Shown: piece after piece, positions 1-32,000 of the stretch
Numbering within the stretch: the first letter of the stretch is position 1
Layout: every line of letters begins with the position of its first letter
From: an uncultured archaeon
GTDB taxonomy: Archaea > Asgardarchaeota > Thorarchaeia > Thorarchaeales > Thorarchaeaceae
DNA length: 32,000 nt
Direction of reading: 5' to 3'
Assembly (NCBI GenBank): GCA_964354495.1
Contig: CAYHAA010000006.1
Coordinates: 120,817 to 152,816 of the forward strand
The notes under the pieces: generated by a model
Databases searched by the model: none
What the model was told of the DNA's origin: nothing
The model's input: only the letters and a program-made list of their open reading frames with translations
Made by a program: the position numbers and the translations under genes

Positions 1-2
1 AG

Positions 3-461
3 ATTCATATCAGCAACGTCACTCGTCGTTTCGTGAAGAGTATGCATGATGTACTGAGGGTGAGCGACATCGTACGTGCTGTATCATTGAACACACATGA
101 GATACCCACAATTCTGAGCGTAGTCGGGCCAGAACTAGGAGTAGTCTTCTCTAGATGTTCCAGATGTGGCAACCCCTTGACCCTTACAACACTCAATAAT
201 CTGTTCTGCCTGAGGTGTGAGAACAGAGAAACACGAGAAGTCGCTAATGACTATGGCCAGAACTATGGGCTTGAAGCAAGACCTGATCTAGCACCCCGAC
301 AAAGGTCCTATGACAATCGAGACTATGACCGAGGTGACCGTCGTGGTGGCAGGCGCTTTGAAGGCGGCCGTCGTGAAAGGGATGGAGACAGACGTTTTAG
401 TGACAGGAGACCGGAGAGGCCTAGCCGAAGAGAAAGTGACAGCAGGAGGCGCCGTGATTGA
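3..461 (+). CDS. csl4: Exosome complex RNA-binding protein Csl4 (5'-truncated by window edge) with R/D/G-rich C-terminal tail
   Basis: Frame is open from nt 3 (IHISNVTRRFVKSMHDVLRVSDIVRA, S1-like). It continues into LGVVFSRCSRCG...CLRCENRETREV, the Csl4 Zn ribbon, and lies directly upstream of rpoL as in many archaea. Confidence 0.88.
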   Translation: MHISNVTRRFVKSMHDVLRVSDIVRAVSLNTHEIPTILSVVGPELGVVFSRCSRCGNPLTLTTLNNLFCLRCENRETREVANDYGQNYGLEARPDLAPRQRSYDNRDYDRGDRRGGRRFEGGRRERDGDRRFSDRRPERPSRRESDSRRRRD

Positions 462-748
462 AACCAAGAACAATAGAGAATACAAAGTTTGAGATGATCT
501 TTGAAATTGGCGGAGAAGGGCATTCATTTCCTAATCTGCTACGTAAGACCCTTCTCGAAGAACCAGCTGTAGAGTTCGCAGGCTACAATATAGAACATCC
601 ATTACTAGCTAGTCCGGTTGTCACTCTAAGGACACAACGGCGTCAGGCAAATGTCGTCCTTCGCGAGGCTCTTGAGAAGATGCTTGCTCGCACAGAGGAA
701 TTTCGAAAGAAGTTCAATCAGGCAATGTCTGATCATAGTACTGAATAG
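458..748 (+). CDS. rpoL: DNA-directed RNA polymerase subunit L (Rpo11)
   Basis: GEGHSFPNLLRKTL...VEFAGYNIEHPL matches the Rpo11/RPB11 motif; start overlaps the csl4 stop. Confidence 0.95.
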   Translation: MKPRTIENTKFEMIFEIGGEGHSFPNLLRKTLLEEPAVEFAGYNIEHPLLASPVVTLRTQRRQANVVLREALEKMLARTEEFRKKFNQAMSDHSTE

Positions 749-778
749 AGATCAATCAGCCATACAGGTGAGTCCCAA

Positions 779-1189
779 ATGTGGGAATCCTTCGTTCAGC
801 ATACGAGCATCGAGCAAATCGTGAATGATAAGGGACTTGCAAAAGTGGGCGACAATCTAGTGAACCTGTGTTATTCACTGGCCAAGTCCTTAGTGCTTGG
901 GCACACGACTGGTGAGAAAGTTCGAGACAGTATACTTGCACGTGCAATACGTGGAACATCAGTATATCAGCACATGAACAGGCGAAGCGATGTTGGAAGA
1001 GCTGCGGATGCTTACGAAGCCATCATGGCATACCTGTGGATGACTAATAAGACGACAATCTTTGCTATGGTTGAATCCCTTGCGAGTTTCCTTGATATCG
1101 ATAGCAGCACCAGTCGAGTAAAAGAAGGTGAGCGTGCTGCCATCTCCTTCCAGCATCTCTTGGAACAGAACATCGCACATCTTCCATAG
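779..1189 (+). CDS. Archaeal ribonuclease III-like protein
   Basis: DKGLAKVGDNLVNLCYSLA...ADAYEAIMAYLW resembles the archaeal RNase III-like family; located between rpoL and tfs. Confidence 0.75.
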   Translation: MWESFVQHTSIEQIVNDKGLAKVGDNLVNLCYSLAKSLVLGHTTGEKVRDSILARAIRGTSVYQHMNRRSDVGRAADAYEAIMAYLWMTNKTTIFAMVESLASFLDIDSSTSRVKEGERAAISFQHLLEQNIAHLP

Positions 1190-1270
1190 TGCAATCACAC
1201 TCACCAATGACCCAGTCAAAACGCTTAATTGACAACTGCATACAGCCGCTCTGAAGTGGTGTGCAGTACC

Positions 1271-1600
1271 ATGGAGTTCTGTGACAAATGCGGTGCCATG
1301 ATGGTAGTCTTTACGCAAGATGATGGTAGTAAGGTCCTGAGATGTCGAAGTTGTCAACACACCAAGAAAATCAAGGGTGAGATGAGAGTATCTCAGAACA
1401 TTGAGAGGAGTCCGCATGACAAGATCGTTGTTGTTGAGGATGACTCCATTCCTATGCCTGTCACAAAAGCCATTTGCCCTAAGTGCGGTAACACCGATGC
1501 ATACTACTGGACACTGCAGACACGCCGTGGTGATGAGGGTGCAACTGAGTTCTATAGGTGCACCAGCTGCAAACATACATGGCGCTACTATGGTGGATAA
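1271..1600 (+). CDS. tfs: Transcription factor S (TFS/RpoM family)
   Basis: N-terminal ribbon MEFCDKCG...CRSC and C-terminal ribbon CPKCGN...QTRRGDEGATEFYRCTSC with the acidic DE hairpin. ATG 1271 preferred over TTG 1229. Confidence 0.95.
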   Translation: MEFCDKCGAMMVVFTQDDGSKVLRCRSCQHTKKIKGEMRVSQNIERSPHDKIVVVEDDSIPMPVTKAICPKCGNTDAYYWTLQTRRGDEGATEFYRCTSCKHTWRYYGG

Positions 1601-1704
1601 ACAACCACCGCAAGAAGTAACACATTTATAGCCTCGCTTATGGTTCAGTCAGAGGATAGTTGGTAGTCCCCACTGCCTAGGACAATGAATAGGGCGCTTG
1701 TGAC

Positions 1705-2076
1705 TTGACAGAGGAGAAGAAGTTCATCCGAAAGAAACCATCACGACTCACAACTATTCGTGAGATTTCCCACTCATCTCGTGGACCTGTCAGAGTACTG
1801 GGAATTGTTGTCGATTCCAGCCCTGGTTCAGCCCTTGTACAGGACCTCTATGATGAGGATGTCAAAAAAGCAGGAAGTATATGGGTCAGCGTAGAGGGAA
1901 CTTTTGAGCTTAAGAAGAAGTATCTCATCATTGGTGAATTGACCGAGAAGACTGATGGTCAAAGCAAAATACCATGGTTGAATGCGACACTTGTGCATGA
2001 TATAGATGCGCTCGATATTGCTCTGTATAAGGAAGTTTTAGACTTTGAGGGGAAGGTAACCAAAACAATGAGTTGA
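1705..2076 (+). CDS. Small OB-fold protein, probable replication protein A small subunit (RPA3/RPA14-like)
   Basis: Basic start RKKPSRLTTIREI, strands VRVLGIVVD and YLIIGEL, and C-terminal VHDIDALDIALYKEV helix resemble euryarchaeal RPA14 and eukaryotic RPA3; replication-gene context. Confidence 0.6.
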   Translation: MTEEKKFIRKKPSRLTTIREISHSSRGPVRVLGIVVDSSPGSALVQDLYDEDVKKAGSIWVSVEGTFELKKKYLIIGELTEKTDGQSKIPWLNATLVHDIDALDIALYKEVLDFEGKVTKTMS

Positions 2077-2086
2077 TGGAGGAATC

Positions 2087-2842
2087 ATGATGTTTCATGC
2101 AACACTTGATAGCACAAAGATATGGAAACAGATTGTAGACGCGCTTGCTACACTACTCACTGAGATTCATTTTATTGTATCTGAAGGTGGACTCACGTTG
2201 ACGCAGTATGACTCTTCCAGAGCTGCTATGGTCTATCTCTTTCTACCAAACAGTGTCTTCCAGGAGTATGTCTGCACTGGGGAGTACAATATTTGTCTTG
2301 GCGTTGATGAGCTTGTGAAAGTGAGCAGACGCATGGCTGGAGATGACCGGTTGGAGTTTGATCTGGACGAAAACGAGAAACGCCTCAAGATTCGAATGAT
2401 TGGCCAGGTTGAGCGAACCTTCAGACTCCAACTCCTTACGCCACCGGAGGAACGAATCCAAAGCCTGAATCCTGGCTTTGAGGTTCGCGCAGAGCTGCTC
2501 TCAGACAGTTTTAAGCAGGCTGTGAGGGACATAGGGGTGGTTTCAAACCACCTGCGTGTGACAGCAACAAGTGACTCATTGACGTTTACTGGGGCAGGCG
2601 ATACTGGAGAAGCTGAGGTTCTTCTCAAGTTGGGTGATAACTCACCACTCCATCGCCTAAGTGTCAACGACAGAGCATCATCGACGTATGCACTCAGTTA
2701 CCTGACCGAAATAAGTAAGGCCATCTCTAGTGATAGTCTGACTCTGCAGATGACAGAGGACAAACCTCTCGTACTTGAGTTTGCTATTGCGGAGAATGGA
2801 GAGATGCGGTTCCTTCTTGCTCCACGAGTCGAACGGAGATGA
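2087..2842 (+). CDS. pcn: DNA sliding clamp PCNA, paralog 1
   Basis: 251 aa; DSSRAAMV.L.LP, FQEY, YALSYL, DKPLVLEF and FLLAPRVE are PCNA hallmarks. Confidence 0.95.
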   Translation: MMFHATLDSTKIWKQIVDALATLLTEIHFIVSEGGLTLTQYDSSRAAMVYLFLPNSVFQEYVCTGEYNICLGVDELVKVSRRMAGDDRLEFDLDENEKRLKIRMIGQVERTFRLQLLTPPEERIQSLNPGFEVRAELLSDSFKQAVRDIGVVSNHLRVTATSDSLTFTGAGDTGEAEVLLKLGDNSPLHRLSVNDRASSTYALSYLTEISKAISSDSLTLQMTEDKPLVLEFAIAENGEMRFLLAPRVERR

Positions 2843-2953
2843 TAGACCCGGTTTTCGATAATATACTGGCACCAGTTTCTTCCGAGAAGTACATTTTAAT
2901 GGCTATGGATACTGCTAATATCTGACGAAACGAGGTCTAGTCAAAGGTCTCTC

Positions 2954-3727
2954 ATGCAACTGGAGGAAAAGAATGTGTTCCACGCAACCTTGGACAGTAC
3001 GAAAACCTGGAAGCAGATAGTTGATGTCTTAGCGACTCTTCTCACTGAGGCACATCTTCGAGTTTCTGAGTCCGGAATGACGCTACGCCAGCTAGACTCA
3101 TCCAAAGCAGCAATGGTCGATCTGAATCTCCCATCTGCTGTCTTTCAGGAGTATGCATGTAAGGGAGAACATGACATCTGCTTGGGGATTGATGAGCTTA
3201 CCAGAGTGAGCAAGCGAATGGGCGGAGATGAACGCCTAGAGTTCAATCTCAATGAGAATCGACTAGAGATTAAGATGATTGGTCAGGCAGAACGAGAGTT
3301 CAGGCTTCAACTTCTCACTCCTCCAGACAGTCAGACCAACAAACCAAGTATGACTTTTGAAGTCAAGGCTGAAATGTACGCTGATGCATTCAAACAGGCA
3401 ATCAAGGACATAGGCGTGGTTTCAAGCCATGTGAAAATTCTCGCCGAGAAGAACATGCTCACCTTCTCGGGAGAGGGTGATACTGGTGAGGCACGAGTCA
3501 CTCTTTCAACTGAGGGCGAAGATCCAGCTCTCTTTCAATTGAAGGTCGGAAGTGGGCAAACTGCTGCCATGTACGCGCTTAATTATCTCTCTGAGATATC
3601 AAAAGCTATTCCAAGTGATAGCATAGTCCTCCAGCTCACTGCGAACAAGCCAATGATGCTGGAGTTCACAATAGCCGAGGCTGGCAGTATCAGCTTCATC
3701 TTAGCACCACGTGTTGAACGTAGATAG
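2954..3727 (+). CDS. pcn: DNA sliding clamp PCNA, paralog 2
   Basis: 257 aa; same hallmarks (DSSKAAMVDLNLP, YALNYL, NKPMMLEF, FILAPRVE); tandem paralog of 2087..2842. Confidence 0.95.
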   Translation: MQLEEKNVFHATLDSTKTWKQIVDVLATLLTEAHLRVSESGMTLRQLDSSKAAMVDLNLPSAVFQEYACKGEHDICLGIDELTRVSKRMGGDERLEFNLNENRLEIKMIGQAEREFRLQLLTPPDSQTNKPSMTFEVKAEMYADAFKQAIKDIGVVSSHVKILAEKNMLTFSGEGDTGEARVTLSTEGEDPALFQLKVGSGQTAAMYALNYLSEISKAIPSDSIVLQLTANKPMMLEFTIAEAGSISFILAPRVERR

Positions 3728-3846
3728 ACTTACCTGCCTATCCCACTACAGGACGTGAGTCACCTACGAAAAACACCAACCCGTCCACATTTCATTGGCT
3801 CTCATAGCAGAAACATAAAAGTCCACAAGGGGAATGGTCTTCTCCG

Positions 3847-5241
3847 ATGTCAAAAAGCACTCATGGAATGACAACAACAATCATGAAGCTAAGGCTTCTT
3901 TTCCACGAGTATTACTTAGAGGGCCCTCAATCCTTAGACGTACCAGAGCGAATCAACGCTCGAGAGTTTGCTCTGCAGACTTGGGAGCATAACTGGCACT
4001 GCATGGAACGAAGAAGTAAAGATGACTCGGGCAAAGAAACCCGAATCGGCTGCGGGAAATCAGGAAAGTCTTTCCAGCCTCTGAAGGAGTGTCCGAACTG
4101 CGGATCGGGAGAGGTCAAATCCACCAGTTGGATTCGGCATGTTGGTTACCGCTCTCAAGATGAGCTCCTGGCAGGTCTGACCAACTCCGCGCCTCAGAGT
4201 GTGTACCATTCTGCAGCATTCTATGGAGTTCCAATTGCAACACACATGCATGAAAAGGAGTGGCAGGGCGCGGAGCTAGTCTTCGATATAGACGCAGACC
4301 ACTTGGACCTGAAATGTGCAAATGACCATGATGCTTGGCGGTGCAATAACGTTGACTGCCATAAGACAGGAACTGGAGCTGCACCGGAAACGTGCCCGGT
4401 CTGCGGAAACAGCAGTTTCAATACGAGGAAATGGATTTGCGATAAATGCCTCAATGAAGCACGAAGGTATACCAAAAAGCTCTATGACGACTTCTTGGTT
4501 GGGGACTTCGGATTTGACCCAGGGAAAATCCAGCTCAATTACAGTGGACATAGAGGCTACCACGTGCGAGTTCGTGATTCTCAAGTATATGCATTGGACT
4601 CCAATGCGCGCGTAGAGATAGTCCACTATGTAATGGGCCTCGGATTCAAAAACGATAAGGCCAAGGCCATAGTCACTGAGCATAACGTTGAATTGATACC
4701 AGGCCGTGATGTCCCTGGCTGGACTGGACGGGTTGCTGATGCTATGATTGAGTTCATCCAAACCATTGACGCTTACTCGGGTACAGAGAAATGGGTCTCT
4801 GCCCTGAAGGATCATAGGGTTGATGCAGTGGATGGCCTTAAACGAGGTAGACCAGTTCTGAGCAAGAACGTGAAGGGAGTTGGTGTCAAGTATTGGCAGG
4901 AGATTGCAGAGAAGGCGGTTGAGCGCTATGGTAGTAAGATCGACAGACCAGTCACTCATGATATTCATAGAGTCATTCGTCTCATTGGGAGTCTAAATGG
5001 AAAGACTGGCTTGGTCGCATCTTTACTCACACGCGACAAACTTGACGATTTTGATCCATTCAGCGAATCAATTGCTTTCAATCAGGGCACCATGAAGGTC
5101 GTGTTTCATAAAGGGTCACGTGTTCCCTCGTTCAAGATTGCCAGCGAAGTCTACGGTCCATTCACAGAGGAAGAACCCGTGGAGTTGCCCATGGCTGCAG
5201 CAGTGTTTGTACTCTGTAAGGGGGTTGCATCGATTGAGTGA
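3847..5241 (+). CDS. priS: DNA primase small (catalytic) subunit PriS with Cys-rich insertions
   Basis: ELVFDIDAD (catalytic DxD), YSGHRGYH and VTHDIHRVIRLIGSLNGKTG motifs; pcna-priS-gins context. Confidence 0.93.
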   Translation: MSKSTHGMTTTIMKLRLLFHEYYLEGPQSLDVPERINAREFALQTWEHNWHCMERRSKDDSGKETRIGCGKSGKSFQPLKECPNCGSGEVKSTSWIRHVGYRSQDELLAGLTNSAPQSVYHSAAFYGVPIATHMHEKEWQGAELVFDIDADHLDLKCANDHDAWRCNNVDCHKTGTGAAPETCPVCGNSSFNTRKWICDKCLNEARRYTKKLYDDFLVGDFGFDPGKIQLNYSGHRGYHVRVRDSQVYALDSNARVEIVHYVMGLGFKNDKAKAIVTEHNVELIPGRDVPGWTGRVADAMIEFIQTIDAYSGTEKWVSALKDHRVDAVDGLKRGRPVLSKNVKGVGVKYWQEIAEKAVERYGSKIDRPVTHDIHRVIRLIGSLNGKTGLVASLLTRDKLDDFDPFSESIAFNQGTMKVVFHKGSRVPSFKIASEVYGPFTEEEPVELPMAAAVFVLCKGVASIE

Positions 5242-5242
5242 T

Positions 5243-5881
5243 ATGAATTACAACGGTATCAAGAGCGCTTGGGAAGATGAAACAGAGAAGGAAGCGCTCC
5301 AAGATCTGGCGGATCTTCGACTCAGCAAGATGATTCAATATCTCTCTAGTGTCCGTCTATCACTAGCAGCAACCAGTGCCGATGAACCCCTTCAAGCGGA
5401 CATACTGACCCAAGAGGCACTGAATCTAGAGTTTATGCTCGAAGATCTACTGGCACTTCGTAGAGATAAGATTGTGAAATCGGCACTTGCCGGACGGCGT
5501 CCGACAGGCGATATGACCCTTACTGAGGAAGAGCTCTATAATAGGGCTCAGCGTGCATTTGATGGTCATTCAGAGTTCATGAAGGAATCGCTCACAGGAT
5601 TGGTTTCATCTCAACCAAAGGCCAGGTCGAAAAAGGACAAGGAAGACAGGGAGGGAACCGAGGCAGTTTCAGTCAAGGCGCCTGACGAGATGGACTATGT
5701 TGTCGTGAGATTTCTCCGACCCATTGATGATGCTTTCATGGGACTTGATGAACTGACGTATGGCCCATTCAAGAAAGAAGATGTTGCTACAATACCTACT
5801 GCGAATGCGAGAATCTGGTTACGTGATGGCACTGCTGCCCGTGTAGTGCTTGAGGATGGTGTCATAGCAGATGAAAAATGA
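5243..5881 (+). CDS. GINS complex subunit Gins15/Gins51
   Basis: Helical A domain followed by B domain VVVRFLRPID...YGPFKKEDVATIPTANA. ATG 5243 lies 2 nt after the priS stop; priS-gins15 linkage is conserved in archaea. Confidence 0.85.
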   Translation: MNYNGIKSAWEDETEKEALQDLADLRLSKMIQYLSSVRLSLAATSADEPLQADILTQEALNLEFMLEDLLALRRDKIVKSALAGRRPTGDMTLTEEELYNRAQRAFDGHSEFMKESLTGLVSSQPKARSKKDKEDREGTEAVSVKAPDEMDYVVVRFLRPIDDAFMGLDELTYGPFKKEDVATIPTANARIWLRDGTAARVVLEDGVIADEK

Positions 5882-6167
5882 GCAGGCCATTGATGAACTG
5901 AACGGCCTCCTCCAATTCTTGAATGAGCAACTGGATGAGATTAAGTCTCTCCATAAGAAATTCCTAGTTGCTCTTACAGGAGTTCTCAGACTAGCAAACG
6001 ATGATGGCTCTTTATTGACAAAGCTCCACGGCGAACCAGAGAACCTTAGGTCCTACCTGATTCAGATGGCCATGAAAATATCTGATACAACTACGCAATC
6101 ATATGGGATTATTAGACAAAGAATCGAAACCATCATCGACTCAGCGCTCACAGACAGAAAGTCCTAA
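5871..6167 (+). CDS. Hypothetical helical protein
   Basis: 98-aa ORF overlapping the gins15 end by 11 nt; amphipathic helical pattern; no family recognised. Confidence 0.65.
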   Translation: MKNEQAIDELNGLLQFLNEQLDEIKSLHKKFLVALTGVLRLANDDGSLLTKLHGEPENLRSYLIQMAMKISDTTTQSYGIIRQRIETIIDSALTDRKS

Positions 6168-6192
6168 GAGCCAATGAGTTCAGACACAATTC

Positions 6193-6384
6193 ATGCTCAG
6201 TCACCGAACACTCTTTCTGGTTATTGGATTCATCTGCATTGTACTTACCATAATCGGCGGTCTGATGTACCCTATGAATACAATGAGCATCTTCGAGATC
6301 AGTGCCTATGTCTTGACCGTGTCCCTTGGTATAGTCGGTCTGCTGTTTCTCCTTCACCAAAGAGGCTTTGATGAATCCCTTTGA
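6193..6384 (+). CDS. Small two-TM membrane protein, hypothetical
   Basis: 63 aa with two hydrophobic stretches (LFLVIGFICIVLTIIGGLM; ISAYVLTVSLGIVGLLFLL); co-directional with upstream genes. Confidence 0.55.
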   Translation: MLSHRTLFLVIGFICIVLTIIGGLMYPMNTMSIFEISAYVLTVSLGIVGLLFLLHQRGFDESL

Positions 6385-6411
6385 ATTGACTCTGCAGCCA
6401 CTGTGTCATGT

Positions 6412-6427
6412 CTATAAACTTTTAATA
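6412..6427 (+). promoter_or_regulatory. Candidate TATA-box region upstream of the hdr operon
   Basis: AT-rich CTATAAACTTTTAATA about 60 nt before hdrC ATG 6489; pattern match only. Confidence 0.3.
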
Positions 6428-6488
6428 CAGGCTTCGAATGCGCACTGTAACTGGCGAAGTGATTCGTCGCATGCATGTGGTGTACACC

Positions 6489-7031
6489 ATGGCTGAAACT
6501 GAAGAACGGACTGGTCCTCCTGTCACACTAATCGACCCCATTGATATGTCGAAACTGGACACAAAGTTTCGAGAGGAAATCAAAAGCATGCCAAATGGCG
6601 AGGAACTGTCGGCCTGTTTTGCGTGTTCGACTTGCACTGCTGCATGTCCAATTGCGAACATATGGAAATACAAGCCACATCAATTGATCCGAATGATGCT
6701 TCTTGGGATGCGCGAAGAGGTTCTCATGTCCAATGAGATATGGCTCTGTCTGACATGTTACCAATGCCAAGAACGGTGCCCTCAGAAGGTCCGTGTGACT
6801 GACATCTTCTTCGATTGCAAGAACTTAGCTGCGGAACAAGGTAAGGTCCCGCCGAAGGTTGTCGCACTTGCCAAGGAACTGCTTACTAAGGGCCAACTGT
6901 ACTCAGTGACTGCAGACTGGGAACGAGAAGACATGGGTCTAGAACCTGCGGTTCCGGGTCTCTCAGTCGAAGCTGTGAAGACTATCCTCGGGGGTACTCG
7001 AATTAGGAAGCTTGCGGGTGGTGAGCAATAA
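6489..7031 (+). CDS. hdrC: Heterodisulfide reductase subunit C-like (2x[4Fe-4S])
   Basis: CFACSTCTAACP and WLCLTCYQCQERCPQKV motifs; ATG 6489 preferred. Confidence 0.92.
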   Translation: MAETEERTGPPVTLIDPIDMSKLDTKFREEIKSMPNGEELSACFACSTCTAACPIANIWKYKPHQLIRMMLLGMREEVLMSNEIWLCLTCYQCQERCPQKVRVTDIFFDCKNLAAEQGKVPPKVVALAKELLTKGQLYSVTADWEREDMGLEPAVPGLSVEAVKTILGGTRIRKLAGGEQ

Positions 7032-7032
7032 G

Positions 7033-7899
7033 ATGCCCGTTTACAATCTTTACATCGGCTGCAGTGTCCCCGTGAACTATCCGAATTATGAGGCTGCCAT
7101 GCATAAAGTAGCTCAGGCTTTCGATATGGAACTTCTGTATATGGATGGAGTAGCGTGCTGTGGAAGTCCAAATCTGAGAGCTATCGACCACCTGGGCTGG
7201 GTAACAGTCAATGCAAGGACCCTTGCAATTGCTGATAAGAATGGTCATGATATTGTCACCCCCTGCAATGGCTGCTTTGGGTCCCTAAAGGAGGTCTATC
7301 ACCTTCTCAAGCATGATGACAAGCTCAGAAACAAGATTAACCAAGGCCTGAAGAAGGAAGGCCTTGAATTCAAGGGAACAACAACACCGCGTCATTTCGT
7401 TGAAGCGCTCTATAATGATATTGGAATTGATGAAATCCGGAAGAAGATCACGAAGCCGCTGGATGGAGTAGGAATAGCGATACATTATGGATGCCATCTT
7501 CTTCGTCCTGTGGATGTCACTGAGTTCAAGCCCGAATATCTTCAAGAACTCGTTGAAGTCACAGGCGCAACAGTAGTAGAGTATCCATTATGGAAGCAGT
7601 GCTGCGGAGCCACCGTGCTACCAGTAGACGAATCTCTAGGAATACGGCTTGCTCGCGACAAGCTGAAATCCATGAAAGAGGCCGGCGCTGTCTTTGCGAC
7701 CGTGGTATGTCCTGCGTGTGGCAATCAATTGGACCTACAACAGCTTGGCCTCAAGGAATCATATGGAGAGGAGTACAGTCTCCCTGTGTTGCTCTATCCC
7801 CAGATACTGGGGTTGGCAATTGGACTTGATGAAGAAGCAGTTGGTCTCAGCATGAATAGGGTTCCTGCTAATCCAATTCTGGACCATCTAGGTAGCTGA
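7033..7899 (+). CDS. hdrB: Heterodisulfide reductase subunit B-like (two CCG domains)
   Basis: YIGC..P, ACCGSP, TPCNGC, HYGCH, QCCGA and VCPAC motifs; ATG 7033 is 1 nt after the hdrC stop. Confidence 0.93.
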   Translation: MPVYNLYIGCSVPVNYPNYEAAMHKVAQAFDMELLYMDGVACCGSPNLRAIDHLGWVTVNARTLAIADKNGHDIVTPCNGCFGSLKEVYHLLKHDDKLRNKINQGLKKEGLEFKGTTTPRHFVEALYNDIGIDEIRKKITKPLDGVGIAIHYGCHLLRPVDVTEFKPEYLQELVEVTGATVVEYPLWKQCCGATVLPVDESLGIRLARDKLKSMKEAGAVFATVVCPACGNQLDLQQLGLKESYGEEYSLPVLLYPQILGLAIGLDEEAVGLSMNRVPANPILDHLGS

Positions 7900-7912
7900 G
7901 GTGTGATTCATT

Positions 7913-9157
7913 ATGTCCAACCCAGTTCTCATAATTGGTGCTGGTGTTGCAGGGATGACAGCAGCAATCGAGCTAGCAGACTCAGGAATCAAGACAGTAC
8001 TTGTCGAAGAACTCTCTACAACTGGTGGAAATGCCCTCGACTTGTACAAGGCCTTCCCCACTGATGATTGTTTCTATTGCTTTGAAGGAAATCGTTGGCG
8101 TCCTGGAATCCGAAAGTGTTTCTACAGAAGTGCATTGGTAGATCAGCCAAACATCGATTTGAAGATGAACAGTCGGGTGGAAGAGATATCCGGCAATCCA
8201 AGCAGTTTTAGCATAGCACTTGCCATTGGGCCACAGTACATTGATCCGATGAGATGCATCTTGTGTGGCCTCTGCCTTGAGAAATCCAAATCCTTCAGTT
8301 TCATATCACCGCAGTGCCAACCACAGGCTGTCATCTACAAGCCTGATTTAAGAGACGAAGGCACTCAGATCGCTGCCAAAGAATGCCCCACACAGGCGAT
8401 CAATCTCGATGCAGAGCCCTCCAAGGAAACAATCACAGTCTCTGATATCATTATAGCCACAGGGTTTCACGAGATGAAACCATCAGAAATTGATGAGTAT
8501 GGCTATGGCACACACCCCAACATAATCACACAGCTTGAGTTGGCCAAGATCTTGGACCCGAACGGTCCTTCTGGAGGCGTGCTTCTACGCCCATCGGACG
8601 GGGCCCCGGCTAGACGAGTGATGATGATTCAATGTGTAGGTAGTAGAGATGAAAACTACTATCCATACTGCTCGAAGATATGCTGCATATTTGCTCTGAA
8701 ACATGCTAATATTCTGACCCGAGAGCGCGAGAATGTACAAGTCAGCGTGGTCTACATGGATATACGAACCTATGACAGATATGAGAGGTACTATCGTGAG
8801 ACCAGGCAGTCGGGCGTAGAATACATAAGAGGACGAGTAACGCGCGTTAATCCCAAAGAAGATGGTAGTCTCGCTGTAGTGGTGTACGATTCTCTCTTGA
8901 ATGCATATCTCCGGTTCTCAGTAGACTTGTTTGTACTGTCCTCTGCATTAGAGCCCTCTGCAGGAAGTGGACACATCATAGAGACTCTCAGACTGAAGTC
9001 TGCTAGCGGATTCATCGGCCCGCTATCTGCTGATGATCCGGTTGTTGTCGGAAATCATATATTTGCCTGTGGCACTGCACTTGGTCCCGCTGAGGTCCCT
9101 GAGAGCGTCACGCAAGCACGAGCTGTTGTTTCCAAGATATTGCAGAGCAGGAAGTGA
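7913..9157 (+). CDS. hdrA: Short HdrA-family flavoprotein (HdrA', QmoA-sized)
   Basis: IIGAGVAG FAD motif, FPTDDCFYC, CILCGLC...CP insert and QCVGSRD...CSKICC; lacks the N-terminal CxCG domain and the C-terminal ferredoxin. Confidence 0.88.
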   Translation: MSNPVLIIGAGVAGMTAAIELADSGIKTVLVEELSTTGGNALDLYKAFPTDDCFYCFEGNRWRPGIRKCFYRSALVDQPNIDLKMNSRVEEISGNPSSFSIALAIGPQYIDPMRCILCGLCLEKSKSFSFISPQCQPQAVIYKPDLRDEGTQIAAKECPTQAINLDAEPSKETITVSDIIIATGFHEMKPSEIDEYGYGTHPNIITQLELAKILDPNGPSGGVLLRPSDGAPARRVMMIQCVGSRDENYYPYCSKICCIFALKHANILTRERENVQVSVVYMDIRTYDRYERYYRETRQSGVEYIRGRVTRVNPKEDGSLAVVVYDSLLNAYLRFSVDLFVLSSALEPSAGSGHIIETLRLKSASGFIGPLSADDPVVVGNHIFACGTALGPAEVPESVTQARAVVSKILQSRK

Positions 9158-9164
9158 TGCCAAG

Positions 9165-11333
9165 ATGAACAATGACAACAAATCAGCAGTCCTCCTATGC
9201 ACCTGCGGAAAGCAACTACAGCTCTCGTTTGGCTTCCTGCAATCTGAGATTGAGAAGATTGACTCAGCTGTTTCGACCACGGTACACGACCAAGCATGTC
9301 AAGAGGAAGGCCTGACCAAGATTGCCGGGCTCTTAAAGGCAAATGGAGGCCGTCTTGTAATTGCAGCATGCACCAGCCAGAAGATTCAGCCCCGCATCAA
9401 CAGATATCTCAGGCAACAGGGGATTGATGGATCCCAGATTCAATATGTCAATATTCGAGAGCATTCCGCTTGGGTACACCGCGATGTTACGAAAGCAAGC
9501 AAGAAGTCTCTCGACATGATTCGTGGAACGCTTGCGAGGTCAAAGAGCTCAGTACCTCTCCTAATAGAGAGCAAAGAAGTCAGTAGACATGTGACAGTGA
9601 TAGGTGGTGGAATTGCTGGTATCGAGTCTGCATTAAGCCTCTCAAATCTTGGCTATGAAGTGGCCTTGCTTGAATGCAGCGATTGTCTTGGTGGTCATCT
9701 TCTACATCTTCCAATGGTTGCTCCCTCTGGTAAATCTGGCATGGAAGTCCTGAGCGGAAGGCTCGAAGCTATTGAGAGTAATACTAGCATCACTGTGATG
9801 ACAAAAACCTCGGTCAAATATGTGACTGGGGAAATGGGTGACTTTACTGTAAAGTATGTCACAGAAGGCGATGATGAGAAGTCTATTAGGACCTCGGCTG
9901 TGGTCCTTGCAATGGGCTTCAAGGAATTTGAGCCAATTGGGATGAATGAGTACAGGTACGGGAGGAATCCCGATGTGATAACCCAGTTTCAGCTTTCCCG
10001 TATGCTCTCCGAGGGTGTTCTTGGCAGGCCATCTGATAACAGTCCCATCAAGGAGGTTGTTATGGTCCAGTGCGTAGGAAGCAGGTCCGAAGACTACAAA
10101 CGTGACTGCAGCAAACTCTGCTGCACTTTTGCCATTGACAACTCCTTGGAACTCATGAAACGGATACCTGATGTCACTGTTCACATTGTATACATTGACA
10201 TTCGAGTACCCTTTGAGAATGAGATGGTCTACAAGGAATCTCGTGATAAGGGAGTAGACTATATCCGCGGGCGGATTAGTATGGTCTGGGAGCATGATGG
10301 CAAGACCCATGTCAGAATCTATGACTCTCTGATGGACCAGTATCTAGAAGTTCCTGCTGACTTGCTTGTTCTCGCGACTGCAATACTTCCTCCTGATGGA
10401 GTTGTAGAGCTGTCTGAAACCCTTGGCTATGCAGTTGAAGATGATGGACATGTAAAGGAACTCTACGGTAAACTTAGACGCAACGAGACTCGTCGGCGTG
10501 GAGTTATTGCTGTCGGAGGAGTCACGCGCCCACAGTTTGTGTCTGAAGCCATCATAGATGCTCAAGCTGGAGCTCTCATGGTCCACAATGAGCTACACGG
10601 TGGAGCGATTGAATCAGTCGCACGTGGATCCGTTCTTGACGTTGATGACTGTGTTGGATGTAGTCTCTGTGCCCAACAGTGTCCTCGTGGAGTCCCACTC
10701 ATGATTGAACAGACCGAAGCAGAAGAATCTGATGAAGAGCAAAAGATTCTCTTCAAGGCTGCACTTGATACTCTGAATTGCCATGCATGTGGGGTGTGTC
10801 AGAGCCTATGTCCATCTGGGGCCATTCAGCTTAATTTTCTCTCCAACGAACAATTGTGGTCCGAGATAGCTGCAGTACTTCAGGATGCAGGCCCAGAGGA
10901 TCCGATTACGCTATGTTTCTATTGCGAAGAATGTTCGGTATCGACAATAGATATTGTTGGAACTAGGAGAATGGAATACCCTACTAATACACGCCTGATT
11001 CCAGTTCCCTGTGCCGGTCGTGTGAGTATCATAGACATTCTCAAGGCTTTCGAACATGGTACTAGCACGGTCATGATTGCAGCATGCGAGAAGGACCGTT
11101 GTCATATTGGGGGGACTGGCAATGAGATTGCTCAGGTACAAGTAGATGTTGCTCGAGACATTCTGAATGCCATTGGTTGGAGGGGAGAACGTGTAGACAT
11201 GTTCAGAATGTTCAGCGCAGAACCTGAACGCTTTACCAAAGCTGTCAATGAGATGGTAAGGCGTGCCAAGGATTTGGGCCCTACGCCTGTCCATGAGGGA
11301 ACTGCTGGCAAGTGGAAGGAGGTGAGCAAGTGA
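9165..11333 (+). CDS. hdrA: HdrA-MvhD fusion flavoprotein (QmoB-like architecture)
   Basis: N-terminal LLCTCG...AC...AACT, VIGGGIAG, QCVGSRS...CSKLCC, two CxxCxxCxxxCP motifs, then an MvhD domain (CFYCEEC, PCAGRV, AACEKDRC). ATG 9165 preferred. Confidence 0.9.
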   Translation: MNNDNKSAVLLCTCGKQLQLSFGFLQSEIEKIDSAVSTTVHDQACQEEGLTKIAGLLKANGGRLVIAACTSQKIQPRINRYLRQQGIDGSQIQYVNIREHSAWVHRDVTKASKKSLDMIRGTLARSKSSVPLLIESKEVSRHVTVIGGGIAGIESALSLSNLGYEVALLECSDCLGGHLLHLPMVAPSGKSGMEVLSGRLEAIESNTSITVMTKTSVKYVTGEMGDFTVKYVTEGDDEKSIRTSAVVLAMGFKEFEPIGMNEYRYGRNPDVITQFQLSRMLSEGVLGRPSDNSPIKEVVMVQCVGSRSEDYKRDCSKLCCTFAIDNSLELMKRIPDVTVHIVYIDIRVPFENEMVYKESRDKGVDYIRGRISMVWEHDGKTHVRIYDSLMDQYLEVPADLLVLATAILPPDGVVELSETLGYAVEDDGHVKELYGKLRRNETRRRGVIAVGGVTRPQFVSEAIIDAQAGALMVHNELHGGAIESVARGSVLDVDDCVGCSLCAQQCPRGVPLMIEQTEAEESDEEQKILFKAALDTLNCHACGVCQSLCPSGAIQLNFLSNEQLWSEIAAVLQDAGPEDPITLCFYCEECSVSTIDIVGTRRMEYPTNTRLIPVPCAGRVSIIDILKAFEHGTSTVMIAACEKDRCHIGGTGNEIAQVQVDVARDILNAIGWRGERVDMFRMFSAEPERFTKAVNEMVRRAKDLGPTPVHEGTAGKWKEVSK

Positions 11334-13594
11334 GTCAATCAACACCTGAGAAGGCTATTGCACCCAAGAGACAACGAATGTTGGACATGGTATTAGCACT
11401 AGGTGGCCTCAAAGAAGAGTCCACAATTCCCCTCAGCAAAGTCAAGGATGAACTTGAGAATCTAAAGGCAGAGCTTGCACCCCTGACTGACACAATCATA
11501 TCCTTTCCCGATTCCTATTTTGAGAAATTCTTGGATACTGCAAAGAAGAGCAACATTGTTGCTGAGATAAGCGATCGAGGCATTCTGAAGGAGTCAATCT
11601 CGAATCTTGATCAGGCCCTGTCAAAAGGTGAATCTGTGCCACTAAAGGCGCTGAATAGAATACTTACAGACACACTCAGCAGAATGACTGAGGTAGAGGC
11701 GCGTCAAGACGTCAGTGTAGATGTCGATATGACTGCAACCACCTCGACCATATCGGGTCTGGTTTCTGAAATCGAGTCAATCACAGATGGTTTCGAGAAA
11801 GCCGCTGAAACAGAGGCTGAGTCTGCTAGGTCTGAATTGGTCGCGCTCGTCGAATATCTTGAAAGAGTCAAAGAAAAGGTCGAAACAGATCCTGACACAG
11901 CTCTAGATGAGCTTCAAAAGTTAGGGTCCCAGACTCGTTACGGTCCTGGACTAAGAGCAATAGCACAAGTAAAACGAGGGAAGCGAGAAGGTCGAATCGA
12001 TGATGCACGGTTCAACAAGATAGTCAGAGAAAATATACTCACCGAGGTCAACCGTGGAATAATCCTGTTCATACTCAATAAGATGGGATCCAAGACAGTC
12101 GTACAGGCCGGGGAGCTCATGCAGACCTCTCCTCAGGCTATACAGAGCGCTCTTGTGACTATGATTCAGAGGGGAGAGGTTGAGATGGTCGGTCTTGATG
12201 GTGATGCTCCTGTCTTCTCAAGGGTGCTCACAGAAACACCCAGCTCAACACTCCTCATGAAAAGGATTGTTCAACAGGTTCGGGGGATGGTAAAATCATT
12301 AGAAGGCGAAACCGCTGAAACTATGAATGAGTTACTTGGCAAGTTACAAGTACTACTCAAACGCCTCCAGATACTTGGAGCCTACAACGAGACTCTCCTA
12401 TCTGAGCGTATCAACAAGCTTCGAGAGACTGTTGATAGTGTCACCGAGGCAGTACTCGGCGCTCAGACTTCCGAGGATGCTGAGAATCTCAGGCTTCTCA
12501 TATCTGCAGGACTTGAAGCGTTCGCCCGCTTTCGTCTTAAAATAGCCCTAGAAAAGGGTCCTGCCCTTGTTTCAGGTGGTAATGTCTATGGTGAAAAACT
12601 AGACTCTGAAGTCTACAAAACCATAATGGACACCTATCTTGATAATGAGCTTGAGAGAGGCACAATCTTGATTCTCATTCGGGAATTGGGAGCTCTCACA
12701 GCACATGATCTGGCAGAGAGGACGAATATTCCACCAGATAGAATACTCAGACATCTACTCAGAATGAAGCGCGATGAACTTCTCACAATTGCTGGTGAGA
12801 ATCATGGGTATATTCTCTATGATGTTCCGAGGGCTCTTTCAGAGGCTGAGATCACAATACAGACTATAAGTAGTCTAGCTCTACAACTGTCTGAGGCCAA
12901 ACAAGAGCTTCAGAGGATACTGAGCGATCTGAAAGCGTCCGATATCGGCAGACTTGCCAACTCATTAGAAGTCTTTTCAAAGTCACGTGACAAGCTCGCA
13001 TCAGTCCGTGTTCATGGTGCTGCAATTGATGAATCCACCTTGAAAGATGTAGAGGATAAGATACGGTCTGCGGTTCTACTCACCTATCGGACACGTGCTA
13101 AGATTCCAAGCACCAGACCAAAGGTGACCCTTGAGGATCTATTGGATGTTGATGTGCCATCTGTTCTTGACGAGTACAGAAGCCTAATGGGTTATGCACC
13201 TCTTCTGGGGTTTGGAACAATAGAGTGGGAACAATCAAGGTGCCTCGGTTGCAGGTCATGTGAAATTGCCTGCCCAGAAGATGCGATTGAACTGAAGCCA
13301 CGAATAGGGATACACCGATTCTTCGAGATATCCGATGATGCGCTCTCCCAATTGCCATCAAACCGGTCACTGTTCTATAGGACCATTCAGAATCTCGCTA
13401 CGATAAAGCCAGTAGAAGAGATTCCCCTTGAAAAGGAAGTTCCAGGATTCGGCACAGTAGAGGTGGACCTCTGGCTATGCGTTGCTTGCCGTATGTGTGT
13501 AAGACGATGTCCAGGTCCTGAAGGTGGAGCATTGGAGCTGGAGCTGAAATGGAGCTTGCCAGAAATAGTGAAGCACATCACGTCAACTTCATAG
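11330..13594 (+). CDS. Large hypothetical Fe-S protein: helical regions, two winged-helix-like modules, C-terminal 2x[4Fe-4S] ferredoxin domain
   Basis: GTG 11330 overlaps the upstream TGA; CLGCRSCEIACP and CVACRMCVRRCP motifs; wHTH-like segments at ~12040-12210 and ~12650-12830. Confidence 0.8.
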   Translation: MSQSTPEKAIAPKRQRMLDMVLALGGLKEESTIPLSKVKDELENLKAELAPLTDTIISFPDSYFEKFLDTAKKSNIVAEISDRGILKESISNLDQALSKGESVPLKALNRILTDTLSRMTEVEARQDVSVDVDMTATTSTISGLVSEIESITDGFEKAAETEAESARSELVALVEYLERVKEKVETDPDTALDELQKLGSQTRYGPGLRAIAQVKRGKREGRIDDARFNKIVRENILTEVNRGIILFILNKMGSKTVVQAGELMQTSPQAIQSALVTMIQRGEVEMVGLDGDAPVFSRVLTETPSSTLLMKRIVQQVRGMVKSLEGETAETMNELLGKLQVLLKRLQILGAYNETLLSERINKLRETVDSVTEAVLGAQTSEDAENLRLLISAGLEAFARFRLKIALEKGPALVSGGNVYGEKLDSEVYKTIMDTYLDNELERGTILILIRELGALTAHDLAERTNIPPDRILRHLLRMKRDELLTIAGENHGYILYDVPRALSEAEITIQTISSLALQLSEAKQELQRILSDLKASDIGRLANSLEVFSKSRDKLASVRVHGAAIDESTLKDVEDKIRSAVLLTYRTRAKIPSTRPKVTLEDLLDVDVPSVLDEYRSLMGYAPLLGFGTIEWEQSRCLGCRSCEIACPEDAIELKPRIGIHRFFEISDDALSQLPSNRSLFYRTIQNLATIKPVEEIPLEKEVPGFGTVEVDLWLCVACRMCVRRCPGPEGGALELELKWSLPEIVKHITSTS

Positions 13595-13685
13595 CCCTGC
13601 AATTGATGCCTTAGATGCCATTTAGCAACTGACTTATACCACTCGGTGAGGAGTCAGGCGATGCATAATCCTCCGAGGGAACATA

Positions 13686-14885
13686 ATGGTCGATTTCAAC
13701 CTATCCAATGAACAGCTGGAGCTAAGGAACAAGGCGAGAGCGTTTGCACAGGAGTATATGATTCCGTATGCACACTACTATGACAAGACTGGGAAGTTTC
13801 CACGTCCCATAATCAAGAAGTGTTGGGACGAAGGGCTCATGAACCTTTCAATCCCAAGAGAGTATGGGGGACAGGGTCTAGGTTCAATCGAAGAATGCGT
13901 CACGGTAGAGGAAATGGCTGCCGGCTGCGCAGGGATGACAACAAGCATCTACGTTAACTCTCTAGGAGCTGAGCCGATTCTGGTGGCGGGCACTTCCGAA
14001 CAGAAGGAGAAATACCTTCGACCACTCACTGAAGACCTCAAGTTCATCAGTTTCGCTTGTTCTGAACCAGGAATGGGTTCTGATGTCGCCGGGATTCAGA
14101 CCCAGGTCAAACGAGAAGGCGACGTCTATGTCTTGAATGGATCCAAGTTCTGGATCACCAACGCTCCACAGGCAGACACCTTCACAGTCTTTGCTAGTCT
14201 TGATCCGAGTAAGAGACACAAAGCATTATGCGCGTTCATCGTTGATGCTACCACTCCGGGAGTGAAGACTGGCAGGCCAGTTGAGAAAATGGGTCATAGG
14301 GCCTCCACAACGTCAGCAGTGATGTTCAAAGATGCTAAGGTCCCTGTCGAAAACCTGTTGGGCGCCGAAGGAGAAGGATTCAAGATAGCGATGAAGACAT
14401 TCGCAAAGACACGCCCCTCAATCGCTGCATTTGCTACTGGCCTTGCTCGATCAGCGATGGAATATGCTCGTGACTATGTGAGTAAGAGGGATGCCTTTGG
14501 CGAGAAACTCCACAACTTTGAGGCCATTCAGTTCAAGCTTGCTGAGATGTATATGAAGATTGAAGCAGCACGACTGCTCTACCTCAAGGCTGCTTGGACG
14601 GCGGATTTCGTTGGTGATTCTACTATTCCTGCAAGTGTTGCAAAGGCATTTGCTACAGATGCTGCAATGGAAATAGCCAGTGAAGTTGTCCAGATTCACG
14701 GGGGTTATGGATACATAGATCAGTACCCTGTGGAGAAGCTGTTTCGGGATGCAAAACTGTACCAAATCTATGAGGGAACGAGTGAGGTTCAACGATTGAT
14801 ACTCTCCCGTTATCTTCTCAGCGGATATGAACCTGCGATGGGCAAAATCCCACGTTGGTATAGCAATGAGCCGCCAGATTTGTAA
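13686..14885 (+). CDS. Acyl-CoA dehydrogenase (short/medium-chain type)
   Basis: SEPGMGSDV, LNGSKFWITNA, GEKLHNFEAIQFKLAEM, HGGYGY and IYEGTSEVQ (C-terminal catalytic Glu). Confidence 0.95.
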   Translation: MVDFNLSNEQLELRNKARAFAQEYMIPYAHYYDKTGKFPRPIIKKCWDEGLMNLSIPREYGGQGLGSIEECVTVEEMAAGCAGMTTSIYVNSLGAEPILVAGTSEQKEKYLRPLTEDLKFISFACSEPGMGSDVAGIQTQVKREGDVYVLNGSKFWITNAPQADTFTVFASLDPSKRHKALCAFIVDATTPGVKTGRPVEKMGHRASTTSAVMFKDAKVPVENLLGAEGEGFKIAMKTFAKTRPSIAAFATGLARSAMEYARDYVSKRDAFGEKLHNFEAIQFKLAEMYMKIEAARLLYLKAAWTADFVGDSTIPASVAKAFATDAAMEIASEVVQIHGGYGYIDQYPVEKLFRDAKLYQIYEGTSEVQRLILSRYLLSGYEPAMGKIPRWYSNEPPDL

Positions 14886-14980
14886 TGCTAGAGTCCAAAC
14901 AGAATATGGTTTGGCGTCGTTCTCAACCTTCAAATCCGAGCGAATGACAACCTGCAAGAAGAGAGATGGAGATCCAGAAG

Positions 14981-15796
14981 ATGCCAGAGCTACCAGATAT
15001 CTATGTTCTCGCCGAGAGTATGAATTCCGCCTTGAAGGGCAAGACAGTCATAGGAGCACAAGTCAATCAGCCAAAATGCCTGAACATCTCAGCTAGCAGG
15101 TTCAAGAAATCAGTCCAGGGTAGGAGAATTGACAAAGTACGGCAACGTGGCAAATGGATCATTGCATCCTTGGATGGTGGGTGGACTCTTGCACTCAATC
15201 TTGGGATGGGTGGTGAGGTCCGTCTACATGGTTCCAATGAAACTCCGGACTCCAAGCGCGAACGTGTCGTTCTGAACCTGGATACTGGGGAACAAGTCTG
15301 GATTCACCATTGGTGGTTTGGTCATGTGCATCTTCTACAATCGACAGATATCACCAAGCACAGGCAGCTATCTGTCCTTGGGCCAGAGCCTCTTGATGAT
15401 ACATTCACAGTCGAGAGACTCTCCGAGATGTTGAAGAGCAAACGTGGGCGCATCAAGAGCTACCTTATCGACCAGAGTTTCATTGCTGGCCTAGGGAATG
15501 TCTACGTCCAAGATACTCTCTGGTATGCCAGACTCCATCCAAACCGTAGGGCAGACACATTAGTATCTGAAGATATCAAACGTCTACATACAGCAATTCA
15601 GCAGGTACTGAAACAGGGAATACATTATGGGGGTGGCCCTGGTGAACAAGATATCTGGGGCAATCCTGGAAAGTACTCAAAGCATCTTCAGGTTGGGTAT
15701 CGAACTGGGAAACCTTGCCCTATATGCAATACAGCTGTAGAGGAATTAAGAGTCGGACCAACAACCAGCTATATCTGTCCGAAGTGCCAAGTGTAG
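14981..15796 (+). CDS. mutM: Fpg/Nei-family DNA glycosylase/AP lyase
   Basis: N-terminal MPELP, RGKW, LGM, H2TH IAGLGNVY and Zn finger CPIC...CPKC. ATG 14981 places the catalytic Pro at position 2. Confidence 0.88.
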   Translation: MPELPDIYVLAESMNSALKGKTVIGAQVNQPKCLNISASRFKKSVQGRRIDKVRQRGKWIIASLDGGWTLALNLGMGGEVRLHGSNETPDSKRERVVLNLDTGEQVWIHHWWFGHVHLLQSTDITKHRQLSVLGPEPLDDTFTVERLSEMLKSKRGRIKSYLIDQSFIAGLGNVYVQDTLWYARLHPNRRADTLVSEDIKRLHTAIQQVLKQGIHYGGGPGEQDIWGNPGKYSKHLQVGYRTGKPCPICNTAVEELRVGPTTSYICPKCQV

Positions 15797-15807
15797 AACG
15801 AAACACG

Positions 15808-16176
15808 ATGTTGATTCGAAAGCTGAATGAAATCAAAAGAATAAATGCGCTTGATAACACACATATACGTGAGATTCTCAATCCCTTACATGATTCGCGT
15901 TCTCTCTTCCTTGGTTACAGCCTAGCTCATGCTGCACTGAAACCAAATCAGAGATCGCTTCAACACAGGTTTCACGAGGCCTCGGAGGTCTATCACATTC
16001 TGGGCGGTCGAGGAATGATGCATGTCGATGACGAGGCGGTTGACGTCTCGATTGGAGATACGATCTACATACCGCCAATGTCAGTGCAGTGGATCGAGAG
16101 CATGGGTCCTGATGACCTGGAGTTTCTCTGCATCGTGGATCCTGCATGGAAACCAGATGCTGAAGAACTGGCATAG
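15808..16176 (+). CDS. Cupin-domain protein
   Basis: HRFHEASEVYHILGGRG and GDTIYIPP..VQWIE cupin motifs; ATG 15808 preferred. Confidence 0.85.
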   Translation: MLIRKLNEIKRINALDNTHIREILNPLHDSRSLFLGYSLAHAALKPNQRSLQHRFHEASEVYHILGGRGMMHVDDEAVDVSIGDTIYIPPMSVQWIESMGPDDLEFLCIVDPAWKPDAEELA

Positions 16177-16276
16177 GCCACTTTAAACTGGCTCGAGGCA
16201 GTGGAGCTCCAAGAGTGAAAGCCCAAGCGATATAGAATCCAGCTATAGCAACCTTGGTCGAAGCATACTGACCGCA

Positions 16277-16298
16277 GAGAGAGGGCTACACCTCTCTC
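16277..16298. terminator. Hairpin between convergent genes, candidate terminator
   Basis: Perfect 8-bp stem GAGAGAGG-gctaca-CCTCTCTC overlapping the stop of the minus-strand gene. Confidence 0.45.
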
Positions 16299-16788
16299 AT
16301 AGATCGGCTTGACAATTCTGACACTTCGAGAGACCCTGTTCGGTCTTTGCACCACAATATGGACAAACGACGAGGACCTTGACCACTTCACGCTCTCTCG
16401 TCGAAGTGCTACTCATGGTGGCTTCCGGCGTGGAACGGACGAATGTGTTGCCCTCGACTGTTCCATGAATCATACCTGATGCAATTGCAGAGTAGAGCGC
16501 GTTTTTCACCTTGTCCACGGGGAGTCTCGACATCTCGGAAAGTTCTTCCATGGTGATTCTTGTGTGACCGCGAGCAATCCCGACGACCCTTGTTGCAGTA
16601 GAGATCTCTGCTCTTCGTCGGAATGCAAGTATGAAGAACACCAGCGAAATGACAAAGATGGCTATTCCCACACCCCACATCGCTCCTTCACTCATGATCA
16701 TAGTTGTGATGCCGCCAGCAAGCATCACCAAGCCCAGAAGTATGAATGTGCAGAACATGCAGTCGCCGCACTCTTTGTTTGATGACAT
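16297..16788 (-). CDS. Two-TM membrane protein with PCI-like winged helix and C-terminal double-CxxC Zn ribbon
   Basis: Two TM helices, then ITMEELSEMSRLPVDKVKNALYSAIASGMIHGTVEG (PCI-like wHTH), then CPYCGA...CQNCQA. Confidence 0.75.
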   Translation of the reverse strand: MSSNKECGDCMFCTFILLGLVMLAGGITTMIMSEGAMWGVGIAIFVISLVFFILAFRRRAEISTATRVVGIARGHTRITMEELSEMSRLPVDKVKNALYSAIASGMIHGTVEGNTFVRSTPEATMSSTSTREREVVKVLVVCPYCGAKTEQGLSKCQNCQADL

Positions 16789-16937
16789 AACGGATTTTGC
16801 CTCAGACTATGTTTTATGGCTGTAGAGTGATGTTAATCCACCTGATAGGGACAATGGATTTCATCGGGCCTCAGTAGCAAGACCATGCTTTAGTTCTCGG
16901 GAAAAGGCAACAACTGAGAAAAGGACCACTTTGGAAC

Positions 16938-16970
16938 ATGCCTCCAGAAGACATGAACATCGCAATCTGA
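16938..16970 (+). pseudogene. mvhD: 5' fragment of an mvhD gene (codons 1-10, then stop)
   Basis: ATGCCTCCAGAAGACATGAACATCGCAATCTGA (MPPEDMNIAI*) versus intact ATGCCTCCAAAGGACATGAACATCATCATA (MPPKDMNIII) at 17771. Confidence 0.7.
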
Positions 16971-17055
16971 CCATTTGAAACTTCCATGGTTGGGAACAGA
17001 AAGTTGATGAGAAAAAGGGTCATACTATAAAGCGCTGAGTTGAGGGAAGACACGA

Positions 17056-17661
17056 ATGGTTGCAGAGAACTCTAAAGCTGTTTTTGTGGCAATGACCATC
17101 ATATTCAGTATCTCTGCCGCAGCTTTTCTGTCCTTGAGCGATTCGAGTAATCCAGTCGATACTGGAAACACCTCAGGCATTGCGACTCTCTCAATAATGG
17201 CCAACAGTACCGACCTGCTATATCCCGAGCTGGCCGAGGCAAGTTTCGTGTTTCTGGAGAGTGATACTTGGCGGGTTAACGCTAATTTCATGAATGACTC
17301 CGTCGATTGGTATGATAACCTTGAGATATATGATCTAGACTTTGTGGTCACTTCAGAAGAAGTGAAGTCTATAGACGATGCGCTCTATGAGGGACTGAAC
17401 AAGACTTCTCCTTCTGAGATCTCTGCTATGACGTTGTTGGAACCAGGTCCACACATCTGGTACGACATAGAAATCACATACACTGATGGCTCATGGATAT
17501 ACATCACCACGTTTCAAACAGAAATTGGCCATATCATAACCAACAATGGCACGGGCACTTTTGATGGGAACCTCTTGAGCGGAACAGTCTTAGAGCCATT
17601 GTCTGCTCTTGATCGTCTTGTCTTAGCCATCTATACTATCTTCTCGAACCATCTGGGGTAG
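17056..17661 (+). CDS. Hypothetical acidic secreted/surface protein with N-terminal signal anchor
   Basis: Hydrophobic N-terminus AVFVAMTIIFSISAAAFLSL; D/E/S/T/N-rich body with several NxS/T sequons. Confidence 0.75.
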   Translation: MVAENSKAVFVAMTIIFSISAAAFLSLSDSSNPVDTGNTSGIATLSIMANSTDLLYPELAEASFVFLESDTWRVNANFMNDSVDWYDNLEIYDLDFVVTSEEVKSIDDALYEGLNKTSPSEISAMTLLEPGPHIWYDIEITYTDGSWIYITTFQTEIGHIITNNGTGTFDGNLLSGTVLEPLSALDRLVLAIYTIFSNHLG

Positions 17662-17770
17662 GACTGAAGTTTCTCTCAACATTGTCTTGGTCATTTCAGA
17701 GATACCACAGGTCAAAAGATATAACACCCTTCAAGATTCCCTCAAATCAATTCCAAGTGGTGCTTAGCTA

Positions 17771-18181
17771 ATGCCTCCAAAGGACATGAACATCATCATA
17801 TTTGGTTGCCAACAATGTATGTACGCTGCCTCCGACTTAGCAGGGACCATGAAGCTGCAGTACGATGCGTCGAGCAGGATCATCAGGATGCCGTGCACCG
17901 CAAGGCTCGACATCAACTTCCTTCTGAAGGCATTGCAGGAGGGTGCAGACGGAGTGCTTGTCGTCGGGTGTCATCCAGGAGACTGCGCATTCAAGACTGG
18001 AAATCTGGGGGCAGAGAGGCGGGTCCGTTTCACAAAGAAGCTGATCGAGCAGTTGGGCCTTGACGAGCGCCGCGTGAAGATGGTGTTCGTTTCTGCAGCA
18101 GAGGGCGACAAGTTTGCGGCCGAGGTCAACAAGTTCGCAGAGGAGATACGTGCGATAGGACCGAACCCAATCAGACTGTGA
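17771..18181 (+). CDS. mvhD: MvhD/FlpD [2Fe-2S] hydrogenase iron-sulfur subunit, intact
   Basis: FGCQQCMYAASDLAG, PCTARLD, GADGVLVVGCHPGDC and GPNP motifs. Confidence 0.93.
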   Translation: MPPKDMNIIIFGCQQCMYAASDLAGTMKLQYDASSRIIRMPCTARLDINFLLKALQEGADGVLVVGCHPGDCAFKTGNLGAERRVRFTKKLIEQLGLDERRVKMVFVSAAEGDKFAAEVNKFAEEIRAIGPNPIRL

Positions 18182-18182
18182 T
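18158..18182 (+). repeat. 25-bp direct repeat, copy 1 (3' end of intact mvhD)
   Basis: GGACCGAACCCAATCAGACTGTGAT, identical to 19378..19402. Confidence 0.9.
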
Positions 18183-18238
18183 GGTAGAGGTAGCAAAAGG
18201 CTTATGTGTGCAAAATAATATAATGTACACGATATGGA

Positions 18239-18541
18239 ATGGAAACCGTTACTGCTAGATTACCTGAAGACATGGTCAAGAAGCTGGAGCTCATCGCACG
18301 GGAAGAACAGATTGACAGGTCAGAGTTGATCAGAAGAGCACTTGATATTGGGATACAGCAGTTCCTCTTGGAACGAGCACTCAGAGCGTATAGAGAAAGG
18401 CGAGTATCCCTCTGGAAGGCCGCATCAATGGCTGGTATCCCCCTACGGGCCATGATGAGAGAGGCGGACAAGGGACAGATCCCCATAGCCTACGATGAAG
18501 AAGACCTGGAGCGTGATCTTGCATTTGTCAAGGGTCAGTAG
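18239..18541 (+). CDS. Probable antitoxin: N-terminal ribbon-helix-helix plus UPF0175-like HTH
   Basis: TVTARLPEDM...DRSELIRRAL (RHH) and VSLWKAASMAGIPL (UPF0175-like); immediately upstream of a PIN gene. Confidence 0.8.
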   Translation: METVTARLPEDMVKKLELIAREEQIDRSELIRRALDIGIQQFLLERALRAYRERRVSLWKAASMAGIPLRAMMREADKGQIPIAYDEEDLERDLAFVKGQ

Positions 18542-18542
18542 A

Positions 18543-19040
18543 GTGGTGAGCAATGCAAGTCCTCTGATTCATCTCTCGATGGTTGGGTGTCTCAACTTGC
18601 TTGAGAGATTGTTTGGCAATGTCATAATTCCCGTTGAGGTACTCGAAGTATGCAGTGCAAAGGACACTCCTGATTCGATTGTGATATCGTCTGCAGTCGA
18701 TAAGGGATGGATATTTACTAAGAATGTTGACAGCGGAGATACGGTCCTCTTGGCAAAAAGCTCTGGGATAGATATTGGCGAGGCCGCTGCAATACTACTC
18801 GCAAAACAGGAGAGAGCCTTGCTTCTTATTGATGATAAGATGGGAAGAAGTGCAGCTGAAATTCTAGGAGTCAAATGTCTGGGTACAGTTGGTGTGCTCC
18901 TCCAGGCCCTTTCTGACTCACTACTCAACTTCAACGAATTCGTAGGGATTCTGGATCGGATGATTGATTTAGGATTTCGATTGGACTCGAAAGTCTATAG
19001 ACTGGCAATGCGAGTGGCTAAAGAACTCAAGAAGAATTAG
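18543..19040 (+). CDS. PIN-domain protein (DUF3368-like), probable VapC-type toxin
   Basis: VVSNASPLI, IDIGEAAAILLA, LLLIDDKMGRSAA and GTVGVLL motifs; start uncertain (TTG 18525 or GTG 18543). Confidence 0.8.
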   Translation: MVSNASPLIHLSMVGCLNLLERLFGNVIIPVEVLEVCSAKDTPDSIVISSAVDKGWIFTKNVDSGDTVLLAKSSGIDIGEAAAILLAKQERALLLIDDKMGRSAAEILGVKCLGTVGVLLQALSDSLLNFNEFVGILDRMIDLGFRLDSKVYRLAMRVAKELKKN

Positions 19041-19042
19041 CC

Positions 19043-19401
19043 TTTCGTGCAATGCATGTATGCCGCCTCTGACCTCGCAGGTACGATGAAGTTGCAGTAT
19101 GACGCCACCAGCCCAATCATCAGGAGGCCATGTACCGCCAGACTGGACATCGATTTCCTCCTGAAAGCATTACAGGAGGGAGCAGACGGAGTGCTGGTTG
19201 TCGGGTGCTTAGGGAAATTGCGCATATATGATCGGGAATCTGAGGGACAATCGGCGTTTCAGGTTTGAAGGCAACCAGATTCAAATGAAAGAAGCGAAAA
19301 TGGAATTCATGAATGTCACTGAGCATAATCTAATTAATACCGAGGTCAACAAATCCACTGAGAAAATTCGGGCGATTGGACCGAACCCAATCAGACTGTG
19401 A
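19043..19401 (+). pseudogene. mvhD: Degenerate mvhD copy: 5'-truncated, frameshifted near 19209-19218, with a net 15-nt deletion
   Basis: First frame reads QCMYAASDLAGTMKLQYD...GADGVLVVGC. Second frame (19219-19401) reads CAYMIGNL...EVNKSTEKIRAIGPNPIRL*. Both align to 17771..18181. Confidence 0.88.
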
Positions 19402-19402
19402 T
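19378..19402 (+). repeat. 25-bp direct repeat, copy 2 (3' end of mvhD pseudogene)
   Basis: Identical to 18158..18182, 1220 bp downstream. Confidence 0.9.
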
Positions 19403-20753
19403 ACGGGGCAAAAGTGTGGCCGAGAAGGACTCGAGTGCGAATTCAGTTTGGCTTTTGAAACGTAATTCCTTGGTCAGAAGACTCTTCCTTGGAATCTTTA
19501 CAATAGGGTTTGCAGCAGGAGCATTACGGTTTCTTTTTCCATGGCAGGTACTGAATCTCGGTGGCACGGAATCTCTTATCTCATTAGGAGGCACTCTCTC
19601 TGCCATCGGACAGGTAGTGGGGCTTCTGTTATTGAGCAGGCTGTTTCGCGGCAAGAGAAGTTCGATGCTTGTGAGTGGGTTGCTTCTTGCAGCCTTCGCA
19701 CTGGCAACAGCTCTTGCTCAGGACAGTGTTGTTCTAACGTCAGCGCGACTGTTTGAGGGAGCAGGTGCAGGGTTGCTTGCGCTCCTTATCATCAGGGTGT
19801 CCTGCGAATTCGAGTCTTGCCGGGGAGAAACCGTTGGAACGTTACTGTCAGCTTTGTTCCTAGGGTCAGCAATTGGCCAAGGTGTTGCAGGGATTGCAGT
19901 AGAGAATGTATCACTGGTTCTATCATTGTCACAGCTTGCTGCGATACAATCTCTCGGATTCATACTTTTTCTCCCATTTCTTCCCGTTCTTGGATTGATG
20001 TTACCAAAAATAGAAGATCCGCCTGCACCCACGACGAACGAAGGCCCCAAAGAACACAAGCACTTTCACTTCAGTCATCTTATCAGAGCCCTTCTCACAA
20101 AGAGAGTGGTGCTTCTTGCAGCAGTCTATTTCCTCTACGACTTCTCTCACGGCTTTTACACTCCGATACTCTCCATTCTAATCAATGACAACGGCGTTCC
20201 AATTGATCAAATAGGGTTAGGATATCTTACTGGCGACCTGGTCTGGGGAGGCACTCAGTTGTATGCCGGCCGCCTTGTAGATCGAATTGGTCACATTTGG
20301 CCTCTTGTCCTCAGCCTGCTTGCCAAGGGGACCATAGTGTTCTTCTATGCAGGAGTCTTCTCGTTCACATCACTTATTCCCCTGTTAGCTTTGGCTGGAG
20401 CATCTGAAGGCCTCTTGGAACCGGCGAGAAATGATGCGGCAATGGCCTATAGTCCGGCAAGCAGTCTGACTCATGATCACTCCCATTATTATCTAGTTCA
20501 TAGCCCGGGCATGTCTTTCTCGCTTGCAAAACACGACCATGAACATATGCATCTCACCGGCTCAGATGAGGTCGTTTCTATATTACAGGCAGTTGGACTC
20601 CTCGGTTTTGCTATTGGAGCTAGTGGAGGAGCTTGGATGTTGCTAGAGAATTTGTCAATGTCATTCCTCACGGCAGTTGGGGGGGCAATTCTGATTCTAG
20701 CAGGAGCGCTCTCTGCAGGCTTCCAATTTGCAGGTAAAGCTGAACCACTGTAG
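19398..20753 (+). CDS. MFS transporter with His-rich loops
   Basis: About 12 hydrophobic segments, motif A GRLVDRIGH, ARLFEGAGAG; HKHFHFSH and HDHSH...HDHEHMH loops; start GTG 19398 or GTG ~19416. Confidence 0.85.
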   Translation: MIRGKSVAEKDSSANSVWLLKRNSLVRRLFLGIFTIGFAAGALRFLFPWQVLNLGGTESLISLGGTLSAIGQVVGLLLLSRLFRGKRSSMLVSGLLLAAFALATALAQDSVVLTSARLFEGAGAGLLALLIIRVSCEFESCRGETVGTLLSALFLGSAIGQGVAGIAVENVSLVLSLSQLAAIQSLGFILFLPFLPVLGLMLPKIEDPPAPTTNEGPKEHKHFHFSHLIRALLTKRVVLLAAVYFLYDFSHGFYTPILSILINDNGVPIDQIGLGYLTGDLVWGGTQLYAGRLVDRIGHIWPLVLSLLAKGTIVFFYAGVFSFTSLIPLLALAGASEGLLEPARNDAAMAYSPASSLTHDHSHYYLVHSPGMSFSLAKHDHEHMHLTGSDEVVSILQAVGLLGFAIGASGGAWMLLENLSMSFLTAVGGAILILAGALSAGFQFAGKAEPL

Positions 20754-20815
20754 ACAGCATGTACCTTTCATTCTCTACATAATTGTTTTAGCAGACTCTC
20801 TGCATTCCAAGACAT

Positions 20816-21379
20816 GTGGCGGTTATGATTGAAATCAGGCCTCTAGTGAAGTTGGATTTAACACGTCTTCATGAAATCGGTGCTGGCTATACATCATCTG
20901 CTGTATATCAGGTGGACAAGAGCGAGAACGATACACAGACTACTATCTCTCTGCATCTACAAGAACTTGAGAACCCATACAAGAAACACTGGCTGCCTGA
21001 TGGGGTGATGGACGCCCGCTATGCCAAAGTGATTGGGCAGCGTTTCTCTCTGGGAGCGTACGATGGGAACGGAATGGTAGGAATTGCGATTGCTGAGAAA
21101 CAGGTCTGGAACCGTACCCTCTGGATCTGGGAGTTTCATATTGATTCGGCCTATCAGAAACGAGGGATAGGCAGACAGTTGATGGATCAAATGGCACAAG
21201 ACGGGAGAGCGGCTGGGTGTCGGGTGATGGTCTGTGAGACCCAGAACACCAACGTACCTGCAATCCGTTTCTACCGGGCGGTTGGGTTCGAAGTCGGTGC
21301 GGTCGACCTCTCATATTACTCAAACAAGGATACTACTGATTTCGAGGTCGCAGTGTTCATGAAGCGGTTCATCGAATAG
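20816..21379 (+). CDS. GNAT acetyltransferase, streptothricin-acetyltransferase-like
   Basis: YQKRGIGRQL acetyl-CoA motif; CETQNTNVPAIRFYRAVGF.VGAVDLSYY...EVAVF resembles the SAT family C-terminus. Confidence 0.8.
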   Translation: MAVMIEIRPLVKLDLTRLHEIGAGYTSSAVYQVDKSENDTQTTISLHLQELENPYKKHWLPDGVMDARYAKVIGQRFSLGAYDGNGMVGIAIAEKQVWNRTLWIWEFHIDSAYQKRGIGRQLMDQMAQDGRAAGCRVMVCETQNTNVPAIRFYRAVGFEVGAVDLSYYSNKDTTDFEVAVFMKRFIE

Positions 21380-21400
21380 ACTCCTACTCTTTTGGAAGGA

Positions 21401-21847
21401 CTAGTCCAGTTTCTTCTTCATATGATACGCACTGACCTTGAATCCTAGTTTCTCATAGAGGCGTCTTGCCTGCTTAGCCTTGACGGGGCAGGTCAACCCA
21501 ATCATGTCGGTACCGGCTCGTTTGAAGACATCAATTAGGTTCTCTAAGAGGAGTGTACCAATTCCCTGCTCTCCATACTCTAGATTGACAACCAATAGTT
21601 CAATAGTGGCCACCTTTGAAACTCCCCAGTTCTCCAAGACCGCTCTTGGTATCTCCCGAAAATACCCGTAGACAACTCCTACCACTCTGTTGTCCTCTTC
21701 AGCAACAATACAGCCCTCGGGAAATGCATGGGTTATCTTCAGATCATCTTCGTTTATTGGCCCATCAAAGAAGGCACACTCGTTCGCCAACTTGATGACT
21801 GAATCTGTGTCTCTCTTCTCGAATTGGCGTATTTGCAGCTTGGTCAC
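21401..21847 (-). CDS. GNAT acetyltransferase
   Basis: ELLVVNLEYGEQGIGTLLL and ARRLYEKLGF motifs; GTG 21847 preferred over the upstream extension. Confidence 0.85.
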   Translation of the reverse strand: MTKLQIRQFEKRDTDSVIKLANECAFFDGPINEDDLKITHAFPEGCIVAEEDNRVVGVVYGYFREIPRAVLENWGVSKVATIELLVVNLEYGEQGIGTLLLENLIDVFKRAGTDMIGLTCPVKAKQARRLYEKLGFKVSAYHMKKKLD

Positions 21848-21925
21848 CCACTGATTCTGAAAGTGTAAGTCTATTGAACATAACGCAACCAGAGAAAGAG
21901 CTCTTGCTGGGGTCACATAGAAACA

Positions 21926-21943
21926 CTATTAACAATAGTTAAT
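21926..21943. promoter_or_regulatory. Overlapping inverted repeats between divergent GNAT and FTR1 genes, candidate operator
   Basis: CTATT-AAC-AATAG (21926-21938) and ATTAAC-AATA-GTTAAT (21928-21943), ~20 nt before the FTR1 ATG. Confidence 0.4.
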
Positions 21944-21962
21944 GCATTAGAGGTGACCGACA

Positions 21963-22838
21963 ATGATCATTACACCAACCATCATTTCACTTCGAGAAGG
22001 CCTTGAGGTAGCTCTGATACTTGTAATCATGCTATCCTACCTGAAGAAGACCAATCAATCTGATCTAAGAAGGTTTGTCATTAATGGAAGTGTATTCGCG
22101 GCAGTTGTAAGTCTTGGAGTCGCTATTGTAGTAGGCCTCTTCTGGGGTGTATTTGAAGGTGCAATGTTGAACATATTCGAGGGTATTGCCGTTCTCATTG
22201 CTGCTCTTCTTCTCACTACAATGATTCTCTGGATGTGGAAGGTCGGTTCGTCGGTGGCAAAGGATATTGAAACATCGATGGAGAGTAGTATCATCAGACA
22301 GAGTGGCATCGGGCTTGCACTCCTGAGTTTCTCGCTTGTTCTACGAGAAGGCGTAGAGATATCGTTATTCAGCATGGCACTTGTAATCCAGGAAGGCGAT
22401 TTGAGCTACGTTGGTGTTGCTCTTGGCCTAGTACTCGCTGCAGGAATCGGTTTTGGAATTTACAAGGAATCGCTTAAGATCAGTATGAAGTCTCTTTTCA
22501 AATGGACCTCAGTCTTTCTTATCCTCTTTGCAGCTGGAATGATTGCATATGGCATTCACGAACTACAAGAAGCAGGTCTGCTACTGATTGGACCACTCGA
22601 AGCGTGGAATATCAATCCTCCACTACTGCCTGACGGAAGTTACCCTGTGTTACACGAAAATGGGGTAATAGGTGGACTTGCTAAGGCGTTGTTCGGATAC
22701 AATGGCAATCCCTCTGCACTCGAAGTCGCCGCGTACCTCACATACATCACAATGGCCATTTCCTACTTCTGGAGAAAACGAAAGACTGTAGTATCGATAG
22801 GCCAGAGAGAATCCATGAAAGTAGCTCCTGCAAGCTGA
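21963..22838 (+). CDS. FTR1/EfeU-family iron permease
   Basis: Two RExxE motifs (LREGLE, LREGVE), YGIHELQEAG and LFGYNGNPS.LE; about 7 TM helices. Confidence 0.93.
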   Translation: MIITPTIISLREGLEVALILVIMLSYLKKTNQSDLRRFVINGSVFAAVVSLGVAIVVGLFWGVFEGAMLNIFEGIAVLIAALLLTTMILWMWKVGSSVAKDIETSMESSIIRQSGIGLALLSFSLVLREGVEISLFSMALVIQEGDLSYVGVALGLVLAAGIGFGIYKESLKISMKSLFKWTSVFLILFAAGMIAYGIHELQEAGLLLIGPLEAWNINPPLLPDGSYPVLHENGVIGGLAKALFGYNGNPSALEVAAYLTYITMAISYFWRKRKTVVSIGQRESMKVAPAS

Positions 22839-23089
22839 TGATACTTCGATATCAATCACTGCCACCTGCATCTGCCTATTACCATTAGTTCATATGAAGA
22901 TAATTAACTCATGACAGGAGAAAAAAGAAAGAATCTGACTCAGCTCATTGATTCAGTATAGACTGAGTGAAATCCCAATAGGATATCCAACTTGGAGAAG
23001 TATTATCGTTTTTGGCTACTAGTATCTCATTTATTACCAAATCAGCTGATAACCAGACTCAAGAAAAAACATGTGAATTAGGGTGCATT

Positions 23090-23914
23090 ATGAAAATGGC
23101 AAAGGTCCCAAAACAGAAGAATACGCTAAAAGAAAGGATTCATCGGCTTATCAGTGATAATGAGCGTTGCATCTTGGCACTGGACGAGCTTGAGAATGAC
23201 ATTGAAGTCCAGACCTTACTGGAAGATAGCAACAGAATGGCTATAGATCGCATGGCCTATTCAGACCATGGACATACCCATTCACTCATTGTGGCTCTTA
23301 ATGGAATTAAGTTGATTCGTGCGCTCAGCAGCGGACTTCAGCCATCGATAGTCCAGGAAGAAACTGGCGACCTCAAGGATGCTGAATTGGTGGTCATGCT
23401 TGGCTGCTATCTACATGACATCGGCATGGTTCTCGGCAGAACAAACCATGATGAGTTCTCAGTCGTTCTGGCAATTCCAATCATCGATAGAATTCTTGGA
23501 AAGGTCTACCCGAAGGACCGACACAAGCAGGTTCACATACGCGATCATATTATTCATGCCATCTACTGCCATGACAAGGTCGCTCCTCCCATGACAATAG
23601 AGGCTGGTGTCGTTGGAGTAGCTGACGCGCTAGACATGACGAAAGGAAGAGCGAGAATCCCATTTGAGGCTGGAAGTGTCAACATACACTCTGCATCAGC
23701 AATGGCAATCGAGGATGTGAAGATTCGAAAAGGCGAAACCAAGACTGTTCGCATCGAGGTCGATATGACCAATGTGTCCGGCATATTCCAGATTCAGGAG
23801 CTCCTTGAAAAGAAGATCAGGAATGCACGGTCTCTCATAGACCACATAGAGCTGTATGCAATCATGGCACCAAAAGAGGATGCAATTCTAAAGAAAGAGC
23901 TTAGAGTGCTATAA
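23090..23914 (+). CDS. HD-superfamily metal-dependent phosphohydrolase
   Basis: YSDHGHTH, YLHDIGM, IYCHD and VADALDM motifs; ATG 23090 preferred. Confidence 0.88.
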   Translation: MKMAKVPKQKNTLKERIHRLISDNERCILALDELENDIEVQTLLEDSNRMAIDRMAYSDHGHTHSLIVALNGIKLIRALSSGLQPSIVQEETGDLKDAELVVMLGCYLHDIGMVLGRTNHDEFSVVLAIPIIDRILGKVYPKDRHKQVHIRDHIIHAIYCHDKVAPPMTIEAGVVGVADALDMTKGRARIPFEAGSVNIHSASAMAIEDVKIRKGETKTVRIEVDMTNVSGIFQIQELLEKKIRNARSLIDHIELYAIMAPKEDAILKKELRVL

Positions 23915-24027
23915 GTGACTCGTACATTTGTGTGAAAGACGCTTTCGAAGTCGCACATATCGGCTAGTATATATGCACGGAACCGAACACTCTCTCTTGG
24001 ATGTACTGCACCGCAGAGGCTTAGCTG

Positions 24028-24483
24028 ATGAAATTGGATGACATTGACTCTAAGATAATCGCAATGCTTCAAGAGGATGGGCGACAGTCCTACAACGATA
24101 TAGCCGAGGCTGTCGGGCGAACTGAGGTCACAATCAGACGCCGCGTGAAACGACTGAAGGATACGGGCTACATCAAGCGGTTCACCGTGGTTCTAAATCC
24201 TATGAAGATAGGAAAACGAATTCGTGCAATAATCCGTGTGAAGACAGCAATAAAGGAAACAACTCTCATCTCCAAGAAACTGAGGACTTTCAAGGAAGTG
24301 GACGAGGCCTACTTTCTGGATGGTGCATGCGGTCTTATCATGACCGTCACAGTGGATGACCTCACAGAACTCAGGATGTTCCTCGAGAAACGCCTTGGTG
24401 GTATTCAAGGTGTTAGTGATGCGGAAACCTGCATAATCCTTGAAGAGATTAAGTCGGCATTTTCAGACCCTGGTGCTCTATGA
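24028..24483 (+). CDS. Lrp/AsnC-family transcriptional regulator
   Basis: LDDIDSKIIAMLQEDGRQSYNDIAEAVG...RRVKRLKDTGYIKRF HTH followed by a RAM domain. Confidence 0.93.
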   Translation: MKLDDIDSKIIAMLQEDGRQSYNDIAEAVGRTEVTIRRRVKRLKDTGYIKRFTVVLNPMKIGKRIRAIIRVKTAIKETTLISKKLRTFKEVDEAYFLDGACGLIMTVTVDDLTELRMFLEKRLGGIQGVSDAETCIILEEIKSAFSDPGAL

Positions 24484-24920
24484 TGCAGTACGAACTGCAG
24501 ATCTCTAGGAATGAGCTCATACGGCTACAGGACCATGCGGAGAGGATGCTCCCCGATGAAGCAGTCGCTCTCCTCTTTGGAACCATATCAGGTATCTCTG
24601 TACATGTGACCCTGGTGGAGCTCATTGAGAACACATCCGCTACCGCACACACATCCTTCTCGGTGAGCCCCGAGGTAGAGTATAGTCTTCTAGTCGAAGC
24701 AGAGCAACGAGGTGAATCCCTAGTTGGGATATTCCACTCTCATCCTGCACCTCCTAGACCATCTCAGAGCGACCTGAGGAACATGCGTTTCAATCCTGTT
24801 GTGTGGTTGGTGGCATCAAAACTCACTGGAAGCTGGATTGTCAAAGGGTATGCCCTGGAAGAGAACCGCGCTGTGGAAGTCGTCATGCATGTCGTGGAAT
24901 CTCGTGATTCAATCCCTTGA
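24480..24920 (+). CDS. JAMM/MPN+ metalloprotease (desampylase/deubiquitinase family)
   Basis: EAVALLFG and VGIFHSHPAPPRPSQSD (complete HxH-x7-S-x2-D JAMM motif); start overlaps the Lrp stop. Confidence 0.9.
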   Translation: MMQYELQISRNELIRLQDHAERMLPDEAVALLFGTISGISVHVTLVELIENTSATAHTSFSVSPEVEYSLLVEAEQRGESLVGIFHSHPAPPRPSQSDLRNMRFNPVVWLVASKLTGSWIVKGYALEENRAVEVVMHVVESRDSIP

Positions 24921-25209
24921 TAGTTCCAGATGTTCTCCTCGGTTCGAATGACACAGGAGTGTCTTCGACCACTCCAATCACCGCCGCTGCTGTGATGATC
25001 TGCTGCAGAGAGTCCGCACTGCATTGAAGGACACCGACTCCTGTTTCCTCGTCGAAGTCGAGAAGGTACAGCCTTGAGTCTGCTGCATGAACCTCGCCGT
25101 AGAGTGACAGTACACTCTTCCAAAGGGCGGTAGTGAGATACTTTCCATTGACAGGTTTTCCTTCTCTATGAAGGTGAAAGAGAAGGTATCTTCTTCGGTT
25201 CTTTCTCAT
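24883..25209 (-). CDS. rnp2: Ribonuclease P protein component 2 (Pop5/Rpp14)
   Basis: RRRYLLF, LYGE and RTSGTIKGL motifs; follows rnp3. Confidence 0.88.
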   Translation of the reverse strand: MRKNRRRYLLFHLHREGKPVNGKYLTTALWKSVLSLYGEVHAADSRLYLLDFDEETGVGVLQCSADSLQQIITAAAVIGVVEDTPVSFEPRRTSGTIKGLNHEIPRHA

Positions 25210-25895
25210 GGCTTCTCTCCCCCTTTGAGAATCTCGACTCCTGGGCTCACAAACTCAGGTTGTCTTCTCTTTATACTTCTCTCAATGAGATGAGCCGGCA
25301 GTTCGTGAATCGCGCTCTCTACCAATTCCTTCTCAATCCCTAACAACAATCCGATATGCACCATTGCTACTGGTGAACGCAGTTCCATTGGATGTGCAGC
25401 ACCACTTGACAGGACTACTCCCATTCCTGCATCCACTGCTGTGGCTACAGTTTCACGATACGTCTTCAGAATCTTGGATCTCTGTAGCCCTGAGGAGTGC
25501 AGAAGTGGCGCAACCTGAATCTCAAGAGCTATTGCAGAACTTGAGGCAAGAGATGCAGTCGTCTCACGAAGCTTATGTTCCTTTGATGGATCAAACATGA
25601 GCAAGTCGACTTTCTGGTCTTCTACTGCCCAATTAGTGGTGTCGATTGACCCCAGCTGGGTTGCAACGATAATTGCACTCTTCCTGACCCTTTGAATCTG
25701 GTTTCTCAATGAGTTGATCCCTTTTCCTGTGAGATTGACTCTCCGATAGACCGTGATCCCTTCTGGAATCTCTGTCACAGGCTGGTCCATGACCCCTGAA
25801 ATTGCAATTCCAGTGAACCCGATCTGATGTGCCAATCTTCCAAACGAACCAATATCCTTCATGTCTGGAATATTGACACCAATATCGACAGCCAT
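25206..25895 (-). CDS. rnp3: Ribonuclease P protein component 3 (Rpp30)
   Basis: PHP-like fold; AVEDQKVDLL, IALEIQVAPLL and VVLSSGAAHPMELRSP; conserved cluster context. Confidence 0.88.
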   Translation of the reverse strand: MAVDIGVNIPDMKDIGSFGRLAHQIGFTGIAISGVMDQPVTEIPEGITVYRRVNLTGKGINSLRNQIQRVRKSAIIVATQLGSIDTTNWAVEDQKVDLLMFDPSKEHKLRETTASLASSSAIALEIQVAPLLHSSGLQRSKILKTYRETVATAVDAGMGVVLSSGAAHPMELRSPVAMVHIGLLLGIEKELVESAIHELPAHLIERSIKRRQPEFVSPGVEILKGGEKP

Positions 25896-25899
25896 TAGA

Positions 25900-26358
25900 T
25901 TAACCTCCAGCAGCCCGAAGCTGATTCTCGATCATGAGCCTCAGTTCTTCCCGTTTACAGCGTGGATATTGCTTGAAGTGAAATCTTGCACTGACCACAT
26001 CAGAGCCATCAGCCAACTTCATCATACCTAGGAATGCAGCCTGCTTATCAATCCTAAGAAATAAGATGCACTTGTCATCTAGTCTGATGTCCAGCGAGCG
26101 TTCCAGTGCTCGAAGGCTGTGGCTGTCCATCTGCTCTAGCACGTAGTTCAGTACCTCTTCACAGTCTTCTTGACCCTTCAAAGTCGCCGATATGACTACA
26201 ATCGCGTCGCCTGCCTGTCCCTCGGCATTGGACATAGAAACTGACACCTTCTGTCTTAGACGCTCTGGAAAGATGAACATAATCGAGGCTGCGACCCTAT
26301 CAGAGACCTCTGTTGCCCGGGCGTAGGCACGGGCTTCAATCTTAGTTACGAACGGCAT
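25900..26358 (-). CDS. Predicted RNA-binding protein of the exosome/RNase P superoperon (COG1325-like)
   Basis: ARATEVSDRV, GQAGDAI and LFLRIDKQAA motifs; position between rpl15e and rnp3. Confidence 0.8.
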   Translation of the reverse strand: MPFVTKIEARAYARATEVSDRVAASIMFIFPERLRQKVSVSMSNAEGQAGDAIVVISATLKGQEDCEEVLNYVLEQMDSHSLRALERSLDIRLDDKCILFLRIDKQAAFLGMMKLADGSDVVSARFHFKQYPRCKREELRLMIENQLRAAGG

Positions 26359-26387
26359 AGCCGCTCCCTCAGAATCACGAACTGAAG

Positions 26388-26972
26388 CTACTTTGCTAGG
26401 TTACCCCTTGCTCCGATTGAAGGCCTGATATGTTCAGCCCCTCTGCCCTTCCTATAGAGTCCTCTACTTCTCTTGCCAGCAGCTGTTAGGCCTCTATTAT
26501 CTCGCCCCTTCTGTGTTGCACTGCAGATCCAGTTGATGTTGGGGTCATTATATATGACTGGATGACTAGGATCTACCAGAATGACCTCGTGCCAAATCCA
26601 TTTGTGGTCTTCTCCGACCCAGTATGAGTTCAGTACTCGTAGGTTCGGATACTTCTTGCCTACTCGTTCTTCAGCAATCCATTGCCTCGATTTCTGAGGC
26701 GTGTACCGTGTGATACCGGCGCTTCTCGGCTTTCGGCCGCCGTGTGGATGGGGCTTTTCACGTGGGCCACGACCAGTTTTAATTCGTACCATGACATAGC
26801 CTTGCTTGGCCTTGTAACCAAGTTCTCGTGCGCGGCCAAGTCTGGTTGGTCTCTCAAGTTTGACCATACTACTTAGCTTTCTCCAGACTAGTAGTCTACT
26901 TCTCACAATCTCAGAGCGTTCCTTTTGCTCTTCTACCCATGTATCACTCATGTGTCTGTACGCGTTTGGCAT
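26388..26972 (-). CDS. rpl15e: 50S ribosomal protein eL15
   Basis: ERPTRLGRARELGYKAKQG, KYPNLRVLNSYWVGED and RGLTAAGKRSRGL. Confidence 0.97.
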   Translation of the reverse strand: MPNAYRHMSDTWVEEQKERSEIVRSRLLVWRKLSSMVKLERPTRLGRARELGYKAKQGYVMVRIKTGRGPREKPHPHGGRKPRSAGITRYTPQKSRQWIAEERVGKKYPNLRVLNSYWVGEDHKWIWHEVILVDPSHPVIYNDPNINWICSATQKGRDNRGLTAAGKRSRGLYRKGRGAEHIRPSIGARGNLAK

Positions 26973-27005
26973 TGAATGTATCCATCCTTTGTCGTAATAG
27001 ATTCA

Positions 27006-27102
27006 CTTTGTTTGTGGTTCAGCCTCAGAGGGCCACATCCCGCGCGGACGTATCCGCCAACACAAAGGAATGGTCTGGTCACGGTATTCATACCGGACCA
27101 GA
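27006..27102 (-). promoter_or_regulatory. Structured 5' leader upstream of rpl15e, candidate ribosomal-protein leader RNA
   Basis: On the minus strand: a 12-bp bulged hairpin (27074-27102), a GCGGA-UACG-UCCGC hairpin (27044-27057) and an enclosing CUUUGU/ACAAAG stem (27062-27067 with 27006-27011). A TTTAAG TATA-like box lies just upstream (~27121-27126). Confidence 0.5.
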
Positions 27103-27165
27103 TACTCCCAAAGAGATTCGCTTAAAGATGTAACGTTCTGGATGTCTCGATGCATGATTTGGATG

Positions 27166-28077
27166 CTACTTGAGTCCATTAATGACCTTCTGAACAGTCA
27201 GCTCTCCGATTCTCACCTGTCCCTCTTCAGTGGACGATGACAGATGTGGGGATGCTACGACCTTCGGATGTTTCACTAATTGCCAGTCAGTGGGTGGTTC
27301 ATTCTCGAAGACGTCAAGTCCTGCACCTGCGATCAGGCCTGCATTCAGGGCATCTAGAAGCGCCTTTTCGTCAACCACGCCGCCTCGTGCTGTGTTGATG
27401 AGGAATGCTGTCTTCTTCATCTTCTTGAGCTCTTTCTCTGCAATCATTCCCTTAGTCTGGGGCAGCATAGGCACGTGGAGTGTGATGTAGTCCGCCTTCT
27501 CCAAAATAGTGTTCAGGTCAGATTTCTTGGCTCCAATCTCTTTACACGCCTTACTGATGTCGATGACATCATATGCAAGAACATTCATGCCAAAGGCCTT
27601 CGCTCTCTTCCCGACTTCCATTCCAATCCTGCCAAGTCCCACTATACCAATGGTCTTCTGCCAGAGCTCAGTTCCGCTGAGTTTCTTCTTATCCCAACGT
27701 CCGGCCTTCATCGAGCTGTCTGCCTGTGTGATATTTCTGGCCAGTGATAGCATCAACGAGAAGACCATCTCTGCAACCGAAACACTTGGAGCCTCCGGAG
27801 TGTTCTGAACCACCACTCCTTTTGCGTCTGCTGCCTTCTTGTCCACATTGTCAAGACCTACACCTGCCCTGACCACAAGCTTCAGCTTGTCTGCAGCATC
27901 GATCACCTCTTTGGTAATCTTGGTCGCACTTCTCACAACAACACAGTCGAATCCTTTGATTTGCTTCTCAATGGGTCCGTCCTTCTCCGCATTTCTTACA
28001 ACAACTTCGAGTCCTGCAGCCTTGATTTTGGCTACTGCAGACTCCTCAATTGGGTCAGCAATAAGTACGCGTTTCAT
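27166..28077 (-). CDS. serA: D-isomer-specific 2-hydroxyacid dehydrogenase, SerA-like (no ACT domain)
   Basis: VVRSATK, RAGVGLDNVD, GIVGLGRIG, INTARGGVVDE, LDVFENEP and PHLSSSTEE. Confidence 0.85.
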   Translation of the reverse strand: MKRVLIADPIEESAVAKIKAAGLEVVVRNAEKDGPIEKQIKGFDCVVVRSATKITKEVIDAADKLKLVVRAGVGLDNVDKKAADAKGVVVQNTPEAPSVSVAEMVFSLMLSLARNITQADSSMKAGRWDKKKLSGTELWQKTIGIVGLGRIGMEVGKRAKAFGMNVLAYDVIDISKACKEIGAKKSDLNTILEKADYITLHVPMLPQTKGMIAEKELKKMKKTAFLINTARGGVVDEKALLDALNAGLIAGAGLDVFENEPPTDWQLVKHPKVVASPHLSSSTEEGQVRIGELTVQKVINGLK

Positions 28078-28203
28078 CAGTATAACCCCTAATGGATGAT
28101 GTGTTCTGCGGTCCCTAGCTTGGTCTTAAACCTAATGACATTGACATAACACAAATTCGAGGAGAAACGACATTTTCTTAACGGCCAGAGTAAAACACAC
28201 GGT

Positions 28204-28740
28204 ATGAAACGCGAGATCACTCCAACCACTGCGCTGGTCCCATGCCCCGTTGTCCTGTTAAGCGTGTCCGGACCTGATAGACCCAATATTATCACTCTAT
28301 CATGGGCTGCGAATGTCTGTAGCAATCCTCCCACGATGGTCGTCGGGATGCGACCGGAGCGATACAGCTACACTCTCATAAAGAGTGCAGGAGAGTTTGT
28401 CCTGAACATCCCATCAACAGACCTGATAGAGGGTACGGCATTTGCTGGAACCAAATCTGGCCGTGAATATGACAAGTTTTCGGAATGCGGATTCACGCCC
28501 GAGCCCGCATCAAAGGTCGCTGCGCCGATGATCAAGGAGTGTCCAATCAATATTGAGTGCAGAATTCGGAACGTAGTCCCATTGGGTGCACATGACCTAT
28601 TCATTGTAGATGTACTATCTGTACACATAGATGAATCAGTCCTCGGCGAGAATGGACGCCTTGATGCCTCCAAGGCTAGACTGTTCACATATCTGCCATT
28701 GAATGGACAATATTGGACACTAGGAAAGAAGCTCCGTTGA
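28204..28740 (+). CDS. Flavin reductase-like FMN-binding protein (flavoredoxin/DIM6-NtaB family)
   Basis: PCPVVLLS, NIITLSW, GEFVLNIP, IKECPINIEC and LGAHDLFI. Confidence 0.9.
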   Translation: MKREITPTTALVPCPVVLLSVSGPDRPNIITLSWAANVCSNPPTMVVGMRPERYSYTLIKSAGEFVLNIPSTDLIEGTAFAGTKSGREYDKFSECGFTPEPASKVAAPMIKECPINIECRIRNVVPLGAHDLFIVDVLSVHIDESVLGENGRLDASKARLFTYLPLNGQYWTLGKKLR

Positions 28741-28772
28741 ACAATGCCTTTTCGGGTCCGCTCGAATAGGTA

Positions 28773-29990
28773 TCACTTCTGTCCCTTGGCACTGACAATC
28801 CTGATGACGTCACGGTCCTTCAGGACGTGCTTATCTGAGATTCTCATCTTTGTTCGGGCATCCACTCCATGCACAAACGACTCCATGAGGTCGGTGTGGA
28901 TAAATCCCGCGAATTCTTTTGCGGTGGTCCCTTCGGGCACAAGATAGACATCTGGCAGTACATTGTCATCGCTATCTGTGAGTGTATTTGAATCATAGAC
29001 TGGATACACCGTGATCATATGAAGATAATCGAATACTGCTTTGTTCAACAGGTTCTGAACACCGGTACCACCGAACTTCTGCAGAATGTGTTCTTTGAGC
29101 TTCTGTAACTGAGCAGTTTCTTTCTCCTTCAGGCTATCTGGTTGAAGTATCTCGAAATCATCGCTTCCGGGGATGTATTTGATTACACCCTTCTTATCGA
29201 GGTCTTTCAGAACCTTCTCCGCAAGGGCGCTGACCGGGACCACGAGATAGTCAGGGAACTCCTTCTGTAGCCGTTTCATATTCTCCTCAGCTCCTGGTCT
29301 GTCAATCTTGTTTGCCGCTATGATGATTGGCTTGGCTGCCTTCTGCAGTGATTTGACAAATTCTCGTAGTTGGTCCTCAGTCCAGCTATCAACTGTTTCC
29401 GACTTCAAATCGGATTGTCGCATTGCCTTGAGTATCTGACCCCGTGTGATGTTGAGACCAGACAGCTTCTCAAGAAGCAGCTCCTCTAGTTTCGCTCCCT
29501 CTGCTCTGACTCTTCCAGTGATTCTTCGCCAATCCTTTGTGACTATTCCACGTATCCATTCTACAAGCTCATCCTCAAGGAAGCTTACATCTTCTGCAGG
29601 GTCATGAGTACCTGCGGCAACCTCCTGTCCCTCCGAGTCTAGGGCACCACTCGCATCCACAATATGAACAAGCACGTCAGCCTGCCTGAGATCATCAAGG
29701 AACTGGTTTCCCATACCTCTTCCTTCGTGGGCACCAGGTACTAGGCCCGCAACATCAATCAGCTTGATTGGAACAAGACGTACTCCATCAATGCAGATTG
29801 AGTTCTTAGGATTGTCCTGAACACCAAAATCCCTGCACGCACAGGCCGTCCTCACATGGGTCACTCCAACATTGGCATCTATGGTGGTAAAGGGGTAGCT
29901 TCCCACCTTGAAATCGGTCATACATGCAGCATTTGTGAAAGATGTCTTGCCAGAGGACGGTTTCCCAACTATTCCGACACTGAATCCCAT
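28773..29990 (-). CDS. ychF: OBG-family P-loop NTPase YchF (archaeal type, TGS domain)
   Basis: GKPSSGKTS, YPFTTID, DVAGLVPGAHEGRGMGNQFL, ANKID and a C-terminal TGS domain; ATG 29990 preferred. Confidence 0.92.
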   Translation of the reverse strand: MGFSVGIVGKPSSGKTSFTNAACMTDFKVGSYPFTTIDANVGVTHVRTACACRDFGVQDNPKNSICIDGVRLVPIKLIDVAGLVPGAHEGRGMGNQFLDDLRQADVLVHIVDASGALDSEGQEVAAGTHDPAEDVSFLEDELVEWIRGIVTKDWRRITGRVRAEGAKLEELLLEKLSGLNITRGQILKAMRQSDLKSETVDSWTEDQLREFVKSLQKAAKPIIIAANKIDRPGAEENMKRLQKEFPDYLVVPVSALAEKVLKDLDKKGVIKYIPGSDDFEILQPDSLKEKETAQLQKLKEHILQKFGGTGVQNLLNKAVFDYLHMITVYPVYDSNTLTDSDDNVLPDVYLVPEGTTAKEFAGFIHTDLMESFVHGVDARTKMRISDKHVLKDRDVIRIVSAKGQK

Positions 29991-30366
29991 GTTCAATCTC
30001 TCCGTTGATAGAGTTTCCATTCTCATACTAAGAGATAAACACTTCACTTCTTGAGGCATCTCTTGAGAGCATAACAGACGGTATGCTCGACTAAGTCATG
30101 GTAACTCTCAACAGATAAGGTCACGATCAGGAAACTCACATCTTGATGAGGCTTAGCATACGGCCATGACCATTTGTTAAGTATGAAATCACTTGGTTCT
30201 AGCTTCCCTTTGCTTCCACTGCAAGCAATGAGATGTTCCCTGTATTACTCACAATTTAGAGCCCGTCTAGACGCCATAGAATCAGACCTACAGGACTCTG
30301 TATCATTCGAACCTCCCTTATATACAGAGAACGGGATAGGTTACTTCGGAGAGGATCACTATTCAG

Positions 30367-30780
30367 TTGGACTATTCGGCCCGGATTGATGCTATCATCG
30401 ACTATGTGATTAGAAGGCCTGCCATTCCGCGTTGGTGGGACCCAGTGTCACGACCTCATGTGGCTGTGCTGATGCCAGACCCAGTCTCTGGAGCTGAGAT
30501 CCGGTATTATCTATCCCGATGTGGTGAGAGGAGGTCCAACGGTCGGTCTGTTCTTGATGTCGTGAGTATTGATGGCCTTCCCGAGGGAACTCTGCTAGAG
30601 GTACGCTTCAATGCAACTAAGGCCAATCTCTACATGCTGGAACGCGTGGGAACCATTCCGTGCTGGCGGTGGCTTGGTCGAAGCCAAGGTCTTCCAGACT
30701 TCAATACCGATGACTCAGTCTACTGGGACCACGTATTAGACACTGGCACCTACACACCGCGTGACATGATTCTTGCCTGA
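30367..30780 (+). CDS. Hypothetical protein
   Basis: 137-aa ORF (TTG start) with protein-like composition; no family recognised. Confidence 0.6.
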   Translation: MDYSARIDAIIDYVIRRPAIPRWWDPVSRPHVAVLMPDPVSGAEIRYYLSRCGERRSNGRSVLDVVSIDGLPEGTLLEVRFNATKANLYMLERVGTIPCWRWLGRSQGLPDFNTDDSVYWDHVLDTGTYTPRDMILA

Positions 30781-30808
30781 AGCATGCTGACGATTGATTC
30801 AGATGTCC

Positions 30809-31195
30809 TCACTGAATCAGGACTAAGAGATGCTTGACATCATTGCCTGTCTTCTCATTAATGACATCTACGAGCTGCTCGAGAAGGTGTTTTATGTTCT
30901 CCCCACCAATATCAACTATTGCTCCGTTTGAGCTGACGAGGTTCACATGTGGAGTAGGGTTCAATTCAAACCGTGTCTCTCCTAGATAAGAGAAGCTACG
31001 CAGCAGTCCTAGTTCCTCGAATGTAGCGAGGTTCTTCAGTACGGTAGACTGGCTTACGGTCGCATGTCTGTTCCTGAATATCTCATAGATTTCAGAGAAT
31101 GAGGGATGGTTCCTCCCATACTCTTCAAGAATCCGTACCAGTTCAAGTCGTTGAGGCGTGAGGCGCAGTCCATTTTCTCTGAGTCGTTCTATCAC
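30809..31195 (-). CDS. Fur/PerR-family transcriptional regulator lacking CxxC motifs
   Basis: GLRLTPQR, HPSFSEIY, STVLKNLATFEELGL and RFE...H; divergent from dpsL. Confidence 0.88.
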   Translation of the reverse strand: MIERLRENGLRLTPQRLELVRILEEYGRNHPSFSEIYEIFRNRHATVSQSTVLKNLATFEELGLLRSFSYLGETRFELNPTPHVNLVSSNGAIVDIGGENIKHLLEQLVDVINEKTGNDVKHLLVLIQ

Positions 31196-31216
31196 ATCTC
31201 ATGTCCGTGCAGAAGG

Positions 31217-31231
31217 GATTATAAAATTATC
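31217..31231. promoter_or_regulatory. Imperfect AT-rich palindrome in the fur/dpsL intergenic region (operator or TATA candidate)
   Basis: GATTATAAAATTATC matches its reverse complement at 10 of 15 positions; could be only a TATA box. Confidence 0.25.
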
Positions 31232-31283
31232 GTAGTTAGATTTAAATAGAAGTTACTTTTATGTAGTACTAAGGTGAATCAAT

Positions 31284-31835
31284 TTGGCGAAAGTCGCTAG
31301 AGAAATGGTCGAGAAGGCCGGGATTGAAGTAGACAAACTACTCAACCTTCTGATTAAGAACGCTGCAGCTGAGCTGACGACATTCTACTACTACACTATT
31401 CTTCGGGTCAACTTGATCGGGCTCGAGGGTGAAGGTGTCAAAGAGATCGCAGAAACTGCGCGCATTGAAGATAGGAACCACTTCGAGGCATTGGTACCTC
31501 GCATCTACGAGCTTGGTGGCCAGCTGCCAGAAGGGATGGTGGAGTTCCATAACATGTCTGCATGTCCGCCTGCGAAGCTTCCAAAGGACCCGACAGACGT
31601 CAAGGCGATGCTGAAGGTCTTGGTGGACGCAGAGCGATGCGCAGTCAGAGGTTACACTCAAATCTGTCACATGACTGCAGGAAAGGACCACAGAACCTAT
31701 GATTTGGCACTAGCTATCCTCCACGAAGAAGTGGAACACGAGTCGTGGTTCTCTGAGTTCCTCGGTGAGGGCCCATCTGGTCACTTCCTCCGTCGGGGCG
31801 AAACTTCTCCCTTCGTTGGTAAGTTCCTTCGATAG
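31284..31835 (+). CDS. dpsL: Dps-like protein (DpsL, ferritin-like with conserved Cys pair)
   Basis: AAAELTTFYYYTILR, ARIEDRNHFE, SACP, AERCAVRGY and EEVEHESWF; TTG start with GGTGA RBS upstream. Confidence 0.92.
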   Translation: MAKVAREMVEKAGIEVDKLLNLLIKNAAAELTTFYYYTILRVNLIGLEGEGVKEIAETARIEDRNHFEALVPRIYELGGQLPEGMVEFHNMSACPPAKLPKDPTDVKAMLKVLVDAERCAVRGYTQICHMTAGKDHRTYDLALAILHEEVEHESWFSEFLGEGPSGHFLRRGETSPFVGKFLR

Positions 31836-31868
31836 AAACCGTCGAAACACACTTTCGGGAAAAGTAAT

Positions 31869-31904
31869 GAAGAGAGCCCGCAGGCTCCCTTCTTGCTTCT
31901 TTTT
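31869..31904 (+). terminator. Hairpin plus T-rich tract downstream of dpsL
   Basis: GAAGAGAGCC-CGCA-GGCTCCCTTC (9 of 10 pairs) followed by TTGCTTCTTTTT. Confidence 0.6.
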
Positions 31905-32000
31905 CAACCGTTCATTGTAATTTGTACAATCTTGGACACCAGAGCGTCGTACCCCCAGGAAACGGCACTGGGTGGACTCTGCGAGGTCAGGTACGTGTCA

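Follow-up and report, generated by a model that had tools for sequence, protein, structure and literature searches.

A split HdrA pair that very probably forms an asymmetric heterodimer, encoded in a conserved six-gene cluster of Thorarchaeia

In the methanogen HdrABC-MvhAGD complex (5ODC, later cryo-EM), complete HdrA chains form a homodimer in which every path is present twice, E356 is retained and MvhD is a separate protein on the hydrogenase. In the solved HdrA, Cys197 of one subunit ligates the N-terminal cluster of its partner (PMC9012536), Sec197 adjoins cluster A3 (PMC13518236), and Lys409 contacts the flavin N5 in 5ODC (PMC6405883, PMC13514486); the pair of E356 and K409, in which the Glu holds the Lys, is used in the literature as the mark that separates bifurcating from non-bifurcating HdrA. 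The activity ascribed to the HdrA2 type is a bifurcation to CoM-S-S-CoB that depends on F420H2 and ferredoxin. Bifurcation in vitro has been reported for HdrA2B2C2 of Methanosarcina acetivorans (PMC5296606). Other systems depart from a single HdrA module: the tandem HdrA5/6 and HdrA12/13 and the fused HdrA3/4 of ANME, with adjacent genes, have been inferred to be symmetry-breaking heterodimers (Chadwick et al. 2022, PMC9012536), and the MetFV-HdrABC-MvhD enzymes of Sporomusa ovata and Moorella thermoacetica have an HdrA with two thioredoxin-reductase-like modules (PMC9430772). QmoAB(C) and QmoAB-HdrBC occur in sulfate reducers and sulfur oxidisers (PMC3333476, PMC10504309), and HdrBC replaces QmoC in some lineages (PMC10504309). 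A split-HdrA heterodimer is a design already known from other archaea. A preliminary description of the present locus named, as a finding that would count against it, placement of the pair in an already characterised clade of identical architecture. This applies in part: the architecture had been published (PMC9012536, PMC9430772, PMC10504309), and the tandem forms are biochemically uncharacterised.

The window analysed here comprises 32,000 nt of the assembly GCA_964354495.1 (contig CAYHAA010000006.1, positions 120,817-152,816 of the forward strand) from an uncultured archaeon of the Thorarchaeaceae (Thorarchaeales, Thorarchaeia, Asgardarchaeota), with a genome completeness of 97.7%. Domains were called with Pfam, families were scored with NCBIfam/TIGR models and their cut-offs, and residues were mapped by phmmer against solved HdrA chains and by MAFFT columns. 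Conservation was counted in 119 orthologues of the short and 120 orthologues of the long HdrA, and gene presence in 43 sampled genomes of the host family, with coordinates compared in 30 of them.

The cluster contains six genes on the plus strand in the order hdrC-hdrB-hdrA'-hdrA::mvhD-ORF754-acd, which is kept across the host family (42-43 of the 43 sampled genomes). The first gene (6489-7031) encodes an HdrC-like protein of 180 aa with 2x[4Fe-4S] (Fer4_8/Fer4_17), and its ATG at 6489 agrees with the 180-aa orthologues. A putative TTTTAATA box lies about 60 nt 5' of this start. The second gene (7033-7899) encodes an HdrB-like protein of 288 aa with two CCG domains (PF02754, two stretches); its ATG at 7033 lies one base past the hdrC stop and is preceded by GGTGGTGAG. 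They are followed by the genes for a short HdrA (hdrA', 7913-9157, 414 aa; found in 42 of the 43 genomes) and, after a gap of 7 nt, a long HdrA::MvhD (9165-11333, 722 aa). ORF754 (11330-13594) overlaps the stop of the long hdrA by 4 nt, and the sixth gene encodes an acyl-CoA dehydrogenase of 399 aa with three ACAD Pfam domains (acd, 13686-14885). The operon is densely packed, with brief intergenic gaps or overlaps.

The HdrC-like protein scored 101.6 bits with TIGR03290 (cut-off 160) and the HdrB-like protein 276 bits with TIGR03288 (cut-off 345), both below the cut-offs specific for the CoB-CoM enzymes. Neither mcrA nor dsrC was found in the 97.7%-complete genome. As the organism lacks mcrA, HdrB probably does not act on CoM-S-S-CoB and, with DsrC missing as well, no disulfide substrate for it is in sight.

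The short HdrA consists of the thioredoxin-reductase-like FAD domain only, which aligns to residues 146-561 of the solved HdrA (E 6e-70) and bears the Cys197 motif, a one-cluster insert and an equivalent of Lys409. Its motif FPTDDCFYC (residues 48-56; 8054-8080) aligns with FPTDDCAMU of 9SFI_A, with Cys53 as the equivalent of C194 and Cys56 as that of C197/Sec197; each was found in 119/119 orthologues. Next to it lies a GIRKCFYR insertion with Cys69 (8105-8128), invariant in the alignment, which is common to short HdrA and HdrA::MvhD fusions and missing from long HdrA and canonical HdrA. Judged by this distribution, the insertion is a signature of the HdrA1/HdrA2-like radiation. The ferredoxin insert (Cys115-x2-Cys118-x2-Cys121 ... 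Cys158-Pro; 8255-8386) is reduced, being shorter than residues 238-315 of HdrA. Its Cys115, Cys118, Cys121 and Cys158 are each present in all 119 orthologues and, by ferredoxin motif rules, would suffice for one [4Fe-4S] cluster rather than two.

The long HdrA starts with the ATG at 9165, in line with its 721-722-aa orthologues, and not at 9033, where the gene had previously been placed. It is composed of an N-terminal CxCG cluster domain, an FAD domain, a C-terminal 2x[4Fe-4S] domain and an MvhD [2Fe-2S] domain, and its N-terminal cysteines are conserved among the 120 orthologues. In phmmer alignments with solved chains, residues 5-231 correspond to HdrA 3-233 and residues 237-574 to HdrA 314-651; the ferredoxin insert of HdrA is thus passed over, and the place of FPTDDCxxC/U is taken by LPMVAPSGKSG. 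The C-terminal ferredoxin domain (10650-10811; Fer4_7/Fer4_9) has two CxxCxxCxxxCP motifs with eight invariant cysteines. The MvhD/FlpD domain (10911-11279; PF02662, 112 bits) also has invariant cysteines and matches solved MvhD/VhuD chains (E 6e-26). Pfam detected FlpD/MvhD and the Fer4 dicluster in the long HdrA only. The division of domains between the two proteins, as recovered by Pfam and phmmer, is as originally described, and it is invariant in the approximately 120 orthologues of each protein. This motif conservation in the HdrA pair is far above chance.

Only one of the two proteins had been thought to keep the Glu and Lys associated with bifurcation. The underlying motifs, i.e., FPTDDCFYC, TQLEL and CCIFALK in the short and TQFQL and CCTFAID in the long HdrA, were reported exactly, as were their codon coordinates, and the mapping of the lysine proved correct: index 409 of 5ODC_A is the Lys of CCMYAMK, and phmmer and MAFFT align it with Lys263 of the short HdrA (8699-8701; 119/119 orthologues), whereas MAFFT columns place an Asp at this position in the long HdrA (10137-10139). 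This Asp is found in 119/120 Thorarchaeial orthologues, the Bathyarchaeial partner has Arg and the Helarchaeial partner Asn; such variation fits relaxed constraint and, equally, lineage-specific tuning of an active flavin. The glutamate codon at 8537-8539 had been taken for E356. However, the ungapped phmmer alignment with 5ODC_A (T351-A-L-E354-L-E356-R357) and the MAFFT alignment assign Glu209 in Glu209-Leu-Ala211 (8537-8545) to E354, and the equivalent of E356 is Ala211 (119/119 orthologues). In the long HdrA, phmmer/MAFFT alignment places Gln-Leu-Ser (9990-9998) in this region, with Gln at the E354 position and Ser, conserved in 119/120 orthologues, at the E356 position. The proposed Glu/Gln contrast is not a conserved asymmetry either: 100/120 long orthologues have Glu in the E354 column and 20/120 have Gln. 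Of the proposed pair, then, Lys409 is indeed retained by the short HdrA only, but E356 is retained by neither protein.

The two HdrAs very probably form an asymmetric heterodimer in a soluble Hdr-type complex, as the preliminary description had proposed, because the cluster domain is present only in the long HdrA and the Cys197 ligand that completes it only in the short one. We modelled the complex of the short HdrA with residues 1-485 of the long HdrA. The model passed its controls with an ipSAE of 0.89, the best of three controls giving 0.00; the mark used is reached by 58/80 solved complexes and 2/110 mismatched pairs, rates that are only approximate here, with our own alignments used. Contact agreement between runs was at least 88%, and the partner pLDDT was at least 85. 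In the modelled interface, residues 14-17, 42-46 and 69-73 of the long HdrA would face residues 47-57 of the short HdrA, i.e., the N-terminal cysteines would lie opposite the Cys53/Cys56 motif. Since the similar HdrA homodimer has been solved, the model may merely reproduce that known structure, and we treat it as weak evidence.

At least five more HdrA-like modules are encoded in the genome, and the complex model is compatible with other pairings, so the two HdrAs could belong to separate complexes, as homodimers or together with the paralogues of contigs C12 and C14. We consider this extremely unlikely. The long HdrA lacks a Cys197 for its own cluster and the short HdrA lacks an N-terminal domain to serve; moreover, the two genes, with only 7 nt between them here, are adjacent in Thorarchaeial, Helarchaeial and Bathyarchaeial genomes, and the remaining HdrA paralogues of the genome are themselves either complementary pairs or fusions.

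HdrA2 (NF040770) was the best NCBIfam match of both proteins, although the scores of 278 bits for the short and 457 bits for the long HdrA remained far below the cut-off of 1100; the methanogen-type HdrA models NF041778/NF041891 gave 273 and 330 bits, respectively, and their cut-off of 1400 was not reached. The cores of the short and long HdrAs from Thorarchaeia, Helarchaeia and Bathyarchaeia formed a single clade (SH-like support 0.96; aLRT 97.9 in another tree), nested among HdrA::MvhD fusions of 777-817 aa. The nearest full-length fusions give matches over the whole HdrA2 model, with 640-820 bits. Neither the double-module HdrAs encoded in the same genome nor the 133 double-module representatives grouped with the pair, in a tree that included no labelled ANME sequences. 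Since it stands apart from the double-module HdrAs of the same genome, its origin is probably independent; the new aspect is that the split of HdrA probably arose independently within the HdrA2-like clade, as far as these trees can tell.

The locus had also been called QmoAB-like, with wiring to HdrBC in a non-sulfate-reducer. As in Qmo, the locus combines a short HdrA-like flavoprotein with a longer one, encoded next, that has ferredoxin and MvhD-like domains, and hdrC and hdrB lie directly upstream in the Thorarchaeial cluster. A strict QmoAB-HdrBC complex, in which a Qmo-family protein delivers electrons to APS reductase or another sulfur enzyme, would account for the succession of an approximately 410-aa and an approximately 720-aa flavoprotein, the latter with two [4Fe-4S] and MvhD, which is the QmoA/QmoB layout by literature description. 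Moreover, variants of the QmoAB-HdrBC kind are known, and organisms that lack Apr or Dsr can have a 'type II' QmoAB close to HdrA (PMC10504309). Nevertheless, we regard this assignment as very unlikely, as HdrA2 is the best family of both proteins and the sequences closest to them, HdrA::MvhD fusions and short/long pairs from archaea, include none named Qmo, in trees without authenticated Qmo sequences. Furthermore, the genomic association with aprBA (and sat, dsr) that marks Qmo is missing: aprA, dsrA, dsrC and qmoC had no match above cut-off in the 97.7%-complete genome, which agrees with the claim of a non-sulfate-reducer. The likeness to QmoAB is therefore one of gross architecture; the HdrA2 family match, the nesting within HdrA::MvhD fusions and the GIRKCFYR insertion that these share with the short HdrA speak against a closer relation.

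Compared with the methanogen enzyme, the FAD domain, the four-Cys cluster and, in the short HdrA, Lys409 are aligned, as are the N-terminal cluster with the partner Cys197, the C-terminal ferredoxin domain and MvhD. However, the methanogen-type combination of four domains and Cys197 in one chain is absent; its features are split between the two proteins, with an insert that retains a single cluster in the short HdrA and is missing from the long one. The Thorarchaeial pair would thus be a heterodimer with each arm present once, without E356 and without hydrogenase genes. M. acetivorans HdrA2B2C2 (PMC5296606) shares with it the fusion of MvhD to HdrA, the HdrBC partners and the lack of a hydrogenase in the cluster, but HdrA2 holds all domains in one polypeptide, whereas the N-terminal domain, Cys197 and the insert are divided over two genes in Thorarchaeia. 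In this comparison with HdrA2 and with Methanosarcina proteins of the HdrA1 type, TQxELAR (Ala at 356), Lys409 and a GIRKCFYR-type insertion also occur in relatives. The ANME tandem and fused HdrAs likewise have the N-terminal domain and Cys197 distributed in a complementary manner between adjacent or fused modules. They belong to methane-metabolising Halobacterota and are predicted only; they differ from the Thorarchaeial pair, which has a fused MvhD, a one-cluster insert, a long copy devoid of Lys409, and ORF754 and the acyl-CoA dehydrogenase attached. In S. ovata HdrA, the E/K residues are found in only one module, the same logic of 'one special flavin' as in Thorarchaeia. However, the Sporomusa/Moorella protein is a single fused bacterial chain coupled to methylene-THF reductase, and the K-bearing module of S. 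ovata also has E, whereas the Lys-bearing Thorarchaeial subunit lacks E356.

We consider it probable that the two proteins form the flavin-bearing core of an HdrA2-type, soluble heterodisulfide-reductase-like complex, an obligate heterodimer of paralogues that arose by duplication and complementary loss and in which the short flavin is the likely bifurcating one. The anatomy of the sequences with its conservation, the phylogenetic placement and the synteny are observations; heterodimer formation, cofactor content, bifurcation and the roles of the two flavins are what we infer. A full-length HdrA::MvhD gene would have been duplicated, and complementary domain loss would then have left two paralogues, whose heterodimer would replace the usual HdrA homodimer. 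The input arm would be provided by the long HdrA with its N-terminal cluster domain, C-terminal 2x[4Fe-4S] and fused MvhD [2Fe-2S], and the low-potential arm by the short HdrA with the Cys194/Cys197 motif, completing the N-terminal [4Fe-4S] of the long subunit, and the one insert cluster. Both subunits keep the FAD fingerprint and the four cysteines of the cluster towards HdrC and HdrB. Each electron path would be present once, not twice. The short flavin, as the sole one with the N5 lysine, would be the likely site of bifurcation or confurcation, and the long flavin, with Asp at the Lys409 position, would probably be an electron relay only or have a structural role.

That neither subunit has E356, when the literature sorts bifurcating HdrA by E356 plus K409, that the insert is down to one cluster, and that no hydrogenase or formate dehydrogenase gene is present in the cluster would also fit a non-bifurcating Hdr-like relay. 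Such a relay would pass electrons from a single donor, reduced ferredoxin or a pyridine/deazaflavin nucleotide, to HdrBC or another partner with bifurcation in neither flavin, a role that has been suggested for the HdrA proteins of Qmo and of the sHdr type. We regard this as unlikely. Lys409 is invariant in the short HdrA, and the input, low-potential and high-potential arms are each kept exactly once. In addition, TQxELAR together with Lys409 occurs in Methanosarcina proteins above the HdrA equivalog cut-off and in other members of the radiation (M. acetivorans HdrA2 itself was not compared); on this alignment, the MvhD-fused HdrA1/HdrA2-like radiation normally combines Lys409 with Ala at 356, and one member of the HdrA2 class bifurcates in vitro. 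Therefore, the missing E356 says little about bifurcation.

In the preferred reading, a bifurcating heterodimer, ORF754 and the acyl-CoA dehydrogenase are the best partner candidates, being invariably adjacent. ORF754 encodes a helical protein with two winged-helix-like units and, at the C-terminus, a 2x[4Fe-4S] domain that is split; fold and family searches gave only Fer4 and MarR-like matches and nothing further. It is present in 43/43 sampled genomes of the host family, and two Helarchaeota encode a homologue after their long hdrA. The acd gene lies directly 3' of ORF754 on the same strand in 30/30 family genomes with compared coordinates, and likewise in L015. This conserved six-gene cluster with ORF754 and the acyl-CoA dehydrogenase is new. 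A more speculative and decidedly unlikely extension is that the six genes encode an undescribed HdrA-based bi- or confurcating enzyme of Thorarchaeia, which would couple acyl-CoA/enoyl-CoA redox chemistry at the acyl-CoA dehydrogenase (about -10 mV) to ferredoxin via the Lys-flavin, with ORF754, an Asgard-only winged-helix/ferredoxin protein, as adaptor or wire. If true, this enzyme would be an HdrA-based analogue of Bcd-EtfAB and would provide an outlet for beta-oxidation electrons in these Asgard archaea.

The window carries a compact hdr cluster of six genes on its forward (+) strand: an hdrC-like gene (6489-7031), an hdrB-like gene (7033-7899), a short hdrA (7913-9157), a long hdrA fused to mvhD (long hdrA::mvhD, 9165-11333), ORF754 (11330-13594) and an acyl-CoA dehydrogenase gene (ACAD, 13686-14885). 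The first five genes are spaced by 1, 13, 7 and -4 nt, and ORF754, which overlaps the long hdrA by 4 nt, is translationally coupled to it. One copy of the short HdrA was found in 42 of the 43 sampled genomes of the family, and 157 genomes representing 26 other families of this phylum gave none at E ≤ 1e-100; ORF754 is present in all 43. A Bcd-like ACAD gene follows ORF754 on the same strand, 82-170 nt downstream, in 30/30 family genomes with compared coordinates, and it likewise lies directly downstream in SMTZ1-45. The six-gene cluster is a strongly conserved, real feature, and our literature searches found no published account of it. Upstream of the cluster (2087-5881), two PCNA genes, priS and a GINS gene stand in the same order as in other Thorarchaeota (comparison loci L015 and L016); priS and the GINS gene also mark the genome as archaeal. 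Therefore, the entire neighbourhood is stable, which makes synteny weaker as functional evidence among close relatives.

The preliminary description had divided the HdrA domains unequally between the two HdrA proteins. Pfam searches and alignments to solved HdrA chains confirmed this split, and all the motifs and codon coordinates named there were exact on re-checking. The short HdrA aligned only within the FAD domain (HdrA 146-561), retaining FPTDDCFYC and carrying an insert of reduced length. The long HdrA matched HdrA 3-233 and 314-651, so that the inserted ferredoxin domain is skipped; LPMVAPSGKSG occupies the expected position of the Cys197 motif (numbering of M. thermolithotrophicus HdrA, 5ODC_A), and the C-terminal dicluster domain and MvhD are present. 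Among the orthologues, the N-terminal domain with its conserved Cys12, 14, 45 and 69 belongs to the long subunit only, and the Cys194/Cys197 motif to the short subunit only. Directly after the Cys197 motif of the short subunit, at 8105-8128, lies an invariant GIRKCFYR loop containing Cys69 of this protein and located at the modelled subunit interface. This insertion is common to short subunits and HdrA::MvhD fusions, absent in canonical HdrA and lost from the long subunits; its cysteine might serve as an additional ligand or be redox-active.

In known HdrA proteins, each HdrA supplies Cys197 to complete the N-terminal [4Fe-4S] cluster in its partner (PMC9012536), and in M. maripaludis Sec197 lies between the N-terminal cluster and FAD (PMC13518236). 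Neither subunit encoded in the window is predicted to be able to build the N-terminal cluster alone or as a homodimer. A complex model of the long subunit (residues 1-485) with the short one gave an ipSAE of 0.89 vs 0.00 for the highest-scoring of three controls; 58 of 80 solved complexes reach this mark, as do 2 of 110 mismatched pairs, counts that are approximate here because custom alignments were used. Contact agreement between runs was at least 88%, partner pLDDT was at least 85, and the modelled interface places residues 14-17, 42-46 and 69-73 of the long subunit against residues 47-57 of the short subunit. Because the HdrA homodimer has already been solved, the score may merely reproduce that known structure; it shows likeness, not binding.

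In 5ODC, Lys409 contacts flavin N5 (PMC6405883, PMC13514486); E356 is said to position this lysine, and the pair has been used to separate bifurcating from non-bifurcating HdrA (PMC12054007, PMC9430772). The central argument of the preliminary description, that only the short HdrA retains this pair, proved half wrong. The lysine had been mapped correctly: residue 409 in the index of 5ODC_A is the Lys in CCMYAMK, and its aligned counterparts are Lys263 in the short subunit and Asp in the long one. The supposed E356, Glu209 of the short subunit, had been misplaced. 5ODC_A reads T351-A-L-E354-L-E356-R and the alignment has no gaps at this stretch; therefore, Glu209 corresponds to E354, and the position of E356 is occupied by Ala211 in the short subunit and by Ser in the long one. 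The short orthologues have Ala at position 356 and Lys at position 409 without exception (119/119 for both), and the long ones have Ser and Asp, respectively (each 119/120). The Lys/Asp contrast between the subunits is thus conserved, but the Glu/Gln contrast is not: 100 of the 120 long orthologues have Glu in the column of Glu209, which makes this contrast a peculiarity of the window's genome and its close kin.

Ala at 356 together with Lys409 also occurs in ANME-3, Methanocellaceae, Methanoperedenaceae and several Asgard HdrA::MvhD proteins; Lys409 accompanies TQMELAR, again with Ala at 356, in Methanosarcina proteins above the HdrA equivalog cut-off, and TTLELER, with Glu at 356, in the canonical M. 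okinawensis HdrA. This survey covered Methanosarcina HdrA1-type proteins and other relatives; one member of the HdrA2 class, HdrA2B2C2 of M. acetivorans, bifurcates in vitro (PMC5296606). The occurrence of Ala in all but the canonical protein indicates that Ala356 with Lys409 is normal in the MvhD-fused radiation, to which the published E356/K409 rule is not transferable. By these alignments, E356 appears not to be diagnostic in the window's pair.

The HdrA2 model gave the best family score for both HdrA proteins, with both scores far below the cut-off. In an exhaustive search of 50%-identity representatives, the Thorarchaeial short HdrA formed one isolated cluster. Its next relatives share no more than 39-42% identity with it and comprise Bathyarchaeial and Helarchaeial short forms, HdrA::MvhD fusions of ~780-820 aa and many double-module HdrAs, in which two FAD modules are fused in one chain. 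Trees were built on the 250-residue FAD core (FastTree, 302 modules; IQ-TREE fast search with SH-aLRT, 82 modules). The short and long subunits of Thorarchaeial, Helarchaeial and Bathyarchaeial pairs formed one clade (SH-like 0.96 in FastTree; aLRT 97.9 in IQ-TREE), nested among HdrA::MvhD fusions that match the HdrA2 model over its full length. The long subunits were monophyletic (aLRT 95.5); the short subunits alone received no support as a group in the IQ-TREE fast search (aLRT 11) and may thus be paraphyletic with respect to the long subunits. The simplest reading is that a complete HdrA::MvhD gene was duplicated and that complementary loss followed. The Thorarchaeote isolate TM1M.79 has an unsplit 800-aa HdrA::MvhD (L047:2971-5412) that contains Cys197, Lys409 and the insertion; a gene of this type was looked for but not seen in the genome of the window.

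That genome has a second Hdr cluster on contig C14 (30121-40361), with the order hdrA (954 aa)-hdrC-hdrB-short hdrA (434 aa)-long hdrA (585 aa)-mvhD-mvhG-mvhA. Its pair shows the same short/long complementarity as that in the window, but has Lys409 in both subunits and an attached hydrogenase. Selenocysteine read-through of the stop between the 434-aa and 585-aa proteins was considered and rejected, since this stop codon is TAG and the next protein begins with a normal N-terminus. Contig C12 encodes two fused double-module HdrAs of 1162 and 1061 aa (41784-45272 and 46747-49932); Cys197 and Lys409 are present in module 1, and module 2 lacks Cys197, contains the CxCG domain and carries Gln or Ala in place of Lys409. 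The C12 and C14 modules follow the same short/long logic in other clades of the tree, showing that this design, a 'split HdrA' with one copy per electron path, arose more than once.

Similar arrangements have been described: tandem HdrA genes of ANME archaea, interpreted as heterodimers, in which the N-terminal domain of one product and Cys197 of the other are complementary, as well as fused forms and the Moorella enzyme (PMC9012536); a fused HdrA of Sporomusa ovata with E/K in only one module (PMC9430772); and QmoAB-HdrBC complexes, along with 'type II' QmoAB that resemble HdrA and come from organisms lacking both Apr and Dsr (PMC10504309). For Thorarchaeota, several HdrA copies and fusions have been mentioned without detail (PMC11237513). 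The architecture of the pair is therefore known in kind (PMC9012536, PMC10504309). What appears to be new is the independently evolved split of an HdrA2-type protein within a family-wide six-gene cluster that also encodes an Asgard-specific iron-sulfur protein (ORF754) and ACAD.

ORF754 consists of ~620 helical residues with two winged-helix-like units, followed by a 2x[4Fe-4S] domain split by a ~70-residue insert. Its AlphaFold2 model was poor (pLDDT 63.7, pTM 0.35), Foldseek found no PDB match at E ≤ 0.001, an Atlas search retrieved its own Thorarchaeal cluster only, and nothing informative on fold or family emerged beyond the winged-helix pieces. Homologues in two Helarchaeota hold the same position after the long hdrA (short-long::MvhD-ORF~748-hdrC-hdrB), and a Bathyarchaeon has hdrC-hdrB-short-long::MvhD without ORF754; ACAD is not adjacent in any of the three. 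Related short/long pairs in a Bathyarchaeon and on another contig adjoin a gene for a GcvH-like lipoyl carrier (L019:4928-5353 and L030:174-608, respectively), recalling the lipoate-binding proteins of sHdr systems. This likeness hints that the HdrB substrate in these relatives might be a protein-bound dithiol; no GcvH-like gene was seen in the window.

From the anatomy of the HdrA pair, its conservation and its ancestry, which are established, we infer a heterodimer with a single input arm formed by MvhD and the long subunit's C-terminal clusters, a single low-potential arm made up of the N-terminal cluster shared between the subunits and the short subunit's one insert cluster, and two FAD-domain clusters facing HdrCB. 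The Lys-bearing flavin of the short subunit would be the coupling site, and the flavin of the long subunit would be a relay or a structural remnant; in the latter subunit the FAD fingerprint is conserved, and the residue at the 'Lys409' position varies (Asp in Thorarchaeial, Arg in Bathyarchaeial and Asn in Helarchaeial pairs). The only other [NiFe] hydrogenases of the genome (3.3 Mb, 97.7% complete) are the Mvh set on C14, which has its own mvhD beside the second HdrA pair, and a group-3b-like four-subunit enzyme on contig C40. Since a search of the genome found no orphan MvhAG to dock on the fused MvhD, H2 is not indicated as the donor. No mcrA, aprA, dsrA, dsrC or qmoC scored above the cut-off in this genome; EtfAB is encoded elsewhere in it. 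The synteny with ACAD suggests acyl-CoA/enoyl-CoA chemistry as one half-reaction.

If the link to ACAD is incidental, the locus would be one more uncharacterised set of Hdr paralogues. Flavin bifurcation by HdrA has a central place in anaerobic energy conservation, and the electron balance of Asgard archaea during the oxidation of organic acids is relevant to models of the archaeal host of eukaryotes. The cluster offers a compact six-gene target present in each sampled genus of the family; expressing it could bring to light a donor/acceptor pair new to Hdr-type enzymes, in an organism that has neither CoM-S-S-CoB nor DsrC.

Follow-up and report, generated by a model that had tools for sequence, protein, structure and literature searches.

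Thor-, Hel- and Lokiarchaeota have, within their heterodisulfide-reductase-type (Hdr) operon, a gene that, judged by sequence comparison, encodes a real, conserved and uncharacterised iron–sulfur subunit of 754 aa. Guided by its domains, relatives and gene neighbours in the window (the whole 32,000-nt stretch of DNA that was analysed) and in other genomes, we propose that this protein is probably a subunit that acts as electron-transfer adaptor in a soluble Hdr-type flavoprotein complex, where its winged helices would serve docking, not DNA binding. Its partners in that complex would be HdrC, HdrB, a short HdrA and an HdrA::MvhD fusion. Asgard archaea have been proposed to live by a syntrophic metabolism that releases hydrogen or electrons, and Hdr-type bifurcating complexes hold a central place in it. 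A universally conserved fifth subunit with a ferredoxin domain and MvhD-type docking modules would be an obvious place to seek the electron donor. An initial sequence-only reading had put it forward as a candidate for an undescribed system, and 'undescribed' holds for the literature searched, where no paper describing the protein was found.

Gene architecture and ferredoxin domain

The operon genes and start signals are as follows (positions in the window).

6438–7031, + strand: hdrC (domain search)
7012–7899, + strand: hdrB (domain search)
7913–9157, + strand: short HdrA-type flavoprotein, 414 aa, ferredoxin insert reduced to a single cluster
9165–11333, + strand: hdrA::mvhD fusion, proposed direct partner; likely true start ATG 9165 (722 aa), not 9033
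11318–11325, + strand: Shine–Dalgarno-like GGAGGTGA, 4 nt upstream of the GTG start (read directly)
11330–13594, + strand: whole gene, 754 codons plus stop (ORF list and translation; 100% match to a catalogued 754-aa protein)

The GTG start at 11330 overlaps the TGA (11331–11333) of hdrA::mvhD as GTGA, suggesting stoichiometric co-production of the two proteins. With an alternative start at GTG 11312 the protein would be 760 aa long, and homologs are annotated with either start. The protein divides into the following parts.

11330–11944, + strand: N-terminal helical region, residues 1–205; invariant K13 R14 in the N-terminal peptide; kept in all architectural variants
11945–12244, + strand: module 1 core, residues 206–305; RYGPG...GRIDD linker, long helix, winged helix 1 (residues 225–300); replaced by an NfnB-like module in the 972–998 aa variants
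12245–12454, + strand: module 2 helical linker, residues 306–375 (structure model and hhalign)
12455–12844, + strand: module 2 core, residues 376–505; two helices, GNVYGE loop (nt 12578–12595), long helix, winged helix 2
12845–13114, + strand: three long helices, residues 506–595 (structure model)
13115–13207, + strand: low-confidence linker, residues 596–626 (pLDDT <50 at 595–628)
13208–13591, + strand: 2×[4Fe–4S] ferredoxin domain, residues 627–754, with a 68-residue insert (translation, Pfam, homolog alignment)
13241–13276, + strand: ferredoxin Cys motif 1 (C638..P649)
13478–13513, + strand: ferredoxin Cys motif 2 (C717..P728)

All sequence features of the protein lie at the positions given by the sequence-only reading, and direct reading of 11330–11333 bears out the start/stop overlap that it had claimed. 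What it had described as a duplicated ferredoxin unit with a long spacer proves to be a complete 2×[4Fe–4S] pattern, in which GFGT-x7-CxxCxxCxxxCP occurs twice (G627..P649 and G706..P728; cysteines C638/641/644/648-P and C717/720/723/727-P) with 68 residues between C648 and C717. Pfam Fer4_7 scored 37.7 bits (cut-off 27), and the two motifs are of the clostridial type. The eight Cys, both GFG motifs and the LP motif of the insert do not vary among 24 homologs with identities as low as 19%, a constancy that favours a functional redox domain whose clusters are presumably occupied. The same domain also occurs fused to MvhD, as its match to the MvhD–ferredoxin fusion P0164 revealed. In the adaptor that we propose, it would relay electrons to or from the [2Fe–2S] MvhD domain of HdrA::MvhD.

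Two winged-helix modules related to MvhD tails

Module 1 has EVNRGIILFILNKMGSKTV at residues 238–256, and module 2 has ELERGTILILIRELGALTA at residues 438–456, with GNVYGE ahead of it at 417–422; module 1 (KREGRIDD) and the Hel/Loki homologs have a degenerate form of this loop. The modules are homologous to each other (hhalign, residues 132–305 against 305–505: probability 98.6%, E 6e-16, 164 columns). In the full-length model (pLDDT 75.6), a helix–helix–helix–strand–strand arrangement was predicted at 225–299 and 426–498, with the packing of the domains uncertain (pTM 0.41), whereas module 376–505 modelled alone reached pLDDT 90.3 and pTM 0.81. Its best VIA-align matches (Z 9.1–8.7) were MarR/TrmB-type winged helices, a fold closest to DNA-binding regulators. 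Homology and predicted folds together substantiate the earlier description of two similar helix plus winged-helix modules, and structure prediction supports the winged helices as such.

The full-length model is over 70% helical, with long helices, and its best, weak, Foldseek matches were the multi-winged-helix scaffold subunits RPC62/RPC82 (E 4.6e-4 in PDB, 4e-4 in AFDB; TM 0.08–0.12). These features would suit a non-catalytic assembly or oligomerisation scaffold, whose helices and winged helices order Hdr protomers around a structural or peripheral ferredoxin domain. We consider such a role quite improbable, given the invariance of the eight cluster Cys, both GFG motifs and the insert LP motif down to 19% identity and the existence of variants that place further redox cofactor domains on the same chain. 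RPC62/RPC82 (RPC3) and TFE-alpha extended winged-helix proteins likewise combine several winged helices with helical linkers, and the extended winged helix of RPC62 aligned with module 2 at Z 8.1, within the range of generic winged-helix matches; the 754-aa protein differs from them in its low TM (0.08–0.16), an identity of 10–13% and a gene context without transcription-related genes.

A closer relationship emerged from sequence searches. Residues 376–505 matched the C-terminal tails of FlpD/MvhD proteins (phmmer E 1.7e-7 to 1e-4; 1.8 billion proteins); these matches, P0165–P0198, bear Pfam FlpD/MvhD N-terminally and are found by query residues 350–500. Aligned by hhalign with the tails of long MvhD proteins, module 2 gave 99.7% (E 2.6e-27) and module 1 98.4%, and GNVYGE (417–422) aligned with GNVYGEK of the tails; the likeness is far above chance. 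The sequence-only reading had mentioned a GNxYGE plus winged-helix tail on some extended MvhD proteins, and the FlpD domain and common GNVYGE(K) motif confirm that statement. Long MvhD adaptors (FlpD/MvhD plus a ~110-aa C-terminal winged-helix tail) share with module 2 the FRLR..GK helix, the GNVYGE(K) loop and the winged helix, module 1 appears to be a second, more diverged tail copy, and both kinds of protein are found in HdrA-type operons. In contrast to long MvhD, the module in the 754-aa protein is unattached to MvhD, duplicated, set amid long helices and fused to a 2×[4Fe–4S] ferredoxin on a separate polypeptide; Pfam gave no FlpD (MvhD) match in this protein, MvhD being fused to the upstream HdrA instead. 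Module 2 is also homologous to stand-alone proteins of ~115 aa, two of which are flanked by polyferredoxin and NiFe-hydrogenase genes.

No solved long-MvhD chain was found in the PDB copy searched. In class II benzoyl-CoA reductase, the winged-helix motif of BamF is described as contacting another Fe–S subunit, BamI (cryo-EM preprint 10.64898/2026.04.10.717634); BamF is the structurally described example of a long MvhD and is likened to module 2 through the wording of that preprint. Most likely, both winged helices of the 754-aa protein dock redox partners rather than regulate genes. The two MvhD-tail-type modules and the helical regions would then form a protein–protein docking scaffold that holds the ferredoxin domain on the complex and presents a socket for the physiological electron donor.

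The sequence-only reading had also considered a redox-sensing DNA-binding protein, in which the Fe–S domain would sense the redox state of Hdr or the cell and the winged helices would bind DNA and regulate the operon. The two genuine winged-helix folds, most like MarR/TrmB (Z about 9), are consistent with such a factor, as are weak Pfam matches to MarR_2 (27.2 against a cut-off of 27, no single stretch passing by itself), HTH_24 (18.7 against 21.9) and Rrf2 (17.3 against 30). Recognition helix 2 (the third helix of winged helix 2) is basic only among Thorarchaeota (RxxRHxxRxKR); in Hel/Loki homologs the candidate residues are variable. No basic residues are conserved in recognition helix 1 in the homolog alignment, and across the homologs neither recognition helix nor wing keeps the basic character expected of a DNA contact. 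In all but three homologs the winged helices have a net charge of 0 to −7 and the wings of −1 to −4; the whole protein carries −18 to −36 in Thorarchaeota. Moreover, this kind of module serves as an MvhD adaptor tail or is encoded in hydrogenase clusters, variants do without winged helix 1 or have an oxidoreductase module in its place, and the gene has a 4-nt start/stop overlap with a structural gene. Taken with the BamF precedent, these observations argue against a transcription factor, which we regard as very improbable. Automatic annotations, for example 'ferredoxin/MarR family transcriptional regulator', are probably misleading, because winged-helix domains in Hdr/Mvh/Bam systems are structural connectors, an emerging view that the present finding extends.

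Linkage to hdrA and mvhD genes

The gene is present in 76/76 genomes of the window's Thorarchaeota family. Across all 15 uninterrupted loci in other genera of this family, the order primS–gins–hdrC–hdrB–short hdrA–hdrA::mvhD–target–acad recurs, with only a flanking gene missing in places, and the target begins either overlapping the hdrA::mvhD stop or no more than about 25 nt from it. Homologs in Hel- and Lokiarchaeota (20–26% identity) are located between hdrA::mvhD and hdrC; the trio short hdrA–hdrA::mvhD–target therefore outlasts rearrangement of hdrCB. A 449-aa single-module relative is encoded directly 3′ of a stand-alone mvhD, itself after a 966-aa HdrA-like gene. The survey of homologs that the sequence-only reading had proposed finds the link to hdr/mvhD genes kept in all three lineages. 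Its suggestion of a fifth Hdr subunit, which would bind physically to the complex, gains from this strict, deep linkage, from the domain fusions to MvhD and from the NfnB-insertion variants described below. The Thorarchaeota operon has no gene for a hydrogenase or formate dehydrogenase.

In methanogen Mvh–Hdr–Fmd supercomplexes, the polyferredoxins MvhB/FmdF wire HdrA to its partner, docking on the HdrA ferredoxin insert in the solved structures (PMC13580544). The insert of the short HdrA has one CxxCxxC...CP cluster motif only, and the ferredoxin domain of the 754-aa protein might accordingly dock on the short HdrA as a low-potential exit module that replaces the second insert cluster in trans and passes bifurcated low-potential electrons to an acceptor, as MvhB and FmdF do on methanogen HdrA. 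We consider this unlikely: both target domains have MvhD, not HdrA inserts, as fusion partners; the gene is tied to hdrA::mvhD, and that of the 449-aa relative to a stand-alone mvhD; and the variants' NfnB-type NAD(P)H module, a mid-potential unit of the donor type, is a better fit to the input side. MvhB/FmdF (PMC13580544) resemble the 754-aa protein in having clostridial-type [4Fe–4S] ferredoxin modules encoded with Hdr/Mvh genes, but they have three to seven consecutive modules against one with a 68-residue insert, about 80% of the 754-aa protein is a non-Fe–S helical and winged-helix scaffold, and no sequence relationship was detected beyond the Fer4 motif.

By domain matches, the operon resembles QmoAB(+HdrCB) of sulfate reducers in combining HdrCB with a short FAD-only HdrA paralog and a long HdrA that ends in an MvhD-like domain. 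Unlike Qmo loci, the window holds no aprAB or sat genes, and the Qmo literature retrieved describes no counterpart of the 754-aa protein.

Variants with a built-in NAD(P)H module

Seven genomes of the family carry, at the same locus, an orthologous gene with an NfnB/GltD-type NAD(P)H–FAD–[4Fe–4S] module, which matches Nfn and GltD structures at E 1e-88 to 1e-120. Six encode forms of 972–998 aa in which this module takes the place of residues ~205–417, and one encodes a form of at least 1109 aa in which it is inserted and all else retained. A domain search found Fer4_20 and Pyr_redox_2 in the orthologous variants P0123, L044 and L049 and not in the window's 754-aa protein. In this minority of sister genomes, a donor module would be built in at the position of module 1, and we lean towards electron entry over exit on the strength of these NAD(P)H variants, which also provide a testable hypothesis of NAD(P)H-dependent bifurcation or confurcation.

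NAD(P)H-linked Hdr systems include FlxABCD–HdrABC of Desulfovibrio. The 972–998 aa and at least 1109-aa variants are like such systems in placing an NfnB/GltD-type NAD(P)H–FAD–2×[4Fe–4S] module beside MvhD/HdrA; they differ in having it within the adaptor protein, not HdrA, and the window's 754-aa protein differs in lacking a flavin or NAD(P)H domain. More tentatively, the adaptor could represent a new modular 'socket' subunit class for flavin-based electron-bifurcating Asgard Hdr complexes, whose exchangeable winged-helix docking sites choose the donor wired via ferredoxin into MvhD/HdrA. Depending on the species, the donor might be NAD(P)H through the built-in NfnB module, or act in trans as a hydrogenase, ETF/acyl-CoA dehydrogenase or ferredoxin; if true, this would account for the way in which a single conserved Hdr core accommodates varied catabolic inputs in the archaea most closely related to eukaryotes. 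Elsewhere in the same genome, an HdrL-like protein of 925 aa carries a module that is 52% identical to the NfnB/GltD-type module of the variants.

A conserved Asgard gene embedded in an Hdr-type operon

The names under which near-identical proteins are deposited point to a Thorarchaeota-type Asgard archaeon. The 754-aa protein is encoded in the following gene run, with primase and GINS genes upstream of the hdr genes (window positions; the assignments rest on ORF calls and domain matches):

6438-7031, + strand, hdrC
7012-7899, + strand, hdrB
7913-9157, + strand, short HdrA-type flavoprotein, 414 aa
listed from 9033, likely from 9165, + strand, hdrA::mvhD fusion (Pfam FlpD at the C-terminus)
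11330-13594, + strand, 754-aa protein
13686-14885, + strand, acyl-CoA dehydrogenase gene (acad), after a 91-nt gap

The GTG start of the 754-aa ORF overlaps the TGA stop of hdrA::mvhD (GTGA), and direct reading places GGAGGTGA 4 nt upstream of this GTG. The longest hdrA::mvhD reading frame begins at 9033 and shares 125 nt with the short hdrA gene (9033-9165); this start was dropped on account of the orthologs, the position of the preceding stop and the MNNDNKSAVLLCTCGK start, and the true start is likely ATG 9165, giving 722 aa. The ferredoxin insert of the short HdrA is itself down to one CxxCxxC...CP cluster motif (C115, C118, C121, C158), which suggests an asymmetric HdrA heterodimer resembling QmoA/QmoB.

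The protein has more than 100 Thorarchaeota relatives of 70–89% identity. An exhaustive, profile-free comparison with 1.8 billion representatives returned no more than 79 proteins at E<=0.001; these include full-length homologs (22–26% identity, 734–747 aa) assigned by their sources to Helarchaeota and Lokiarchaeota. Among 301 genomes sampled from the phylum, the gene turned up in 76/76 that belong to the window's family and as full-length copies in two further families, the other families having partial, single-domain matches only. The order primS-gins-hdrC-hdrB-short hdrA-hdrA::mvhD-target-acad recurs in 15 loci that belong to other genera of this family, a comparison made on uninterrupted loci only and in which a flanking gene is in places missing from the order; in these loci the start of the gene overlaps the upstream stop or sits a few nucleotides off. 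The Helarchaeota and Lokiarchaeota order is short hdrA-hdrA::mvhD-target-hdrC-hdrB, which places the gene inside the operon and indicates that the trio survives relocation of hdrCB. One genome (G242, locus L043), considered as a case of the gene without adjacent hdrA, was rejected as a counterexample, as a scaffold gap, a run of N, begins right where the MvhD-coding sequence ends. Literature searches turned up no publication on the family, a look-up of RNA sequencing runs listed none, and members of the family are annotated as '4Fe-4S dicluster domain-containing protein' or 'ferredoxin/MarR family transcriptional regulator'. The gene is real and, being conserved and intact, ordinary-looking, but its product has an uncharacterised, Asgard-restricted architecture.

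Several features of the surroundings differ between lineages. The acad gene lies directly 3′ of the 754-aa gene in nearly every Thorarchaeota locus fetched and is not found there in Helarchaeota and Lokiarchaeota; this adjacency may hint at the pathway that the complex serves. The Helarchaeota and Lokiarchaeota operons (loci L001:1-3487 and L003:1-3889) are preceded by two giant double-HdrA genes (1017–1168 aa), mvhD and a conserved 93-aa ORF, all absent from the Thorarchaeota loci. In Helarchaeota, the mvhD that lies upstream of this operon's counterpart (L001:3524-3907) appears as two separate gene calls; translating TGA as U joins them into a single MvhD of 127 residues, whose conserved G-C/U-H-x-G-D-C motif then contains U, and which is probably a selenoprotein.

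Two winged-helix modules and a dicluster ferredoxin domain

All motifs that the sequence-only reading had named were found at their positions in the translation. Across 24 aligned homologs, the most distant at 19% identity, all eight cluster cysteines and the two GFG motifs are retained, as are an LP motif in the 68-residue insert of the ferredoxin domain, the N-terminal K13-R14 pair and a few residues of module 2. AlphaFold2, run on this alignment, models the protein as almost all-helical (pLDDT 75.6, pTM 0.41), with winged helices (helix-helix-helix-strand-strand) at residues 225–299 and 426–498, three long helices at 505–591, a disordered linker and then the ferredoxin domain. The two modules are homologous to each other (hhalign of 132–305 against 305–505: 98.6%, E 6e-16, 164 columns), and the core of module 2 (residues 376–505), modelled alone with a diverse alignment, reached pLDDT 90.3, so that structure prediction bears out the winged-helix modules proposed earlier. 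Superposition of this core gave Z scores of 9.1 for a MarR-like archaeal protein, 8.7 for TrmBL2 and 8.1 for the extended winged helix of RPC62; as no match stands out, the fold amounts to a generic winged helix, extended at its N-terminus by a helical segment.

RPC62/RPC82 and MarR-like Foldseek matches of the full model in PDB and AFDB clusters were weak (TM 0.08–0.16) and were set aside as generic multi-winged-helix resemblance. Queried by sequence against solved structures, the full protein and residues 370–510 gave only generic Fer4 matches (PsaC and others) or nothing. An ESM Atlas feature search with the whole protein retrieved only its own Thorarchaeota cluster, and residues 1–205 gave no usable match there and have no recognisable relatives.

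The winged helices had also led to the proposal of a redox-sensing DNA-binding protein. In nearly all of the 24 homologs, both domains carry a net charge of 0 to -7 and their wings are acidic. Conserved basic residues are lacking from recognition helix 1; the basic character of helix 2 is confined to Thorarchaeota, where the net charge of the whole protein is -18 to -36. Pfam MarR_2 lies exactly at threshold, and no single stretch passes alone. Binding to DNA is possible, yet the proposal found no support in these neutral to acidic winged helices that lack conserved basic recognition residues.

Both halves of the protein recur with MvhD

In solved Mvh-Hdr complexes (PDB 5odc family), electrons are fed to HdrA through the [2Fe-2S] adaptor MvhD. 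Residues ~350–500 match proteins of 170–340 aa that have Pfam FlpD/MvhD at the N-terminus, some with Fer4, and a tail of ~110 aa at the end; tail and 754-aa protein have in common an FRLR..GK helix, a GNVYGE(K) loop and a winged helix. Aligned by hhalign to these tails and stand-alone homologs, module 2 scored 99.7% (E 2.6e-27) and module 1 98.4%, and the GNxYGE winged-helix tail that the sequence-only reading ascribed to some extended MvhD proteins is therefore confirmed. Two stand-alone homologs of ~115 aa are flanked by a polyferredoxin gene on one side and genes for NiFe-hydrogenase subunits on the other. For the ferredoxin domain with its insert, the match is to the C-terminal half of an MvhD–ferredoxin fusion (P0164). 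A 449-aa relative combines a single winged-helix module with helices and this ferredoxin domain (25% identity over residues 390–747), its gene lying immediately 3′ of a stand-alone mvhD that itself follows a 966-aa HdrA-like gene. Both halves of the protein are thus repeatedly fused to, or adjoin, MvhD.

BamF, the long-MvhD adaptor of class II benzoyl-CoA reductase, offers a fitting lead for the modules, its winged helix being described in a preprint (10.64898/2026.04.10.717634) as contacting another subunit; no long-MvhD or BamF chain was found in the copy of the PDB searched. Stand-alone homologs of module 2 of ~115 aa, placed between polyferredoxin and NiFe-hydrogenase subunit genes (L005:1446-1793, L006:1477-1827 and L007:102-452), are annotated as ArsR-like and are probably adaptors rather than regulators.

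An NAD(P)H module inserted in natural variants

The most informative new result on the protein comes from insertion variants. In six genomes of the family, the gene at this locus encodes 972–998 aa (P0123; L044 7945-10887; L045; L054-L057), and an NfnB/GltD-type NAD(P)H-FAD-2x[4Fe-4S] module replaces residues ~205–417. In the 972-aa form, residues 1–162 align to 1–205 of the 754-aa protein and residues 636–972 to 418–754 (62% identity); the stretch between them is a complete module (Pfam Fer4_20 and Pyr_redox_2, NCBIfam glutamate-synthase-small-subunit-like) that matches Nfn and related solved chains at E 1e-88 to 1e-120. A seventh genome (G182, L049:3-3329) has a similar module inserted after residue ~205 with module 1 and the remainder kept, in an ORF of at least 1109 aa that runs off the contig. 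Variants from two genera group together in a tree of the C-terminal part (100/99); in a tree of the neighbouring hdrA::mvhD gene, these genomes fall beside other relatives, a disagreement that may reflect lateral replacement of the allele. An NAD(P)H-FAD-[4Fe-4S] unit spliced into the protein would be difficult to explain in a transcription factor and is expected if the protein is the electron-input arm of the complex.

The protein is best filed among the Fe–S adaptor subunits of HdrA/MvhD bifurcating complexes. The ferredoxin domain, with eight cysteines for two predicted [4Fe-4S] clusters, would dock near the MvhD [2Fe-2S] cluster of HdrA::MvhD and pass electrons between the flavin of HdrA and a donor. 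The MvhD-tail-type modules and helices would keep the domain positioned and bring in the donor. In the variants this would be the NfnB-type NAD(P)H module, in cis; for the 754-aa form it would be a partner in trans. The main rival is an exit role, in which the protein would replace the second cluster that is missing from the reduced ferredoxin insert of the short HdrA. Complex prediction with the short HdrA, the C-terminal ferredoxin/MvhD part of HdrA and residues 500–754 scored almost the same as a control that retained the partner and had chain 1 replaced, and the prediction was counted neither for nor against an interaction.

Elsewhere in the window's own genome (G000:C14:30712-32139; locus L052:997-3774), a 925-aa HdrL-like protein combines an HdrA-type part with an NfnB/GltD-type module sharing 52% identity with the one that the variants carry, and its gene is followed by an hdrC-like gene.

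Follow-up and report, generated by a model that had tools for sequence, protein, structure and literature searches.

Introduction

Minimal mobile elements (MMEs) of Neisseria and other bacterial hotspots of horizontal gene transfer hold varied whole-gene cassettes between the same conserved genes. They lack mobility genes and are exchanged by host recombination. Tycheposons are integrative elements that target tRNA genes and encode tyrosine recombinases, and in chromosomal integrons toxin-antitoxin (TA) cassettes are common. In Escherichia coli, when the insert at icd is lost, icd and icdC recombine to give one chimeric gene that works (PMC13626634). Gene gain and loss in Asgard archaea is little understood, and gene-fragment-bounded cassettes are not mentioned in a paper on Asgard mobile elements (PMC8813620). 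The mvhD locus of Thorarchaeota described here is a concrete, repeatable case.

We analysed a window of 32,000 nt (contig CAYHAA010000006.1 of assembly GCA_964354495.1, positions 120,817 to 152,816) in which copies of mvhD, a housekeeping electron-transfer gene, lie on either side of a TA pair. According to the original prediction, the resident mvhD had been interrupted after codon 10 by a single cassette of ~2.07 kb carrying a surface-protein gene, a diverged replacement mvhD and the TA pair. We compared the locus with congener genomes (G numbers) and metagenomic loci (L numbers).

Results

Anatomy of the locus

The features of the locus are listed below; positions are those of the window.

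16297-16788, minus strand: orf163, a membrane-anchored winged-helix/Zn-ribbon protein, at this locus specific to this genome
16931-16967, plus strand: orphan mvhD 5' fragment, about nt -7 to +30, with TGA next
16968-17055, plus strand: conserved surf upstream (promoter) block, common to G012, G016, G004, G015, G022 and G021
17056-17661, plus strand: surf, a 201-aa protein with an N-terminal membrane anchor and without a Pfam family, 5' of mvhD in at least 12 congeners
17771-18181, plus strand: intact mvhD, FlpD family, 136 aa (Pfam FlpD, E 8.5e-47)
18158-18182, plus strand: left copy of a 25-bp perfect direct repeat (end of intact mvhD)
18182-18238, plus strand: 57-nt spacer and promoter region travelling with the TA pair, conserved in G002, L179, L180 and L182
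18239-18541, plus strand: antitoxin with RHH_1 and UPF0175 domains
18546-19040, plus strand: toxin, DUF3368, PIN-like; an alternative start upstream at 18495 is possible
19047-19207, plus strand: truncated mvhD', 5' half, codons 14-67
19208-19339, plus strand: truncated mvhD', decayed middle (~50% nucleotide identity, a frameshift, a 13-15-nt deletion, AT enrichment)
19340-19401, plus strand: truncated mvhD', native-type 3' end, 88.7% identical to the sister species
19378-19402: right copy of the 25-bp perfect repeat, inside the 3' end of truncated mvhD'
19398-20753, plus strand: MFS transporter gene, its GTG start overlapping the TGA of mvhD'

The 5' fragment, the surface-protein gene (surf), the intact mvhD, the TA pair and the remnant were thus all found where they had been predicted. 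The extra DNA is a 1,220-bp unit of spacer, antitoxin, toxin and truncated mvhD', which lies between the 25-bp repeats. These repeats derive from the target gene, are perfect over 25 bp within 62 nt of similarity, and leave mvhD intact on the left; the perfectly repeated 24-25 nt are present only at 18158-18181 and 19378-19401.

The intact mvhD matched PF02662 (MvhD/FlpD) over its whole length (profile positions 1-123, E 8.5e-47) and holds the complete set of FlpD cysteines (N-terminal CxxC, PC and GCHxGDC). The 5' half of mvhD' matched only profile positions 8-61 (E 3.8e-17), and the remnant is without C13 and the CHPGDC motif. One working mvhD is kept beside a displaced, decaying copy, as had been proposed. 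The overlap of the remnant's TGA with the GTG of the MFS gene was likewise confirmed, and the same GTGA overlap occurs in the sister genome.

Identity between the remnant and the intact copy was 77-80% over nt 40-200, fell to ~50% in the middle, where the remnant has 2-nt and 13-15-nt deletions, and rose to 85% over the last 62 nt, which include the perfect repeat. Across codons 14-67 we counted 27.5 synonymous and 7.5 non-synonymous differences (pS 0.74, pN 0.06). Amino-acid identity here is ~92% with saturated synonymous divergence, and three changes fall at genus-invariant residues. The earlier claim that the copies differ mostly at synonymous sites thus holds for the first half of the gene, and the values agree with its corollary that both were once under selection: two diverged mvhD copies separated under purifying selection. 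They are neither near-identical nor neutrally diverging, as the products of a recent tandem duplication would be. The age of the remnant is uneven, with a fresh 5' half, a heavily decayed middle and a native 3' end. No decay was shared between this remnant and the one upstream of the MFS gene in G011. Since synonymous sites are saturated within the genus, trees and identity matrices cannot tell which copy travels with the TA pair.

The intact mvhD is resident and the sister genome carries a chimera

Gene order acd-cupin-(surf)-mvhD-variable-gnat2-ftr was kept across 24 congener loci, and in at least 12 congeners surf-mvhD lies at this point of the chromosome. Mapped on the acd tree, the presence of surf is most simply the ancestral state of the clade. 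The intact mvhD is 78-99% identical to the gene of the sister species (G012) in all sub-blocks, like the flanking genes. It is also the best match of the sister's mvhD overall and in four of the five sub-blocks of nt 1-411, the exception being nt 281-349. Identity to the sister is 94.9% before nt 40 and 98.8% after it, with no break in similarity at that point. To judge from these comparisons, intact mvhD and surf are resident, vertically inherited genes, with the sister's mvhD as the orthologue of the intact copy.

Incoming DNA is involved at the locus, as the original prediction had it, but other elements of it have to be revised. The left 1.2 kb of the supposed 2.07-kb cassette (surf upstream block, surf and intact mvhD) is found in the same place in at least 12 congeners, and the intact mvhD, taken for a diverged newcomer, is the copy closest to the sister's gene. 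Nor is the remnant simply the old resident gene: to most of the congeners sampled, its 5' half shows about 80% identity (range 70-81%), and its last 62 nt match the sister species.

The mvhD of G012 matches the intact copy at five of five informative sites in nt 363-373, and the remnant at four of four sites in nt 375-387 and at all nine sites downstream. It is a chimera of the two copies present here, and one reciprocal crossover, placed at mvhD nt ~374 (about 19364 in the window), separates G012 from this genome. The suggested search for an empty site in relatives was thus answered in part: G012 does have a single intact mvhD joined to the MFS gene, but the site is not a clean empty one, as the gene is chimeric and about 620 bp, including the 5' fragment, were secondarily lost.

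The TA pair is a recurrent cassette with a shared joint to mvhD'

The antitoxin matched RHH_1 (1.6e-8) and UPF0175 (9.5e-13), and the toxin DUF3368 (2e-7); a PIN-TPR-GreABC match of the toxin falls under the cut-off of that family. A predicted DNA-binding antitoxin gene 5' of a nuclease-like toxin gene conforms to a type II TA architecture. Antitoxin and toxin were conserved as a pair in at least 11 contexts. The pair occurs with no mvhD nearby in G007 and L181, and in L185 a full mvhD is present about 2 kb upstream of the pair, but no truncated copy. Its occurrence alone at these sites indicates that the TA pair is a cassette in its own right.

The joint between the TA pair and mvhD' consists of the toxin stop codon, 6 nt, and the ATG of codon 14. 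An identical joint was found at the nucleotide level in G002 and at least seven metagenomic contigs (loci L178, L179/L180, L182, L183, L184 and L186/L187), that is, in at least eight other Thorarchaeota assemblies. Surf-mvhD and the TA pair lie apart in G002. As the toxin/nt-40 joint is found where the TA pair is not beside surf-mvhD, it does not stem from the event behind the 5' fragment, and the view that one insertion produced both ends is not supported.

To the left of the TA pair in G002 lies a 32-nt piece that agrees with the end of this genome's intact copy at 27/30 positions and with G002's own gene at 20/30 (counted from the alignments). The end of the right mvhD copy is of the host type both here and in G002. 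L179 and L180 share 1,231 nt (arm, TA pair and mvhD') at 99.4% identity; between the full mvhD genes of the two loci, identity is 76%. The comparison speaks for mobility of the unit, although the metagenomic contig of L180, 2 kb long, may be a chimera formed at the repeat.

The orphan 5' fragment

The fragment at 16938-16967 matches 17771-17794 at 22/24 nt and the start of another congener's mvhD at 23/24; it shares 7 nt of upstream sequence with the mvhD of G004, and a TGA follows. Its match score was reached by 0/200 shuffles, which argues against the chance match that had been named as a possible refutation. On its right the fragment directly adjoins the conserved block upstream of surf. 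Homology to mvhD is clear for the remnant from nt 40 (codon 14) and secure for the 5' fragment over nt 1-24, possibly to nt 30. The two pieces are therefore complementary, as proposed, only to within about 10-15 nt and not exactly. The fragment ends no more than about 10 nt from the point in mvhD where the remnant starts, a proximity expected by chance in about 5% of cases.

No significant orphan mvhD 5' fragment was found at the other congener loci or at the 10 metagenomic loci. Two candidates were rejected as not significant, a 21-nt match just after cupin in G013 and a weak match in G002 (p 0.09). Of orf163, at the left of the fragment, the sister G012 retains only the last ~60 nt. Relatives of orf163 with 42-47% identity lie on other contigs, and no mvhD is beside them. 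We read the orphan fragment, only tentatively, as a scar of its own on the margin of the variable region upstream.

Taken literally, the original prediction has 2.07 kb (surf, a foreign mvhD and the TA pair) inserted between codons 10 and 11, which we consider very improbable. The rough complementarity of the pieces (nt 1-30 and nt 31/40-411) fits it, and G012, with its deletion and chimeric gene, is not a true empty site. However, surf-mvhD is syntenic and most simply ancestral, the toxin/nt-40 joint is common to genomes whose TA pair is not next to surf-mvhD, and the orphan fragment appears at no other locus examined. Moreover, if the split were older than the divergence from the sister, the 5' half of the remnant should far exceed a pN of 0.06.

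A boundary at nt 40 and arrays of mvhD pieces

Extra mvhD copies always extend to the stop codon. The long copies all begin at nt 40 and the short pieces at nt 311-385; the crossover relative to the sister lies at nt 374. The ends of at least five different, unrelated cassettes are each directly followed by a truncated copy that begins at nt 40, which is not expected of random homologous crossovers and points to a specific site. Shorter 3' pieces bound other cassettes in about 10 of the 24 congeners, and G011, G015, G017, G022, G024, G042, G002, G003 and G007 hold such cassettes flanked by pieces that end at the stop codon. An apparently truncated primary mvhD in G021 proved to be a scaffold gap (a run of N). 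A genome-wide scan for other gene-end duplications gave several candidates, for two of which Pfam was uninformative.

These boundaries bear on a site-specific replacement like that of e14 in icd, which is possible but doubtful. Units would bring mvhD nt 40-411 plus cargo and enter at nt 39/40, always the same site; the incoming copy would be joined to the first 39 nt of the host gene, and the old copy, now without start and promoter, would be displaced downstream and decay. Repetition would build arrays, with a putative recombinase acting in trans. Of the surviving readings this is the closest to the in-place replacement first proposed. Besides the cassette ends that abut exactly nt 40, it is consistent with the greater decay of distal copies in the arrays of L183 and L187, with L179/L180, which may represent a single lineage without and then with a newly arrived mvhD+GNAT unit, and with truncated copies that look recently functional, having 1-3 changes at 96 invariant residues (L179_r, G002_r2 and G003_r). 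Against it, no integrase lies in any cassette or near any locus, the similarity of the intact copy to the sister's is unbroken at nt 40, and the crossover fell at nt 374 rather than nt 40. Many boundary pieces begin at nt 311-385, the most distal copy in G002 is the most intact, and a short palindrome at mvhD nt 40-50 is missing from this genome's intact gene.

An extension of the same idea, somewhat more tentative still and in our judgement unlikely, is that Thorarchaeota have a previously undescribed, mvhD-centred, site-specific system of cassette capture, in which an mvhD segment from nt 40 to the stop follows each cassette and a putative recombinase acts in trans. Its cargo would comprise at least two TA families, a GNAT, an MFS transporter, an isochorismatase, a small GTPase and a CAAX protease. 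Arrays of up to five mvhD pieces would have been built, and most of the host mvhD repeatedly replaced by foreign sequence.

A further reading, that mvhD was duplicated in tandem long ago, that the gap was later filled by the TA pair and other cassettes, and that one copy decayed independently in each lineage, seems very improbable. Many genomes hold at least two tandem copies, and a single origin would be the simplest account of the nt-40 boundary. However, an old pseudogene could not, in several lineages, have stayed 86-92% identical in amino acids while its synonymous sites became saturated, and the varied cassettes abut nt 40 with no common spacer. The 99.4% identical unit of L179 and L180, in backgrounds whose mvhD genes are 76% identical, and the mosaics seen here also argue against it.

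Recombinases, viruses and assembly

The tyrosine recombinase domain PF00589 was found neither in this genome nor on the mvhD contigs of 28 congeners nor on any locus contig, which bears out the earlier remark that no integrase is visible. Serine recombinases and TnpB were absent from the window, the PF00239 matches sitting on other contigs, and no recombinase domain occurred in the cargo ORFs of the cassettes. A TnpB-like gene of ~610 aa, a candidate recombinase, does occur in some lineages, two genes upstream of mvhD. Unlike an integrative element of the icd/e14 type, the unit encodes no recombinase of its own. Viral contigs of IMG/VR queried with mvhD and with the toxin gave no relatives.

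Contigs of four sequencing runs were compared with the locus. One of 5.1 kb, obtained independently in a different study and showing about 96% identity, covers 17813-19699. A local misassembly can consequently be dismissed for the TA junctions, the remnant and the MFS start, whose checking by reads had been proposed; the 5' fragment and its junction at 16938-16967 lie outside the span, in a stretch (16414-16983) that none of the contigs reached, which speaks neither for nor against it. A chimeric contig joined through the 25-bp repeat might be suspected in a metagenome-assembled genome (MAG), but we regard it as extremely improbable, given the independent contig, the same gene order in L178 and the mere 80% or so identity of the two copies.

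Discussion

We favour, at about even confidence, a reading in which mvhD anchors the accretion of cassettes through recombination between mvhD repeats. In this thorarchaeal genus, mvhD would be a small conserved anchor gene beside which small cassettes accumulate, each bounded by a partial mvhD copy. A circle, or an 'ends-in' fragment, carrying mvhD' would recombine with the chromosomal mvhD, leaving a complete mvhD on the left and a truncated copy on the right; in the reverse reaction the unit would be lost and a chimeric mvhD left behind. Crossovers at varied positions would exchange segments between truncated copies and working host genes, which would explain both the seemingly recent selection on truncated copies and the mosaic mvhD genes of the genus.

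The anatomy and synteny of the locus, the joints shared between assemblies, the single-crossover difference from the sister and the absence of a nearby integrase are direct observations. Beyond them we infer a circular intermediate and host homologous recombination as the enzyme; the event may have been a gain in this lineage or a loss in that of the sister. The accretion model explains the uneven age of the remnant only by assuming segment exchange, and it treats the closeness of the 5' fragment's end to the remnant's start as coincidence.

The locus presents a housekeeping electron-transfer gene as a docking point for small cassettes, TA pairs especially, with no integrase nearby. If plain homologous recombination is at work, a selfish TA cassette that includes a copy of a conserved host gene can cross between species by that means alone, shuffling the gene into mosaics as it does so. 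If the nt-40 boundary reflects site-specific recombination, an unknown archaeal recombination system awaits discovery. For annotation, short FlpD 'genes' beside TA pairs in Thorarchaeota are to be read as scars and not as additional hydrogenase subunits.

Among known systems, integron arrays resemble mvhD arrays in their small, mostly single-operon tandem cassettes, TA pairs among them, and in their precise boundaries. Unlike integrons, the mvhD locus has no IntI (no PF00589 match), attI or attC, and its cassettes are bounded by mvhD sequence, the boundary element being a 372-nt piece of a housekeeping gene. Tycheposons likewise form islands of successive cargo blocks separated by partial copies of the target gene; here, however, the target is protein-coding and no recombinase was seen. 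With MMEs and hotspots flanked by core genes the locus shares different cassettes between the same flanking genes and the lack of mobility genes, but their cassettes have neither a partial copy of the flanking gene nor arrays of gene fragments, and mvhD cassettes have both.

E14 and phage 21 in E. coli icd, as here, lie between a working target gene and a displaced C-terminal copy, the icdC pseudogene, and the copies of icd, like those of mvhD, differ mainly at silent sites. E14, a prophage of 15 kb, encodes an integrase and has a defined att core, whereas the unit described here is 1.2 kb, carries only a TA pair and encodes no integrase; almost the entire gene (nt 40-411) is duplicated here, and the observed crossover lies at nt 374. 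The chimeric icd formed on loss of the insert is mirrored by the chimeric mvhD of the sister genome.

Arrangement and divergence of the mvhD copies

The original prediction described an mvhD gene interrupted by incoming DNA that carried a replacement copy. Every element of that description was present in the window by ORF listing, Pfam search and alignment, and the observation as a whole was confirmed. The central features are as follows.

16938-16967: mvhD 5' fragment, the first ten codons of an mvhD followed by TGA
17771-18181: intact mvhD, 136 aa, FlpD (Pfam, E 8.5e-47)
Directly 3' of intact mvhD: spacer, 57 nt
18239-18541: antitoxin, RHH+UPF0175
Ending at 19040: toxin, DUF3368/PIN-like

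Over 24 nt, the 5' fragment was identical to the intact gene at 22 positions and to the mvhD start of another congener at 23, a score reached by no shuffle. The remnant (mvhD', 19047-19401) starts at codon 14, 6 nt past the toxin, and its TGA overlaps the GTG of the MFS transporter gene, as had been proposed. A perfect 24-25-nt repeat ends both mvhD copies and is found nowhere else in the window. A contig from a separate study, independent of this assembly, covers 17813-19699.

Divergence of the remnant was uneven. Across codons 14-67 its protein was 92% identical to the intact copy and its DNA only 77-80%, with 27.5 synonymous differences against 7.5 non-synonymous ones (pS 0.74, pN 0.06), so that the predicted excess of synonymous changes holds. 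Three replacements fell at residues invariant across 21 full mvhD copies. The middle (19208-19339) is ∼50% identical; it has lost 2 nt at one point and 13-15 nt at another, and G/C has given way to A/T at many positions. The final 62 nt were near native (88.7% identity to the sister species) and may be kept for MFS translation. Close relatives (contig L178 and contigs from sequencing runs X1 and X5) keep two extra letters, TA, at 19208, and the frameshift is therefore private to this genome (G000) and recent. The stretch at 19300-19345 is now AT-rich (e.g. TTAATTAATA-like), lies ∼55-95 nt upstream of the MFS start, and might act as the present-day MFS promoter.

The resident locus and the sister genome

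Comparison of 24 congener loci gave the order acd-(fpg)-cupin-[variable]-(surf)-mvhD-[variable]-gnat2-ftr. The gene surf (17056-17661), encoding a 201-aa putative surface protein, lies upstream of mvhD in at least 12 species, and its upstream block (16974-17042) is kept in six. We therefore consider surf and the intact mvhD to be resident, contrary to their proposed arrival as incoming DNA.

In the sister species, G012, surf is followed by one mvhD that overlaps the MFS gene through the same GTGA, and the toxin-antitoxin pair is absent. The G012 surf is frameshifted. The locus is not an untouched empty site: G012 retains only the last ∼60 nt of orf163 (16297-16788 in the window, minus strand), indicating a deletion of ∼620 bp (16356-16990 versus 9100-9150 of its locus, L024) that removed the greater part of orf163 together with the 5' fragment. 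The G012 mvhD is a chimera of the two G000 copies, being of the intact type at 5/5 informative sites in nt 363-373, and of the remnant type at 4/4 sites in nt 375-387 and 9/9 sites further downstream. The difference between the genomes thus corresponds to one reciprocal crossover between mvhD repeats, which would gain or lose a 1,220-bp unit. Identity of the orthologous genes (17771-18181 and L024:9928-10338) was 98.8% at nt 40-120 and 78% at nt 281-349, a mosaic that suggests repeated recombination inside the gene.

Among all loci examined the 5' fragment occurs only in G000, where the orf163 block meets the conserved region upstream of surf. One possibility is that it is the end of a stretch of DNA that formerly adjoined an mvhD. 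Alternatively, an insertion may have left it as its left-hand scar, as originally proposed; the fragment ends within ∼10 nt of the remnant's start point in mvhD, a coincidence with a chance of roughly 5%, which is suggestive and not decisive.

Recurrence of mvhD-bounded cassettes

The joint of toxin stop, 6 nt and the ATG of codon 14 was also present in congener G002 and in metagenomic or MAG contigs (L178, L179/L180, L182, L183, L184 and L186/L187). In G002, a 32-nt mvhD end and the same spacer precede the toxin-antitoxin pair, which lies 3.2 kb from a full mvhD. L179 and L180 share 1,231 nt (mvhD end, spacer, toxin-antitoxin pair and mvhD') at 99.4% identity, versus 76% for their full mvhD genes. 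In a wetland contig the toxin is followed by an undecayed mvhD', and another contig has an additional 351-nt cassette between two mvhD ends. The pair occurs without nearby mvhD in G007 and L181, and in L185 ∼2 kb downstream of a full mvhD with no truncated copy behind it. Judged by eye from translations, the G007 pair (L087:260-1100) is clustered with other small toxin-antitoxin-like genes, possibly HicAB-like and DUF2283-like, beside a gene resembling a tRNA-splicing endonuclease; mvhD pieces are absent from this cluster.

Partial mvhD copies, every one running to the stop codon, lie beside other cassettes in G003, G007, G011, G015 (two pieces), G017, G022, G024 and G042. Cassettes flanked by such pieces include isochorismatase, prenyltransferase/CHAT, small GTPase, CAAX-protease-like, GNAT and MFS genes. 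In L183 (250-6410) and L187 (1220-3890), three to five pieces alternate with two toxin-antitoxin families, RHH/DUF3368 on the plus strand and VapB/PIN on the minus strand; the last, short piece in L183 adjoins an MFS gene. Long truncated copies start flush at nt 40 next to at least five unrelated upstream sequences, a boundary too consistent to have come from random breakage. Of the truncated copies, about half remain open and near-unchanged at invariant residues and the rest are decayed, indicating that new ones keep arising.

Elsewhere in G000, gene ends of 80-260 nt are repeated 1-4 kb away (C7:111372-113413, C18:9850-13722, C32:9248-13290 and C7:28683-31574), one of them adjoining a TnpB fragment; these may be scars of the same type.

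Proposed mechanism of cassette gain

No match to the tyrosine recombinase family PF00589 was found in G000 (97.7% complete) or on any mvhD-bearing contig of 28 congeners, only 8 of which had matches at all; G000 would thus be without a recognisable XerA-type enzyme. Its TnpB and serine recombinase genes lie away from the mvhD locus. A TnpB-like gene of ∼610 aa (Cas12f1-like_TNB domain) lies two genes upstream of full mvhD in three lineages (L182:263-2089, L185:1-184 and L187:1-515) and was not found at the G000 mvhD locus. None of the viral contigs searched carried mvhD or the toxin.

On the best-supported reading, mvhD serves as an anchor at which cassettes accumulate through recombination between mvhD repeats. 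The intact mvhD would be the resident gene, and the truncated copy would be what a mobile toxin-antitoxin unit uses as its homology arm or leaves as its scar. Such recombination explains the synteny and the shared joints, as well as the single crossover that separates G000 from G012 and the interspecies mvhD mosaics (G000/G012 98.8%, then 78%); the fixed nt-40 boundary is left unexplained. That boundary would be explained if, as for icd and e14, incoming units brought mvhD nt 40-411 and pushed the older copy aside; this replacement may have occurred, although no integrase was found for it and the nt-374 crossover does not agree with it. Because synonymous sites are saturated, sequence comparison does not tell the two models apart. 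From the original interpretation, two selected copies and incoming DNA stand; where it placed the cassette boundaries, and which copy it took to replace the other, do not. The locus leads to a genus-wide phenomenon in which gene fragments bound the cassettes and no integrase lies close by. Its closest documented analogue is e14/icd/icdC, where a chimeric icd arises after e14 excision (PMC13626634).

Follow-up and report, generated by a model that had tools for sequence, protein, structure and literature searches.

The window, by which we mean the whole 32,000-nucleotide stretch of thorarchaeal DNA analysed here, encodes an MFS transporter with two histidine-rich segments, hereafter the His-ladder MFS, together with an upstream region holding an intact and a decayed copy of mvhD and a toxin–antitoxin pair, and a downstream gene for an iron permease (Table 1). 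The source genome carries one MFS copy of the His-ladder type and a single copy of FTR1.

Table 1 Features of the His-ladder MFS locus, with positions counted from the first nucleotide of the window.
Feature	Position	Strand	Basis or remark
Intact stand-alone mvhD (FlpD family, 136 aa)	17771..18181	+	Pfam FlpD E 8.5e-47; collinear with L008
Toxin–antitoxin pair between mvhD and MFS	18239..19040	+	Pfam; RHH/UPF0175 antitoxin 18239-18541, PIN-like DUF3368 18495-19040
Decayed second copy of mvhD, running up to the MFS start	19050..19402	+	FlpD match on 73-aa fragment
His-ladder MFS transporter	19398..20753	+	ORF, GTG start, 451 aa, 12 TM helices
Central-loop His cluster HKHFHFSH, TM6–TM7 loop just before TM7	20055..20078	+	H222/H224 (HxH) invariant
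TM7 signature YDFSHGFYTP	20136..20165	+	Helix 235-264 (AF2); D248, H251 near mid-helix
TM10 signature EGLLEPARN	20406..20432	+	Helix 323-350 (AF2); E337 mid-helix
Family-specific insert, predicted beta-hairpin	20460..20558	+	Strands 355-367 and 375-387 (AF2)
FTR1/EfeU-family iron permease	21963..22838	+	Pfam FTR1 E 2.7e-40; 197 bits to NCBIfam EfeU (cutoff 255 bits)

Assignment of the open reading frame to the MFS, proposed in an earlier note made from the sequence alone, is borne out by a match to Pfam MFS_1 (PF07690; residues 29–357, score 88.4 bits with the cutoff at 33.4, E 5.9e-25), a profile that also matches 26/26 aligned family members, and by 12-helix AF2 models of both the window protein (pLDDT 82.9, pTM 0.83) and a 38%-identical homologue (P0047). 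The protein matched MFS_1 and MFS_1_like only in Pfam, with no match to the NicO, Cation_efflux and Zip profiles, and gave only weak matches below cutoff in NCBIfam, none better than E 6e-5. The CDF and ZIP genes of the genome lie at other places, and it has no NicO gene. The model resembles solved MFS folds (VIA Z scores of 34.8 with FLVCR2 and 33.8 with SotB, across ~360–383 residues; Foldseek probability 1.00 to many MFS structures), the structural neighbours among the Foldseek and VIA matches listed being generic MFS proteins (FLVCR, SotB, VMAT) that offer no clue to substrate. A sequence profile search of the PDB with the family returned nothing at E up to 0.1, and the ESM Atlas returned generic MFS clusters only. 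Lysine and arginine residues in the predicted loops number 18 inside and 0 outside, which by the positive-inside rule puts both histidine clusters on the cytoplasmic side; the N- and C-termini are also predicted to be cytoplasmic.

Motif A of the MFS (GxLxDRxG) occupies the cytoplasmic loop between TM2 and TM3 and/or between TM8 and TM9, while antiporters of the DHA type carry motif B (RxxQG) in TM4 and motif C (GxxxGPxxGG) in TM5. The His-ladder MFS has motif A as GRLVDRIG in the TM8–TM9 loop (residues 291–298; G291, D295 and G298 invariant) and as a degenerate copy between TM2 and TM3 (SRLFRGKR). TM4 contains a motif B-like RLFEG (RxxEG, residues 117–121; R117 and G121 invariant, E120 >90%), and TM5 a glycine-rich GSAIGQGVAG (GxxxGQGxxG, residues 156–165) that is motif C-like, with Q replacing P; both segments resemble the respective motifs and neither conforms strictly.

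Fourteen histidines occur in the protein, four in the central loop, eight in the insert between TM10 and TM11, and H251 and H299 elsewhere. Translation thus reproduces the 12 loop histidines counted earlier (4 + 8), the second group reading HDHSHYYLVH...KHDHEHMH (20472–20552), and loop histidines are confined to residues 220–227 and 359–385, with zero in the C-terminal residues 386–451. Non-conservation of these tracts, named in the earlier note as one observation that would speak against a metal role, is not what we find: ten histidines (H222, H224, H251, H359, H361, H363, H379, H381, H383 and H385) are unchanged in a 26-homologue alignment and likewise across 39 homologues at 28–90% identity, the range relative to the reference sequence of the larger set being 28–55%. 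Histidine accounts for 10 of the 31 columns invariant in the 39 homologues, compared with 14 of 451 residues overall (hypergeometric P = 4e-10). H220 (81% conserved), H227 (variable) and H368 are not invariant, and within the insert conservation is 100% in each of the seven ladder histidine columns and averages 57% in the non-histidine columns. Loops of MFS proteins are often variable and compositionally biased, and the tracts could in principle be chance low-complexity sequence in an ordinary MFS protein; given ten histidines that persist down to 28% identity while adjacent positions vary, and the enrichment quoted above, we treat this explanation as ruled out, its probability being negligible.

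The TM10–TM11 insert, which comprises ~38 residues and is missing from the nearest ordinary MFS matches, is predicted with moderate confidence to form a beta-hairpin, in which HxHxH (359/361/363) faces HxHxHxH (379/381/383/385). The strands have a pLDDT of about 55 in the window protein, and P0047 was independently modelled with strands at 344–356 and 362–374 (pLDDT 67–80). When the strand limits are read as an antiparallel hairpin, the predicted pairs are H363–H379, H361–H381 and H359–H383 in the window protein and H351–H367, H349–H369 and H347–H371 in P0047, giving the same histidine-to-histidine register in both, and the i, i+2 spacing would set all hairpin histidines on one face. An HxH combined with a histidine of the adjacent strand is the classical zinc site of beta-sheets, as in carbonic anhydrase. 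The earlier statement that HxHxH tracts are unusual in MFS proteins has to be qualified: histidine-rich segments do occur in this superfamily, the C-terminal region of NrsD being one (PMC4284471).

Further invariant residues lie within the membrane. The central cavity of MFS proteins is lined by TM7 and TM10. TM7 carries Y247, D248, F249, H251, G252, Y254, T255 and P256, all invariant in the 26-member alignment, and TM10 carries E337, E341, P342 and N345, invariant in 39 sequences, the last three toward the cytoplasmic end. D248 and H251 are candidate intramembrane metal ligands.

Upstream, the location of the transporter gene beside mvhD was confirmed for both mvhD copies, the decayed one reaching up to the MFS start, and the earlier suggestion that the two genes were once coupled is upheld by comparison with related loci. 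In a 90%-identical relative (L008) the GTG of the MFS gene overlaps the TGA of mvhD (GTGA), in two further loci (L005 and L006) 16 nt separate the genes, and in nine additional metagenome loci mvhD immediately precedes the MFS gene. The toxin–antitoxin pair is missing from the L008 locus (85% DNA identity) and is an insertion that now parts mvhD from the MFS gene. Aligned by blastn, the decayed copy is 77% and 86% identical to the intact one and 85% identical to L008, and it retains the former 3' end of mvhD, the part that ran into the start codon of the MFS gene. The intact mvhD of the locus is a stand-alone paralogue and the former operon partner of the transporter.

The hydrogenase-linked mvhD of the genome, which adjoins a NiFe large subunit, is on another contig (C14), and genus-mates without the MFS gene retain the stand-alone mvhD. 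No hydrogenase or hyp genes were found among the annotated neighbours of related loci, and no mvhD neighbour was found for family members outside Thorarchaeota. Together with the presence of a CbiM-type Ni/Co uptake component in the genome and the restriction of the MFS gene to 34/301 Asgard genomes searched, these observations speak against the earlier idea that the transporter supplies nickel for a [NiFe]-hydrogenase, which is also unsupported because the recurring neighbours are FTR1 and, in Hodarchaeota, a CadC/CadA-like pair.

FTR1 and the MFS gene are 0.1–3.9 kb apart in three lineages, namely Thorarchaeota, Hodarchaeota (L012) and one labelled Heimdall (L067–L069), with a different arrangement in each; the two genes share a strand in Thorarchaeota, and in L067–L069 FTR1 faces an HxlR–MFS operon. 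Since genus-mates carry FTR1 without the MFS gene, the two are not obligate partners. FTR1 is mildly enriched among MFS-positive genomes (about 28/34, compared with 139/267 of the others), but these genomes are non-independent, and we therefore used adjacency rather than co-occurrence as evidence. In four Hodarchaeota loci, a CadC-like regulator of the ArsR/SmtB family and a Zn/Cd-type P1B-2 ATPase (motifs CPC and CxxC) are encoded divergently from the MFS gene. A conserved palindrome, TTTGAA-N6-TTCAAA, adjoins arsR in this arsR–MFS region; conservation does not extend to the part nearer the MFS gene, and co-regulation through a shared operator is therefore unproven. Other neighbours of the MFS gene are ArsM with a PadR regulator in Thorarchaeota and a ChrB_C protein in Promethearchaeota.

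Among the observations that count against the metal-export reading proposed below are the Heimdall loci (L011, L017, L018 and L062) without metal genes, the HxlR-type regulator co-transcribed with the MFS gene in the Heimdall-labelled g51 lineage, and the absence of ferroportin from the top structural matches. The HxlR family consists of redox- or electrophile-sensing regulators rather than classical metal sensors.

The recurrence of FTR1 also bears on a broader proposal, in which the His-ladder MFS would be an archaeal iron-handling partner of FTR1, its hairpin a novel, ordered module for metal transfer on an MFS scaffold, and the [2Fe-2S] protein MvhD the component that handles the Fe2+/Fe3+ electron; in Thorarchaeota, translationally coupled MvhD would supply or remove the electron of this step. 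We regard this extension as improbable on present evidence. We know of no partner for Asgard FTR1 genes, nor of an MFS partner in any described FTR1 system, and neither a ferroxidase nor a homologue of EfeO/EfeB or P19 was found beside these archaeal FTR1 genes. In yeast Fet3p–Ftr1p, EfeUOB and FtrABCD, an FTR1-family permease is encoded beside accessory proteins (PMC11966278), and the recurrence of FTR1 beside a histidine-rich MFS protein and, in Thorarchaeota, the iron–sulfur protein MvhD is similar in kind.

The same neighbourhoods could instead reflect a docking or structural role of the conserved histidines toward MvhD, FTR1 or a chaperone, with the MFS protein acting as a sensor or adaptor. 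The tight translational coupling to mvhD in Thorarchaeota and the recurrent proximity of FTR1 fit such a role, as does the partner dependence of FTR1-family permeases in the systems studied (PMC11966278). Against it stand the persistence of mvhD and FTR1 without the MFS gene in genus-mates, the family members outside Thorarchaeota that are not next to mvhD, and the full set of MFS transport motifs and cavity residues, which are intact and conserved, and we judge this role very unlikely.

Taken together, the ten invariant histidines, the predicted hairpin and the metal-gene neighbours make a metal-transporting or metal-gated MFS protein, as the earlier note had suggested, the best reading. In its specific form, to which we assign a probability of roughly 40%, the His-ladder MFS would be a hairpin-fed transporter that exports divalent transition metals in exchange for protons. 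The fold, topology, residue invariance, predicted hairpin, gene neighbourhoods and accessory distribution are results of the analysis; that the protein binds metal, which metal this is, where in the membrane it is held and which way it moves are what we infer. Divalent transition-metal cations are the most likely substrates, with Fe2+ the first choice because FTR1 is a recurrent neighbour; Zn2+, Cd2+, Co2+ and Ni2+ may also be carried. The hairpin, with its seven invariant histidines on one face, would extend from between TM10 and TM11 into the cell interior. Together with the invariant HxH before TM7 it would build a platform that collects or senses metal where the C-terminal six-helix bundle opens to the cytoplasm. 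From there the ion would be passed to an intramembrane site formed by D248/H251 in TM7 and E337/E341 in TM10, and the rocker-switch cycle typical of MFS proteins would then drive it out of the cell against protons.

Efflux by proton antiport is the direction we favour. The patchy, accessory distribution, which resembles that of resistance genes (the family is present in 34/301 Asgard genomes searched, and in 2/24 other genomes of the same genus, being missing from 22/24), counts for efflux, as do the motif B-like segment of TM4 and the glycine-rich segment of TM5 that resembles antiporter motif C, and the known MFS carriers of bare cations, NrsD and NreB, are exporters (PMC4284471, PMC9195940). 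Cytoplasmic His-rich loops occur in ZIP importers as well and so do not fix the direction of transport, and linkage to the importer FTR1 would argue against an iron exporter if the two genes were co-expressed; the gaps of 100–430 nt or divergent orientations between them make separate promoters possible.

Uptake of nickel, cobalt, zinc or iron, with the hairpin receiving the ion or sensing feedback as in ZIP proteins, is possible but doubtful; the earlier idea of nickel supply would fall under this reading. It would suit the cytoplasmic His-rich loops typical of ZIP importers, the common strand and neighbourhood of the MFS gene and the importer FTR1 in Thorarchaeota, and the presence in the source genome of [NiFe]-hydrogenases without a NiCoT permease. 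The genome, however, already encodes CbiM and a ZIP, and the family is absent from most Asgard genomes, including 22 of the 24 genus-mates. The lack of hydrogenase or hyp genes among annotated neighbours, the location of the hydrogenase-linked mvhD on another contig, the Cd/Zn export pair in Hodarchaeota and the efflux function of the cited bare-cation carriers NrsD and NreB likewise argue against uptake.

The substrate might alternatively be a metal chelate, a metallophore, a histidine-type ligand or an organic cation, with the hairpin serving as a metal- or pH-dependent gate that opens or blocks entry from the cytoplasm. Most MFS proteins carry organic solutes, and some are known to export metallophores or to import ferric siderophores (PMC7762939). 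The AF2 models place the hairpin at the cytoplasmic mouth, a suitable position for a plug, and the HxlR regulator found in one lineage points to redox or electrophile stress as the signal. We nevertheless consider such a substrate unlikely, as no chelator biosynthetic genes were found among annotated neighbours and the invariant Asp/His/Glu/Glu set in TM7 and TM10 would better fit a small cation.

Among known systems, the export of divalent metal by the His-ladder MFS would most resemble that by NrsD of Synechocystis and by NreB of Cupriavidus/Achromobacter and Streptomyces plasmids, which belongs to the MFS, acts in nickel resistance and has been described as a Ni2+/H+ antiporter (PMC9195940); with these it shares the MFS type and an accessory character among metal-resistance genes, bare-cation transport being what we propose here. 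The histidine-rich metal-binding region of NrsD is a C-terminal tail (PMC4284471), whereas the His-ladder MFS has an HxH before TM7 and an ordered TM10–TM11 insert; NrsD and NreB are bacterial, whereas the His-ladder family is confined to Asgard archaea, where its distribution is accessory. No sequence relationship to either emerged from plasmid tblastn or from NCBIfam; when 72,556 plasmids were searched for nreB-like genes, the one match was weak and to a generic MFS protein (E 3e-3, 23% coverage).

Ferroportin (SLC40A1; bacterial BbFPN) is an MFS-fold exporter of Fe2+, Co2+ and Zn2+ with intramembrane Asp/His (and Cys) ligands, to which D248/H251 and E337/E341 would form an analogous site. 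The ligand positions nevertheless differ, ferroportin is not among the structural matches listed, and Pfam FPN1 (PF06963) gave no match in 26 members at E up to 1; to our knowledge, ferroportin has no His-ladder hairpin. Cytoplasmic alternating HxH tracts that sense Zn, Ni, Co or Fe, or bind these metals and pass them on, are found in CDF (TM4–5), ZIP (TM3–4) and RcnA proteins, in which the His loops generally differ in length and sequence and are presumed disordered. The His-ladder MFS shares the cytoplasmic-side tracts with these proteins, which are unrelated in fold and family, for instance with the His-rich loop of CDF proteins (PMC7762939), but its positions are invariant and its segment is predicted to be a regular beta-hairpin.

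No description of the family was found in the literature searched for His-rich-loop MFS proteins and Asgard metal MFS proteins, and an Asgard transportome paper (PMC7997004) makes no mention of it. The signature sets the family apart from its present generic annotation as 'MFS transporter', and each of its elements (the invariant HxH, DFSHG and ExxxEPxxN, and the predicted seven-histidine hairpin) is separately testable. MFS carriers of bare metal ions are few (NreB, NrsD and ferroportin) and their ion recognition is only partly understood; the metal physiology of Asgard archaea, the closest prokaryotic relatives of eukaryotes, is almost unexplored. Since FTR1 adjoins the MFS gene in three separate lineages, the question of an archaeal FTR1 partner has become directly testable.

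The ORF at 19398–20753 (+) is best read as encoding a divalent-metal transporter of the MFS, hereafter His-MFS. It starts with GTG and runs uninterrupted for 451 residues, including 14 His, 12 of which fall within two loops (translation). Pfam MFS_1 matches residues 29–357 (E 5.9e-25), ending shortly before the second His cluster, which is located within an extra segment (the insert) between TM10 and TM11. Translation and the MFS_1 match bear out the earlier note's description of an MFS protein with two His-rich loops holding 12 His. Ten of the protein's 14 His (H222, H224, H251, H359, H361, H363, H379, H381, H383 and H385) are invariant in a 26-sequence alignment and likewise in a 39-sequence alignment extending down to 28% identity, decisively refuting the possibility, raised in the note, that the His tracts are not conserved in homologues. 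His accounts for 10/31 invariant columns of the larger alignment (P = 4e-10), and the family also conserves YD[FL][SA]HGxYTP in TM7, GRLVDRxG between TM8 and TM9 and E[GSA]LxEPx[RK]N in TM10. The entire insert is missing from the nearest ordinary MFS matches (E about 1e-6).

An AlphaFold2 model of the window protein (pLDDT 82.9, pTM 0.83) has 12 TM helices, with the insert forming two strands (355–367 and 375–387, pLDDT about 55). This hairpin is repeated independently in the model of a Promethearchaeota homologue, P0047 (38% identity to the window protein; pLDDT 90.3, pTM 0.88), with strands at 344–356 and 362–374 (pLDDT 67–80). With the strand limits read as an antiparallel hairpin, the register is identical in both models, and the first strand's three His would lie opposite the first three of the second; together with the i, i+2 spacing, this would place all seven insert His on one face as a predicted 'His ladder'. 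The zinc site of carbonic anhydrase, an HxH plus a cross-strand His, is built in the same way. Predicted inside loops contain 18 Lys+Arg and outside loops none, so both His clusters are cytoplasmic in the predicted topology. D248 and H251 fall roughly mid-helix in TM7, as does E337 in TM10 (alignment and AlphaFold2 helices); since TM7 and TM10 line the MFS cavity, these residues are candidate intramembrane ligands. In fold searches with the model, the top matches listed were all generic MFS structures (FLVCR2, Z 34.8; SotB, VMAT and MdfA), and a PDB sequence-profile search gave no match.

The family appears confined to Asgard archaea in the searches made: of the 48 clusters found when 5.8 billion proteins were searched by word index, all with an organism name are Asgard, as are 20/20 loci from a motif-seeded scan of 185,579 species genomes. 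Scanned exhaustively with phmmer, 1.84 billion representatives yielded only 15 matches below 1e-10. Named members, annotated merely as 'MFS transporter' or 'hypothetical', span Thor-, Odin-, Heimdall-, Hod-, Kari- and Promethearchaeota. The gene is accessory rather than a core function, given its patchy presence (34/301 Asgard genomes, 9/90 high-quality ones and 2/24 other genomes of the window's genus) and copies broken by frameshifts or stop codons in two Thorarchaeota genomes (L019:8286-8997; G152:C10:37464-38765), in the latter of which (G152) a search for FTR1 gave no match. The window's own genome (97.7% complete) carries a single His-MFS copy, two CDFs, one ZIP and one CbiM; no NiCoT was found in it.

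The most consistent neighbour is the FTR1/EfeU iron permease gene. Most Thorarchaeota loci have it on the same strand, downstream of His-MFS, and a Hodarchaeota locus (L012) has it 3.9 kb downstream; in a Heimdall-labelled lineage, where the MFS shares only about 30% identity with that of the window, three genomes carry it next to and divergent from an HxlR-MFS operon. FTR1 is single-copy in the window's own genome, and in genus-mates lacking His-MFS it stands alone elsewhere in the genome. Chance proximity is unlikely, because the association is kept across such divergence and in differing arrangements. Four Hodarchaeota loci have His-MFS divergent from an ArsR/SmtB regulator (CadC-like ELCVCDL motif and N-terminal Cys) and a P1B-2 ATPase (CPC and CxxC motifs; TIGR01512, 477–481 bits); these neighbours point to metals or metalloids, as do an arsenite methyltransferase paired elsewhere with a Cys-rich PadR regulator and, in Promethearchaeota, a ChrB_C protein. 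Around several Heimdall His-MFS loci, no metal genes at all were found.

Iron is the leading candidate substrate because of the FTR1 neighbour, and the Hodarchaeota context suggests Zn or Cd equally. In the proposed mechanism, the cytoplasmic His ladder would capture or sense the metal ion, with an Asp/His/Glu/Glu site within the membrane. Efflux by proton antiport is favoured on the basis of the accessory distribution, the company of resistance genes, DHA-like motifs and the precedent of NrsD and NreB (PMC4284471, PMC9195940); an uptake transporter, or a metal-gated carrier of another solute, is conceivable. By proposed function, NrsD/NreB are closest in mode of working and ferroportin is alike in principle, but sequence membership was detected in neither case by the searches made, His-MFS lacking both the C-terminal His tail of NrsD and an FPN1 match. 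Among plasmid-borne genes (72,556 plasmids, tblastn) there was one weak, generic MFS match only, and a search of the available literature library found no description of the family. The metal-binding element of this predicted MFS metal transporter would be an internal hairpin, ordered and invariant, in place of a loose tail.

A TTTGAA-N6-TTCAAA palindrome, a candidate operator, is conserved between the CadC-like arsR and divergent His-MFS in two Hodarchaeota (L012:7823-7997; L010:3632-3847), nearer arsR. The PadR regulator (N-terminal CCPPSCC), which may be arsenic-responsive, is divergent from the arsenite methyltransferase (NF008823, 331 bits) immediately upstream of mvhD-MFS-FTR1 (L005:6008-7194; also L006, L050-L052). 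An HxlR-family regulator with an N-terminal CLC motif precedes a divergent His-MFS by 11 nt (L068:1753-3502; also L067, L069); it faces FTR1 across about 260 bp, with pstB, phoU, pstS and pstC following. Some 10 kb from His-MFS, the window contains a second locus for iron and oxidative stress, where genes for an archaeal Dps (31284-31835; NF040955, 303 bits) and a Fur/PerR-family regulator (30809-31195, minus) diverge. Two convergent GNAT acetyltransferase genes (20816-21916) separate MFS from FTR1 in the window's genus and are missing from this interval in other Thorarchaeota (e.g. L005, L006, L050-L053).

Coordinates of His clusters and mvhD-locus features in the window
Feature	Position	Strand	Basis
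Central-loop His cluster, HKHFHFSH	20055-20078	+	translation
Second His cluster, HDHSHYYLVH...KHDHEHMH	20472-20552	+	translation
mvhD N-terminal remnant, 10 codons (MPPEDMNIAI, then stop)	16938-16967
Intact mvhD	17771-18181
Toxin-antitoxin pair	18239-19040
Decayed mvhD copy, only 77% DNA identity to intact copy	19050-19402

A stand-alone mvhD (FlpD family) lies directly upstream of His-MFS in Thorarchaeota: at L008, whose MFS protein is 90% identical to the window's, the MFS GTG overlaps the mvhD TGA, the gap is 16 nt in L005 and L006, and the pairing recurs in nine metagenome loci. In the window, the toxin-antitoxin pair and decayed second mvhD copy intervene, and the earlier proposal that the transporter was once coupled to mvhD is therefore correct. 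The suggested supply of nickel for a [NiFe]-hydrogenase found no support, with no specific tie to nickel or hydrogenase maturation: of four full FlpD domains in the window's own genome, the one adjoining a NiFe large subunit is on another contig (C14), and the window's mvhD is not hydrogenase-linked. Genus-mates without His-MFS retain mvhD at the same locus, beside HD/AsnC/JAB genes.

The window's mvhD locus (16938-19402) is a patchwork; L008 has one mvhD only and no toxin-antitoxin pair, and the window carries ~615 additional bases (16359-16973) relative to it. Partial mvhD copies also occur downstream of His-MFS on other Thorarchaeota contigs (L044:7391-7696; L045:1244-1998), so that mvhD repeats flank the MFS block on both sides. 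Such bracketing points to mvhD as a hot spot for recombination or insertion, which could explain the patchy loss of His-MFS. The block of HD-domain protein, AsnC/Lrp regulator and JAB/MPN protein (23012-24920 in the window) adjoins mvhD in all Thorarchaeota examined, with or without MFS and FTR1.
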